From Yuukianura sp. NJ FZ-2021 (Eukaryota), in NCBI GenBank assembly GCA_046563655.1, contig CM102290.1:8122001-8186000 (forward strand): a DNA stretch of 64,000 nucleotides, read 5' to 3'. Under the pieces are notes generated by a model. It searched no databases. It worked only from the letters and a program-made list of their open reading frames with translations, and was not told the origin of the DNA. Positions 1 through 64,000 of this stretch are shown here, one piece after another. A program made the position numbers and the translations under genes. Position 1 is the stretch's first letter; every line of letters begins with the position of its first letter.

Positions 1-190
1 GCATTAGTTTTCTTCTTGTAAAATACCACGGTAGAATTTCTAATGTGTTGTCTTCGATGCATTATTTTTTTTTTTTGTAAAATACTACGGTAGAATTTCT
101 AATTTGTTATCTTCGGTGCATTTTTTTTTTGTAAAATACGAAATATCACGGCAGAATTTCTAATTTGTTGTATTTGACGCAGTAGTCTTT
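1..190. repeat. Degenerate tandem repeat, ~60 bp unit x3 (may continue left of the window)
   Basis: Unit gcatt..ttttgtaaaatacYacggYagaatttctaatKtgttRtcttcg recurs at about 1, 59 and 118. Confidence 0.85.
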
Positions 191-477
191 TTTTTAAATA
201 AGTTTTTTTTCTACTTCTTCACTTCTTCAATTCTTCACTAATTCCTACCACATGCATTGAAGTGCCAGAATTTGCGTATAATGATATCTATAATGCGTGT
301 GATGTAATAATCTTTGCACTCGTTTTATGATATAAATGAGATAGAATAATTAATATGTTTTATGTACTGATAAATAACATATAATATTATAATATTCAAC
401 ACAGCATTTAGGTTCCCTTTATTCGCGTGTTACTATACTGTAAAGCAATGAAAATACATTTTTGTTAAAAAACAAAA

Positions 478-561
478 TCCCCATCATGCCCCAAATCCCC
501 ATCTCCGATCATGGGGAAAACCCCATTAATCCCCAATAGGGTGGGGGTCATACTAACACTG
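478..561. mobile_element. Probable terminus of a hAT-like non-autonomous DNA transposon
   Basis: Clustered CCCCA/TGGGG subterminal motifs ending in ...actaacactg (reverse complement CAGTGTTAGT, a hAT-like end). The other end is not seen. Confidence 0.35.
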
Positions 562-3500
562 GTTTATGTATACTGCTGCTTTCAATAAAAATTAATTAAA
601 ATGTAGAATCAATAAATGGATACACTTTATTTAGTCCAGCTGCTTTCTAAAAGATGGAATCTTGTCAAATGAAATAGTATTGTAACAACTTAACTGCTAA
701 CTCACTTTCTCCAATGACATTGGACATAAAAATTAAATCTTCTGTTCAAGAATCAAGAATCCTTTTGTTTAGATAACCTCAACTGAACTACGTGCAGCAT
801 TTATAGCCCTTTGGACTTTTGCAGCTCAAGTGCCAGTTAAAGTTGATAAAAGGTCACTTCCAGGAAAAACTTTTACTTCCGGATTTACGTCTCAGATAAA
901 AAAATAGAACAGCAAATCTTCACAGCAAAGGTTTATGGGAGTTTTAGAGAATCTATGAAAGCCGCCCTCACAATAACTTGCTTATGCTCATTTGTTTGAA
1001 CAGTTCTTAAGCTTCAGGCAGGCATTCTCCAATATACCTTTCCACACTTTTCCCACAAACCAACTCTCTCTCAAAAAAATTTCAAGGAAAAAGTCATAAG
1101 TTTCACTGCCAAAAATATGGCACACTTTTCATAAAAAGCTTAATTTGAACTACACTCAACATTTACTTAAGAAAACACCTGGAAAACTTTTGTAACATAA
1201 AAGCTATCGTCAATTTATGTAGAAAAATGATGTTTCCATTAATATTTAGAACTCGTAAGTATGCGTGTATGAAAGAACTAATAAAAACAGGCAGTTATGT
1301 TTTTTCAAATGATGTTTCTCTTTTTATGCTTTGAAACCATCAAAACAACAGTTGTTGTGATACATCGTATAGTGAAGAAAGTGTGCTTTCTGTGGTATTG
1401 GCTCCTTTGTATTACTTTGTTTCGTCATTGTTGAGACCTGAAATCTCCCTTCTTTGAATTGTAAGCCAAAGGGAAGGTTGGGAAATGTTCCTTTAGATGG
1501 CTTCCATTTTCTACCCATAGTACAACTCTACTGAAAATCTACAGTAAAAGCAATTTCGGATTGTGTATTGACTCCCTTCAACAAATCCCTTTGTCCGAAA
1601 TCTTCCTTCTCACTTTCTCCCAATGGACCAATCTTTGTAATTCTCCAAGAATCTATTTTATACAATTCCCAAATCAAACTTTCTCTTCAGCTTCAAACTT
1701 GCATTTTTCCTTGCCAACTCCAATCTAGCCTAAACCATTGGCCTCTGCCAGGGAACTACAGTCAAATTCCAGTAAAATGAGAATTGTAACCAGAGATAAC
1801 CTAACCACAGTTAGGCTGAACGTCAGCAACTCTATAGAGAAATGAGTTTAAATTTTTGTTTCAAATATTTGACCTTGGCCTCTTTCCTGGCCTAAGAATT
1901 CCAATTAGTTAGAAGGTCAAAGGCTATTTTCGTTTTAAACAAAAACTTGTTGAATTTAAATTTACTGTATGTTAGAATGACTGTGTTGAACAGAAAAAGT
2001 AATGTAAATGGCGACAATACATACATTGAAGGTCCAACACCCCCGAGGTTGCATTCTGTTCGATTACACTTTCACTTTGTGTAATGAAAACAAAAGGGCG
2101 AGAGAAAATGGAAACGAAATTTAAAATTAGGATGCGCTCCATCGCTAGAGTTATTTCATCATAATGTGTGTTTTGTTTTAACGTTTGATTAACTTCATCA
2201 TCCCTGAGCTTACTTATATCACTACTACGCAACAACCAGAAGAACTATAAGCAAAATGAATGTTTTTCAGGAATCGGTATAGCTGATTTGATGTTCTTCG
2301 GTGGGAACTTTCAAAAGTTCCTGGATATTATTTTACAAGTGACAGGATATCAAATGAAGGGAAAATGAATGAGGAAATGTAGGATCTGAAAGGAACGCTC
2401 GCGCGAATTATTAAAAAGCAGCAGCAGCGGGGCAGCCCGAAATTCCAGAGCTTTCTCCCGGATTCCATCTTTCTCATGTGCTACCTAAGTTTTTTATGGA
2501 ATCTACTTTTTACATTTTTTTAATCTAGACTTTTCTTTAAGAATGGATCCGCACTGACAAAAGGCAAATTTTTATATACAACGGAATTATTCAGAGAAAA
2601 GTAATCAAAATTTTGAGAATTCCCAAAAATCAGACAACTTCTAAACAATGTAGGCGTTCCCAGCGTCACTCCTCGGTTCGAACACATATTAGAAAATTAA
2701 GAACACCTCAGTTTGAACATGAATAACGGTGAACATGAGTGATTGATGAAGAAAGTGGCGTGCGAGACGGGTGGTGTGTTCCCTTTCTTAAAAGAAAAAA
2801 TTCGGCGACGTTACGTTCTGCTTAATCGAAGAAAATGTTGAAAAAAGCAATGCGTTTTTAATTTTAAATCCTTGAGTGAGAAAGCACAAAGGTTTTCATT
2901 TTTGAAATTTCGAAAGTGAGAATCAAGGAAAACGTTACAAAAAACAACAAAGATTTAGAACTTGATTGAATTTTGTTTTGTTCTTTGGCACGCTGCTTAT
3001 TCACGAAAAACGTTAAAAGAATGCTAATGTACCCACTTGTTATTTCAAGTTAGTAATTTCTTAAGTGGTCAGGCATGACTTGTTTATTTCGTGTTTCATT
3101 CATTCCCTCCAACTCACAATTAAAGTAATACTTGTCAGTAGCCGGCACATGAAAAGTTAGGATAACGTAAAACAAACCTTGAAATTTTAAGAACTTATTT
3201 AATACATTCGAGGTAAAGCACAAAATTGAAAAGAAATTTCTTTCGCCTTCTTTTATGAGTTGCATGTTTCACCCATTGTACACCTAGTTCCAAAATGTTA
3301 GAAAGTAATTCCAATGGAATTTCTGAAAAACCAATTTGTCTTTTTCGGAAAAAGTGAAAAGAAAGCTAGAATTCATCAACGCCAACGACTTCTTCCCATT
3401 CCCACTCGCAACCCCTACCCCAAAATTTCTTTTACCTTGCCCGAAAAGACTTTCTCCTTAGACTCCGCACTTCCGCCTCATTCATTAACCTAACCTAACT

Positions 3501-6500
3501 TTCAAGCTCTTACACAATTATTGATTTCAATCATACCTCTAAATGAAAAATGTTAAAAATTGCGAAGAGAAGAAATTGAAATCTTTAGTTTCCTTTTCTT
3601 TTCTTCTTTGTATGATTTTTTTTCAATCTCTTTTCACACTGGAATTTAATTTCTAGATGGTATGTAGTGATTGTAGTGAAAATTGAAAATAGCGGAAAGT
3701 AGCGGAGATGTAAGCTCTCCATAGTTCTGACTTTGACTTTTTTCTTAAAGTAACACTTCCTTGGAATCCTAGCGTCGTTCACATTTGCCTTACTATTGAA
3801 AACTCTTTTTGGCCTGATTTTTTTAAATACTTTTCCAATTTCAATTTCATCATAGGAAACATGATTTCCGTCATTTTTGAATTCTTCCTTTCTCTGTTTT
3901 TTCTTTCAAAACCACTCAGTTAGGTTACGTAGGATCACCACTTTCTCCATTGTGTCTGTGTAGTTCAAAAAATTCACAGCTAAACTCAGAAAAGAAACTT
4001 AACTAAACTAACAAAGTTTGGAAAAGAACTAATTGAGTTTCAATCCTCTCACGGTCTTTAGTATCTTCCAACAAAAAGGAAAGTTTGTGCTTACAAAGAA
4101 CATACAACTCCAAAAGCCCTGCTGACGTCATTCTCTCTTACTTCAGTTCAATTGTTCCACTATGGAGACATGGAATTGGCAATGGAACTTGCTACATTGA
4201 CTCAGCGGAGCGTAACTTAACCTACCCTAATAACAATCCTCAAGGCAACAAGTTGACCTTGGCCTTTGTTCCTTCGAACTTTTTAGACTCTCATCTAACT
4301 AAGCATTAGTCTTTTAATATACCATTATTTTCTTAAGCGGCGTAAGTCACAGTATGGACGTTCACTTGAATGCACTTCAGTGCATCCAATTTCTAGCGTT
4401 GTTGGATGATTGTAGGTTTTAAGGGTCACTCCAATCCAAACTAAATTCGGAATTCACAGATCTGAAGACTGAGAACACAGGCAAATTTAGTCAGCTGGAA
4501 TCCGTTCCAATTTTGTGTAGTTGCAGTTTTAGTTCCTAGAAAAAAAAAACCTAACGAGCCTAACTTTCATCTCTCCACACGGATTCAAAAAAGGAGAAAA
4601 GTTGAACAAATTGGGCGGAGTGCACGATGCAGGTTTGTTTCTCTAGGGCGTCCAGGAAATGGCTCCAAGGTGACATGCTACTCCCCTATATACTTTCTAA
4701 AACTTTGTCACTTTCAAAATGTCGCGAAGTTTCAAAGTAAATGGAAAGGAAAAGAAATGTTTGTTACAAAACTTAATTAGTTTTCCAGAAGATACTGTGG
4801 CACGGCACAAAAAATCTTAGTTAACATCATGCAGGCTGTGGACTTTCTGCTGCATGGTAAAGTCGACTTTTAGTGAAAGTCACATAATTTTATGGAAACT
4901 TCAACTTCTACGGGCATGCTTTTCCAAATTAAGGAAAACTGACACGGTTAACTGCATCAGAAAAGATGAAACGACGAACTGCGATTTCTAGGTTTGTAAT
5001 TTCTTATTACCCTTTTTAATTCCTTATATATTTTAAATGCCTTGATTTTAAAAATCCAGCTTTCACTTAAAGTCATCAAGGAGACAGGGAAAATCATGGA
5101 AAACCGTCAAGCTTTTTTTAAAGGTGGAAGAAATAGTAATTATCAAAAAACTAATTAGTAATTTCTTATGAAGGATAGTTGTAACGAAAAATGTCAAATG
5201 GAAAAAAATTAGTTTCAATCTGATTTGACGTGCTTTAGAAATGTGAGCTGTCTGCAACACAACTTCAAAAAGAATTGGCCAACAAAGACCCAGCATTTCC
5301 CTAGAAATTTCTGCGGCTCCCAGAAGGATCAAAATGATCAAAAGTTTTGTTTGGTGTCTCTGGATGCTGTTTGTGTCTGAACAAATAGAAACTTTGCACT
5401 TTCCAATGTTTGTAAATCACATTGATTTATTTCAAAATTTAACTAAAGGTTTGGGGTTTTCCACAGGAATTGAAAATGATATTCCACAACATATACCAGT
5501 TAAACTTAAAATCCCCTTGTGAAATGGTTTCTTTTTACTTTCAACTTTTCTTTTCCGAAAACTAAAATCCCCAACAGCGTGTTCGTGAATATCAAAGTGA
5601 AAATGGTGAACAAAATAGTTTACTTTATTTCCAGTAAACTTTTCGAGGACCAAAAAACGTCATGGGAGAAAAAGAAATTAATGAGGAACTAAAAATAGTG
5701 TTCAAAGAACCCTTAAAACTTTAAATCTAACCCCTATCAAATTCTTACCGGGAAACAGCGTGAAAGAAAGTCACAAAAAAGTTTGCTGAAATCCAGGAAC
5801 CTGATAGTAATGGATTCAGTTGGATAAAATTAGCAAAAAAAAATTTTTTTTTTTGAAAAATTAAAAATGGAAAATTGGGAACCTGTTGCGTTTTTGTTGC
5901 AAATTCCTAGAACAGTATCATGCTAGGATTGAAAAAATAGGAACTTACCTCTGTCTCCATGATTAGGTTTTTGTCAGATTAACTTTTGGCGAGTTAAGCC
6001 CGGATGTTTAGCAAATGTGGGTCGCGGGGGCGTGAAATTATTCAAAGCACACCAACCGTTTGAACTTTTGGCGGGAAGTTGTAAGAGAAAGGGCAACAGT
6101 TTCAAAAATACGTTTTAAAAAGGAGAAAATGCCACCATAGGAATGCCGTCCTTTGTTGAGGGTTCCTTTCCCTTCTTTCTTGGTTGAGGATTAACAGCAC
6201 CTACTTTCTCCTGGACTTGGATGATGTGGTAGACGAATTGAAGCATTGTGAAGTGTAGCACGTAAAGATTTGTTCTGTAGGCGAGAAGATGTTTTTCGAA
6301 TGATGGGCTTACAACGATGACGGTGGTGGTGAAATTCTTTCTTCCTGAAAAGTCTTGGCAGTTAGTACTGTTGGACAGGACTGGAGGCTACTAAGAAAGT
6401 ATTGGATTTACGAAGAAGAAAAGCACTTTCACATTCCCATCTAATGTGCCAAGAAGGGAGATCAAGATCTGGACCTTCGAGCGGAACAAATGATCGATGG

Positions 6501-7964
6501 GAAACTGGGATGCTTTTGTCATAGGGTTTCAAAGGATTTGGATCAGACAAAGTACTAATGGACGCACCACAGTGAAAGTTGCTTAAATTTTAGTCCAAAA
6601 AATTGACAGTCGTCCTTAAATCACTGAGTTTTTCTTCCACAAGCTATTTTGGATCTTCAAAATGTTTTTCGAATTTTGCTAATTTTTGACTCAGGCTAAG
6701 CCAAAACAATAGCTTAGCGGTAGCAATGAAAAGAGAAAGTAGGGGGATCTTGACAACTTTTTTTTTCTGAAAGTTCTGTAGGTGTTCAAATACAATTGGA
6801 ATGGCAAGGGATGGATTCTAAAATTGTAGTGGCTTTCTGGATGTGTAAAACGTCAAAGTGTTCCTGTTAACGCTTTCGCCTGTTGAGTCCAACTGCAGAA
6901 ACACTTCTGGAGCTACAAGTTTTGTAGTTGTGCGGTGAAAGGCCAGCAGGAGCCAAGCATTGCTTCTCTCAGTGCTTCCCCTTACGTCTTCTAGAACATT
7001 TTCAGCAGTAGCCGTGGCACTAGGAACCAGAAAAAGCCTAACCTGAGACCAGAACTCGGAGGCCCATAAGTGAAAGCACAAAGTTGGATTTTAGAAGCAG
7101 GGAAAGTGGCTTCTTCAGGTTCAGGTTAGATTTTCAGCAGCGGCATGTGATCCGTCACTCGGTATAGAGTTGCCTGCCACCAAATCAGCAGACGCCACTA
7201 CCAAAAACGTTGTGTCACCAGTTGGTCCAGCAGTCCAAACCTAAAGCATAGGCTAACGTAACACATCCCTAGCGAAAAACCGTCCTCCGCTGACATTTCA
7301 ATTCCCATGAGGTCAACTGGTGGAATGGAATTTTAGGCCTACCTTTAGATGTTTTCTTTGAGTCATAAACCATTCCGACCACAACATACTAAAAGCCTTT
7401 GAAATCCTTGGCTTAATTCTACCATTCAAGAGTAATGGAAGGTGCTTGACCTGGAAGTCGACCTTCGGAAGTCACGTGGAGGTCATCAAGTTGACTTAAT
7501 ATGTGGTTCCTGTACTTTGAGCAGGAAATGTTAAGAATGAATAGAGAAGTGTTGCGGGATATTAGCATTTCAAAAACTTAATAAATAATAGAAATGGAAA
7601 TGTGGCAGCGTCTGAAGTTCCAGAACAAGTTTAAGTAAATAAACACACGGGTTAGGCGTCAGCAACACTTTAGCAAGGACTTCTCCTAAACTCTTAAACA
7701 CTCTGGTGAAAATTTTGCAGAATTTTGAAAAGACTTAAATGATAAATGGTTCAGCTCCTCGTGCAGAAGTTGGAAGCACAATTAAATATACAATTAAATA
7801 CTGTCAATGAAACAGTGGAAATAGTAAAAAGTTAACTTTTAAGTAGAAGTTTCCACGAGTAGTCACAAACTTAAATTGGTGACGTAGTAAATGATCACTT
7901 AGAAAAATAAAACTTTGCTTGTGTGTGTGCCAAAACTGAAAAAATTAAATTTAAACTTTTAGTA

Positions 7965-8670
7965 AAAGTATACCGATGTTCCCTGTCATTTCGCTCAAAA
8001 AGTTACTTGCGAAGCAAATTTCTCCGAATGAATTTTGCCGCAGCCAATTGCCTCGAAAAGTGCTTTAGTCCAAAAACAAATACTCCAAAACGCATTACCA
8101 CGAAAGTAGAATTACTGGGCAGGTCGAACTACTGAGAAAACTGAATTACTTGAAAATTGGATTGAAGCCGAATTAGTAGTACGAAGAAAAACTGACTAGA
8201 ATTTCTACTAGAATCACGTACTATTTCTGATTTTCTGAAAAGTTTTTGACCATACTCTTCAGACCACTGATTACGAAACTCAAAAAAGAAAGTTAGTCGC
8301 GAGTGGAAGTAGTATTGTTTTCCAAATTTTGAAACTGGGAAATTCCCTAGAAGGACATATGCACTGTTTTAAAGCCGAAACGTCATTCTACGAACCTGAT
8401 TTAACATATTTTAACAAAAATAAAAAGCCAAAATCTATTTTGAAAACTTTTTTTTAAAACTAAATTCAACTTTTCGGTGTAATCTGACTTTCTGAATAAT
8501 TCTACTTTCGAAGTTATGTACCTCTACGCAGTAATTCGATTCGGAAGTTGTTTGGTTTCAGAGCAAAGTAATTTTCGGAGTAAGTGGACTTTCAAAGTAA
8601 TACGATTCGTCGAAATTCATTCGGAAAACATGGTTTCGCAACAATTCATTCGGCGAAATAGAGTACTATT
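7965..8670. mobile_element. Foldback/MITE-like element with repeated CGAA subterminal motifs
   Basis: Inverted pairs: ccgaatgaattt (~8024) vs aaattcattcgg (~8613); cgaaagtagaatta (8101) vs taattctactttcg (~8497). Ends approximate. Confidence 0.6.
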
Positions 8671-11600
8671 AAGTGTATGTAACAATCATCGTCACATTTT
8701 CTTAACTTCCACGAAAAATCAATTATTCAAAAGTAATATCCATAATCCATACGGGTAAGTAACTTTAGTATCCAAACTTTTTTTTTCTCATTGTTCCTTT
8801 ATTGAATTTCCTTAATATATAGTTGTTGACACGAGTTATCAATCATCAACGTTAGAAAAAGTTACGACTGCGACTATATTTCATTTGGTCAACTTAATTA
8901 ATCTTTAGTAGGGTCCACATCCAAAACCAAAAGTTTTTTTTTTGTAGAACTGTGATTTATTTGCTCTGCATTACACCGTCACAACTGAGGAAAGTTTTGT
9001 TAAGTTCAGCAGGAAAGTTGCTGCCAAAATGAAGTGGCCAATTCCACGATGATTTCTTTTTCGTTATTCTGTAGTATAAAAAAATGATTAATTCAGCTTC
9101 GACATTGAAATAGATGCAAAACATTTCTTGTTGATTGTCACATCAAGCGAAACAAGACTAAAAACATTCTAATTTTCATTCTGCTGAATGAACTTTCCCT
9201 ACACTAGAAAATATCTTCACCAAAAATGTCAGAGTTATTAAAAACAAAAGCCTTACGGTCATTGGCTCACCACTTTGCACGTCATCCAATTTCGTCTGTC
9301 CAGAAACAAAGAAAACAAGCGCCAGAGTTAGGAAGCAACGCAGTTTCTGCATTCCTGGAACTGAAATTTCAGTGAAATTGTTTAATTTCCTTTTTGTTTG
9401 TTTGGTCCAGTGGTGGTGGGGTTCTGGTGGGGCTTGATAAGACCGCCTTTGTCCTTCTAGGGCTACTGTTAGAAATTGAATCCGTTTACATTAGAGAGCT
9501 TAGACGAGCAAACACCCCGAGTCCCTTGAGCACGGGCACTTTCTCCATGGAGAGTCATTTTGACAAGGAAATGGATCCCACCACTTCCGTTGTACCTGTC
9601 AACTCCAAATCAGTTTTCTTTAGTCCATCAATACCTATAGCAATGGTCAACATTTATTTCCGAAATGACCTCTCAGCTTGTTCTCGTGTATGGTTAGGCT
9701 AGGACTCATTTGATTTTGGTATAGTAAGAAGTGAAAAGGCTGTTCTACAAGTAATTTTCTTTGGTTAGCTGTTAGAAGGAAAGTTTTATTCGTTCATTTC
9801 CAGCATTACCCAATTTGGATTTAGTTTGTGAGCAGTTATACCAGCAGCAGTAAGATGATGGATGGCCTCTTAACGGCTTCTGCAGATGAAAATTTTTTAT
9901 ATGAGGAACAGGCGCTGTTCCCATAATATGATCACGACAGCTTGTTCTACTCCCAAAGTTTGAATGAACTTGAAAATGGACTCTTAAAACCCCGAACAAC
10001 TTTTGGTGAGAAGTTTATCTGTTTTTGGCTGATGACGAAAGAAAGTGGATGATGAACTGTTGTAGTACGGGCACTTCCAAACGCCGTTTTCGGGTTCCAA
10101 TTTAATACGGATTTAAACAAGCTTCTGTTGGATTTTAATCCCTTCCAGATTAACTTCGCTTACCTTTTCACTTTTCTCTAGAGGAAATCCAAACATAAAT
10201 AATTAAACGCTGTGCAAGTCTCATTAATTTTTTTTTGGAATCTATACTTCATAAAATTCGGATTTTAGTACCACAAATTAAGCTCAAGTCAAAACAGTTT
10301 ACGTCAATCAAGAATTCTGAAGTTTAATAATCCCAAAAGATTATATGGTTATAATTGCATTAGTGTGGGTTTTTGATCTAACCTTCGAATTAGATTACAA
10401 AACGAATTCCATGCGAATATGAAAAAAAAAGTTGTCGTTCGAATTTTTTTTTTTCAAAATTTCGAAAAAATTTAAAACCCGAGGAAATTTGGTCTTCACT
10501 GGCAATTTGTTAGACGCTATACAGTACACGAGCGCATCAGATGGTGTAAATGAACTAATTTTTTTTAAACCCCAGATTTCCACAAGTACTACATTATATG
10601 TTCTACCGCAAGGATTATTCTTTTATGCTTAAGTCTTAAGTTTCTTAATTATGAATTTTGAGATTATGTATTTTAGTAAATAATCTTTTAATCTTCATAA
10701 TGCTTTGAAGTGGAGTGTTAAATCCGGAAAATGATTGAAGGTCAAAAGCGTCACTGAAGAAGGCATGGTGCAAGTGACACATTTTGGGAAAGTGAATGTA
10801 GAATAGAAAGTGATCTTTCTTCTTCTCTACAACAGATATCTATGATGGAAGGATTCAATTGAATTAGACATTTTGAAATCTGGCATCCCAAGTAATTGGA
10901 TCATTGATTTCTGTAGGAATTTGGATCTGGGGCAGTTGAATCTACGCTGGCAACCAAAACAAAAAGACGTCTAATTCTCAAACTTGTAATTAGAATTACT
11001 TGTTACTACTTGTTATTACTTAATTACTTAGATAACTCGTTACCTAAAACAGTACCTACCTTCCAACGTAATGCTTTTTAACGCCATTGGTTTTCGTAGA
11101 AAGTTTACTAACACTATTCACTTTCCAATCAGACGGGGAGGGGGTGACGATAACCTTGTTTTCTATAGAAAACAAGTCAATTTGTTTTGTGTTAAACCTA
11201 TGGTTTAGCCTTGTGTTTTTAACGAAATTAAAAGTGAAAGTCAATTATAAATTAAATCCAAACGCCCACATTCCACTCTCAAGGGCCCCTTGAGACTTGA
11301 TTGATCTTCTGCTGTTGCTGCTGATTGCTTGTGCATCTCTGCTGCACAATCAAGTCAAGGACAGCCGATTTTCATGTAGGTACTCAGTGTTCTACGTTTT
11401 AATACGTTTTTTACTCTTTCACTTCGTCGTTACCGGTTTTGTACAGATTTTGAAAAAGCTGAACCAAGCTGCATGTTCATCATGTAAGCCAAGAGAATCC
11501 AAAACCTAGAATCTCGAAGCCTTGTAATGCGTCTCAGTTTACATTTTATTGTGTTTCTAAAAACAATCAAGGCCAAAGTCAAATTAAACTCTGATTCACT

Positions 11601-12203
11601 ATTTAATTAAATGTGTGATAGTAAAAGTTCAATGATCGGATCACTTAACAATTGTCTTTTGAAATTGAATCTGAACTGCGTTTCAGAAGAAAATTAGTCC
11701 AGTTGATATTAAAGCGATCGCATGGATCTTACAGAAAATGGAAGAACTTTGGAAAATTAATCAATTAAAAAATTACGCGCACTTTGTATAAAATTAATTT
11801 TAAAAGTTTTGCCTTTGATAAAATCTAAGAATAATGAACAAGCGTAGCACCAAGAATACCTTGATTCTAATTGATGATGCTTCGTAATTACGTAAATGTG
11901 ACGTTGAAAACTGCTGATATCAAACTCTATGAAACGCACTTGATTAGAGCGCTCGTGTTCCTATAGTAGATTCTGTTTTTTAACTTTAGCTTTAAGAAGA
12001 AATTCTACACGTGCCCACTTGTCAATTTAATCCATTTAAAAAATCTCAACTTTAAAAGTGCTTTTCGATGGAAATTAAAAAGAAAAAAAATCGAACAAAC
12101 GCTGAAAACAGTAACGTGGAGTTACTTATGTTGAGGGCGTTGATTGCAAAATTTCTTTTTGATTTTCCACGTGCTCAAAATGCTCCGAAAACCACTAGAA
12201 AGC

Positions 12204-12520
12204 GGTTTCATTCCATTGCCCCGAACGAATTGCTCCGAAGCGCATTGTTTCGACTGTAAATTGCTCCGAAAGTAAGGTTCCTCCGGAAATAGTGTTATAC
12301 GCTCACCTAACCTTGTGAATTGTAACACATTCACACTTAATATCACGATAGCCTAACAAAACCTAACCTTATGATTCCTAATTTGACATAAATTTAACTA
12401 AAAGCACATTTGAGTTTACTTAATTTTGATGCAACTGGTCTTGCGAAGCAATTTAGGCTTCGGAGCAATTAGTTTGGTGACGTTTCATTCGCAGCATTTC
12501 ATTCGGGGATATGAAAAACC
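12204..12520. mobile_element. MITE with attgctccgaa/ttcggagcaat inverted subrepeats and a central AACCT motif
   Basis: Begins ggtttc and ends gaaaaacc; aattgctccgaa on the left vs ttcggagcaatt on the right; acctaacc motifs at ~12305 and ~12361. Confidence 0.6.
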
Positions 12521-12976
12521 AAACGTCGTCTGTCTCGATGAGATGGACAACTCTTATGAAGGTCATTTTCTATGTTACCGGAAATGAAAGCGGTTGATTT
12601 TGACCTTTGACCGGAAATGTTGAGCCGTTTCCGAGATGATTGTCGTACACGGACGGACGCCCGGCCAGGCAGACAAGGTCGATGCACAAAGTAGCTTTCG
12701 GTACTTAAAACGAATAAGTCAAGACAAGAACTTTAATGAAAGTAACAAGTATTAAATAAATAAGTTTCAACGACTTTCCCTTTGAAAGTGAAAGGGAATA
12801 CACGAGTGACTTTCCCTTTACTTCCTCCAATGCAATAATTTTGGAAAATTCAGTGGAGGTTTTACACTTCAGCCAGAAGTGTCTAAGGGCTTTTCCGTTC
12901 ATTCCTTCGTCGCAAGGCATCCACTTCATAAAGAATTTAGGAAAAATTAATTAAATTAATCCATCCAAACGGGTCC

Positions 12977-13619
12977 ATGTATTAAATTGGCCAAAAAGTG
13001 AAATGACCGCAAAAAATACAGAAAAGAAATGAGCCTCAAATAATCTGGAGCTCTTTTGAATTCTGGCTGTTTGACTTTCACTCATTTCATTTCTGGCAAA
13101 TTTTTTTTGTCATTTCATCTGCTACGCTCCGACCAGTAGGGCCACCCCCATGTGCTCCCGTGTATGTTTAGTTTGTGACGTAATTGTAAAGTAATCTCCA
13201 AAGAGACTTTTTAAGTCCCAATGTAGACCTTCCTACCAGAACTGGTCACATAACAAATGAAACTTCAGTTTATTTCAATTCTTAAAACACTAGTATGTAG
13301 CAGTGTAGTAGAAGATTTTTTCAATTGAAACTCCGTTTTTCAGTAGACAAAATTATTGCATTCAATAGACAATAGAAGCAATAATTATTGCTTCGATATA
13401 GTTTGCTAAATAGTTTATGTTCTTTTTCCGCTGAAGTATGCATATTATGTATTTAACTTATTTTTCACTTTCATACGATTCTTAGAAAGCAGTGAATTTT
13501 AAAAACGGATTCTGAAAAGTGGCGGATTGTATCGAAATACAACCAATTCATACATTATAAAACATTTTAATTTGAGTTCATTTCTGTTTCTTTTGGCCAT
13601 TCTGGTCTATTTAATACAT
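12977..13619. mobile_element. MITE-like element with imperfect terminal inverted repeats
   Basis: Left atgtattaaattggccaaaaagtgaaatga matches the reverse complement of the right end tcatttctgtttcttttggcc...tatttaatacat. Confidence 0.5.
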
Positions 13620-14772
13620 ACATTTGCTTGACAAAATTTTCTGATAACAAAAGGAAATACATTACACATTGCATTTGCAAATTAAAAAGAATGTTTACTT
13701 CTACAGCTTCAATTTTTTAAGAAAAGGAAAATTTTTCGGTTTTGACGTTCCTCTGGCTTTTATGCGGTGAAACATTAGTGGAAGCTTTATAACGGAATCA
13801 GTAAGCGCTGCGTTGCCACACTGAAACGAAAAATGTATTGCCAACATTTCGTTAAGGAAAAAGTGAAAGTTTGTCTTCCCGTTCGATGTAATGTGCGATG
13901 TGGATGGGTGAAAGTTTAAGTTGAGGAGTCATTATTTTTTTCCCCTTTACAAAATTTTTTCTATAGAGTCAAAGTCAACTATTAATTAATTTGACACAGC
14001 TAAAGCTTCACTTCAAAAATGTAAAGTTTGATTTTGAGTAAAGGTGGGAAAAGGATCTCTTTTGTGGTGCATTTTTTTTTTTAAAAAGTAGGTGAATGTG
14101 AAAAGTTTTCAGCTACCTTACGTACTAGTGAAAGCCAAAATTTTTATTTCCGCTTCACTTTAACAAAACTGATGCCATTTTTTTTACTTTGTCAACTTCT
14201 GGAACCTTAGAAAATTTATAGTGGACTCGCAGAAATATAGTACACCAATTGTAATGTGAAATTTATTTGAAAGCTGATTTTTTTAGTTTAAACTAACTTT
14301 AACTAATAAAGTTACTAATTATCGCACAAGCGTAGTCGCATACTCAGTAATTTCAAAAGCCGGTAGTTTATAAAGACAGTCGTGTAGCCCTTAATTTTAA
14401 CAATTTAATTTGTATCTAACAATCTCGATTATTAAATACTATATAATTAATGAAATATCATGAATGATTAAGTTAGTACCACTTTTTTAACTGAATTTTG
14501 TTTAAAGTTAGCGTTCGAGTCCGACGCCTCCTCTATTTGTCACTGCACGCATTGTTCTGAAATTTGTCTTTTGGCGGCGCGAAAATTTGAACTATTTTTG
14601 AAATAAGATTTTGTGGATTTCAATTTCTCTCTGCAAATTTTAGGATTTGAATTCGCAAGCAGCAATTTAGGGCCTTGCCTCTTTAGGTTCTCTGTACATT
14701 TAGCGCTTAGGTTGGTTCATCAATTGGTACTTTTTCGATTGTTTTAGCAGCTGAAACTATTTGCTATACACA

Positions 14773-16422
<1,650 letters not shown>

Positions 16423-16667
16423 TTAATTCACTTCCTAATTCACTAAACAAAGTTCATTAACAATCCTGAAGCATATGGTTCAGCGGAACCACAGTAGTTT
16501 GGTGCCCCAATCATAAATTATCCAACTCAATAAATTCGATCCGTGAAGTTATCAAAAACAGTAACTTTCAAGGTTAGTAACTAATTTAGTAAGCATTAAT
16601 TTCGTTCAAACCATCTTGGTTTCGAGGCATTACCGAAGTTCCACCCTCATTTCACTTGGACCAGAAC

Positions 16668-16893
16668 TGGGCAAATATGTATTTTTTATATGTAAAATCC
16701 CAATTAAATATCATTAATTAAAATTAAATTAATTTTATTATTATTTAATTGGGATGTTACATATAAATGAATTAATATAATTTAATCGAAAAAATTAATT
16801 AATTGAAATTAATTAATTTTATTTTAATTAATGAATAGTTAACATCTCATGTATGGATTACATGGATACACATGTGGTTTGCATATTTGCCCA
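16668..16893. repeat. AT-rich inverted-repeat element downstream of SUCLG1
   Basis: TGGGCAAATATG (16668) pairs with CATATTTGCCCA (16882-16893), enclosing an extremely AT-rich self-complementary core. Confidence 0.55.
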
Positions 16894-17571
16894 TAGCGGT
16901 TACTGTCTTCCCTATCTTTTATTTCCGTGTAGGAAGCTAATGCTTACTATAAATTGACTTTCTTTTACACTTAAGATTTACATTGCACTAATAAAAATAA
17001 GTGGAAAACAGTTAGATTTAAATGAAATAAATGATTTCAATAGTTTATTTTTGTGCTTAAGACGCCATTATCGTTCACAAAAAAGCCTCCGACCTCTGAA
17101 AATGACTGCACACGGTCCCGGGTTGTAAACAAGATTCATTAAAGATATTACACGGGTATCTTTTCAATTTTAAGTTCATCCAGACAAAGCTAAACAGTTA
17201 GTATACTTGAAAAGGAAATATAATTTTGGAAGGGAGGGGGTATTTAAACCAGTGTACAATCCTCATAAAATAATTCGTTCTAAAAGAAAAGGAAGGGGGA
17301 AGAAGATGATTGCTTCTTCTCTCCACGGGGAAATGGACATTTAAGATATAATGACAAAATCTCATAAAAGGTAACAATGGATTAATATAACTCTTCCAGG
17401 ACTTAAACTCTGCATGCTTTCACCCTAATTGTAATTAATTATTTCTGTCGTGTTTTCTGTTTTATGATCTTCTGGCATCATCTGCCATTCATGTATATGG
17501 AGGATTTGGAAGTACGATCTGGGGGAGAGCCGAATTCAGTGCAGAACGGTGTCTTTTGTCTGTTCTTTCTC

Positions 17572-20165
17572 CTACTGTTGAAGGACTTCGGGCTTGACCT
17601 TGCCCCCATCCCCCTCGGACACGAAACGCTTGCGTCCACTAAAATATAATTGTAGTTTAGTACTCATTTTTTACTTAAGTACTAGGATAAATTAATGTTG
17701 GAATTAGCCGAATGGAACCAAAGTGGAAATATGTAAAAATCTTGCCACTTACCGAACCGGGACTTTCGACACGATCTCCTCCGTAATGAATCCATGACGA
17801 CGAGCACGATTAACGAACCCATCGACGAGAGTATAAGCAGCCGGAACATCCAAACAAATGTCTGGCAAGTCCTCGAATACTCGAAAGAAACCCTAAAGTT
17901 AGAAGTTTGTAAGTTTTACAATAATAGTGGGATTCAGAGGGATCCATCGTCTAACAATATGAGGTATTTCCAGACAAGCTAACTTACGCGTTTCATTTGA
18001 TCGTGGGTAACAATGTTAGACGCAGACAACGTTTTCAACATCCGACAGATCGCCTCTTCAGTTGATTCTTGCATGGACTCAAGCGCCATCACAATTGCCT
18101 AGGAAATAAGTTTAAAAATAAATACAATAAAAAAGTAAACTAAAGAACAGTTGAAGAAGCTCTCAAAAAAGCTCACCTCGTAGACCAATTCATGATGGAA
18201 GTGAGGAACCTCCAATTCACAAAGACAACGTCCAGCCTCGACAGCATCATTTGAGCTAAGAAACTCCTTCAACAGCATGAAGATGCGACGGGAAAGAGCC
18301 TTCACTGGTTGAGCACCTCCACCCACGCCCCAAACGTTGTTCAGGCGTAGAATCCCTACTTTGTCAACCAGCATTGATTCCGCAACTTGAATTGCCGCCC
18401 TACCAGAGTAAACCAAATTGTAATAAGCAATTAGTGGAATTAGTACCTAAACCTGCGTTAAAAATGATTTTTCGCAAGGATTACTTGGCATAGTCATTCG
18501 TAACAGCATCCTTGAATGCATGAACAGAGCCAACCAAAAGACAGTCATCCGCAACACATCGGGCCATAAAGTTGCCGAGAAGAGTAGGAGCATCCGGCAC
18601 GTCCAAAATTGTTTCGGGAAGGTTTGCGAGAAGTTTTTCAAACCCTTTAGTACAGCAAACAAAATTGAGCATGATCAGTTTTAACTTCTCTCAAAAACCG
18701 CAAAGAGAATAATCAAATAACTTTGTCGACTTCAAATTCGATGTTAGTAGTAGGTGCTACTATTCCAAAGCAATGCCTACCCTGAATCATGTCCTCGGGA
18801 GCGAGCATCTCCTCCACGAGAACTGAGATCAACCGGGATGCCATCTCCCTATGACTCGGCTTGTGATCCATTGCAGCTTCAATAGTGACAGCCACAATCT
18901 AAAGTCAAATTTCATAAAGATTAGATCAATGTATATTGGTTGGGGTACAACTGTTTAACATTACTTGGTATTTGCGGTTCGACAACGGGAGATCCTGGAG
19001 AATAGCAATCACCTCACCGACATCACCATGCTCGAAAAACTCCAGGACAGTTCCTTCAATATGCTTCTACAATAATAGTAAACCTTCAAAATTCGTGTTA
19101 TAACAAGTTAAGTTGATTAACGCTATAAATGAAAAGTTACATTACATGCAATTCCTCATCGGACATATCCGGAATGATGGATTCCAGGGTAATGTCTCCA
19201 TTTTCAAGGGACTCCGAATCATAGTTTGGGTCCTTGAAGTCCAAAGCCACTACGGGACTAAGCTCGGATCCGTAGGCACCCCACGTACCTTTGCCCCCAG
19301 CACCACCTAAAAACACAAAAGAATTTGTATGAATCATAAACAATTAACCATAAACACATAGAATTAGGCATTAAATCCAGAAGGAAACCTCAATGTCATA
19401 GTGTCACTTCTTTACAACATAAGGAATAACTTTTGTTTTGTTTTTCGTTAATATTAAAGCAGACTGTGTCACAATCTCCAGTCTGCATCCATGATCATCG
19501 ATCATATCACAAAACAAAACAGGAAGAGAAGCCTAACTTATGAACTAACGCTTTGAAAGTGGCAAAATAAAGCCGGTCTTTGTAAAGGGTGAAGCCCCTA
19601 TTGTCCCAGTCCCAGCATGGCAACAAACCCACATAGGCATAGTTGCACAGATTTTCTTCTCCGCAGTTAGAAACCACACACTTCCACACTAGCCCCCTCT
19701 CATCTCCTTCCCTAATCCCAAAACATTCCAATCAATCTTTGATTAATCAAGAATCAGATGTCAACGAACTGTAGCCAAGGCCTCCCACTCACTCAAACCT
19801 CAAGGTCATAGTCCTCCTCCCCCAAATTCCCCCAGATTATAGACTGTCACGTTACCATATTCCATATTTTTCGTACCTTTCTTTGGAAGTCCGCGACCTT
19901 GTCCATTCCGAGACTTTCGGGAGTTCTTGGTGTGACGTGAAGCGGTATTGGATTGGTCACCAAACAGATCCTTTGCCAGAAACTTTGTCAATCGCTTGGC
20001 CTTTCGCTTGAGTCGATTACTTGCCGGGATCGAACCGTCAGCTCGAACCTGGCTTTCAGAAGCCGTTGCCTCCGTGAGTAGTAGTCCATTTCGACTCGTT
20101 TCACCTCCAAGACCATTAGTAAGAACGGCTTGACCTTCCTCCACAGTTGTCACTGGAGAATCCAT
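17572..20165 (-). CDS. PDCD4: Programmed cell death protein 4 (two MA3 domains, eIF4A inhibitor); possible upstream start at 20619
   Basis: [99 protein letters not shown] and C-terminal [12 protein letters not shown]. Stop at 17572. Confidence 0.96.
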
Positions 20166-21937
20166 GTTACCTGATTGACGTTTCTTGGCCAAAGTCACCA
20201 CCGCTTCCTCCGAAGGTGTTAAAGGAACGGGTCGGTAAAAGCTAAGCGAGAGAGAGGTAAGTTTGTATCACGTTTGCACTGCTCAACAGAGAAAAACAGA
20301 CAGACGAGGATGAGGTTCTGTTTTGCTGCGTATAAACGAACAAGAGGGGGAGAGACGACACGACCATTGAGACCTGCTCTGTCCATGCATACACCAAATC
20401 ATACCAAGTAACAGGGGAGGTAGGTTGTAAGGACATCACTTCCAGAACGTTCCTCCACAGTGTAGAGAGGCCCGTTGTCAGGAGCAACGGGTACGGGAAC
20501 AAAGCGGACGGGTACTTGGGCGGTTTGGACGGCAGACCCGCCCCTGGCTCCTCGTCCGTCCTCAGCACAGTGCACAAATAACCTTCCTCTGTCCCCTCTG
20601 CCCTGGTCGTCATGATCATTACAATCTAATACGAAAAAAACATACGGAAAGAGCACTTACTAAAAACCCAATAATACTAAAATGCTAAATTTGAATACAC
20701 ACAAAATAGGAAAACAACAACATCAGACACTTTTTGTAGCAGCGTCCCACCGCCAAACAGCTCTTCATCTTCAAACTTAACATGTAATGTCTACTCCTAG
20801 CTGTAACATCCATCAGTGATCAGTAGCATTTTTTACGAAGTCTCACAGCACAATGTACTTGTGTACCTACTACATTATAATATTTACACATACTTAGGAA
20901 GTCAATGAACAAAAAACGTATTTATGTATTTTGGAGTTCTAATCTTTCATTTGTACACTTAAATCTAACACGGAACTAATTCAAATACAACAATTATTAC
21001 CGTTGAAAAAAAAAACGCTATCATGATCACAGTAGTTTTTTCCCCTCAAAATTTTGGTACATTAAACTCCCACTTGTTTTCGTATAGTTTTCAATCATTT
21101 TTTTTTCTGCATAGTGGCAGTTTACCACCCCCCTTAACTTTTAAGGGGTGTGTAAAACCTTTTGAAAGAGTGCAACGTCCAGCCTTGTAACGTTGTGTTG
21201 AAGGTTATTAAAATGTTACTTTAAAATAAAAGGTTTAATAATCATGTCTCATGAGTGCAAAAAATTGAAAATTGGATTGTAATTGTAAATTGTAAGTACA
21301 AAATGCTACTTGGATGAAGCAAAAGGTGATGCTCCTGTGTTATGCTATAGATCGTTGTTAACTTGCGCTACCAATCAATCCTATAACTTTCATTGTTTTT
21401 TTTTTCATCTCCGAAGGACAACAAGGGGACAAACAAATGGAAAAACAGCATAGCAGCAGAAATTTCCCTTCTTCGAATGTTTCGTGTTTCAAAAACTGCA
21501 CAAACTTATTATTGGCTTCTTCCTAAAAATAAGAATTGAGTTTTTAGCAAAGCTCGTCATAAAAATCATTACATCCAAATGATACCAATCAGTTCATCCT
21601 CATCTTTCTTTAGTAAACATTAAACAATCTTAAAAGGTTAAAATCAAAATCTCATCAATTTAAAAAAAGAAGTGATTTTGAACAAAAAAGAGAAACATAA
21701 AATGATAAAATCATAAGTAACAATGAAATAAAAAGTTGGAACAATATAAATAATATGAATAGTCTTACTATTTAGTATATTTCTTCTAATATGTATTATA
21801 AATCCTTTACAGATACTTTACTTACAACAATGAGTCGTTTTTATTCTTGTGTTTGCTTATTGGGGACTTTTGAAAAATTTTTAATTTGCGAGTGCTGGGT
21901 TTAGGTTATGCTTTTTGTTGCTTGTGATGAGTTTAGA

Positions 21938-24900
21938 TTAGTTCAAGTCACGGTCCTCCAAGTACTGATACTCGAACACGAAACCGTCCTTCTTACGTTG
22001 TCCCCATTTTTCAATGTCGAAGTAGATGTAGGTTCCCTACGAAAGTTAGAAAACGGTCAGACACTACTGGTACTCAATTTGAATTGGACAATAGATTATG
22101 TGTTGCGTATTTCGTAATTCAAAAAAAAATGTTTCTACGAACTTACTTGTTCATACACTTCGTTGATAACTTTAGGCTCTTCGTGGCGCTGAAACCACAT
22201 CATGAACTTGGTATGAAAGCGCCAACTCTGCTTTTTCAAAACTTTGGCAGCCATATATTGAGCACGCGTCCCCTCCAGGTAATAAAAGATGAAAAACAGC
22301 GTTTCGATGGACATGCGGCCGAAGAACTCCAGAGAATCCGAATGGACGAGCGGCGACTGTCACAAATAAAATCATTTTATATTTCAAAACACTGCATTGG
22401 TAATTCCGTGTCAGGGGACATACTTGAGGGTAATAATTTGGAGTTGGAATTGGGTTCCGAGCCAAATACTGACGCAGAGGTTCGGAGTCGGCGAGACATG
22501 GAAGATGGTAATGCGCCGCTTCCAACATTGACAATTGATAATCATGCTTTGGGTGAAGAGGCATTGGGCCTAACGGAGCAACACCAAGCAATGGTGGAAT
22601 GTGAGCCGACGTCGTTGCATCACTGGAGGGACCTAAAAAATCGACACAATGTTTTCAATTCCGAAACACTCCAATATTTCTATACTAACAAAATTCTGTT
22701 TCGAACAACTTGGATTTAGGAAACTTACGCTGGTCAGCGCTGAAGTTTAGTCCGGCACGAGTCATCACTTCTTGTGCCATGGACTTGAGAGTCGTGAGAT
22801 GGGTATCAGGAGCGTCACCACCACCTCCAATGTACTGCTCCATAATAAGTTGTTCTTGTGCCGAGGTGAGGTGAGACGTATGATTGACCGACTGTTGCTG
22901 CGGTTGTTGTTGCAGTTGTTGCTGTTGTTGTTGCTGTTGTTGCTGCTGGACGACGGCCGCCTCTTCCTGTCGTTGCTGTTGAAAAGAAAAATAGGATTTA
23001 GAAATGGTTTTGTTTTGGAAATCGAAAACGACAGAATGCGTTTTGAGATCACATCGAGTTGTTCGAAAATCCTAGTGCAGGAGGCCGAAATTTGGTTATT
23101 AGACTTACTTCCGAGTAAATAATTAAGTCAAACATAGTCATAGTCATCAACTGAATTTTAAATAAAGAATTTATCTTACTCTCTCCTCTTCAAGGGCTTG
23201 ACCTGCAACACGAAGGGCCTCTAGTTCTTTGAGGTTCTTGAGTTGCATTGCATGCGCGTAGCTGACGTCTGGGACACGTTCGTTCCGGAGAGACGTTTCA
23301 TTTTGTAGGACTTGCTCGTTTCGTAGCACTGATTCACTACTGTGTACGACCTTTGGATGCAACACTACCACATTGGAAGAGTTAGTTATAAGACTTGGGC
23401 TAGGAGTCATATGATTACAATTTGAAAGTGGTGCATTGCCTAGAGATGTTAAGTCAAATGAACATTCTCGGTCGATCGCCGAACAATTTTCGGATTGTTC
23501 GGAGCTACCTTGACCTTGTGCTGTTTGGTGGTGAGAAAGGCCGTTTGAGGAATGTGCACTTTCTGGCAGCGAATCACTGGGCGGAGGCACATTCACTGGA
23601 GTGACTTGTGGAGGAGCCAATGGTGGACTTTCTTTCTCGGGAATGAGTTCGACGAACTTTTGATCTTGGCCAGAATTACGACGATTTCGTTTCTTTTTCT
23701 CCAGTTCAGAGAGAAAAGGATTATCATCAATTAGTTCTTGCTCAACACCCTCCATAGTGGAGGGCGTTATAGATTTTTTACCATCAGATGTCGATTGTTC
23801 AGACTGTTGGTCAGAACTTGGCTCTGTAATCTCAGTGGAACTTTGGGGATAAGGACTTACATTGTTTTTACGGGAAACCTTTCCACTGAACCCACCAACA
23901 CTTCCACTAGATGTACTAGGCTTGACTGGTAAAGGCTTCACAATCTTCGCTTCTTCGGAATACGATTTTCGTCGCTCTGACATGCTGCCCTCATACTGTT
24001 GTAAATCTTGCGGTCGATCAAGCGTTTGAAGGGAAGGGGAAAAGTGACCTGTTGTTGTGGGAGTGGAAGGATTAGTGTCCATAACAGGGGTAGGATTGGG
24101 TGATATGGTACTGCTACCTATCCCGCTTCCCAGGATATCATCCAAGAATTCAATGTCATCGTACAGATACTCATTCTCTTCGTATTCTGGATCTTGTCCT
24201 GATTCCAGATAGTAGTCGACGTCTTCTTTAATTTTCTTGACTTGGGAGAGGAACACTGGAAGCTACAAGAATAATAGCAAGATTAGCCGTGTTGCAGAAC
24301 GGTTGAAGTAGTCGCAGTTAAAAGTTAATAAAAGTGTTATAACCTTCTCCTCGTTTGTGATGTTGTCCAGCGTCCGTAAAATCAATTCCAACTTGCCAAT
24401 GTGAAACTTGTGCTTGTCGATGAATCGTCGGTACATGTCCACCTTCTCTTGTTTCTCTTTGTCCATCTTCTTCTTTTTGCACACAGAAACAGAATCGATG
24501 TCGCACTCGAAGCTATCAATCTGCATTTGGATGCTGTCAAGTGTGGTGATGAGCCAGGCATTCAGCTCATCGCGCTCCCGTGTAATTGGATCCGATTTGG
24601 TGGCAAGGCCTAGTCCCTCCTTTGAGTATGCCTTTGTCTTGGTTTCTCGTTCAACAACTTTAAATCGTTCCATTTGCTGGAAATGAAACAATAAAGATAC
24701 ATGATTGGACATATCCAACATTGGAGTTTATCCAATTCTAACATAACTTAAGAAAATGAGTGTCTAAAGGTATAACCAACCGTCTCAATCAATTTTCTGG
24801 TCTCAATCAGAAGCGACTTGTCCTTAATTTCCGCAGAAGCAATCCATACTTTGATTTGGTCCCGCAAACGTTGCAGCTTCTTGATTTCCTTCTTCAGATC

Positions 24901-25222
24901 CGATTCATACTTGTCCTTCTGATTCGAGTTTGTGGCATAATGGACTTTGTTCCAAACTTCTTCGAAGAGTTCAACGCCTTCTGAAACTCTCTTCAGGCAG
25001 CGGTCGATCTCAGCTGGAACAGAAAGAAAGCCATCATTTAAAACATTGCTAAATCAGAATTAGATTTGACTAAACGAACGAGCCAACCCAGTACTAGTGC
25101 TTCCTACCTGAAAGTACGTAACTGAAACGTTCCAAGAGCTTAGACTGAATTTACTAGCTCTATAGCATATAATCGATTAATGAATACGTTGACTTACCCT
25201 GTAGCTTTCTTGTGGCTGCCAT
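21938..25222 (-). CDS. CNOT3: CCR4-NOT transcription complex subunit 3 (Not3 N-terminal domain, polyQ tract, NOT box)
   Basis: [65 protein letters not shown], and NOT box [18 protein letters not shown]...[14 protein letters not shown]. Confidence 0.96.
22892..22948 (-). repeat. CAA/CAG trinucleotide tract encoding polyQ in CNOT3
   Basis: Plus strand (gtt/gct)n; minus strand reads [21 protein letters not shown] in the CNOT3 frame. Confidence 0.85.
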
Positions 25223-26604
25223 TTCGTACTGTATTTTGTAGATTCCACCGAGAAAACGAGTAATAAGGGTATTCCAAGTTTTGCTAAAAAGTATAAATAA
25301 AAATTAAATTTATTGTGGCTAATGACCGTAGTATACACGTTGAATTCAACTTTGACATCAAAAATGACTCAGTTAACACAACTTTTTCATCAGAAATTCA
25401 AGATGGATGCCAGAAAAACAGTTGAAATGTATTCAGAACTTTTAGCTCGATTCACTTCCATCTTTATGTCCTGCTGACTTTTCATTTTTCGCCTAAATAA
25501 AAGACAGAGATTGACGAAAACAACATCGCAACAGCACAGAAAATCCCACTATCCTACACCACCCGATCCCACATACGCGCACCACCAAACTCACATCTCT
25601 GATTTTAGCACACGTACGCAATCAGGGTGCGCATCATTTCTGCAAATTAGTTACGGGGTCTAAATTTTCTTTAAGTTTAATTATTTTTTAATTAGGACCT
25701 TCTCACCTCCTGAAATAAAGCGAAGGATTAAACAATTTTTTTCCATTTCCAGATTACCTAACTTTTATTGTACAACACCACAATTTTTCAATAACCGTAG
25801 CTCCAATTAGTACTACTATTCTTTACTAATTATATTAGATACAACGATTAATCTAAATCCTTAACTTTATTATTTAACATCAGCAAAAACATTTAATATA
25901 AAATGACACTTTATATTCTTTTGTTTCACATTTTGTTAAAAACTTTAATTTGACATTCAAAGTAAATGCCCATCTGTGGACACTGAAAAACAAAAAAAAA
26001 ACAGAAACGCCATACTATCATTGCCTTTGTCGTCAATTACCGGAAAAACGTTAAATGTGGATTCGCATGGCAACCCTGCCCTCTCTAGGAGAAATCGACG
26101 CAAATCAACTTTTTTTTTTACAATGGCAGGTCAATGCCCCCTACTGACGAAATGCCATGAAGATGCCCGTGTATGTAACGTAAAGATGGATGACATGGTG
26201 ACACGACATTTAAGTTTGCGTAGACATCTATGCATGATGTCGTAAGGTCAATGACCCCATAAAGGTGATGTCTGGCTTACAGTTGTTTCTGGTACTTGCT
26301 CTCGTCCTTCGGGGTAATAGTCTTCGGGGTACGAAGCTCCGCCATCTTGGGTGTTTCGTCAACCGTGGTGAAGTACTTCGGAGTCGACGATTTTCTGGAG
26401 GTGACCTGTAGTTGTCCTTCCGTTGACGTTTTTTACGGAGCACTGAAAAAGACGTCCTCTCTCTTCGAGAGCTGCAGTAGGACTGCGAGGGGTCAACGAC
26501 CGCCGCTCTCCTTTTTCTTCTCATCAACAAACGTTTTTGTAAACTTGTCTCAACTAACCCGGTGGCATGGTAGCGCTGAGTTCAACTTTTTTGAAACAAT
26601 AGAC

Positions 26605-27111
26605 TAATTCGGATTTGGGATTGGGACTGGGCTTGTGGACTCTGCTACAAGCTACAAGCTACAATCCACGAGTCCAGACAAAACAGTTTCGGTTTTTCTA
26701 GATGGTGGACTGTGGACGGTAGAAATAATTTTGAATTTTTTTAACAAGTATTACATATAATATGACATATTTGTATAATATAATGGAGACTATTTAATTC
26801 ATCATATCGTTCAAAAATGTTATTGGAACAATAGCGGTTGAATTAATTCCTATTGTAAACAACATTACCATTTTTTTTACCAAAAGTTATCGAATTACTA
26901 TTGTTAGTAATTATTTATTGTTGCAAACCTAAATTGACCACGGCATTCCTCAGCTTTTTTGAAAATCAAAAGCGGGAATGAGATTTCCACCGTCCAGTCC
27001 CTGAAAGAGACGTGTTTCAAAAAATGAGGAAAAGACTCTCTCAGGGACTGTAGGGACGGTAGCTACCGTCCACCGTACAGTCCACCGTCCCAGTCTCTGA
27101 AATCCGAATTA
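26605..27111. mobile_element. MITE with TIR TAATTCGGATTT
   Basis: taattcggattt at 26605 and aaatccgaatta at 27100-27111; internal gtggac/gtccac and ggactg/cagtcc inverted subrepeats. Confidence 0.65.
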
Positions 27112-28866
27112 TTTAACAGTATTTTTTTGTTTCACGACTTTATTTGGTATATAAATAAGTCTTTATTCTAATCTAATCTAATTATTACTTTTTTTTTTTT
27201 ACAATTTTATCCGCGTCTCTCTAGAACAGCGCATGAGCAAGGGTTTCTGCCTTCTCATCAAGACTTAACGCGTATGTGAAAATTAAAACTGCCTTAGTTA
27301 ATTCTAATTATGCTATTAGCAACCAGCTTGCTGCGCATGCTAGCTGGGGCTTCGCCCCGGACCCGTTAAATCCTCCTAGTAGTAAACTCTAAGCGTATTT
27401 TCCTTCAAAAGATCCCCGCCATTTTCAATTAAAAAATTCCCATTCTATACAGATTCCAAAATAGCCACTGTTTCTCGCATTTCTTAGAGGCTGAGGCTTT
27501 AGAATTCCACGGGCTTCGTTTTCAGTTTAAATTTTCCAAAAATTTCAAATCCAATCATTCTTAGAAACACGAACTGTTAGTTAACTCTTGAAATCCAACT
27601 TTGCAAAAAAAAAATCGCAAAAGCTCAGGGTGCTGCGTGACACTATCAAAATGTTGCCACGAATGGTGGGATCACGTTTTGGTGGGTTTCATTAGGGCGT
27701 TCATGTGAAATTCAAAAAGAGAAACACTTGAAGTTGAGAAACACGAATCGTTCGATAGCTGGAAATCCAACTTGGCAATTTTTTTTGATTCCGGCTTTAG
27801 CTACTAATCTCAGATTAGGAAAATTTGTAATTCGTGCACAAATGCTTGGTTAGAGAGGTAAAATATCAAATTGTTATTTGTTAAAAAAAGCAAAGGGACT
27901 TCTCCTGCAGTTATCCAGATACGATGAAGATACCGGAGAAAGCACTATTTCGATTTTGCTTAGGGATCATCAGTATGATGCTAGATCCAACAACAGGTAG
28001 GGGGATGATCACCATTGGCTAAATTCTGGATCAGTGTCCATCTGTCACCTAAGGCTTGTGTAAAGTGGACAAATAAACAGTGGAGTCGAAGTGACGCCTA
28101 TTCATTTGCGTAATAGATCCTAATTGAATTCAATATCCTTGTTCAACATACGACACGCTCCAAATCATAATGCCAAATAAACGTTAAAGTCAAATAAGTC
28201 ACAACACTTTCATCTGCTCAACTGGGGGAGGATTCGTCTATCCCTTTGCTTTCCCTCTACGTCCTTTCTCCACTACGTACTAAAACTTTCAAAGTCAAAG
28301 TTATAATGTTCTTTATGCAAAAACCAAAAAAGAGCCGTCTAAAAATTAATTCTCAGCATCAAAACTTTTGCACAAATTTTTCTGGACCACGATCATGCCG
28401 GACTAAAACAACACTTCGCTAGAATGCTAACCTCAAAAATGATTGAAAGCCTGTAATCAACTGCACGGCAGGGGGAAACAAAACTAATAAGCAAACTAAA
28501 AAAAAGTTGCCAGAAAGTTTAGATGCTGCACATCGTTAAAAAAATCCAACCTTACTTCGAATAGTGTCAAATTTTTTCTTACAAAGGTCAGCTAAATGTT
28601 AATGTGATGGTTAAAGTTAGTAAAAGTTCAAGAAATCAGGAAGCTGTGTTAAGTAATTTTTTTTCTGAAATAATTAAAACTTGAATCTAATAGATGGTAT
28701 TTTTTTTTCAAAAAACAAGAGTGAATAACCTGCATTATTTGGATTTGTCATCAATTGTGATATAAAAAGAAATCAAAGTGAAAGCAAGAGAAAGTGGACA
28801 GATTTCAACTGCGTCGTTCTACCCTGGGAACAAATGCAGAATATTTGTTAACGCTCCAGGAACTTT

Positions 28867-30175
28867 TTGGATATTGGGTACCAACATCGTTTGGAGAACA
28901 ATTCCGCCTTCTTTTTACTACGCGCTTCGATCTCAACCCCTCGACTTGTCTACTTCCTTAGAAGCTCACCCATGTGGAAACATACTTCTCATCTCCTGGA
29001 TTATGACATAGCCTTGAAACAATGTTTGGAAGTCACCTTAAACTGCAACTTAACCACCAATTCCTGGGCTCAATCCTCTCTGCCCGTCAACCTTGGCGGT
29101 CTTGGGATCAATCAAGCATGCGAAATTGCCCTACCCTGCTTTTGTGCGTCGTTCTGTTCCAGTAGCAATCTTATCCGTCAACTAGTTCCAAGCCATGTTG
29201 TCGACTCAGATACAGCTTTCAATGATGCTTGCCAAATGTGGTGCCTCCAGCAAAACTCAATACCTATCTCTACCAACATCAATTCACAAAACGCCTGGGT
29301 GAAACCATTTTTCCAGCAGAAACTCAAGAATCTTATACAAAATTCAACCTCGCTGGAGTCCTCTGCAAGATTGAGAGCATGCCAAGAACCACATACAGGC
29401 GCATGGCTACAAGCTCTTCCAGCCAGACAACTTGGGACTCACTTAGATGATGTGGCCTTCCAGATTTCTGTCGGATTACGTCTGGGTTGCAACATCTGTG
29501 AACCTCATCGTTGTCACTGTGGTCAGGAAGTTACTTCTCTAGGACTCCATGGTCTCCATTGTCCCAAGAGTGCCGGAAGATCCTGTAGACATTCAAGTTC
29601 CAATGACCTAATCCTTCGTGCTCTGCGGACAGCTGACACTCCTTGTATTCGCGAACCCCCTGGACTCTCAAGACACGATGGGCGCCATCCTGATGGACTA
29701 ACTCTTGTGCCTTGGAAAAACGGAAAGTCGTTAATCTGGGATTTTACATGTGTCGACACCTATGCACCTTCATATCTCCTACACTCCTCCTCCAACGCCG
29801 GTTACGCTGCACACCAAGCCGAAAATCGGAAGAAATCACACTATAGCAGTCTTTCAAATAACTACATCTTCGCAGCAGTTGCAATCGAGACTACTGGTGT
29901 TTTCGGGAAAGACGCAGTTAAATTTATTCGCGAAATCGGTTCAAGGATCATGAAAATCACAGGCGAAAAGAAATCAACCTCTTATTTATTCCAACGCCTC
30001 AGCATCGCCACCCAACGTGGGAATGCAGCCTCCGTTCTTGGTACCCTTCCCACCGGACATCATCTCACAGAAGTGTTTCTACTATAATCTCAGAATTTTC
30101 AATAACTTTTTCAACCCACATTTTGTGGGTGTAAGTGTTGTTAAATAAAAGATTTAAACTATCGAAAAAAAAAAA
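28867..30175 (+). mobile_element. 5'-truncated CRE-like non-LTR retrotransposon with restriction-like endonuclease
   Basis: Intronless 406-codon ORF with post-RT LPVNLGGLG, zinc knuckle CHCGQEVTSLGLHGLHC, RH, PDG..DFT, AENRKKSHY, AIETTGVFG and FQRLSIATQRGNAASV; AATAAA near 30144 and poly(A) at 30165-30175. The RT core is absent. Confidence 0.88.
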
Positions 30176-33100
30176 TGAACCAGTATATTTGGCAAATTCA
30201 AAGTTAAAATCTATTCAATCTAGTACCAGTTGACTTCGCTGGAATTTTTCTATTGAGCAATCGCTTTTTAAAAACTGAAAATTTCTTTGTTTCGGAATAA
30301 TTCTAGTAAAAAAAAACATATTTAACTAATTTGGGTGAATAGTTAATTCTTTTTGGAAGTTCGGTATTGGATAGTGGTGTGAAGTAGGCGGCATTGAAGT
30401 GCTGGGAACCCATGAGGGTATAAAAGCTTTCCCACGCTGTGTCCAGGCCCTCAGTCTCTTCAAGTACTTCCGTATAATCACCCTGCATTTCAGCTCCTAC
30501 TTCCAAAAACGTTCCGAGCGTGGGAGGGAAAATTTAAACTAGATTCAGTTTCCAGAACAAAATCTTTGGCATAAAACCCACCCTCGAAAATTTCAACTAA
30601 GGACATTAGAAAGACACACAAGCGTTGGAGTGACAGGTAAACTTTGCAATGATTTATTAGGGTGTTGGAGTTTACTTTTGTTATTTTAGACGAAAATGTA
30701 TACACTTTCACTGGAATTACAGGTAAATATGACGTATAAAAGAGTATGTAAAAAAGTAAAATGTAGCTTTCTCAATTCAAAAACTTTTAAATTTTTTGTA
30801 GGAATAAAGTATTTTTTCAGCAATAATATTTTGTGAAACAAAACATTTTGAAGTGCAGCACTTCGTGGTCAGGGACGAACATTTTCACTACCGAATTAAC
30901 TTGAATTTGAACTAAACAAGTCAAACCTAGAAAAGATCATTGGCAAGATTTACGCCCGAATGAATTGAATTTAGTGGATCATTAGAAGGTGGATGACAAG
31001 TTGACTTTCAATTTAAGTCCAGCTAAAGATTCTTGCCAAAAGGATTTCCGAAACCCACGCAAAACCCAGTCCTCTGCCTAAGGACTACAGTCATTCATAA
31101 CCTTTGACATCTTTTGTGGTAGCAAACAAGAGACGCTGAAAGCTCAAATGGTCGAAGAAGTTCAATTTGAAGGTTGGCAACAATTTCAGTGTGGCAGTAT
31201 AGAGCAATAGGGCAACATTTTTTGGCGGACCTACTCATTATCACCATTAGTTGAAGGAAAAAGAGGTGTCCATCGACAAGACGTGTAGAATCAAACAAAA
31301 GAGGCTGGAATTGGACCGTGGACGCCACTTTCCACGGTGGTCTTTGAGTTTTGCCAGCATTTTGACACATCATTTACTAGCCTGCTCTGGTGGGTCATCA
31401 AAGCCCAATTTTCACTCTATTCAAAGAAAGTTCACAGTTGACAAAATGAAAAGAGATGTTAAGGTTTTGTCCACCATAATTTTGGAAAAAAAAAGTAGGC
31501 TGCGGGGGTGTGCTGTCGAATTTCGATAAAAACTGCCAGAGTTTTCTCATAATTTTGTCTAAAAACGTATGATGTCCTCTGCTACCACTTTTTCAGCATT
31601 TATATTTCAAATTTCCCTCTCTATGTACTAATTAAGAGTACAGAAAACGGAACCGCAGAGTAGCGGTTTTTTTTTTTTTGAATTTTTTGACATTGTGTGG
31701 GAGAAAGGTCGAGTTTAAAACAAATATGATTAAAAATGTGGGAGTCAATCTCAGTACACCTTGAAAAAAAAAACACATTTTTTTCTCACAATTTTTCTTC
31801 GACGATGAGAAGCTAAAATCTTACTTCTGTGTAAACACGACTCTTCATGAAATTTCTTCTTGCTTTCACTCAAGAAATGACTCAGAGAGTCCCTTGATTC
31901 ATGGAATATTTATGTAATATGGGTTTGCAGGTTGGACGACACGCTGACCACAAAGGTTAAATCTTTACAAGAATCAGGCAACAAAGAAACTGTTCAAATC
32001 TTGTCTCCAGGCACTTTGTGAAGAAATTCCGCCAATTTCTAAAACAGAATCTTGGAACATGATGCTGTGGATGATGCCGATGAAAAATTCGAGGAGCTTG
32101 GGTCTCTGTGTCTTCTTGGCTGTTTTTTTAGTGAACCTCTCACTAGTTACTTGTGGAACGACCCCCTTGAAGAAGCGAGTGAGTTAACACACTTCAGTTA
32201 CTATTTATTCTAGGACTCCCAAATGGCTTCCTAACACGGTACACTCAAAGTACATTCAGTCTGCCACCAACTTCGAACTAGAGAAAGTTGACTTTCTCTG
32301 GCAACAACCTTTTAGCTGAAGTCCGTCACCCCTGAAAATCCTGAGGAACTTGTACACATATGTGGGTGGGTAAGATTCCTCAGCATTTTCGTTAGGAAAT
32401 TGTGACCCAGTAACTGAAATGGTCCATGATACACTATTCTTATGGTATGAAGTTGGACCATCTAAATCCACATAGAAAGGAGAAGAGCAACGAAGTGTAA
32501 CAAATGATGTCCAAAATAAACCGCTTGCCATTACCCCCTCTACTGCTCACTTCATTTCTAAGAATGGTTGTGGGCAGTAGATGTGTTTTTGTGGGTGGAA
32601 TTGTTAGGTTAACTTGGGTTCAAAGGTCACGAAGATGAAAGCTCTTGTGTCAATGCGGTTTCTTTGAACTAACCACTTGTCACCCTGATCACTTCAAGTG
32701 TTTATGCGGATGAGAAAGTAAGAAGAGTTACCCGGGTAGAAAAAATAATCATGATGAGGAAGTTTGCTACTGAATTGCTGGTCTTACGCCAGTTCTGGTG
32801 GCATTTCTTTTCATTTTCGTGGGTGGTGAAGAGGTTACTGGACTTGATGATCCAGAATCAAATTGGAAGCGATCTCAACGAAATTTATAACATGATCATT
32901 CAATATTTCCGTTTCCTATTTTAGTCAACATGAGCCCTTAATTCATACTCACCCCACCGTCATACCAAACGTTTCCAATAAAAATACAGAACAAAAACAT
33001 TACTCCTCAGAGTTGCATAACAGCGAGAGCGTTGAGCGTCATTCTAGATCAAAATTTTTGCATCGCTGGATAGAAAGTATTAATTTTCTTTTCTGGAAAT

Positions 33101-33197
33101 TGCGACTCTGGGAAAAAGACCTCCAAGGTTCGCCGGAAAAGGTCCTTAGACGGGTTTACGTCCAGGTCCAGAGTGCAACAATCTAAAGGAAAATGCC

Positions 33198-33484
33198 GGA
33201 TTCTAAGCCATTGCTTCGAATAGAAATGATTCGAATTGAATTGTTTCGAAAAATAATTCCTTCGAAACGATTATTTTTATGCCTAAATGTAACATAGTGC
33301 AACCTAAAATAACTTAACTAATCTAAATTAGGCTAATCGATTCCAAATTAACCAATTTTAAGCCTTAAACTGTAAGGAATTTGTGTTTCGAAACAATAAC
33401 TTTTCAAAGCAATTCTCATTCGAAGCAAACTTTTGGAAACAGATGTGCTCCCAAATGAAATGCCGTTCAAAATGAACGAAATCC
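33198..33484. mobile_element. MITE with TTCGAA subrepeats and a central AACCT-like motif (similar architecture to 12204-12520)
   Basis: attgcttcgaa/attgtttcgaa on the left, ttcgaaacaat/ttcgaagcaa on the right, aacctaaaataacttaac in the centre. Confidence 0.5.
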
Positions 33485-33569
33485 CTCATTTTTTTAAAAT
33501 AATTTATTATAGTTTCAGTATTGTTATAAATTTTTCATTTGGTTGACCTGCCTAACCTTTGACCTTTAG

Positions 33570-34238
33570 AGTCTGGTGCTCATGGGCAGAAACGGGCCAG
33601 ACACTGATGAGTCGCCATCAACAGATCAACAAACTCAGAAGTTGAGGCTACCCAACAAACGGACATTCTGCAACGCTTTTACAGGTACAGAAATGCGCTG
33701 ATTGGCTTTTATGCGCAAGCGCACATGAAAATCAACCTAAAAATTTATATTACCAACAGTATAACGTAAAACCCCCGTCTTGTTTTTTTCTAAAAACTAA
33801 ATTTGAAAAAGCTTCCATACGGAACAAATTTACCAAGGCTTACCGCAATTCAGTTCCACTCAAATCCAAAAGCCTCAACTAAATATTAGTTGGAAACTTG
33901 TTTGAACTGTCAGGTTGCGGTCGGAAGCGGAGTGATGGGTCAATGCCTCCCGCCTCTTCCAAGGACTATGACTACGAAACTCCCGCCGACACTTCTGATG
34001 ATGGTGCTGTCGATGACATTGCCAGAGACATCTTGGCAGAGGCACGACTGTGGGAAGCACTTCAGGCTCGCAGTGCCATGCGATCAACATTCGTAAGTCG
34101 CAAGTTGAAATTGAACTCGGCCATTTTGATTCAATCAATTACAAATCAATGTTATTCGGTATTTAGAGAAAACAGCCTGGTTTCTTTCCAAGACAAAAAC
34201 GAGAAACGGACAGTAACGAAGAGGGTAAGAATAACTAA
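33570..34238 (+). CDS. CCAP: Crustacean cardioactive peptide precursor (signal-peptide exon not located)
   Basis: Exons 33570-33684, 33914-34092 and 34167-34238 splice in frame to ...PNKR-TFCNAFTGC-GRKR-SD...DIARDILAEARLWEALQ...FFPRQKR. Dibasic sites, amidation Gly and the conserved EA(K/R)LWEA motif are present. The 3' end could splice further at 34225. Confidence 0.92.
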
Positions 34239-34935
34239 AGTCCAGAAGTTGCTGGAGTCACACGGGCGGCAGGATGTTTTGAAATTAGCAAACCAAAACT
34301 AAATACTTTTGATTTTTCTGTTACTTAGAAACAATTTTGTTTGATCTACTGATTAAACATAACAATTCATTAACACTTTTGATCCAAACTTAAACTTAGA
34401 ACTCATAGTACTTACTATTAGTTTTCTCTAGTATATTTCTCTCTAATTATGAGTCCATTCTATTTCATAATTTCAAGTAAATAATTGCAAACTGTAGTTC
34501 AATTAAAGTGGGCCTAAGTAGATCTTAATTCAAATTAATTCCTAATAGCACAAAAAAGTTCGGTTCAAATAAATTGGAATTTGGTATGAAAGGACTTGAA
34601 GAAAAAACACGTTGATTTCCACTTATACTTTTTTTGATCATCACCGATTTCGGAGAATTTAGTCCTTTATTGATGACTGTTTGATTTAAAAAGTAGATTT
34701 GACTTTCCAGAATTTAGATAACAAGGTACGAGAGTTGGACAATTTAGGACGTTATTCAGACTGGAGCAGATCGAATATGGAATTTAGGATTGGAGCGGCA
34801 CAAAACGGACTTGGAAGGATGAAGGATCTCACTGGACATTAGAGTTTTCAGCCTAAAAGGGAGAGTCTTTAAAACTAATGAAGTTAAGTACTTTACAATC
34901 TGTAAACCGTCAAAGGAAGCCCAAAGCACCAGTGA

Positions 34936-36671
34936 CTAAACAATTTTTACCAGTGGCTGAAACCTCGTTGACAGTTGTGCAGAAGTTGCGTTAGTTCCGT
35001 CTGAACTATCCAATATGGCGTATGGGATTGGGCTCACAGGAGAGGTGAGACAAGGGTAATATTGTCGGTAGACGAGGGTTGCGATGAACAAACCAATAAT
35101 GCTACCAACAGTGACATCTGAAACAAAAAACAGCAATGGTTAAACCAACAATTAGTGCTACATCGTCAATGATAATTAATTTAAATGGCAATGCAAAAGG
35201 AAGACTAATCTTACCTTGCCAATGATGATGGTAGTCACTAGTTCGTGAAATTGCAATGAGGAGGGCACATGTGAGTGGAATCATCGGCAGGAGCAATCGC
35301 CAAGTCTGTCCTCGTCCGCGGTGATTAAATGTACATAATTTACCAGCCAAGTACAACGCCACAAATCCCAAGGAGCAAAAGCTAACTACAAATTAAGAAA
35401 AACACTGAATAGTTAAGCCTTTCTTTAGTGTCTTAGCCAAATTGTTGCTTGGCTCACTTACTACTAGAATGCCCACTGGGAAAACTCTTTCGTCCTTCCA
35501 TCACTTTCTGCATATCTCCTGTACAAGGTGCATTGACGTCTATTGATGTAACTCCAGGTAAGCATCGAGCGTAGTAATCAGGACGAGGTCTACCTACAAA
35601 CAAAAATGCATGCATTGGTGAGAATAATGTCTTCAGAGACAGTAGATTAGTAAGCAATTAATAAATAAATAAAGCCGAAAGTTAGTTTGAAATGCACGAA
35701 CCGACGGAGATTTTGATGAAGTTAGTGAGCAAACCGCAAAGTGGAATCGCAAGGCTATATAAAAAGAAAGCTTAAAAGCATGAAAAATAAAACCAACACC
35801 AGAAGTAGCATACACTCGTAGCAACCTAACCCGGAAATTTTTCTAGTGTTTTTCTACTGAGGGATCAGCGAAAAATAAACGTTTTTGTAAAAATCTCACA
35901 ATACCCCAACCACATTGGAAATTGTTTGAACAATATAAGGAACAAAGTTTGAAATATGTCAAATTAATTTAAGAAATGACGTTTAGAAAAAGCTGAAAAA
36001 TTTTCAGCTTTCTTCTAAATTCATTTTTTCAATTTTTTTCAATTAAAATATTTATCCTTTTTAGTTAAATTGTCATTTGTAATTTCTCAAACAATTTCCA
36101 ATGTGGTTGGGGTATTATGACATTTCTACAAAATTTTTGTTTTTTCGCTGATCGCTCATTCAGTAGAAAAACTCCAATGTTTTTTTCGGGTTAGGTTGCA
36201 AGGAGTAGTGATACATCAAAAATTGTAACCTTGCAACCAGAAGTGCTTCATACGATTCTCGGTAGTTACGGTTCACGATGAAGAAGACAGCGACGACCCC
36301 AACTGATACCGAAATAGCAATCGCCTGTGATAAAGCAAGCTTAACACAAACTTAAGATATCACTTATTCAATCAATCGCGATGGCCTTACATAAAGCATT
36401 GCCGTCGTCACATATCCCGTAGTTGTTGGATATTTGTACATCCAAACTTCTTCTTGTTGAATTTTCCTCCAGAATGGGTCGACATCCTCCGTTATCCTGA
36501 AAGTCACCCAAAACATCACTAATTCTTAGAACATCGCATAAACACTAAACTGGAAAGCAATAATTCATGAGAAGCATACACAAAACCGGCTATAATTATG
36601 ATTCTTGCTGCGAGGTCCTTCCATACATGACTTGCTTGATCTGGTAGTCCAGTTCGCCAGTGTTGAGACAT
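34936..36671 (-). CDS. PLPP5: Phospholipid phosphatase, PAP2 family (PLPP4/PLPP5 = PPAPDC1-like)
   Basis: [36 protein letters not shown] (C1), [12 protein letters not shown] (C2), [14 protein letters not shown] (C3), VYRQYYP. PLPP4 and PLPP5 cannot be distinguished by eye. Confidence 0.9.
35814..36206. mobile_element. Intronic foldback/MITE in the PLPP gene
   Basis: gcaacctaacccg (35821) vs cgggttaggttgc (36187-36199); ataccccaaccacattggaaattgtt vs aacaatttccaatgtggttggggtat. Confidence 0.8.
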
Positions 36672-37802
36672 TGTTTAGCCCTTAGCGTGCAAGTAGTAAA
36701 TTCCTCCAATTTATCCGACGCCTCGCCTTTTCCTGTAAATAAAAAGCGGAAAGAAAACAATGTTTAACATTGCTATTATTTAGCACGGCTAAAAACTGGA
36801 TCGATAACCACCACTTGCTAATACGCCTAAACAACACTACATGTTTGTAAATGAACTTGCTTTTCGTTAATTACCTTCTTGTCAACAACAATGTAAAAAC
36901 CGTTACCTATGCCTCAGTCCAGAATCCTAAAGCAGGTTCCTTGTCTTCGTATGGGGTCAGTCAGCTCATAGTTGTGGGTCCATGATCTCCTCGTTCCAAA
37001 GATGTGTCCGCAGATTCTTCGTCACTTCTCACCTGCTGCTCCAGAACAAACAATCGTATGACATGCAAGGAATTTAGCAGAAGAGATCATGTGAATATTT
37101 GCTCTTCAACAAATTGTTATCGTTATCTACAGTTTAGGTTTAGGGTAAGACGGAATTGCATCCGTGGTAACCATGTAGGGTAACCAACTAACAAATTTCT
37201 AAAAATAACCGCAACTGGGTACAATGAAACGGCTAGGACTTATTTTACCATTTTACGACAATCTTGCTGTCAGCAATTCACTGGCAATCGAAAACTAGTT
37301 AGTTAACAGTTGGTTATGGTCACATATATCGACGGTGGTTACAATGCGTTGCTTCCGTCGTAGCTCTGAATTTTGAGTTTCCATCACCCGATGCGAAACT
37401 CTGCTCTTGAAAAATCATTTGCATTTTCTAGCTTCATTTTATTATCAATCATTGCTTAAAATTTGATTGAGGCAAAGGTCAAAGTTTTTGTGCACATGTG
37501 ACATTAATTATTCAACTGTCGGTCAATTTTGAAGGTTAAAATTATGTTCCAAATTATAATAAATCAAGGCCAATATTAAATCTAAATCATGGTTTTTTAC
37601 TGCCCATGTAAGTTGTATTGGGTGTTCGTCGGATGTGTAACATTTTACTCAGGCCATGTGCCTATCGGCTCTGCAAATCTCTCGCGCGCTTCTGATTTTA
37701 CTAATTTTGATTATTATTTACTTATTAGCTAGCAACGTTTAGCAAACGTTTTTAGTAACTTGACTCTCTATTTTTGTTCACATTTTATCGACGATCTAGA
37801 AA

Positions 37803-40082
37803 ATGACATCGAAGGAAAGCGCCAATAACGAGGTCTGTGAATCCGACAGTTCTGCCGAATCTGAATCGGGGTCATTCCAGGATGAGCCGGTATGTTTTAT
37901 AACACTTCGTGGTTGGAGAGTAGCAAAGGGGTCCGTTTTTCTTTTAGTGTGAGCTATGTTTATCAAATCAGGACACAGTGCACAGTCCCTGAGTTAGGTT
38001 AGGTTAGGTGTTGAAGGTGCACTGTGTCCTGATTTGATAACCTAACTCACACTAAAAGAAAAACGGACCCCATTGCTACTCTCCAACCCACTTCGTTTGC
38101 TGTAATATTTGGTGACATCAATTGTTCGATCTTGACTGGTTGAATGTTATCCTCCATTTATTCCAGGGGATTGCTGACCTGGCTGGCTATACGCCCGAAG
38201 AACGACATAGACCAGGAATGATTGCATTATTGAATCAGATGTTCCGGGAGCATTCAGCAGATTCGTCCAAACTGGCGGATATCATTATCCAGCAGAGGCT
38301 GGGAGCAGTCGTTGTGGTTAGGATTCCTAAATTAGAAACTGACAAACCATTGAAATAGTATGGCCATGTCTATTCGGCTGAAATTTTTCGGGGCAAGTTG
38401 CTATATGTTAACAGCATGGGAACAAGGCTGTAACGAGGTAAGGTGAGACCACACAGACATGTATAAAAGGCTGAACAGGCTGAAATGGGGCAAGTTGAGA
38501 CTGCTTTGTGAGGCAAGTTGAGATAAGACTGTACAAACAGCATGCAGAAAAATCTAAAACACGAATAGGGCTGAAATGATGCAAATTGAGACTGCAAACA
38601 GCATGTAGAACAGGCTGAAACTAAGGTAAGGTTATTAAGCACTTATTAAACAGCGAAAGCTATTTTATAATAGGATTCATGGCTGTCTGTCTGTAATCCA
38701 TTGCAATTATCTCGAAACTAGTGGAACGATTTTATCCCGGTTTACACCAGGCGACATCTCATGCCTTATGCCAGTTCAGACAGACATGAATCCTATTATA
38801 AAATAGCTTTCGCTATTTAATTAACAAGTGCTTAATAACCTTACCTTAGTTTCAGCCTGTTCTACATGCTGTTTGTTCAGTCGCGATTTGCCTCATTTCA
38901 GCCATATTTGCGTTTCAGATTTTTGCGCATGCTGTTTGTACAGGCTCAACTTGCCTCTCTATGCAGTCTCAGCTTGCCCCGCTTCTTCCTGTTCAGCCGT
39001 TTATACATGTCTGTGGGGTCTCACCTTGCCTCGTTTCATCTTTTTCCCGTGCTGTTAACATATAGCAGCTTGCCCCGAAAAGTTTCAGCCCAATACACAT
39101 GGCCAAATAATATGGCTGCACTGTCATGCAATAGTCCTTTGCCTTGTTAACCTTTTTTAATTTTAGATGAGCGAGGAAGATGAAGACGAGGCCGACGATG
39201 AAGATTGGGATAGTGGAGTGTTCGGAATGGCGGCTATAATAAACTTTGCGTTATACGAGGCATGTCAAAATAGTATGCAGTCTTCAGATTCCTGCCTCTG
39301 TATTTTTCGTTTAAACCGGGCAGCTACATAATAGTATTCTCATCCATTTATTCTAGTCGGAGGAAGGCGTCAAGCAACTACGTGCTTTTATCGCTAAACA
39401 GGCTAAGGAGTACGGGTCCGAAGAGGACAGTGCTGCTGTCTCGCAGATTCTGAATGGTGACGCTGCTTGTCTCTTTCTCATAAGCGAAAAGATGGTCAAC
39501 CTTCCACCAGACTTCACTCTCATTCCACTGGAATATGTCGAGTAAATTGAATTTTTACCAAACTTAAAACAAGAAGAGGGTTTAAATTGTTGTTTCCAAA
39601 TAATTTAATTTAGGGAATTGAAGCTTCAAGCTCATGAATCGGGTGATGGTGATACTAGTACTGAAGAGGACGAGGTGATCATATGCATTTTGAAGATGTA
39701 TAAAAAGTCAGATGAAAATGACATGGTGTACATTCATCCTGAACAGAAGGCTATTGCAGACGTAAGCAAACCTTAAGTTTCCTTTAGCTCAAATCAACCC
39801 TAATAACGTTATCCTTGCTTAAGTTCCTTGACGTAAATTCCAAGAAGTTTAAAGTTTATTTATTGCTCTCCTTAGCACGCCATTCGATGTGTCGACTACC
39901 CCGTTGATATTTCCGAATTTGGCTCCGTATTCGTTGAAGGAGAATCGGAAGAAGATCCTGGCGAAGACTGTCCGCCATTTCGAAGAATTTGCTTTATCTC
40001 ATCCAAAGTTTTTCGGTCCACATGCATTCCTGCACTAAAAGAAAAAGTACAAGAGTTAAACCGGAGTAGTGGCGCGGATTGA
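37803..40082 (+). CDS. BCCIP: BCCIP homolog (BRCA2 and CDKN1A-interacting protein / Bcp1)
   Basis: Acidic N-terminus, GMIALLNQMF..KLADIIIQQRLGAVV, DEDWDSGVFGMAAIINF, LFLISEKMVNLP, YIHPEQK and PPFRRICFI match the recalled BCCIP layout, though divergent. Confidence 0.82.
37911..38088. mobile_element. 178-bp palindromic MITE with 8-bp TSD in BCCIP intron 1
   Basis: GGTTGGAGAGTAGCAA...TTGCTACTCTCCAACC with arms of about 73 bp; direct repeat CACTTCGT at 37903-37910 and 38089-38096; (TTAGG)3 in the loop. Confidence 0.9.
38362..39104. mobile_element. 743-bp long-TIR foldback element (Mutator-like) in BCCIP intron 2
   Basis: ~320-bp inverted arms with GGCC termini; 9-bp TSD aaatagtat (38353-38361) / aaataatat (39105-39113), one mismatch. 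Confidence 0.88.
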
Positions 40083-41207
40083 AATGTCGCTAAAAAACTT
40101 AACAAGAAGAATATTTTATGATTGAAAAAATAATAAAAACAAGTTATGAAACGTTACTTGATTTGATTGGAGATCACAGTCGATCTATTTTTTTTTTATT
40201 TCCATCCGAAGGCTTGTGCAACTCTAGCATATTAACTAACAAAAGAGCAAGGTTGTAAATTCCATTGGGTGCATCAATTGGGTTCATTACTTGTTAATGT
40301 CATAACCAATTTGGTGTTTGCGTGTTATGTTGGAACATGCTTCTTATTTGATTCGATTAATTGAGTAAACAGCAATCTACTTGACTTTTTGGTAAGAATT
40401 GTAAGTGAAAGTTTCAATAAGTTGGTGAGCAGCAAAAGAGAAAGGCCCAGCTTTACTTTCTCTTTTTTCTGTTCCCCTTAAAGAGAAAGTCGAAAAGCAT
40501 AGAGCGTGTTGAAGTTTCACACGAAATCCAAAGAAAAAGGTGACCAGACGGTGAGAAACGTTGACCTCTGCGGTCTTTCTGGAGTGAACTTTCGTCAACA
40601 TCAATCGGTCAGTCAACAGTGTTGCTGTTGACTCAAACTCAAAGATATTTCAAAAGTTATCGTCTTCTACAACAGGTAAATTCCCATTTAAAGTTTACCT
40701 GTATTCAGTTCTTATTATCATAAAATTAATATCTTTCGGCTATCCGTACTTGAATAAGGCATGTTTCTGTAACATACGGTTATTTTTATGTTCTCGCTGT
40801 CGTTAAAGGTTTAGCATGTCAAAAGATAAACTAATTTGTGTTTGTCAGTTGTACTTGTACATCTTGATTTGGAACTGAACGCAACTTCTCGTTATGTTGG
40901 AAAATGTAATAGTATCATATAGAATCATGCTTATTATAGTTACACACTGTAGCATGTTATTACATTTGCCGTTTACATAAAGTTAGTCCCTTGACCCTGC
41001 AGAACAAAAAACCTTCCTAGTCGGATGTCCAATTCCGTTTTGAACTGTTCAAATGCACGTACAGTTTCGTTGATGTACACGGTGGTGTCAGATCCAGATC
41101 CAACCGAGACCGAACAAGTCAATCTTTAGTAAGTTAACTTTAGAAGTTGGACAGAGGTTAGGTTGTGATTAGTTAACTGTAGTGTTTCAAAGGTCACACT
41201 TTCTTAA

Positions 41208-44200
41208 ATGGAGGTAGACGATCCAACTGGAACCGATTTTAATACCTCCGCCATTGTTTCAGACCGGTCTCCGGAAGCAAAGAGAACCAAGCTGGGTAAG
41301 TTTGCTGAAAATTTGCCGTTAAGTCTTACCAGTTTTCAATTCTAAAAATTTTCGAAAATCATAAACTGTTAAAGCATAAAATCGCAAATCTTGAAGACTC
41401 TCATCTCTTTCGATTTGAAAAGAAAACTCCCCGATAATCCGGGGCCCGGATTCCGGGCGTTAACCTCCGAACTCTGTAAATTACGGACCCGAATTCACTG
41501 TACTAGTATTGTAATTGAATTGAATATTCAGTCACTAGTAAGGAAACGGCGTAATTCAGGAACCACTATTTAGCTAACTCGCCGACTCGAAAGTTGACGT
41601 CCTTTTGACATTGTTTGCCCTATTGATTGGCAGTAGCGAACGATCTGGAAAATTCTATCGCAAGTTTATAAATAAAAAATCTGGAAAAGAAAATTGCCTT
41701 AATACGTCTTTCCGAGACAAAAGCCTAACAATTCAGCCTAAAATTTTGAATAGAGTTTGGTAACGTGAGTAATGGCCGAATGGAGTGGGAGAAAGTTGGG
41801 CGGATGGAATGGGTATTGAAGGGAGGCGGCACGCCCATAAACTCATCCAATTGTTTACTTCGCTTTTGCAATCAATCGCCCAACCCTAGTATTCCTCGTA
41901 ATTTTTTCAAAATTTGAAAAGGTCAAATTATGAAAAAGAAAGCGACTTTGAAGAAAATTTGTCCAAATTATATAGATTTCCATTAAAACTCTATTCAACA
42001 TTCATTTTATCATTCCAGTTCGGGGTTCTTATTAGTTTTTTCTGGACTTTGTTATTAAAACCTTCGGTAAAAATCAGACATTATTATGCTGCGAGGCCAA
42101 GGTCACTCAGAGACGTCATTTTCCAGCAGCTCGTGCTGGATTGTTAGGTCGTAGAAAAAGTTTAGCCAGCTTGGCGATAAGTCAAAAACGTCCCATTAGC
42201 TGTTGAGTCCAAGTGTCAAGACATAATTATTGCTAGCGAAACGCAAACGTCACTCGGTAGTTTCTGGAACAAAAACTGCATAACAACTCGCTTTCCCTGT
42301 GCAATTTTGCCAAAATGTCCCTCTTTGTTGTTTTCTTTTTCTGACAGTTCCGGTGAAATGTTGAATAAATAATTGCATAAGGAGGCAGGGGCAGAGTACA
42401 TTTAGTCAATATCACTTAAGTCCTTGCCACCATGGAAATTCTACGCTGGAATAGCCCAAACTATGTCCAGCCAACATTCAGTTGTCTTTCGCCTTTCAAC
42501 AGTAACTGGTTGGCATTGGAATCGCTCCGAAAAAGTCTTGTTCTGGAAGTTACAGCAAAAGGAAAGTAATACTTGTGCATAGGGCGCGCCCTCATCAAAA
42601 GGTGTTACGGTCACGGAACTCCAAATTCCCAGTAGATTACTCCATTGTTTCTAGAACAACATTTCCTAATACATATGTTACGTGCTGTTATAGACACATC
42701 AAACGATGAGCTGCGATATTAATTGAAACTTGCAGCTTGTTAGTGTCAGGGGTTATAACATTCCAACTTATCCAATTTCCCGCCCAGTTTTTTGTCTGGA
42801 CAAACAGCATACGGACAAACCCACCTTTTTTTTAACTGGTTCATTGACTAGTTGTGTCGTGTCGATGGTGGTGCGTGGCAGAAGATGGGCGCTGTTCAGG
42901 GCTGTGTGAGTCGCAAAAGTAGTGACATTACTCAGAGTCAAACGATGCCAACTAGTGGCGCCTTTGCAATGGACTATGGACAACCCCAATTTACTCGGAC
43001 GGACAGTAGCAGAAACGTCACAAGTAAAGCTAGTTCAGTCGCCATGTTTATGGACAACTTCACTCTGCAGCGCGGACCCCAACGAGTTGGTCCAGTAGAG
43101 TCACTAGGCCTTACTGAGACAACTACTAAAATCTCAGGGGCCAATGCTGTAGCGAAAGACGACAATAGTAGTAGCACTATCTGGACCTGGAACTAAATTA
43201 CTAATACTGTTTATTCCAAAATCTTGTCGCTTTTCCAAAAGAAAAAAAAACTTACATTTTTTCAAAAATTTGGAAGCATCCAGGTCCTTTTTTAGTACAG
43301 AACCTTTTGTTTTCCAAAACTTGGAGTTTTTCTTCACTTCCAGCGTAGTAAGAGTAGCGTGCAGAAGCGTCATTCGTGAATTGAGTCATTTTTTGAAAGG
43401 CGACTTTTTGGAAAGGTCAAAGGTCAGAGGCATTTATAAAGTCGAATCGCTTCCACAACCCGCAACTATTTATCGTAATTTCAATTCCCTTGGTTCGTAA
43501 GTTGACAATTTGAAATTTTGAATTTCATTGTTTGTAAACTTTCTAAAGTGTGCCCAAACGTTTTCCGGTCGTGTTTGTTGCAACTGCATTTCGTGTTTTC
43601 CCTAAGTAACTAGTTACTCCTTATAGTTTACATGCAAAATATTGTTCCAGTTTGGATTTGAATAAGCGATTGGTATTGATTTCCTATAAAACTCCTCGTT
43701 GTTTTCCCATATTTTTGTCTATTATGCATCCCGTATTGTCGTAATTAGAAATTCATATCTGCCTTGTGCCGTCAATCTCCATTTGCTTTGACTACAAATT
43801 AGTAGTAACATACGAAGCCATCAGATTGACTTTTTATTTTGTTCCAGAAGGATCCAGTGCTGCCAACGGTGGACCCCTACTACTGTCCGTGTCACTTCAA
43901 CAGTCAAAGAAAGTCATTGACGACGGGAATCCAAGCGATCGTGAAGGAGTCATTGACTTTGGTTCTGGAACAACATTTGCTGAGTACACGGATCTAGCAC
44001 AAGTAAACATGGCCATTCCACAAGTTAAGATTCAAAAACCAGCACCTTTCTTCAAAGGTAATCGACAACCAATAACTGTTTAAGTAAATTGAGGTTCTAT
44101 CGATTACCGAATTAGTATTGATCCAGTTTCCCCCTAACTATTGTTCTTTTCTTCTGAATTATTCAAAGGAACTGCCGTGGTTGATGGTGTTTTCAAAGAC

Positions 44201-45165
44201 ATTTCCCTGGATGACTATAAAGGGAAATACGTTGTGTTGTTCTTCTACCCGGCGGACTTGTAAGAATGGTTACGATTTCAGCTAATGCAATTAATTAGTT
44301 TGTGTAAATGCATCTTTGGTTTATACTTTGTTTTCCTGCAGCACATTTGTATGTCCAACGGAAATCATTGCATTTTCTGATCGAGCCGAAGACTTTCGGA
44401 AAATAGACTGCGAAGTGATCGCTGCTTCCACTGATTCGCACTTTTCTCACTTTGCTTGGTGAGACGACCAATACAGATAATAGTTTACATGCCAATTAGT
44501 TTTAGACTTTATTAACGTTAGTTAAGGTTTTGTGAAAAAGTGAAAGTAAATAGTTTTACAATCTTTCAGGGTAAACACACCACGAAACACTGGCGGACTT
44601 GGGAAAATGGACATTCCACTACTGGCTGACAAAACTGGAGAAATCGCTCGGAAGTATGGGATCTACAAGGTGATCAAAAATTTGCACACACACAAATGTA
44701 AAATTCAGTTAAATGTGAGTTAAGATCTAAAGTTGTTATTTGAATGTTTTAGGAAGATGAAGGAATTGCGTTCCGTGGATTGTTCATTATTGGTAACCTC
44801 AACTTGATTAAACTTCTAACTTTCATGTTCTTAAACAATGTTTCCCGATTAATGGTTAGATGGGAAACAAAATCTGAGACAAGTTACTGTAAACGACCTG
44901 CCGGTCGGACGGAGTGTCGATGAAACGCTGCGCCTCGTTCAGGCATTCCAATTTACCGATGCCAACGGCGAAGGTGCGAATTTTTTTTTACCAAAACGAA
45001 ACTATCCAGTTTTGTTGACATTTCGTAAAACCTGATTTAAAAAAAATGGGCTTTACTGTAGTTTGTCCAGCCAATTGGAAGCCGGGAAAGAAGACTATGA
45101 AACCAACCATGGAGGATAGCAAAACGTTCTTCAAAAATGGGGAGGAGAAAGTTGAGGTCAAATAA
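41208..45165 (+). CDS. Prx: Typical 2-Cys peroxiredoxin with long N-terminal extension (core starts at [17 protein letters not shown], ~44009)
   Basis: [62 protein letters not shown] and [11 protein letters not shown]. Exon 41208-41295 joins 43848 in frame (phase 1); this first exon is less certain than the core. Confidence 0.93.
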
Positions 45166-45673
45166 GGCAATGACTTGACCTGGTACAGCTTAAAAGATGA
45201 AGACACAACAGTATCCCCTAACGTATTTTCACTCTGAGTATGAAGCGTATAAGATGTTAGCTTTACCCTAGCCTCTACTTAATTGTAATTAATAATACTA
45301 CTACATTCAATTAACTGGCTAAATGAGAGTTTCACATGATTCTCAGCTCCTTACCAGTTAAATCCAAACAGATTCTCCTCCAGCCGTATAGCACTAACGT
45401 AAGTAAAGTTACAAATAAATTCAAAGTCTGCAATTTAAACTCAACGATTATTCAACCTGCGACCTTTTTCTTTTATAATAACACTGATAATTTGGAAAAC
45501 TAATACAAAGGAGATTGCCTATTCTGACAAAATAAATTGTATGGACTGACAATGATGTAAATACTAGTAAAATTATAGTACTGTGTTGAAATAAGATGTT
45601 GATTGATGAAAAACGCTGTGCCTGTGCAGATTTTTGAAATGAATGCGTTGACTTTTGTAGTTAGATGGTGTGT

Positions 45674-48600
45674 TCAATTGTTGATGCGAAATGGGCCATT
45701 TGTGCGCAACTCCTGCCGTGACTGGTTGATCTCATCTGGCAACGACGGACAATCCGGAATGTCAAAGACACGAGGATCAGAGTTCATAAGTTCTTTGTTC
45801 TTAGTAGTGACCTTAGTCCGGTGGATCCCCAGAGCCAATGGCGTAAGAGTTTCATACAGATTTGCCTTGCTTTTCACTGTCTTCTTCTCTTTTTCCAAGA
45901 TTTTCAAGTAAGGACACATTTCAATTTTCTCGAGCAAGGGAACACGAATGTTTTCTTCACCTCCCCAAACCTCGAAGATTCTAAATAAAACAATGAATTC
46001 CAATTCAGAGCTAGTACTAACTACCCCCTACAGAATGTTAAGCCCACTTACACTTGAATCAGAGCGCAACCTTGTGGTGACTCCAGCCAGTCTTCCATCA
46101 CGTCCTTCGTAAAACTGTCCACGAGTGTTTTTGCAAATTTCATGCATCCTTCAATTGGAAGTTAAGACAATCATTATTAATCAAATTACTTTAATTCATT
46201 TTTGGAAGAGTCACATTCAGATGCATCAATTATTGATGCTCTAGGATAGGTCTTATTGATAGGACTTACGTTCTTCCATGATCTCTGGCATAATGCCGCG
46301 TGGAGCGTCAAATGCGCCAAGAAATTCTCGGTTGACGACGTCAACTTTTCCCATATGACCAATCAGCCTTTTGACCATCGAAAACGTTCCCCCATTTTGA
46401 ATAGTCATGAACGTCTTTTGTTCAGTTATTTGTTTCACAATTGCGTTGGCGGCAAGCGAAACTTTGGGACCTAAGTATAATTTTATATAAAGTTTAAAAA
46501 GGGAAAACTTGAAAAGCAAAACCACAATTAGGTAACGACGAAATTGACTTACCACGGCAATGTAGCATGATGTGAGCCACGACGGCAGATTGCTGGCTGT
46601 GCTTCACCCATGCACCGGCATGCTCTGCAATTGCTGTCAATAGGTCGTCATTAGCCGCATCAAGCAACTCCCTTCGACGTGTTGTCATGTCCTTCTTGCT
46701 GTGAGAAAATGTGAATGTCAACGTTAAGAATTTATGAATAAATCCAATTCCACCAACAACTAATCAAAACTTGACTTAAACTCTACATATCTCCATACCT
46801 GTGACGATTATTATCTCCTTTGCCCAACAAACTAATCATTTCCGGGGAAAAGTCAGTTGGGTGACGAGGAACGACGAGGTATCTGATGATTTTTCGTCCA
46901 TAGACGGAACCCATTACCAAAGCAATATTTCGCACCAATTCCTTGATGATTACCTATAATTTGGAATAACATAAGAAAACAACTTTTCAAGGAAATTGTC
47001 CACAAATGATCAACATCGTGACCGTCACTCAATATCGCAGAAATCAATTTACGTACTCTTGACGCGAGCATAGTATCATCCAGACTGTCCAAGATTGCTA
47101 GCAGAAGAAGATGTCCAAATTGCTGATTAGCAACATTCGTTACTTGCCCTTTTAGGCCTTTCAAAACCGTCTTCCTAACCTGCAATGAAAAAGGTAAAAA
47201 CAAACGGACATTACGTGAGTTCAATATTCCTGAAATTGAAAATGCTGAATCGCTGGTACTACTACTAACAAATGTGCTCCATGGTTACCTTTGTGCCGCT
47301 GTTCCAGAAAAAGTTCATCACGAACACCGTGCCGCACTTCGTGGAAAGGAAGTCTAGGAATTTCTCTGCGAGATTTAATTCTTCATAAATCTTTTGCACT
47401 TGAGGATTCGAAAGAAGTGAGCAGTATTGGGTCAAAAAGAAATGAACCATGTGATATTTGAGAGACGCAGGATTGTCATCGGCACTGTGAAAAACAATTC
47501 AAAGCCAAAACATTAACTAAGCAACAATTGAGGTTGATTCTGTAGAGTGATACACTTAGAGTATTTAAAACATAATGATAATAATATTACCGCTGGAACA
47601 TGTCTTTGTAGACATAATGAAAGTTGGCTGTCATTTCCCGTAGAACGAGCGGGGAAAATCTTCCCCATTCCACGGCTGTTCGAACAGGTCGCACGTTCGA
47701 GAATTGGTAGGAAGGAATGGCATAATCACCCCCAAAAATGATTGACAAACATTTGAGTCTGTGCTGTTCAGTGTTGACGAGCTGGAAGATGGCTTCTGCG
47801 ACGTCACGACTGCGAGGGTGCGCCATCATCACGGGAAACCATGGTCGAAATGCATTTATGATGGTCTTCTTCTGCTCAGGGTTAGCATGAAGTACAGCCT
47901 TTTGCACGGCATGGCAAGAGTATTTGCTCCAAGTCAGATGGTGTGCATGACTGAAAACGATAACAAAGAGTTACCAAATACACTGCGTATTCATTAAGTC
48001 GTAGCAGTTAACGAAACGTAAGAAGTGTATTTTTTTAGTCCAGGGATATGGACCACTAACCTGCAAACATATAGAACAGCGTCTCTCATTACAGCGGTGC
48101 CTTTAACCATCAAAGTTTCAATCACACGAGACATGTCGTGGGTCCGCAATAACTATCAAAACGAGTAACAACTTGTTAATCATTAGGACAATAATTTCTG
48201 TCTGTATTTGCATTATTTCCAAATAAGAAGGTAACTAATAACTAGATATTTACCTCAGGAATATTATCTTTGATGAGATCAAACAAGGCTTCTGACAATT
48301 GTCGCTGTCTATCAGTTGGACAATCCTTTCGACGTAGATCTTCCCAAATGCTCTTCGCTTCCCGTTCCATGTTGTAAAGAACGTTTCCTTTCTCTTGAAG
48401 TTTTCTCCTCTCCTTCAAGAACTTCTTTACTTGCTTCACTTCACTCCATCTTGCTTGTGCGGTTAACTCTGTCTCCACTCGAGCAACTAGAATTATTGTA
48501 AAGAGATGTAACTGGAATTAGGATGAGAATGCCAAGATAAGGAGGAAGCTGGACAGAATCTATTTAACATATGCGTATTCCAGGTTGCAATTTGCAGCAT

Positions 48601-49307
48601 CTAATAAAACTATTTGAGGAGTCACTAATTCACGACTTGCCTTTCATTGGGGTTGGTTCAGAAGCGTCACTGTCAACTTCGGGTTCAGGCGATGTTGCCA
48701 AAAGTGGTGATGGTAATGGCATTGGCGACGCTGGAAGTACTCTACCAGGCGTTGTTTGCCGTAATCGCAATTCAAAAATCCTCTCCTCTGCAGGAGGAGA
48801 ATTTAGAGAATCGGCGGCAGCTGCTGGTGGTGTTACAGCCAATCTTCTCGGCGGAGTCTGGACACCAGCGGCAGCAGCTCCATGTGGTGCCATAGGAAAT
48901 CTCGGTGGTGTCCTGTAGGCAGCAGCAGCTCCACGCGGTGACACAGCAAATCTCGGCGGAGTCCTGAAGGCAGCAGCCGAAGCTGCTCGAGCCGCGATTG
49001 GAGATCTTCTTGGCGGAGTCCTCCCGTCAGCAGCAGCAGGAGCTGCCACCGGCAATCTTCTTGATGGAGTCCTACCGGAAGAAACGGCAGGTGATGCCAA
49101 TGCCAATACCCTCTGAGGAGTTCTGTTGTTGCGATTACTCGGCGTAAGAATTCTAGCTTTAGCTGCGTTCACCCTTTGCGCCAGTGCGTCCAAGTTCGGA
49201 AGCTCTCGAGGATCTAAATTATTAACATACCCAATATTATTTCGAAAACAACATATACTGTCGGGAATACTATATAAAAAGTAAAACAGGAACTTACCGG
49301 GATCCAT
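45674..49307 (-). CDS. PUM3: Pumilio homolog 3 / Puf-A / penguin (divergent, with repetitive N-terminal extension)
   Basis: AKSIWEDLRRKDC, THDMSRVIE, SKYSCHAVQK, RKTVLKGLKGQV..FGHLLLLAILDSLDDT and SKKDMTTRRRELL match PUM3/Puf6. First exon ATGGATCCCG|gtaagt at 49307-49298. Confidence 0.82.
48820..49125 (-). repeat. Coding minisatellite (~51 bp / ~17 aa) encoding RTPPR repeats
   Basis: Plus strand aatct(t)ctYggYggagtc..gcagcagc recurs at about 48841, 48898, 48949, 49004 and 49054. Confidence 0.8.
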
Positions 49308-49687
49308 TTTTTCTAGTATGCAATCAGAATGGAAATTTACGTGAATTGGTAATTGACGATCAGTGACGAGGACAGTTATCAACTTCTTCCCTCGTATTCA
49401 GAGGAAGTAAAGGCTACCCCTAGACGTCCAACGATTGAATTAGAAGTTTTGCCACTTCAATTAACTAATTACTAACTTAACTATTTTTCTAACAGTGACG
49501 AAAAGGAAATGAAAAATAAGAAGACCCGCATCGGTGAAGACGACGAGGCCGAAACGAGAAATAAAATTGGTTGACATAAGCTTTAGGGCGCCTAAATGTG
49601 CCATTGGTTATCATCAAATTGTACTTAAATGCAGCGTGGGAATTGGGAAATTCAAAGTTATCTCTTTGTTAGCATTGATTACGTATA

Positions 49688-49875
49688 AACCTAAGTTGGA
49701 GGTACAATGAAATTTTAGAATTTTTGAATTTAGGGTTGGGACACCGTAAGGCAGTACCTAACCAAAACTAAACTGGGGGCGCCTTAAAATTTTAGAATTT
49801 ATAAATTTGGGGGTTGGGGTACCTAACCAAAACTAACCTGGAGGTGTAGGGGTATAATGAAGCTTTAGAATTTTC
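49688..49875. repeat. Degenerate ~60-bp tandem repeat upstream of PUM3
   Basis: tttagaattt recurs three times; gtacctaaccaaaactaa and gggttggg recur twice. Confidence 0.55.
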
Positions 49876-50359
49876 GAGATTCGCGTTTGGACTGCAGTAA
49901 GTTAATTGAGTAGTACAATTTACTCACCATCAAGCTTACGTCAACCCTCAAATCATCAGTTGGAGAAAAAAAAACTTTTCCACTGACTGGCCGCCGTGCC
50001 GTTCTTATACGAGGAAAAAAAATTCAAATTTCGCGGCGCAAAGCAGACTCCAGAGAAATGAGCCCCTTTTTTCTGCTCACAGATGGCAGCACTACATCCG
50101 TCCTTATGATAACGGCGTCCACTTTTCACCTTATCATGTCTTAAGTTAATTACATTTAATAACAATTAAATTAAGTTAAACAACCTCATTTCCCAATGTT
50201 GTTAATTATTAGTCTAAAGTCACTCTGAGTTGAGTTAACTGAATCATATATTGCGCATTTAATTAGTATTACAGTATTGTGTAATGGTTCAATTATGTAA
50301 AATATATGAATTGGACGCCCAGTGGAAAAACAGAATTCAAATTCAATTCAACTTCACAG

Positions 50360-52698
50360 TTAACGCACTCTTCGAAGTTGAGGGGACGTGACTAAGCAGC
50401 GATTTCCGTTAAATGTTGGTTCTTCCCTCTTCGGTCGCTGAGGATTCAGCATATTAGCGATTTTTAGTTGACAAGACTCCATAAAGCGCTTCACGTCCTA
50501 AATTAGTTCAAGATAGACACCACGAATTAGGTAAAATTTTAAGATAAGAAAAAGGTGAGAAAGAAAATCTAACCTTGACAGTCGTTCTTAGGGAATTGAC
50601 GGCCACATCTAATGGTTGCGGAATTGTATTTATTGAAAACAGCGTTGTCTCTTGGACAAAAGCACAAGGAATGGTGCATCTTGGACTAGCCAGCCTCCAT
50701 TGCAAATTTTGTATAGCCACAAAATTCATGAGTTGGACTTCAGCGTCAAGGCCTTGTTCCTGGAAATGAAAAGTTTCCTTTCAATAACAAAAAACATACT
50801 GAATGTATAAAATAAACGCTCAAAGACTCACTGAAACTGAAGTCCAGAGTCGAACTCCGATTATATTAATCTCTGCGTCGGCAATGTATAATGTAAGTCC
50901 CGCATTCGGAACAGTAGTCATTTGAACTATAATTCCAACAGTATCAAATTCTCCAAACGAAGGTGAGAAGTCGTCAGCCAGTACGACAGACAATGGAGAG
51001 TACTTTCGGTGCAATCTTTGTAAATGTGCTTTGGTTTGTTGCGACATTGCCAGGGGTTCGAATCGAGTAGCCGCTGAAGAATTTAATCGCAAGTCCAATG
51101 AATTCACAGTTGGATTTAGAGAGGAGATTCCGAATGCAGCACATTCGCGTAGATTATGCGATAAGTCGTCGTGTGGTTTCCAAATTGAGAGCAAGACATT
51201 TCGCGGTGTTGAACTTTGGAAATTATCCTTGGCATCCATAATACGAATCTTTCCAAGTTCAAATCAAAAAGACATAATTTTTTTTTACTGCCAAAGAGTA
51301 AAAACTTTCAGTGAACCAATCAGTGAAAACTTTCAAATACCTTTAGCAATGGCGTCGGATCAGTTTTCTGCAATAAATCCAGTTTGCTATTGAAAATAGA
51401 CTGAATTTTTAAATTGATTTGTTCCAGTTCTTTCAATTTCGCATCTTGCAGTTGATTTATTTTATGTTCAGACAGCAGATCCTGCAAAAATATAAAAATC
51501 CAAAAGTCATTTAATTGCTACGAATAACGAATGAAGAAAAAGTTCATTATGATGTTGGTTAGAACGAACGTCACAGTACAATGATTTTTTCAGAATGATA
51601 AAACTACGAACGGTGACAAATTACCCAGACAAAAGAGTCTTCCCCAAGAGACCGAACAAGATTTAACAGGTCTTCGAGTGGCATTTCTTCCAAAGCTTCT
51701 TTGTTCAGCGTTCTATTAAATGGCATGACTTTACTTTGGTTGGTTAGCTCACTCGCTTCTACTTCCGCCTTCGCTTCAGCATACAATGTCTCCATTTTTG
51801 AACACCGAATTTCTTGCCGTCGTTGCTCATGCTTTTTAAATGACTTCTCACTCTCGAAAACTGAGAAATAGGAAATACTAGCACAGTTATGTTATGCCCA
51901 GTTTTTCCAACGAACGATTTTAGTTTAAGTTGTTGATTACTTACCGTTTCTTCCTTGATCATTCTTGCTCATGAAGGTGATTGGATATATACGCAAAATT
52001 ATGGCATGAACAAGAGGAATCTTGCCACCGGACTGACTAATATGAAGCAAAGGAATTGGATTTGAATCTCCGAAAATGGAATTCCGGTTTCCTTCATCCT
52101 CTTCTTCGTCTGCCAAAAGAGCGAAAGTACTGTCCAATACTTCTTGTTGGATAGATTCATTCTGACTTTCATCCTTCTGTGATTGCATTTCCTGGTCTTC
52201 TTCTTCTTCCTCTTCCAGTTTGAGCTTCTTCTCCGCCGGTGGAATGACTACCTGATCATCGTCATCCTCATCTGAATCATCAGCAATCTCATGAAAAAGC
52301 TTCTTCACTCCTTGTCCTGATTGAACGGTTTTAGCTGGAGGCGGAAACCCAATACTTGGAGTGGATGTTGTAGGGTATGAACTATACCGGCCATGCCGTG
52401 GTGTATTGATGAGTGACTGCGGGTTCGCATCACCTGATTCGGTGTTGGAATGGGAGACTGATTCGGGTTCATCAAAGGATGTTGACGTGGCACCATTGCT
52501 ATCGTCTGATGGAAGTGTAGCGGATTTCGACTGACGAACTGAAAAAGAAGCTGCCGGAGCGTTTTTGATTGAACAATTTGAAGCTTCTGTTATTGGTTTT
52601 GGATCAGTTTCAATATTCTCGAAAAGCTTCTTTGCCTTCAGCAAGGCTTTGTCGGATACTTGAACATTTTTTCCACTGGCAGTTTGGAACCCCACCAT
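50360..52698 (-). CDS. BRCA2: Compact BRCA2 homolog (one BRC repeat + OB2/tower + OB3), about 625 aa, 6 coding exons
   Basis: BRC repeat GFQTASGKNVQVSDKALLKAKKLFENIE; OB2 start PIPLLHISQSGGKIPLVHAIILRIYPITFM; tower FESEKSFKKHEQRRQE..METLYAE; VLLSIWKPHDDL; OB3 FSPSFGEFDTVGIIV..LYIAD. Confidence 0.9.
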
Positions 52699-53655
52699 AA
52701 TTGTTTTAGCGGGTACTTAGGTAACGGTTCAGTTGTGGACCGTTGGACCGAAGATACCTTGATTCTACCGTCGTCACGTCGACTTGCAAACGCAAGCGCT
52801 GTCGACCGGCACTACGTTTCAAGAACGTAAATAGCAGAATGATGCAGTAACTTAAAAACCTGAAAGAAATGTAAGAATGACAGACAAGAAATCAGTCAAA
52901 TGTAAAATCGCTAGTTACATTGTCCATAAATACTTTCAATTGATTTACCAAATCCACTGCTGAACAACTGGTACTAGGCATCAACAGTCATCTCATCGCA
53001 GAAATCGATAGAAACAAAGACAAACACGTAAAGAACGCAGCAACAACAAAATGAAACACAATTCAATTAGGAAAAAAAACGAGGAGGCCTTTGGTAATTC
53101 TTTCTTTATCAATTCAATTCAATTGATCATTGGTTTTGACGTAGGAGTTCAAAAATATCCCGCCTTCCCAGTCGCGCCAAGAAGCGCGCGAATTGCTTTT
53201 CGAAATTATTTGCCAATTTTTTGGATAAAAATAAAGGGGCTTCGCTAAAGGTCGGATGTCTTCAAATTTACATGAGGGGTGCATGCTGTCAATCTTGCGA
53301 GTCGCAAGTTGCGACACTTTACTAGAAAAGATGTTTAGTAAAAACGTTACGACACCTAACCATTGAAATATAACTTCAAATTCCTAGATTCACGAGCGAC
53401 TGCTCTTATGTTACTAATTTTTAAGACTCTGATGAGTTCGAGCTAAGCAATGTTACAAATGCGAGGAATTCGATGTGACAGTATGTGGTACATTATATGC
53501 GCCCATCATACTAGATCCGAGGAATCCGAAATCCGACGTTTAGCAGACCCCAAGTAAAGTCAAAATTGTTAAACTTTCGAATTGATTTGATAATCATTCA
53601 CATTACGATTTAGCAAACAACCTTACCTTACCTATCGTTAAAAACTAATTGATTG

Positions 53656-55430
53656 ATGGAGAAACCGACGATTATTTTGGATAATGGTGGAGGGTGTTTG
53701 AAGTACGGCTTTGCCAACGAAGAGAAACCGGAGTGCAGGTAGGTTGTTGTGGTTGTAATTAATTCTCTTTTTACCTTGTAATCGATCAGGAGGTTAACTA
53801 ATTACAGTTCACGACGCCTAGTAAAAAAATGAAATACAATATCAATTAATTTTGAAATCTTTCGAAGATTGATGCCAAACTGTATCACGAAGTCACGCAG
53901 CGAACGACGCCGACCGTTCATTGGGCGTCAACTGGAGGATTGCAGGGACACTTCCGGCTTATTCTATGTTCTTCCATTCCAAAAAGTAAGAGCAATGGCA
54001 ACTTCCGGTTTCTTTTTCCAAAGCGCCATTCGCTTGCGGATCGTGCAATACATGTGTGAATTTTTTATGTAGGGTTATTTATGTGCCCCAGATACGCAGA
54101 AGATCATCTGGGACTACCTTTTTGGACCAGAGTGTCTGGGAATAAATTCTATAGAAGCAAACATCCTTATTACGGAACCGGTTCTAAATTTTGTCTCGGC
54201 ACAGGAAGTTATGTGCGAGCTCTTGTTTGAAGAGTACGATTTTTCGGGTGTTTGCAGAACTTCAGGTACTTTCAAACGACTGGTACGATTTTTATTATCT
54301 TATAAAGACTATATTTGTACTTCTTCGCCTCGATGTAGCACCACATCTCACAGACTACAAGTTCTCAATGGATAACCCTGCTGATATACTATGCAGCTTA
54401 GTCGTCGACAGTGGTTACAGTTTTACTCATATCGTTCCGTTCATTAACGGTCAAAAAATTGACGAAAGTGTTCGTCGTATTGACGTGGGAGGAAAAGTTC
54501 TTACAAATTATTTGAAGGAAGTCCTTTCATACAGGTAAATTCTTTTGATATAATAGAAATGAAGCCATGTAATAGAATTTGGTTGATTTCTTTTGATAGC
54601 ATTTTGTGTGTTACAGACAATTGAACGTTCTAGACGAAACGTACTTGGTAAACAATGTAAAGGAAGAGCTTTGTTTTGTTTCTACCGATTTGAAGAAGGA
54701 TTTCGAAACTGCAAAGTGTCGGTTACCGGAAAACACTATTCTTAGGGAATATATACTTCCAGATTACAGCAACGTTAGAAAGGGGTACGTCCGTCCACTC
54801 GAAGAAACTGGGACGAAACCAGCGAGCAATGATAACTTCACGCAACAGGTGAAGATAATGTGTTAACGCTGAATACTTGTTCGGTAATAGGACCAAAGAA
54901 TATAATAATGTGTCGGAATATTTCGGAATTTCAGTTGCTGAAAATGAATAGCGAGCGATTTACAATTCCAGAAGTACTGTTCCATCCTTCTGATGTAGGC
55001 ATTGACCAGATGGGGATTTCCGAAGCAATTGTCTCTGTTATTCGTTCATTTCCGGAGAATATGCATCCACATTTGTTTAACAGTATAGTGTTATGCGGTG
55101 GTAATGCCAAGATACCTGGATTTGCCGAGCGCGTAAGAGAAGATGTTCGAAAAGAGTCATCTTTCTACTATGATGTTTGCGTTCACTGTGATGAAGAGTA
55201 AGTACTTTTGAAAAAAAACATATTAACGTCATTTCACATTCAAAACTTAAAAAAAATTGTATATTAGTTCTTTTATTTATGAAATCGTTTTTAATTTCAG
55301 TCCTACCATATACGCCTGGGAAGGAGGAAACAAGTTCGCATTTGACCCCGAATTTAGCAAATTATTGGTGACAAAGCAACAGTACAACGAGTGTGGTTTA
55401 TCTGCGTTCAAATCCAAATGCGACCTGTAG
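53656..55430 (+). CDS. ACTR6: Actin-related protein 6
   Basis: [107 protein letters not shown]. Confidence 0.96.
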
Positions 55431-55656
55431 GGTCTGGTTTCCGTATGAGCCTCTCCATTTCTTTAATAATTTGATAGGTAAATAATATTTGACGATTCAA
55501 CAGTTTTTGTAAGCAACCTTTTCTAGATAACTTCCGCTATTATTTTCTACTCAATAAAGACTAGAACAGCATTACAATGTGCCGTTATGACTACAAGACA
55601 AGAAAGTTTGGCCCCGGACTAACCACCACCACCGCCATCACCCTCATTTCAGAAGT

Positions 55657-58192
55657 TCAACGGTCAACTACTGTATGGGCATTGACAAGATTGTCGTCTT
55701 CGTCGACGTCAGCTTCATCGTTAATTTGTATTCCTTCTCGAAGCATATGCGCAATTCCTTGGATATCGACTGTTTCATCTTGTTCGTGGATTTTCTTCAA
55801 AGCGTTACGAACAATACACAGATCACCACGAAGCTCTGAAACAAGCGCGCAAATCTTTTGAGCGTTGCTCAAAATGTCGACACTTTGCGTATATGCATTG
55901 TACCGGACACCAAACGGTCTCTGGATAGTCCCTGCAAATGCTCTGGAATTTGAATAGATCAAGTAATTCAATCACTGTTTTCAACTTGATTGTAATTAAA
56001 TATATACGCATTGTTCCCAGTTTCGGTCACTTTTCAGAATTTTTATCCAAACCGCCTGAAGAGTCTGGACCGAAATGCACATAGCAATAAACACAGGCGC
56101 CATGTGCCCAAATTTTCAAATCTACCGCGCCTCCTATAAGGTGAAATTACTTTCTGTCATTTCGGTAGACTGAAAAGTCCAAAAAGATGCTTTCGGGCAG
56201 GCGACTGGAATGTTCAGTGACTGAAACTGGAACACTACTGCATATATGTTACCTCATTTTGTCTTTTGCTTCCTCGAATGTGTCCGTGTAGTAGTACACG
56301 TTCTGGTAAGATGTGATGATGCATTCTTCATGTGCTGTCACTGCAGGATCAAATTCTCTAATTTTCTCCTTTGCTTCAAGGGCATGCTTTAGTTCGGCCA
56401 CAGAAGAAAGCAATCCTGCGCCGTAGACACGAAGCTGTCCTTCTTCTTTGCAAAGTCCGAATTCAATCGTGAAGAAATAGCACTGGAGATTCCAAAAAAA
56501 GGTACAACCATGAATCTTTGTGAACTATTTTAATACTCGGTTAGAAAAGCTCTTTTTATTTTGATTTTTACCGTTGCAATTTTGGAAACTTCGTCTTCAG
56601 ATGCACCCAACGAAGCGAGTCCAATTTCTTGTGAAAATTGTGCAAATGATGGGTTTGCCAGTAGTGGCATGTGACCAAGTAATTCATGACAGCAGTCCCT
56701 GATTATATGAAGTTAGTTAATTAGTATTGTTAATTGTTTTAGTTTTTAATTTATAACTTACGGTTCTGGAGTGTAAAAAGGATCCGAAGAATGCCTGATG
56801 TACTGCGTACAATGGAAAACGCGAAACGCCAACCCAGCAAGAAAATCGCGCGGAGAAAGGTAGCCTGCGACAGGCCGCAGTTGAAATCCAGTTTTTTCTA
56901 TTCATAAATTATTAATCATAATGCAACCATTATTTGAATTTTATAAATTGAATTTGAAAAAAAAAATCTGCTTTTTACTTTTGAGGAATGTGTTGATGTC
57001 CTGAAGTTGTGGCAAATTGTCTTCTCGGTAGCCACATTCTTTAACAAGAAGTGGCCAATTCTCCAAGTACTCCTTACAGGCATAAGAAGGATAGAGACGA
57101 TGAAGTTCACGAAATACTGTCCCCCTGCAGTAATAATTTCAACATTTTGAGTTACTTTGGAAAAAAAAAGATCCTAAATTATGTAAAATTTTAGTTGTAA
57201 TTTACCAAGTCTTGATTTCCTCCCTTGTATACTCAATTCGTGGAATTGGTTGACCACTGCGCATGTATTTCATGAAAATACATAAAAATTTCATCAGTTT
57301 CCTACCTAACGTAAACGTTTTCCACAAAAATGCAAAGACATTACTATTTGTATGACATGGCCAGATCTGCAAAGTATTTTCTTCTTTTACGGTACACTGG
57401 ATCCTTAAATCCCTGGAAAACATTGTAAAAAACATTGTTAAAAACAGCTTCGAAACAATAATAAAAATAATTGTTCATTTGTATGTTTTTTTTTTTTGTA
57501 ATTGAAACTTCATTGCATAACGTTTGTACCGGATGATCAGCGTCCAACTCCGATCCATACATCAAAACTCGCTGGCTCAAATCCAGTTCTGAAATTTTTC
57601 TGGGAAACCATGGCATGTCTCCAAAATCTGTTGAAAATCGTTCCAAAGTAAGCCCAAAATTTCAAAACATGTTTTTATGCAATCTTAAAATTTCAAACCT
57701 ACCGAAACTACTTGTTGATGACAACATAGGCGCTGTACACAATGGAAACTTTTGGCCTTCTTCATATGAAGTCAAATTGATCGCTGCTACTTCTTGGGCC
57801 AAATTCTTCATTATCTCATCCATTAGACGATTGTCACAGTCAACATCTACCATAATTTCAAATTCTGACGGCTTCCGTTTGGACTTTCTGGATTCAATAT
57901 GGATGACGTTAACTCCATTGTCTTCAAACACTTTGAGAGCTCTGGCCAATCCTCCTACTTGGTTTTTCAATGAAAATACGACACAGTTATGCGTCGAGTC
58001 GTCTGGTTCTCCGGCCTAAAGTAGTCCAATAATATGTAAGGACTGAAAGAATTAGTTTTAATCGTGGAGCAGTGCAAAACGTCAGCATTTTACCTGTTTC
58101 TTTCTGTCCATACTTTGCTTAAGGGCCCAGTCCGTACTATCGCCCATTTTGTAAAGCCAGAGGCCCAGAAGCCCTTTGCCGGATCCACTCAT
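55657..58192 (-). CDS. TPH: Tryptophan 5-hydroxylase (neuronal Trh type)
   Basis: N-terminus [15 protein letters not shown] (insect Trh-like), ACT domain [96 protein letters not shown]. Confidence 0.95.
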
Positions 58193-60137
58193 TGTAGTAC
58201 AACAAAGCTAAATTTTGTTATTGCCAAATACTTCAAAATTTTAATCGTTTCAAGAAGAAAATCCAAAGGGCACGGAAACTTTTATAGGTCGAAGTGCCCA
58301 GTGAAGGCCTTGGGCGGCGTCTGATCCGAATTCGGGAAGATGCTGAGAATTATAAGGGAGAAAAACAAAGAAAATCTTTAGCAGCCCCCTCTGTTTGAAG
58401 CACCCCTGGAATAAAAACTTTCTGGAAGGAATACGGGTGATTCACGGTGGGCGTTTTAGGCGAACTGCGGCTGTCGCTGTTTGTTCTTCTGCAATTCTAA
58501 TGGCAATGGAAACGAAAATGACCTTTAACACATTCAGCTCAACTTCAAGCGCTTGATGTCAAGTTCCATGTTCCGCAAAACTTGATCCTATCCATTCTAT
58601 TCAATTCAATTAATTTTGCTAATTTCCAGATACCGAATTTCAGTCTTACTTTGACTTTTAATGAACAAGCATCTTGCTGTACCGGTTTTTTAAATACTCT
58701 TCTATGCGGATCTACTCGTTTGCGGCTAATGCGTACTTTTTTGTTTGGAAATTTTCAAAAATTATTCAACATCTTATGAAAACAGTCATTTAAAGCTGCA
58801 GATTGAAAACTAGGCCAAAACGAAACGCTGTAATTTTTTGGATCTGCTTTCTCTTTGTGTCGATGGCGTCGTCCAGAACTTTCTGTTTCCTTTAGGAAAC
58901 AGCCAATTGACCTAGGTATCATTGCCTCCATGATTTTTAGTAGGAGAAAAGTATCATCTTATTATCATTTCCATTTGAGTCAGTTCAGCATAATGCTACT
59001 CGTGGATCCAATTCCCTCGAGATTTCAAACCGAATCGTTCAAAGAACAACGTCCATTTTTTGCTTGTTCAGAACCAAACCATGAATCCAGCTACGAGTCC
59101 TGCAGGAAGCTCTTATTCACTTCACTTACTCCACGTCTTCAGTGTTGCTCTTAATGCTTTCAGCTGGGATGGAAACGATGAAACAGAATCGCTTAAGAAA
59201 ATTGAATTGATTTTTCCCCGCTATCACCAGACCATGAACTGTGATGTTCCTGCTGTTAAAATTATTCCTATCTCTGTCGAATCTCACTCTCTTACTGTTA
59301 CACATTCCCGTGTAAATTTAATACACTTTCCACCACTACATGGGAATCCAATTTAACACCCACTTTCGCTGTTTTTCCTTTTACTTACGATGCTTACGTA
59401 CAAAAAAAAAACTAAACTTAGATCGACCAAATCCTAAAGCTTTCCGACTTTTCATTTTTGATTTGAATTTTTTTTCTGCAACGATGTCCGTTCCCCTGTT
59501 TTATTTTTATCCAATCATTGATGATTGTAAATTTTTCAAAGGTTAATTTGCAAAGACTTACCGCTAATTAATTTTACAGCTTAAATTTTTTTTCAACAAT
59601 TAGATGACTTAATCGCTAATTACACTCTAACGTTTTTTGCTAACAAAATTGCGTTGTTGACCTTTACACAAATCCGTTCTATCAACAAAATAATTTCTGC
59701 TTTCCATTCACTTTAATACAATTGGTGGACAATTGTTCACCCGTGGAATCAATAACTTGAACAACATGAGCACAGCTTGCATTGTTGCGTCAATTCGCAC
59801 TCCAACTTTTCAACGTTTTTTTCATTTTGAGTATTTCTCCACTCCATTAACTTTCCCGAAGTCTTTGTTTTTATACACATGTTTATAACATTTTAAAAAG
59901 CACAAGTTTTTGATTTGAGAAGCATCAACTATGACACACGGCCTTAAACTAATCAAATTGGCAATTAAGTAATACCAATTATAGTGCAGTTGAGCCAAAC
60001 CACATGTATAATTACAGTTACTGATTGTATGTCCATATGATTACACCGAGTTAAACAAAAGTAGGAACGATTCTGAACTATACCTAAAACTTTCTTTTGG
60101 ATCTTAAGTAGTAGAACGATTTAAATCATAAAATATT

Positions 60138-62069
60138 TCACTCCAAGTAAATGTCTTCAATGGGATACGCCGTTTCCAGAAACTTGTTGTAGAATCGATG
60201 GAAGGCTCTCCTAGTTTTAAAAGGTTAAATCAATAAAACATGTCAAATGAATGACCAAAGGTCAACTTTTTCAAAGTGTGTCCAGGAGGATCCTAAAGTA
60301 AGCATTATCCTTACCCAACTGCCTCTGCTACAGGTCTTGTAGAATCTACAGAGATGAAGACATGACAGGCGAATCTGTTGAGAGTGGGATGCTTCGTGAC
60401 AAATCCAAAGTATCGGTGATCATTAGGATGAAATCCACAGAAGGAAATGTTTTTCAGGGAGTAGAAGTAGTCATGACATGGAGTCGAGTTGGCCTGTTAC
60501 AATTGGAAAAAAAGAATTACAAACTTTTGATGTAACCTGGAACTTACTAAAAGTGTCTAAAGTAACTCGTAAGGTGTAAAAGAAAGTGGAGACTTACGGG
60601 AACTTTCCCTTTGTCGACCATTCGAATCCCTTGATCTGAAATTTCTAGAATACAAGGACGCTTGTGAGTGGCTACATAAGTCTCGACTCCTGTAATTTTC
60701 TTAACAGCTTGGCACAAAACTTCATTTCCTTTGTGATACAACGTTTCAATTGATCCAATGTAATTGGTCAAGTATCTCTCTTTCTTCACTTGGGGAGCAG
60801 AGGGATCAAAGTCATCGTAGTCAACGTCCACGACGTAAGCAGAGGGGAAGATACCCATCATTCCGGATCGTAAATTTACACCTAAAGTACAGAAAATAGT
60901 TTAGCTTTACCCAGAAGCACACGTTTCGTTTTTTTATATTACAATTTGTGAGTATGTTAAAGTTGAAGGCTGACCTTCACACCAGAGGTCATCTGCTTCC
61001 TTCTGCATGTAGATGGGATCTCCTACTTCAAGTTCCAGTTCATCATGGTGTCGCGGAATAAATTTATGGAGACCACGGTGCGTCGCTTCTAGCAACTCCA
61101 ACTGTGTAAATGGAACGCCTGATGATGAAGGAGTTGAGGGTGAAAAAGATTCTAGAATTTTATTTTTAAAATTTATTCAAAATTTGGCAAATTTTGACAG
61201 TACTGCGTCAAGTATTCACTGTAAGAATGAATTTGTTGCCAAAATTACCATTGATAGATCCGACATGCGGAGAGTATGGTTTACTACTACCGTCATCCGA
61301 ATGAATTGTAGAATTTCCTGAATCGAGACTAGGATACTGATCAGATCCAGGGCTCATGTCATCTTCAGCTACGCAGACGAAAATTAAAAAATTTGTATTT
61401 TGTAAAAAAAAAAATTGTACAAGCTTACTTCTAGCAGAGCTGCTAAATTTGAGAACAAAAATTGGGCGATGACCAAACCCGGAATTTGCGGAAGATGATT
61501 TTTCAGATTGGGTTGAAGCAGGGGCGTGTCGTGTTGACCCCGAGAGGTCTGCGTCTAAAAGTTCTTGTGCAAGTGATACTTCCTTTGACCCACTTTTCCC
61601 TAAATTAAATTTCGAAAATACTGAAAAATGCTTTTTAAAAAATGTTCAACTGAGAAACTCACATTGAGTTTTGGAATGTTTTGGAATTTCTGGTAACTTC
61701 CTCCGCTTTCTAATAGGAACAGGACTTTCTTTTTCTGTCCAAAGTTGAAGATCATCTGAGAAGGGCTCTCTGATTGGTTCTAATGAAGTCGTTGCACCAC
61801 TTACTCCAGAGTCATCTTCGTCACCTTGACCTATTGACCCTGTCCTGTGGTCACCACAGTCTGATTCCGTAGGAGATTCGTCCAGTAAATCCATATTTGG
61901 AATTAATCTAACCAACCTTTTTATTAGAAACATGCTTTTCCATAGGAGAGCCAACTTAAAATAAAAGCTGTAATAACAGATCTTACGTGTAGCAGTTTGG
62001 ATTGGCCTTAATATACTGCGGAAGTTTGTCAAAATACTGCCTAAATTCTTCAAATTCACTATCCGCCAT
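60138..62069 (-). CDS. MAPK8IP1: JNK-interacting protein 1 / Aplip1 (SH3 + PTB)
   Basis: MADSEFEEF start, [12 protein letters not shown]3 [63 protein letters not shown], and C-terminal kinesin-light-chain-binding PIEDIYLE*. Confidence 0.94.
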
Positions 62070-62807
62070 ATTCTTTTGGAGCTTTACTCTGCAGTTCTAA
62101 AAGTTCTAAAAGCTATAGACTACGTTATCCTACTTTCACCAACAGCCTACAATCTAATACACTCTGCAGCCAGTCGGTGTTGCTTGTTGAATTAAATTTG
62201 CTAATTGATGAATAAGATTAGTCTGATCTAAAAAGAAGCAAAGGCCTCAGCAGCTGTATTGAATTTGGATTGTGGCTTTCCAACCTTTGCTAACATGCAC
62301 CAAACTTTCTATTGATTTTCTCCTGACTTTCTCCTCGGTATTTCTTACAACATCTTCCAGCGCTGTTTTGTGGCCTTAAAGAAATCAATATTGGTGTGTA
62401 AATGCACTTTATATTCCTAATCCTCCTGCGGAACTGTATCACATTCCCTGGAATTTCCTTCGACTCACAAGCATCTCCGTCCGTTCGGAAACAATCTCAC
62501 TTTCACCCGCATTGTTCAATTTGCAAATTTTATGAGAGGATCTTTCAACTACGTAAAGATTAAATGCTTGCAAAGTTTTGATGTCTTTGAAAGAAAGCAA
62601 CTTCAAAAACGACGAATTTCCGTTCATAAACATTTTTTGTCTTGCATTCCAGAGAAACCAAAATCGTCCAGAATATAAGTTCGCTATTTCAATTCAAATT
62701 TTTCTAAAATTTTAAATCCAATCTTGCAAATTTGTTTCCAAGACCTCCAGCCCTTAGACTCGTCCATCTCCATTTAGCCAAACGTACAATTATCAGTGAT
62801 AATTTTA

Positions 62808-62854
62808 AAAATTTTAGAGGCCAGTGATAATTTATCACTGGCCTCTAAAATTTT
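62808..62854. repeat. Perfect 23-bp inverted repeat with a 1-nt spacer
   Basis: AAAATTTTAGAGGCCAGTGATAA-T-TTATCACTGGCCTCTAAAATTTT. Confidence 0.95.
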
Positions 62855-63455
62855 ACTTTATGTTCTTGGTGCTAACTACCACTATAGTAACTATACACAC
62901 CAATCTCGGTAGCGACTATGCGGTATGAAAACGCGGAATAACATCTCCGCATTAGTATTACACTAGAATAGATAATGTTGACTAGCAAACGTTCTCAATC
63001 GCCACATTACATCATTCGTCTGCCGAGCTTCAGAATTGCATTATTGTTAAAATGATGCCGACAACAGGTTGTTTGTTAATTTAGCAATGTTTTATATTAA
63101 TTTGGGTTTGCATCACTAAGCATTACATAATTTAACAAATGATTAGAGGATAACTTTTAGATTTACATCTACGCGTGAATTTTCCGTCAAATACGTGCAA
63201 AAGTTGAATTTCAGCTTTATTTTTCAAAATTCCAATTCCTCCAAAAGTTAGTGTGAAAGTGAATTTTTCAAAATTTTACTTATTTATTCGCAATGCCCAG
63301 CACAAGTGAAGGTGGTGACCACTATGATGTGTAGGATGCCGTACTAAGACCAATCACAAAATCAGCTGTGAAGGTAAGGAAAAGGACCATTATTGTAATT
63401 TTCGTCGACTTTTTATCGTTTTTGTTAATTTTGTTGCTCTCATTAACCTCGCAAC

Positions 63456-64000
63456 ATGCTTGTGCGTCGTAACCTTATTAACTTGACACCGGTTAATGCG
63501 CCATCATCATCTCTTCAGCCTGTGATAGCGACGGGACCTGAAGAAGACTACGAAAAGCCATACAAGGTAATTTGTCAAAAAGTTATGAAGGTGGACGACA
63601 CAAGTGTTGGGTATTTGGATTCCATGTGTGCTCAGTTATATTTTATACTAGATGATGAAAGCACTGCAAAATCGGCAGCTTGGGATGGTGAACGAAAGGA
63701 CATTTGTGGCAGAACAAGTCAACGAGCGACTCATGAATATGATTCCTTGTATTGACGAATTTCAATTGACGGATGAGTTGTATCAAGTTTTGGAATTGTC
63801 ACACGACAATGAGTTGTATGTAAAACAAGACTTATTCGAAGTACTGTAATGGGATGAGTGAAAACTAAACTGATTTGTTTTGGTTCTCAAAATAGGCTAC
63901 TGGCATCTACTGTAGACGAATTCCAAATATTCAATGCGAAAACATATATCCCGCAATACAAAAAGTTGACATGCCGAGGAAATGGCTTTCTCAATTCTGA
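63456..64000 (+). CDS. Unassigned 3-exon small protein (~134 aa), weak UMP1/POMP-like resemblance
   Basis: Exons 63456-63566, 63652-63840 and 63896-64000 join with GT-AG in phase 0 and stay open to TGA at 63998-64000. Confidence 0.5.

Follow-up and report, generated by a model that had tools for sequence, protein, structure and literature searches.

Our results indicate that the window (the whole 64-kb stretch of DNA analysed here) carries a gene for a springtail-like hexapod BRCA2 orthologue from which ~425-580 internal residues, comprising the pre-helical region, the helical domain (HD) and OB1, were lost in the lineage, a reading to which we assign a probability of roughly three in four. 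Such a loss would bring OB2-tower-OB3 right up to the BRC repeat region and the conserved motif that follows it. The predicted gene lies on the minus strand (52698-50360) and has 6 exons separated by GT-AG introns throughout, with a spliced coding length of 1872 nt and a product of 623 aa. Direct reading showed that all 6 exons join in one frame that closes with a TAA stop in exon 6, and that exon 1 begins with an ATG at 52698 and is followed by a GT donor directly after 51945, within a stop-to-stop frame of 52716-51937. In alignments with springtail BRCA2 proteins the exon junctions were gap-free. An actin-family gene on the opposite strand starts ~1.4 kb upstream of the BRCA2 gene. The features are as follows, with P0001 denoting a canonical mosquito BRCA2 and P0003 a springtail BRCA2 from Allacma.

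51945..52698, minus strand: exon 1 (251 codons + 1 base), running from the start codon through the BRC repeat and a disordered, acidic linker into the opening strands of OB2; frame and donor read directly, Pfam, P0001 alignment, AF2
52621..52692, minus strand: single BRC repeat (GFQTASGK...KKLFE) at residues 3-26, containing an FxxA and an LFE module; PF00634
52057..52611, minus strand: linker, residues 30-214, predicted to be disordered, second half acidic; composition, AF2
52108..52143, minus strand: conserved post-BRC motif EVLDSTFALLAD, residues 186-197; alignment
51945..52056, minus strand: what remains of the OB1-OB2 linker, then the opening strands of OB2, PIPLLHISQSGGKIPLVHAIILRIYPITFMSK...; aligns with 13 canonical post-OB1 segments and with P0001 from residue 1252
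51625..51860, minus strand: exon 2, encoding the tip of the tower and its first helix; aligned to the tower of P0001 and to P0003 residues ~466-540
51341..51481, minus strand: exon 3, tower helix on the return side; aligned to P0001 and to the P0003 helix 546-578
50832..51248, minus strand: exon 4, OB2 second half and OB3 start; PF09104 positions 1-58, PF21318 at 0.0078 (sub-threshold)
50574..50759, minus strand: exon 5, remainder of OB3 with the NLQWR motif; PF09104 positions 62-120
50360..50497, minus strand: exon 6, encoding a short C-terminal tail that ends in ...TSPQLRRVR, followed by TAA; frame and stop as read from the sequence, tail aligned to that of Allacma

The first-pass annotation had described one uninterrupted exon (52698-51945) running from a single N-terminal BRC repeat through ~190 low-complexity residues into the start of OB2, and the open frame and GT donor confirmed that this stretch is a single exon. 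The content and positions proposed there were confirmed, and each check run against its interpretation came out in support of it. The BRC repeat (residues 3-26) matched PF00634 at E 1.4e-12, scoring 47.2 bits where the cut-off is 20.3, and had a weak match (E 0.043) to 1n0w_B, a BRC4 peptide chain. Each BRC repeat of mosquito P0001 aligned to this one place, and no second BRC-like site was found in the six frames of the 64-kb window. About 185 residues past the repeat, exon 1 enters PIPLLHISQSGGKIPLVHAIILRIYP, the counterpart in the alignment of the OB1-OB2 linker and the opening OB2 strands in P0001. The intervening linker consists of 81% disorder-promoting and 18% aliphatic or aromatic residues, is rich in D/E between residues 140 and 214 (29 of 75), and contains no Pfam family in residues 30-214. 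An AF2 model of exon 1 was confident only for the BRC hairpin and helix and showed no globular domain; linker pLDDT was mostly <50, with one low-confidence helix at 170-200. The label of low complexity needs one correction: the string EVLDSTFALLAD within this linker is a conserved BRCA2 motif rather than mere low complexity.

Because the BRC-to-OB2 stretch is one exon, HD and OB1 are missing whatever lies upstream. Upstream exons encoding more BRC repeats or an N-terminal region would instead make the single BRC repeat an under-count, with HD/OB1 still absent, and this would suit the longer N-termini and several BRC repeats of the relatives (4 BRC stretches each in P0003 and P0021), the in-frame stop just 6 codons above the ATG and the AG at 52717-52716, a possible acceptor. 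However, all P0001 repeats map to the only BRC-like site in the six window frames and the opposite-strand actin-family gene begins ~1.4 kb upstream, and we consider a 5'-incomplete model unlikely.

The absence of HD and OB1 from the protein and the window, as the first-pass annotation had claimed, was observed by three approaches. First, neither the helical domain (PF09169) nor OB1 (PF09103) gave a Pfam match at E<=10 in any exon; the BRC repeat and OB3 were detected in the same scan, and OB2 was sub-threshold. Second, P0001, whose precomputed Pfam content includes HD, OB1, OB2, OB3 and BRC, aligned to the window protein solely via its BRC repeats and residues 1252-1623; its HD-OB1 side (~860-1250) had no counterpart in the window protein, nor was one found by tblastn across the 64-kb window. 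Third, we built a custom HD-OB1 profile from 13 canonical proteins and ran it with filters off. It matched 7 of 7 held-out controls (E<=5.5e-37) and none of the 4 springtail-type proteins (the window protein, P0003, P0013 and P0021) at E<=100, and its best hit among 2846 window ORFs had an E of 1.8. One could suppose that HD-OB1 is encoded elsewhere as a separate protein that joins in trans with DSS1, but nothing was found in its favour, there was no HD/OB1 signal in the 64 kb around the gene and the literature searched offered no precedent; we regard a split gene as very improbable.

The DNA-binding region that follows the linker appears to comprise OB2, the tower and OB3, again as first proposed. 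Spliced residues 224-601 aligned with P0001 1252-1623 (E 1e-36), covering OB2-tower-OB3 from end to end. OB3 was matched by PF09104 in exon 4 (E 9.2e-11, profile 1-58) and exon 5 (E 9.5e-09, profile positions 62-120), and both scores exceed the cut-off of 24 bits. The OB2 family PF21318 reached 16.4 bits where 27 are required. Pfam's Tower model did not match the window protein; among canonical BRCA2 proteins it matched just 2 of 15 at E<=0.01. Structural evidence came from AF2 of the Allacma relative P0003, which contains four BRC units, a stretch with pLDDT <50 (residues 224-409) and a region (~425-820) that is mostly >90. This latter region, the counterpart of the OB2-tower-OB3 segment, is predicted to fold as an OB, a long helical hairpin and an OB with pLDDT >90, residues ~466-540, the counterpart of exon 2, being helical with high pLDDT. 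The best Foldseek matches of this fold were the BRCA2-DSS1 structures 1miu, 1iyj and 1mje (E 6e-23 to 6.5e-20), and in sequence comparison P0003 430-816 matched only residues 401-781 of 1iyj_B.

The gene is apparently intact and its sequence carries signs of constraint. Single contigs of X1 and X2 span 50200-53100, the whole locus, without joints, and a contig of X5, from another study and under another organism label, covers 51995-52298 with 0 gaps; these contigs bridge positions 52080-52110, where an assembly deletion might have been suspected, and none was found. Coding differences between contigs comprised 14 synonymous and 8 non-synonymous changes among 22 listed, and 11 of the 12 indels listed lie in introns or past the stop, the other being an in-frame triplet; a further 5 differences and 8 indels lie beyond these lists. 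A decaying pseudogene or assembly artefact could explain the strong divergence of the protein from all relatives (best identity 29% over 381 columns). Set against this are the unbroken frame through all six exons and their canonical splice sites, the retained OB2/OB3 landmarks RIYP, LSIWKP, FGEFDTVG and NLQWR, the 14 synonymous against 8 non-synonymous differences, the confinement of frame-breaking indels, among those listed, to sequence outside the exons, and the agreement of contigs from two studies. We find this explanation scarcely credible.

We then determined whether relatives share the reduced architecture. A phmmer search with exon 4 (OB2/OB3) returned 70 relatives, and Pfam content was checked for 22 of them, chosen by length and all at least 600 aa. 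Nineteen of the 22 were BRCA2: 15 with both HD and OB1, 1 a fragment starting in OB1, and 3 with neither, namely CAG7838181.1 (Allacma fusca), ODN04083.1 (Orchesella cincta) and CAL8115586.1 (Orchesella dallaii). The named canonical matches that were looked up came from mosquitoes, a locust, thrips, a bug, a stomatopod, amphioxus and opossum, and from no springtail. Thus, the layout is common to three annotated springtail BRCA2 proteins, all of them automatic gene models, and its recognition as a shared springtail layout is new here and goes beyond the first-pass annotation. The short phmmer matches were set aside as further examples; nearly all start inside OB2 or the tower and are uninformative on what precedes OB2. 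Word-indexed protein searches added no springtail, exon 4 at longer lengths returning one mosquito protein only and P0003 428-821 only itself.

In an OB2-OB3 tree of BRCA2 proteins, the window protein and the three springtail proteins formed a clade with support of 98/95, and 10 long phmmer matches without a taxon name fell outside it. By this tree position the window protein is a BRCA2 orthologue. Its identity to the springtail proteins is about 21-29%. Long-branch attraction is possible in this clade because its branches are long (1.1-1.2 versus a median of 0.42). The three springtail proteins resemble the window protein in lacking HD/OB1, in a motif-to-OB2 distance of 50-57 aa and in their place in the tree; they differ in having several BRC repeats, longer N-termini and lengths of 822-1086 aa, compared with one BRC repeat and 623 aa.

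Branches of such length would also suit a diverging duplicate, that is, a truncated paralogue with some specialised role, e.g. in meiosis, existing beside a canonical HD/OB1-bearing BRCA2 elsewhere in the genome, and BRCA2 is duplicated in some lineages, with two copies reported for Arabidopsis (PMC8121103). However, the only named springtail proteins among the 70 phmmer matches are the three without HD/OB1, the looked-up named canonical matches are all from other animals, and the same layout occurs in two springtail orders, such that a canonical copy would have to have been missed in all. An extra copy thus seems quite improbable, and we infer that the window gene is the sole BRCA2 of its genome.

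The post-BRC motif EVLDSTFALLAD was aligned in 4 of 4 springtail-type proteins, and in the canonical proteins P0008, P0016, P0061, P0062 and P0064 it lies after the BRC repeats and before the helical domain. The distance from the motif to OB2 is 50-57 aa in the 4 springtail-type proteins versus 476-633 aa in the 5 canonical ones. The idea that the acidic linker acts as an in-cis DSS1 mimic was set aside, given that the same motif is present in canonical BRCA2 proteins with HD/OB1. The motif, which appears to have survived the deletion, is worth study. Separately, P0064 was found in BRCA2 clusters of the ESM Atlas.

Going by the known biochemistry of BRCA2, a likely mechanism is that the BRC repeat of the window protein would hold RAD51 and the OB2-OB3 tandem would bind ssDNA, and RAD51 would thereby be delivered to resected ends. 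Human OB2-OB3 alone binds ssDNA with a Kd of about 270 nM and shows little dsDNA binding, whereas HD-OB1 binds both ssDNA and dsDNA and is shut by DSS1 wrapping HD and OB1, according to the part of PMC11329725 available. HD-OB1 is both the platform wrapped by DSS1 and the carrier of the dsDNA binding that DSS1 must mask; with HD-OB1 absent, the protein would be expected to favour ssDNA intrinsically and not to require DSS1. The window protein is thus possibly DSS1-independent, and some residual contact is conceivable because DSS1 also spans the OB1-OB2 interface (PMC11329725, in part). Most pathogenic missense changes in human BRCA2 are concentrated in HD-OB1 (PMC8191791), which is also where DSS1 binds (PMC11329725), and a recent argument holds that the task of DSS1 is to mask HD-OB1 dsDNA binding (PMC11329725). 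A lineage without HD-OB1 that retains an OB2-tower-OB3 segment with signs of constraint would be a natural test of that idea.

Compared with canonical BRCA2 (human and mouse, mosquito P0001, locust P0008), the window protein has BRC, post-BRC motif, an apparent OB2 with tower, and OB3 in the same order; it differs in lacking HD and OB1, in having one BRC repeat and no Pfam TR2 match, and in its length (623 aa versus 1700-3400 aa). Among reduced forms, C. elegans BRC-2 is a mini BRCA2 of 394 aa in which one OB fold accompanies a lone BRC repeat, and it works as a RAD-51 nucleation factor (PMC8121103, in part), in agreement with its description in the first-pass annotation. Both are mini proteins with one BRC repeat, BRC-2 with one OB fold and the window protein with two and a tower. 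In Ustilago maydis Brh2 the DBD is reduced to its N-terminal half: helical domain, OB1 and OB2 are kept, as is the Dss1 link, and the tower and OB3 are missing. Like the window protein, Brh2 combines a single BRC repeat with just two OB folds (PMC8121103, in part), the two proteins retaining opposite DBD halves. The whole DBD is missing from Drosophila and moss BRCA2, and it has been suggested that DSS1 may be dispensable for such forms (PMC12412785, in part). These forms and the window protein all depart from the canonical DBD, of which the window protein keeps half. The engineered human fragment OB23 (residues 2808-3192), which binds ssDNA by itself (PMC11329725, in part), corresponds to the folded part retained in the window protein. 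With miBRCA2 (BRC4 + DBD + CTRB), one BRC repeat and the DBD were enough for mediator activity in vitro; unlike the window protein it retains HD-OB1, and it works best with DSS1 (PMC11329725, in part). A BRC+OB23 construct was not found in the available part of the same paper.

BRCA2 orthologues are currently split into two proposed classes, with and without the DBD (PMC12412785, in part), to which the window protein would add an intermediate, half-DBD form; no description of a BRCA2 layout that lacks HD/OB1 and bears OB2-tower-OB3 was found in the literature searched. More broadly, springtails as a group may have replaced canonical BRCA2 with this form (BRC repeats, post-BRC motif and OB2-tower-OB3), which would be their only BRCA2, load RAD51 without DSS1 and constitute a third natural architectural class, a proposal for and against which we judge the chances to be evenly balanced. 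If true, it would be a natural experiment showing that the ssDNA-binding core formed by OB2-OB3 can do without HD-OB1 and the DSS1 clamp, these being a regulatory addition to it. At 623 aa, compared with 3418 aa for human BRCA2, and probably DSS1-free, the protein may also prove simpler to produce for biochemical and structural work.

Finally, a TR2 domain (PF22687) gave no Pfam match at E<=10 in exon 6. A proline-rich RTPPR-repeat ORF at 48633-49397 on the minus strand was considered as a TR2-like last exon and rejected, as it has its own ATG, a first intron near 49306 and no Pfam match at E<=10. The tail encoded by exon 6 is short, contains S-P and aligns with the Allacma tail TPPLVRRIQ.

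The BRCA2-like gene was read on the minus strand from an ATG at 52698, which starts a stop-free frame up to a GT donor after 51945. Splicing of the six exons yields 1872 nt and a predicted protein of 623 aa:

52698-51945, minus: exon 1, ATG to GT donor
51860-51625, minus: exon 2, GT-AG borders
51481-51341, minus: exon 3, GT-AG borders
51248-50832, minus: exon 4, GT-AG borders
50759-50574, minus: exon 5, GT-AG borders
50497-50360, minus: exon 6, TAA stop at 50362-50360

The exon junctions were free of gaps when this protein was aligned with three related proteins, and thus homology supports the predicted six-exon model.

Pfam analysis of the exon translations placed a BRC repeat in residues 3-26 (47.2 bits vs a cut-off of 20.3; E 1.4e-12) and divided an OB3 domain between exons 4 and 5 (profile 1-58 at 9.2e-11 and profile 62-120 at 9.5e-09, respectively), while the OB2 match in exon 4 was sub-threshold (16.4 vs 27 bits). 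The Tower model matched no exon translation, a result that carries little weight because, at E<=0.01, just 2 of 15 proteins of canonical BRCA2 type matched it. The sole relative from a word-indexed search was P0001, the canonical BRCA2 of the mosquito Ochlerotatus camptorhynchus (1720 aa), which bears the helical domain (HD), OB1, OB2, OB3 and BRC repeats. Residues 224-601 of the window protein aligned with P0001 residues 1252-1623 at 27% identity (blastp, E 1e-36), and the BRC repeat also aligned. Furthermore, the last part of exon 1, PIPLLHISQSGGKIPLVHAIILRIYP, aligned with the post-OB1 segment in 13 of 13 canonical proteins, showing that the first-pass annotation had placed the OB2 start correctly.

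That annotation had also claimed that the helical domain and OB1 (together HD-OB1, the DSS1-holding half of the canonical DNA-binding domain, or DBD) were missing, and three kinds of search bore this out in both the protein and the 64-kb window. Neither PF09169 (helical domain) nor PF09103 (OB1) matched any exon translation, even at E<=10. A tblastn search of the 64-kb window with P0001 gave matches at the BRC and OB2-OB3 places plus two chance ones (E 6 and 8.8), and no counterpart of P0001 residues about 860-1250 was found anywhere in it. Finally, a custom HD-OB1 profile, built from 13 canonical proteins and run with all filters off, detected all seven canonical proteins kept out of it (E<=5.5e-37) and none of the window protein and three springtail proteins at E<=100; its top score among 2846 six-frame ORFs of the window was E 1.8.

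An assembly deletion near 52080-52110, the artifact that might have mimicked such a loss, was not seen. Contigs from sequencing runs X1 and X2 each spanned 50200-53100 in a single piece without joints, and a contig from X5, a run of a separate study under a separate organism label, covered 51995-52298 with 0 gaps, bridging the interval. Runs X1-X3 may come from the window's own source sample and hence not be independent; X5 is independent. Among the 40 differences listed, 22 were coding (14 synonymous, 8 non-synonymous), and the 12 indels listed comprised nine in introns, two past the stop and one in-frame 3-base insertion in exon 4; a further five differences and eight indels fall outside these counts. 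This insertion (TGT, plus strand, at 50914, in OB3-coding sequence) was present in run X2 and is apparently an allele within the same sample.

A phmmer search of 1.84 billion representative sequences with exon 4 gave 70 matches at E<=0.001, and the Pfam scan of relatives covered the 22 that were at least 600 aa long. Fifteen of these carried HD and OB1, one was a fragment starting in OB1, three were not BRCA2, and three lacked both domains while retaining BRC repeats and OB3. The last three, all from springtails, ranked within the top four phmmer scores at any length:

Allacma fusca, 848 aa
Orchesella dallaii, 822 aa
Orchesella cincta, 1086 aa

Canonical matches with names were from mosquitoes, locust, thrips, bug, stomatopod, amphioxus and opossum; ten further long matches had no names. 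Maximum-likelihood analysis of OB2-OB3 (30 rows) grouped the window protein and its three springtail counterparts in one clade with support of 98/95, subject to the caveat of long-branch attraction, as the branches of this clade were long (1.1-1.2 vs a median of 0.42). A second gene was also informative:

23174-24727, minus: CCR4-NOT complex subunit 3 gene

The top four matches of its exon were Folsomia candida (two entries) and the two Orchesella species, by small margins. Together with the BRCA2 clade, these matches indicate that the window most likely derives from a springtail distant to the annotated ones, the best BRCA2 identity being 29%.

AlphaFold2 modeling of the A. fusca protein (P0003, CAG7838181.1; 66-row alignment) gave four BRC hairpin-helix units, pLDDT <50 at residues 224-409, and mostly pLDDT >90 at about 425-820, where strands gave way to a pair of long helices, 469-505 and 546-578, flanking a small helical tip, and then to further strands. 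Foldseek ranked the BRCA2-DSS1 crystal structures 1miu, 1iyj and 1mje first (E 6e-23 to 6.5e-20). By sequence, P0003 430-816 matched residues 401-781 of 1iyj_B (chain length 817), whose residues 1-400 had no counterpart in P0003.

The first-pass annotation had described EVLDSTFALLAD, which follows the BRC repeat, as low-complexity. Instead, it is a conserved motif, aligned with EILYSSKALLDD, EVAECTRILLED and EINESTRILLED of the three springtail proteins, with the pattern E[VI]xx[SE][ST]xx[LF][LM]xD followed by acidic residues. A small-profile search located it in canonical arthropod BRCA2, after the last BRC repeat and ahead of the helical domain, most clearly in five proteins (domain E 2e-4 to 0.04); rows grouping with opossum contained weaker look-alikes.

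52108-52143, minus: conserved post-BRC motif (alignment and small profile)
Canonical positions: P0008 (locust) 1149, P0016 (thrips) 1591, P0064 476, P0062 1244, P0061 2019

The motif and OB2's RxYP landmark were 50, 54, 57 and 54 residues apart in the four springtail-type proteins vs 476-633 in the five canonical ones. The simplest reading of this spacing is that a common ancestor underwent a single internal loss of roughly 425-580 residues. The springtail-type proteins retain the motif despite lacking HD-OB1; we know of no function assigned to it.

The linker (residues 30-214) was 81% disorder-promoting and 18% aliphatic or aromatic by composition, with D or E at 29 of the 75 residues of 140-214. 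At 185 residues, it is shorter than HD plus OB1 in 13 canonical proteins (279-316, profile-building coordinates). AlphaFold2 modeling of exon 1 (15-row alignment) was confident for a hairpin and helix at the BRC repeat (pLDDT 77-88), and elsewhere gave mostly pLDDT <50, with one low-confidence helix at 170-200.

Other reduced forms are summarized in PMC8121103: C. elegans BRC-2 has one BRC repeat and one OB fold, which can suffice, Brh2 combines a single BRC repeat with two OB folds, and Drosophila BRCA2 has no OB fold. Likewise, PMC12412785 reports moss BRCA2 without any DBD and proposes DBD-bearing and DBD-less classes. Whereas BRC-2 has one OB fold, the window protein appears to keep OB2-tower-OB3. 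This variant, with OB2-tower-OB3 and without HD-OB1, is not described in the full-text literature searched (non-subscription journals), where nothing relevant was found on BRCA2 in Collembola, springtail or Folsomia. The three springtail sequences are public, annotated merely as BRCA2 or "OB3 domain-containing".

As described in PMC11329725, DSS1 wraps HD and OB1 and also crosses the OB1-OB2 interface, HD-OB1 binds both ssDNA and dsDNA and is shut by DSS1, and OB2-OB3 is the ssDNA-binding tandem, which alone, in the human protein, binds ssDNA with a Kd of about 270 nM and dsDNA little or not at all. By analogy, the window protein would hold RAD51 through its BRC repeat and ssDNA through OB2-OB3, and would nucleate RAD51 on resected DNA; since it has no HD-OB1 to mask, it would presumably not need DSS1.

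Several neighboring features were also observed:

28852-30084, plus: 411-aa open frame, no Pfam family at E<=0.001
about 48300-48500: resembles a continuing coding exon of the proline/alanine-rich protein's gene (48633-49397) or of another gene
48633-49397, minus: separate gene for a proline/alanine-rich protein with repeated RTPPR/FRTPPRF units, ATG near 49306, no Pfam match at E<=10; adjoins the BRCA2 gene downstream
about 54073-54538, plus: actin-family (actin-related protein) gene, Pfam Actin 2.9e-08 and 1.7e-11

The actin-family and BRCA2 genes are arranged head to head, with about 1.4 kb between them for a shared promoter region.
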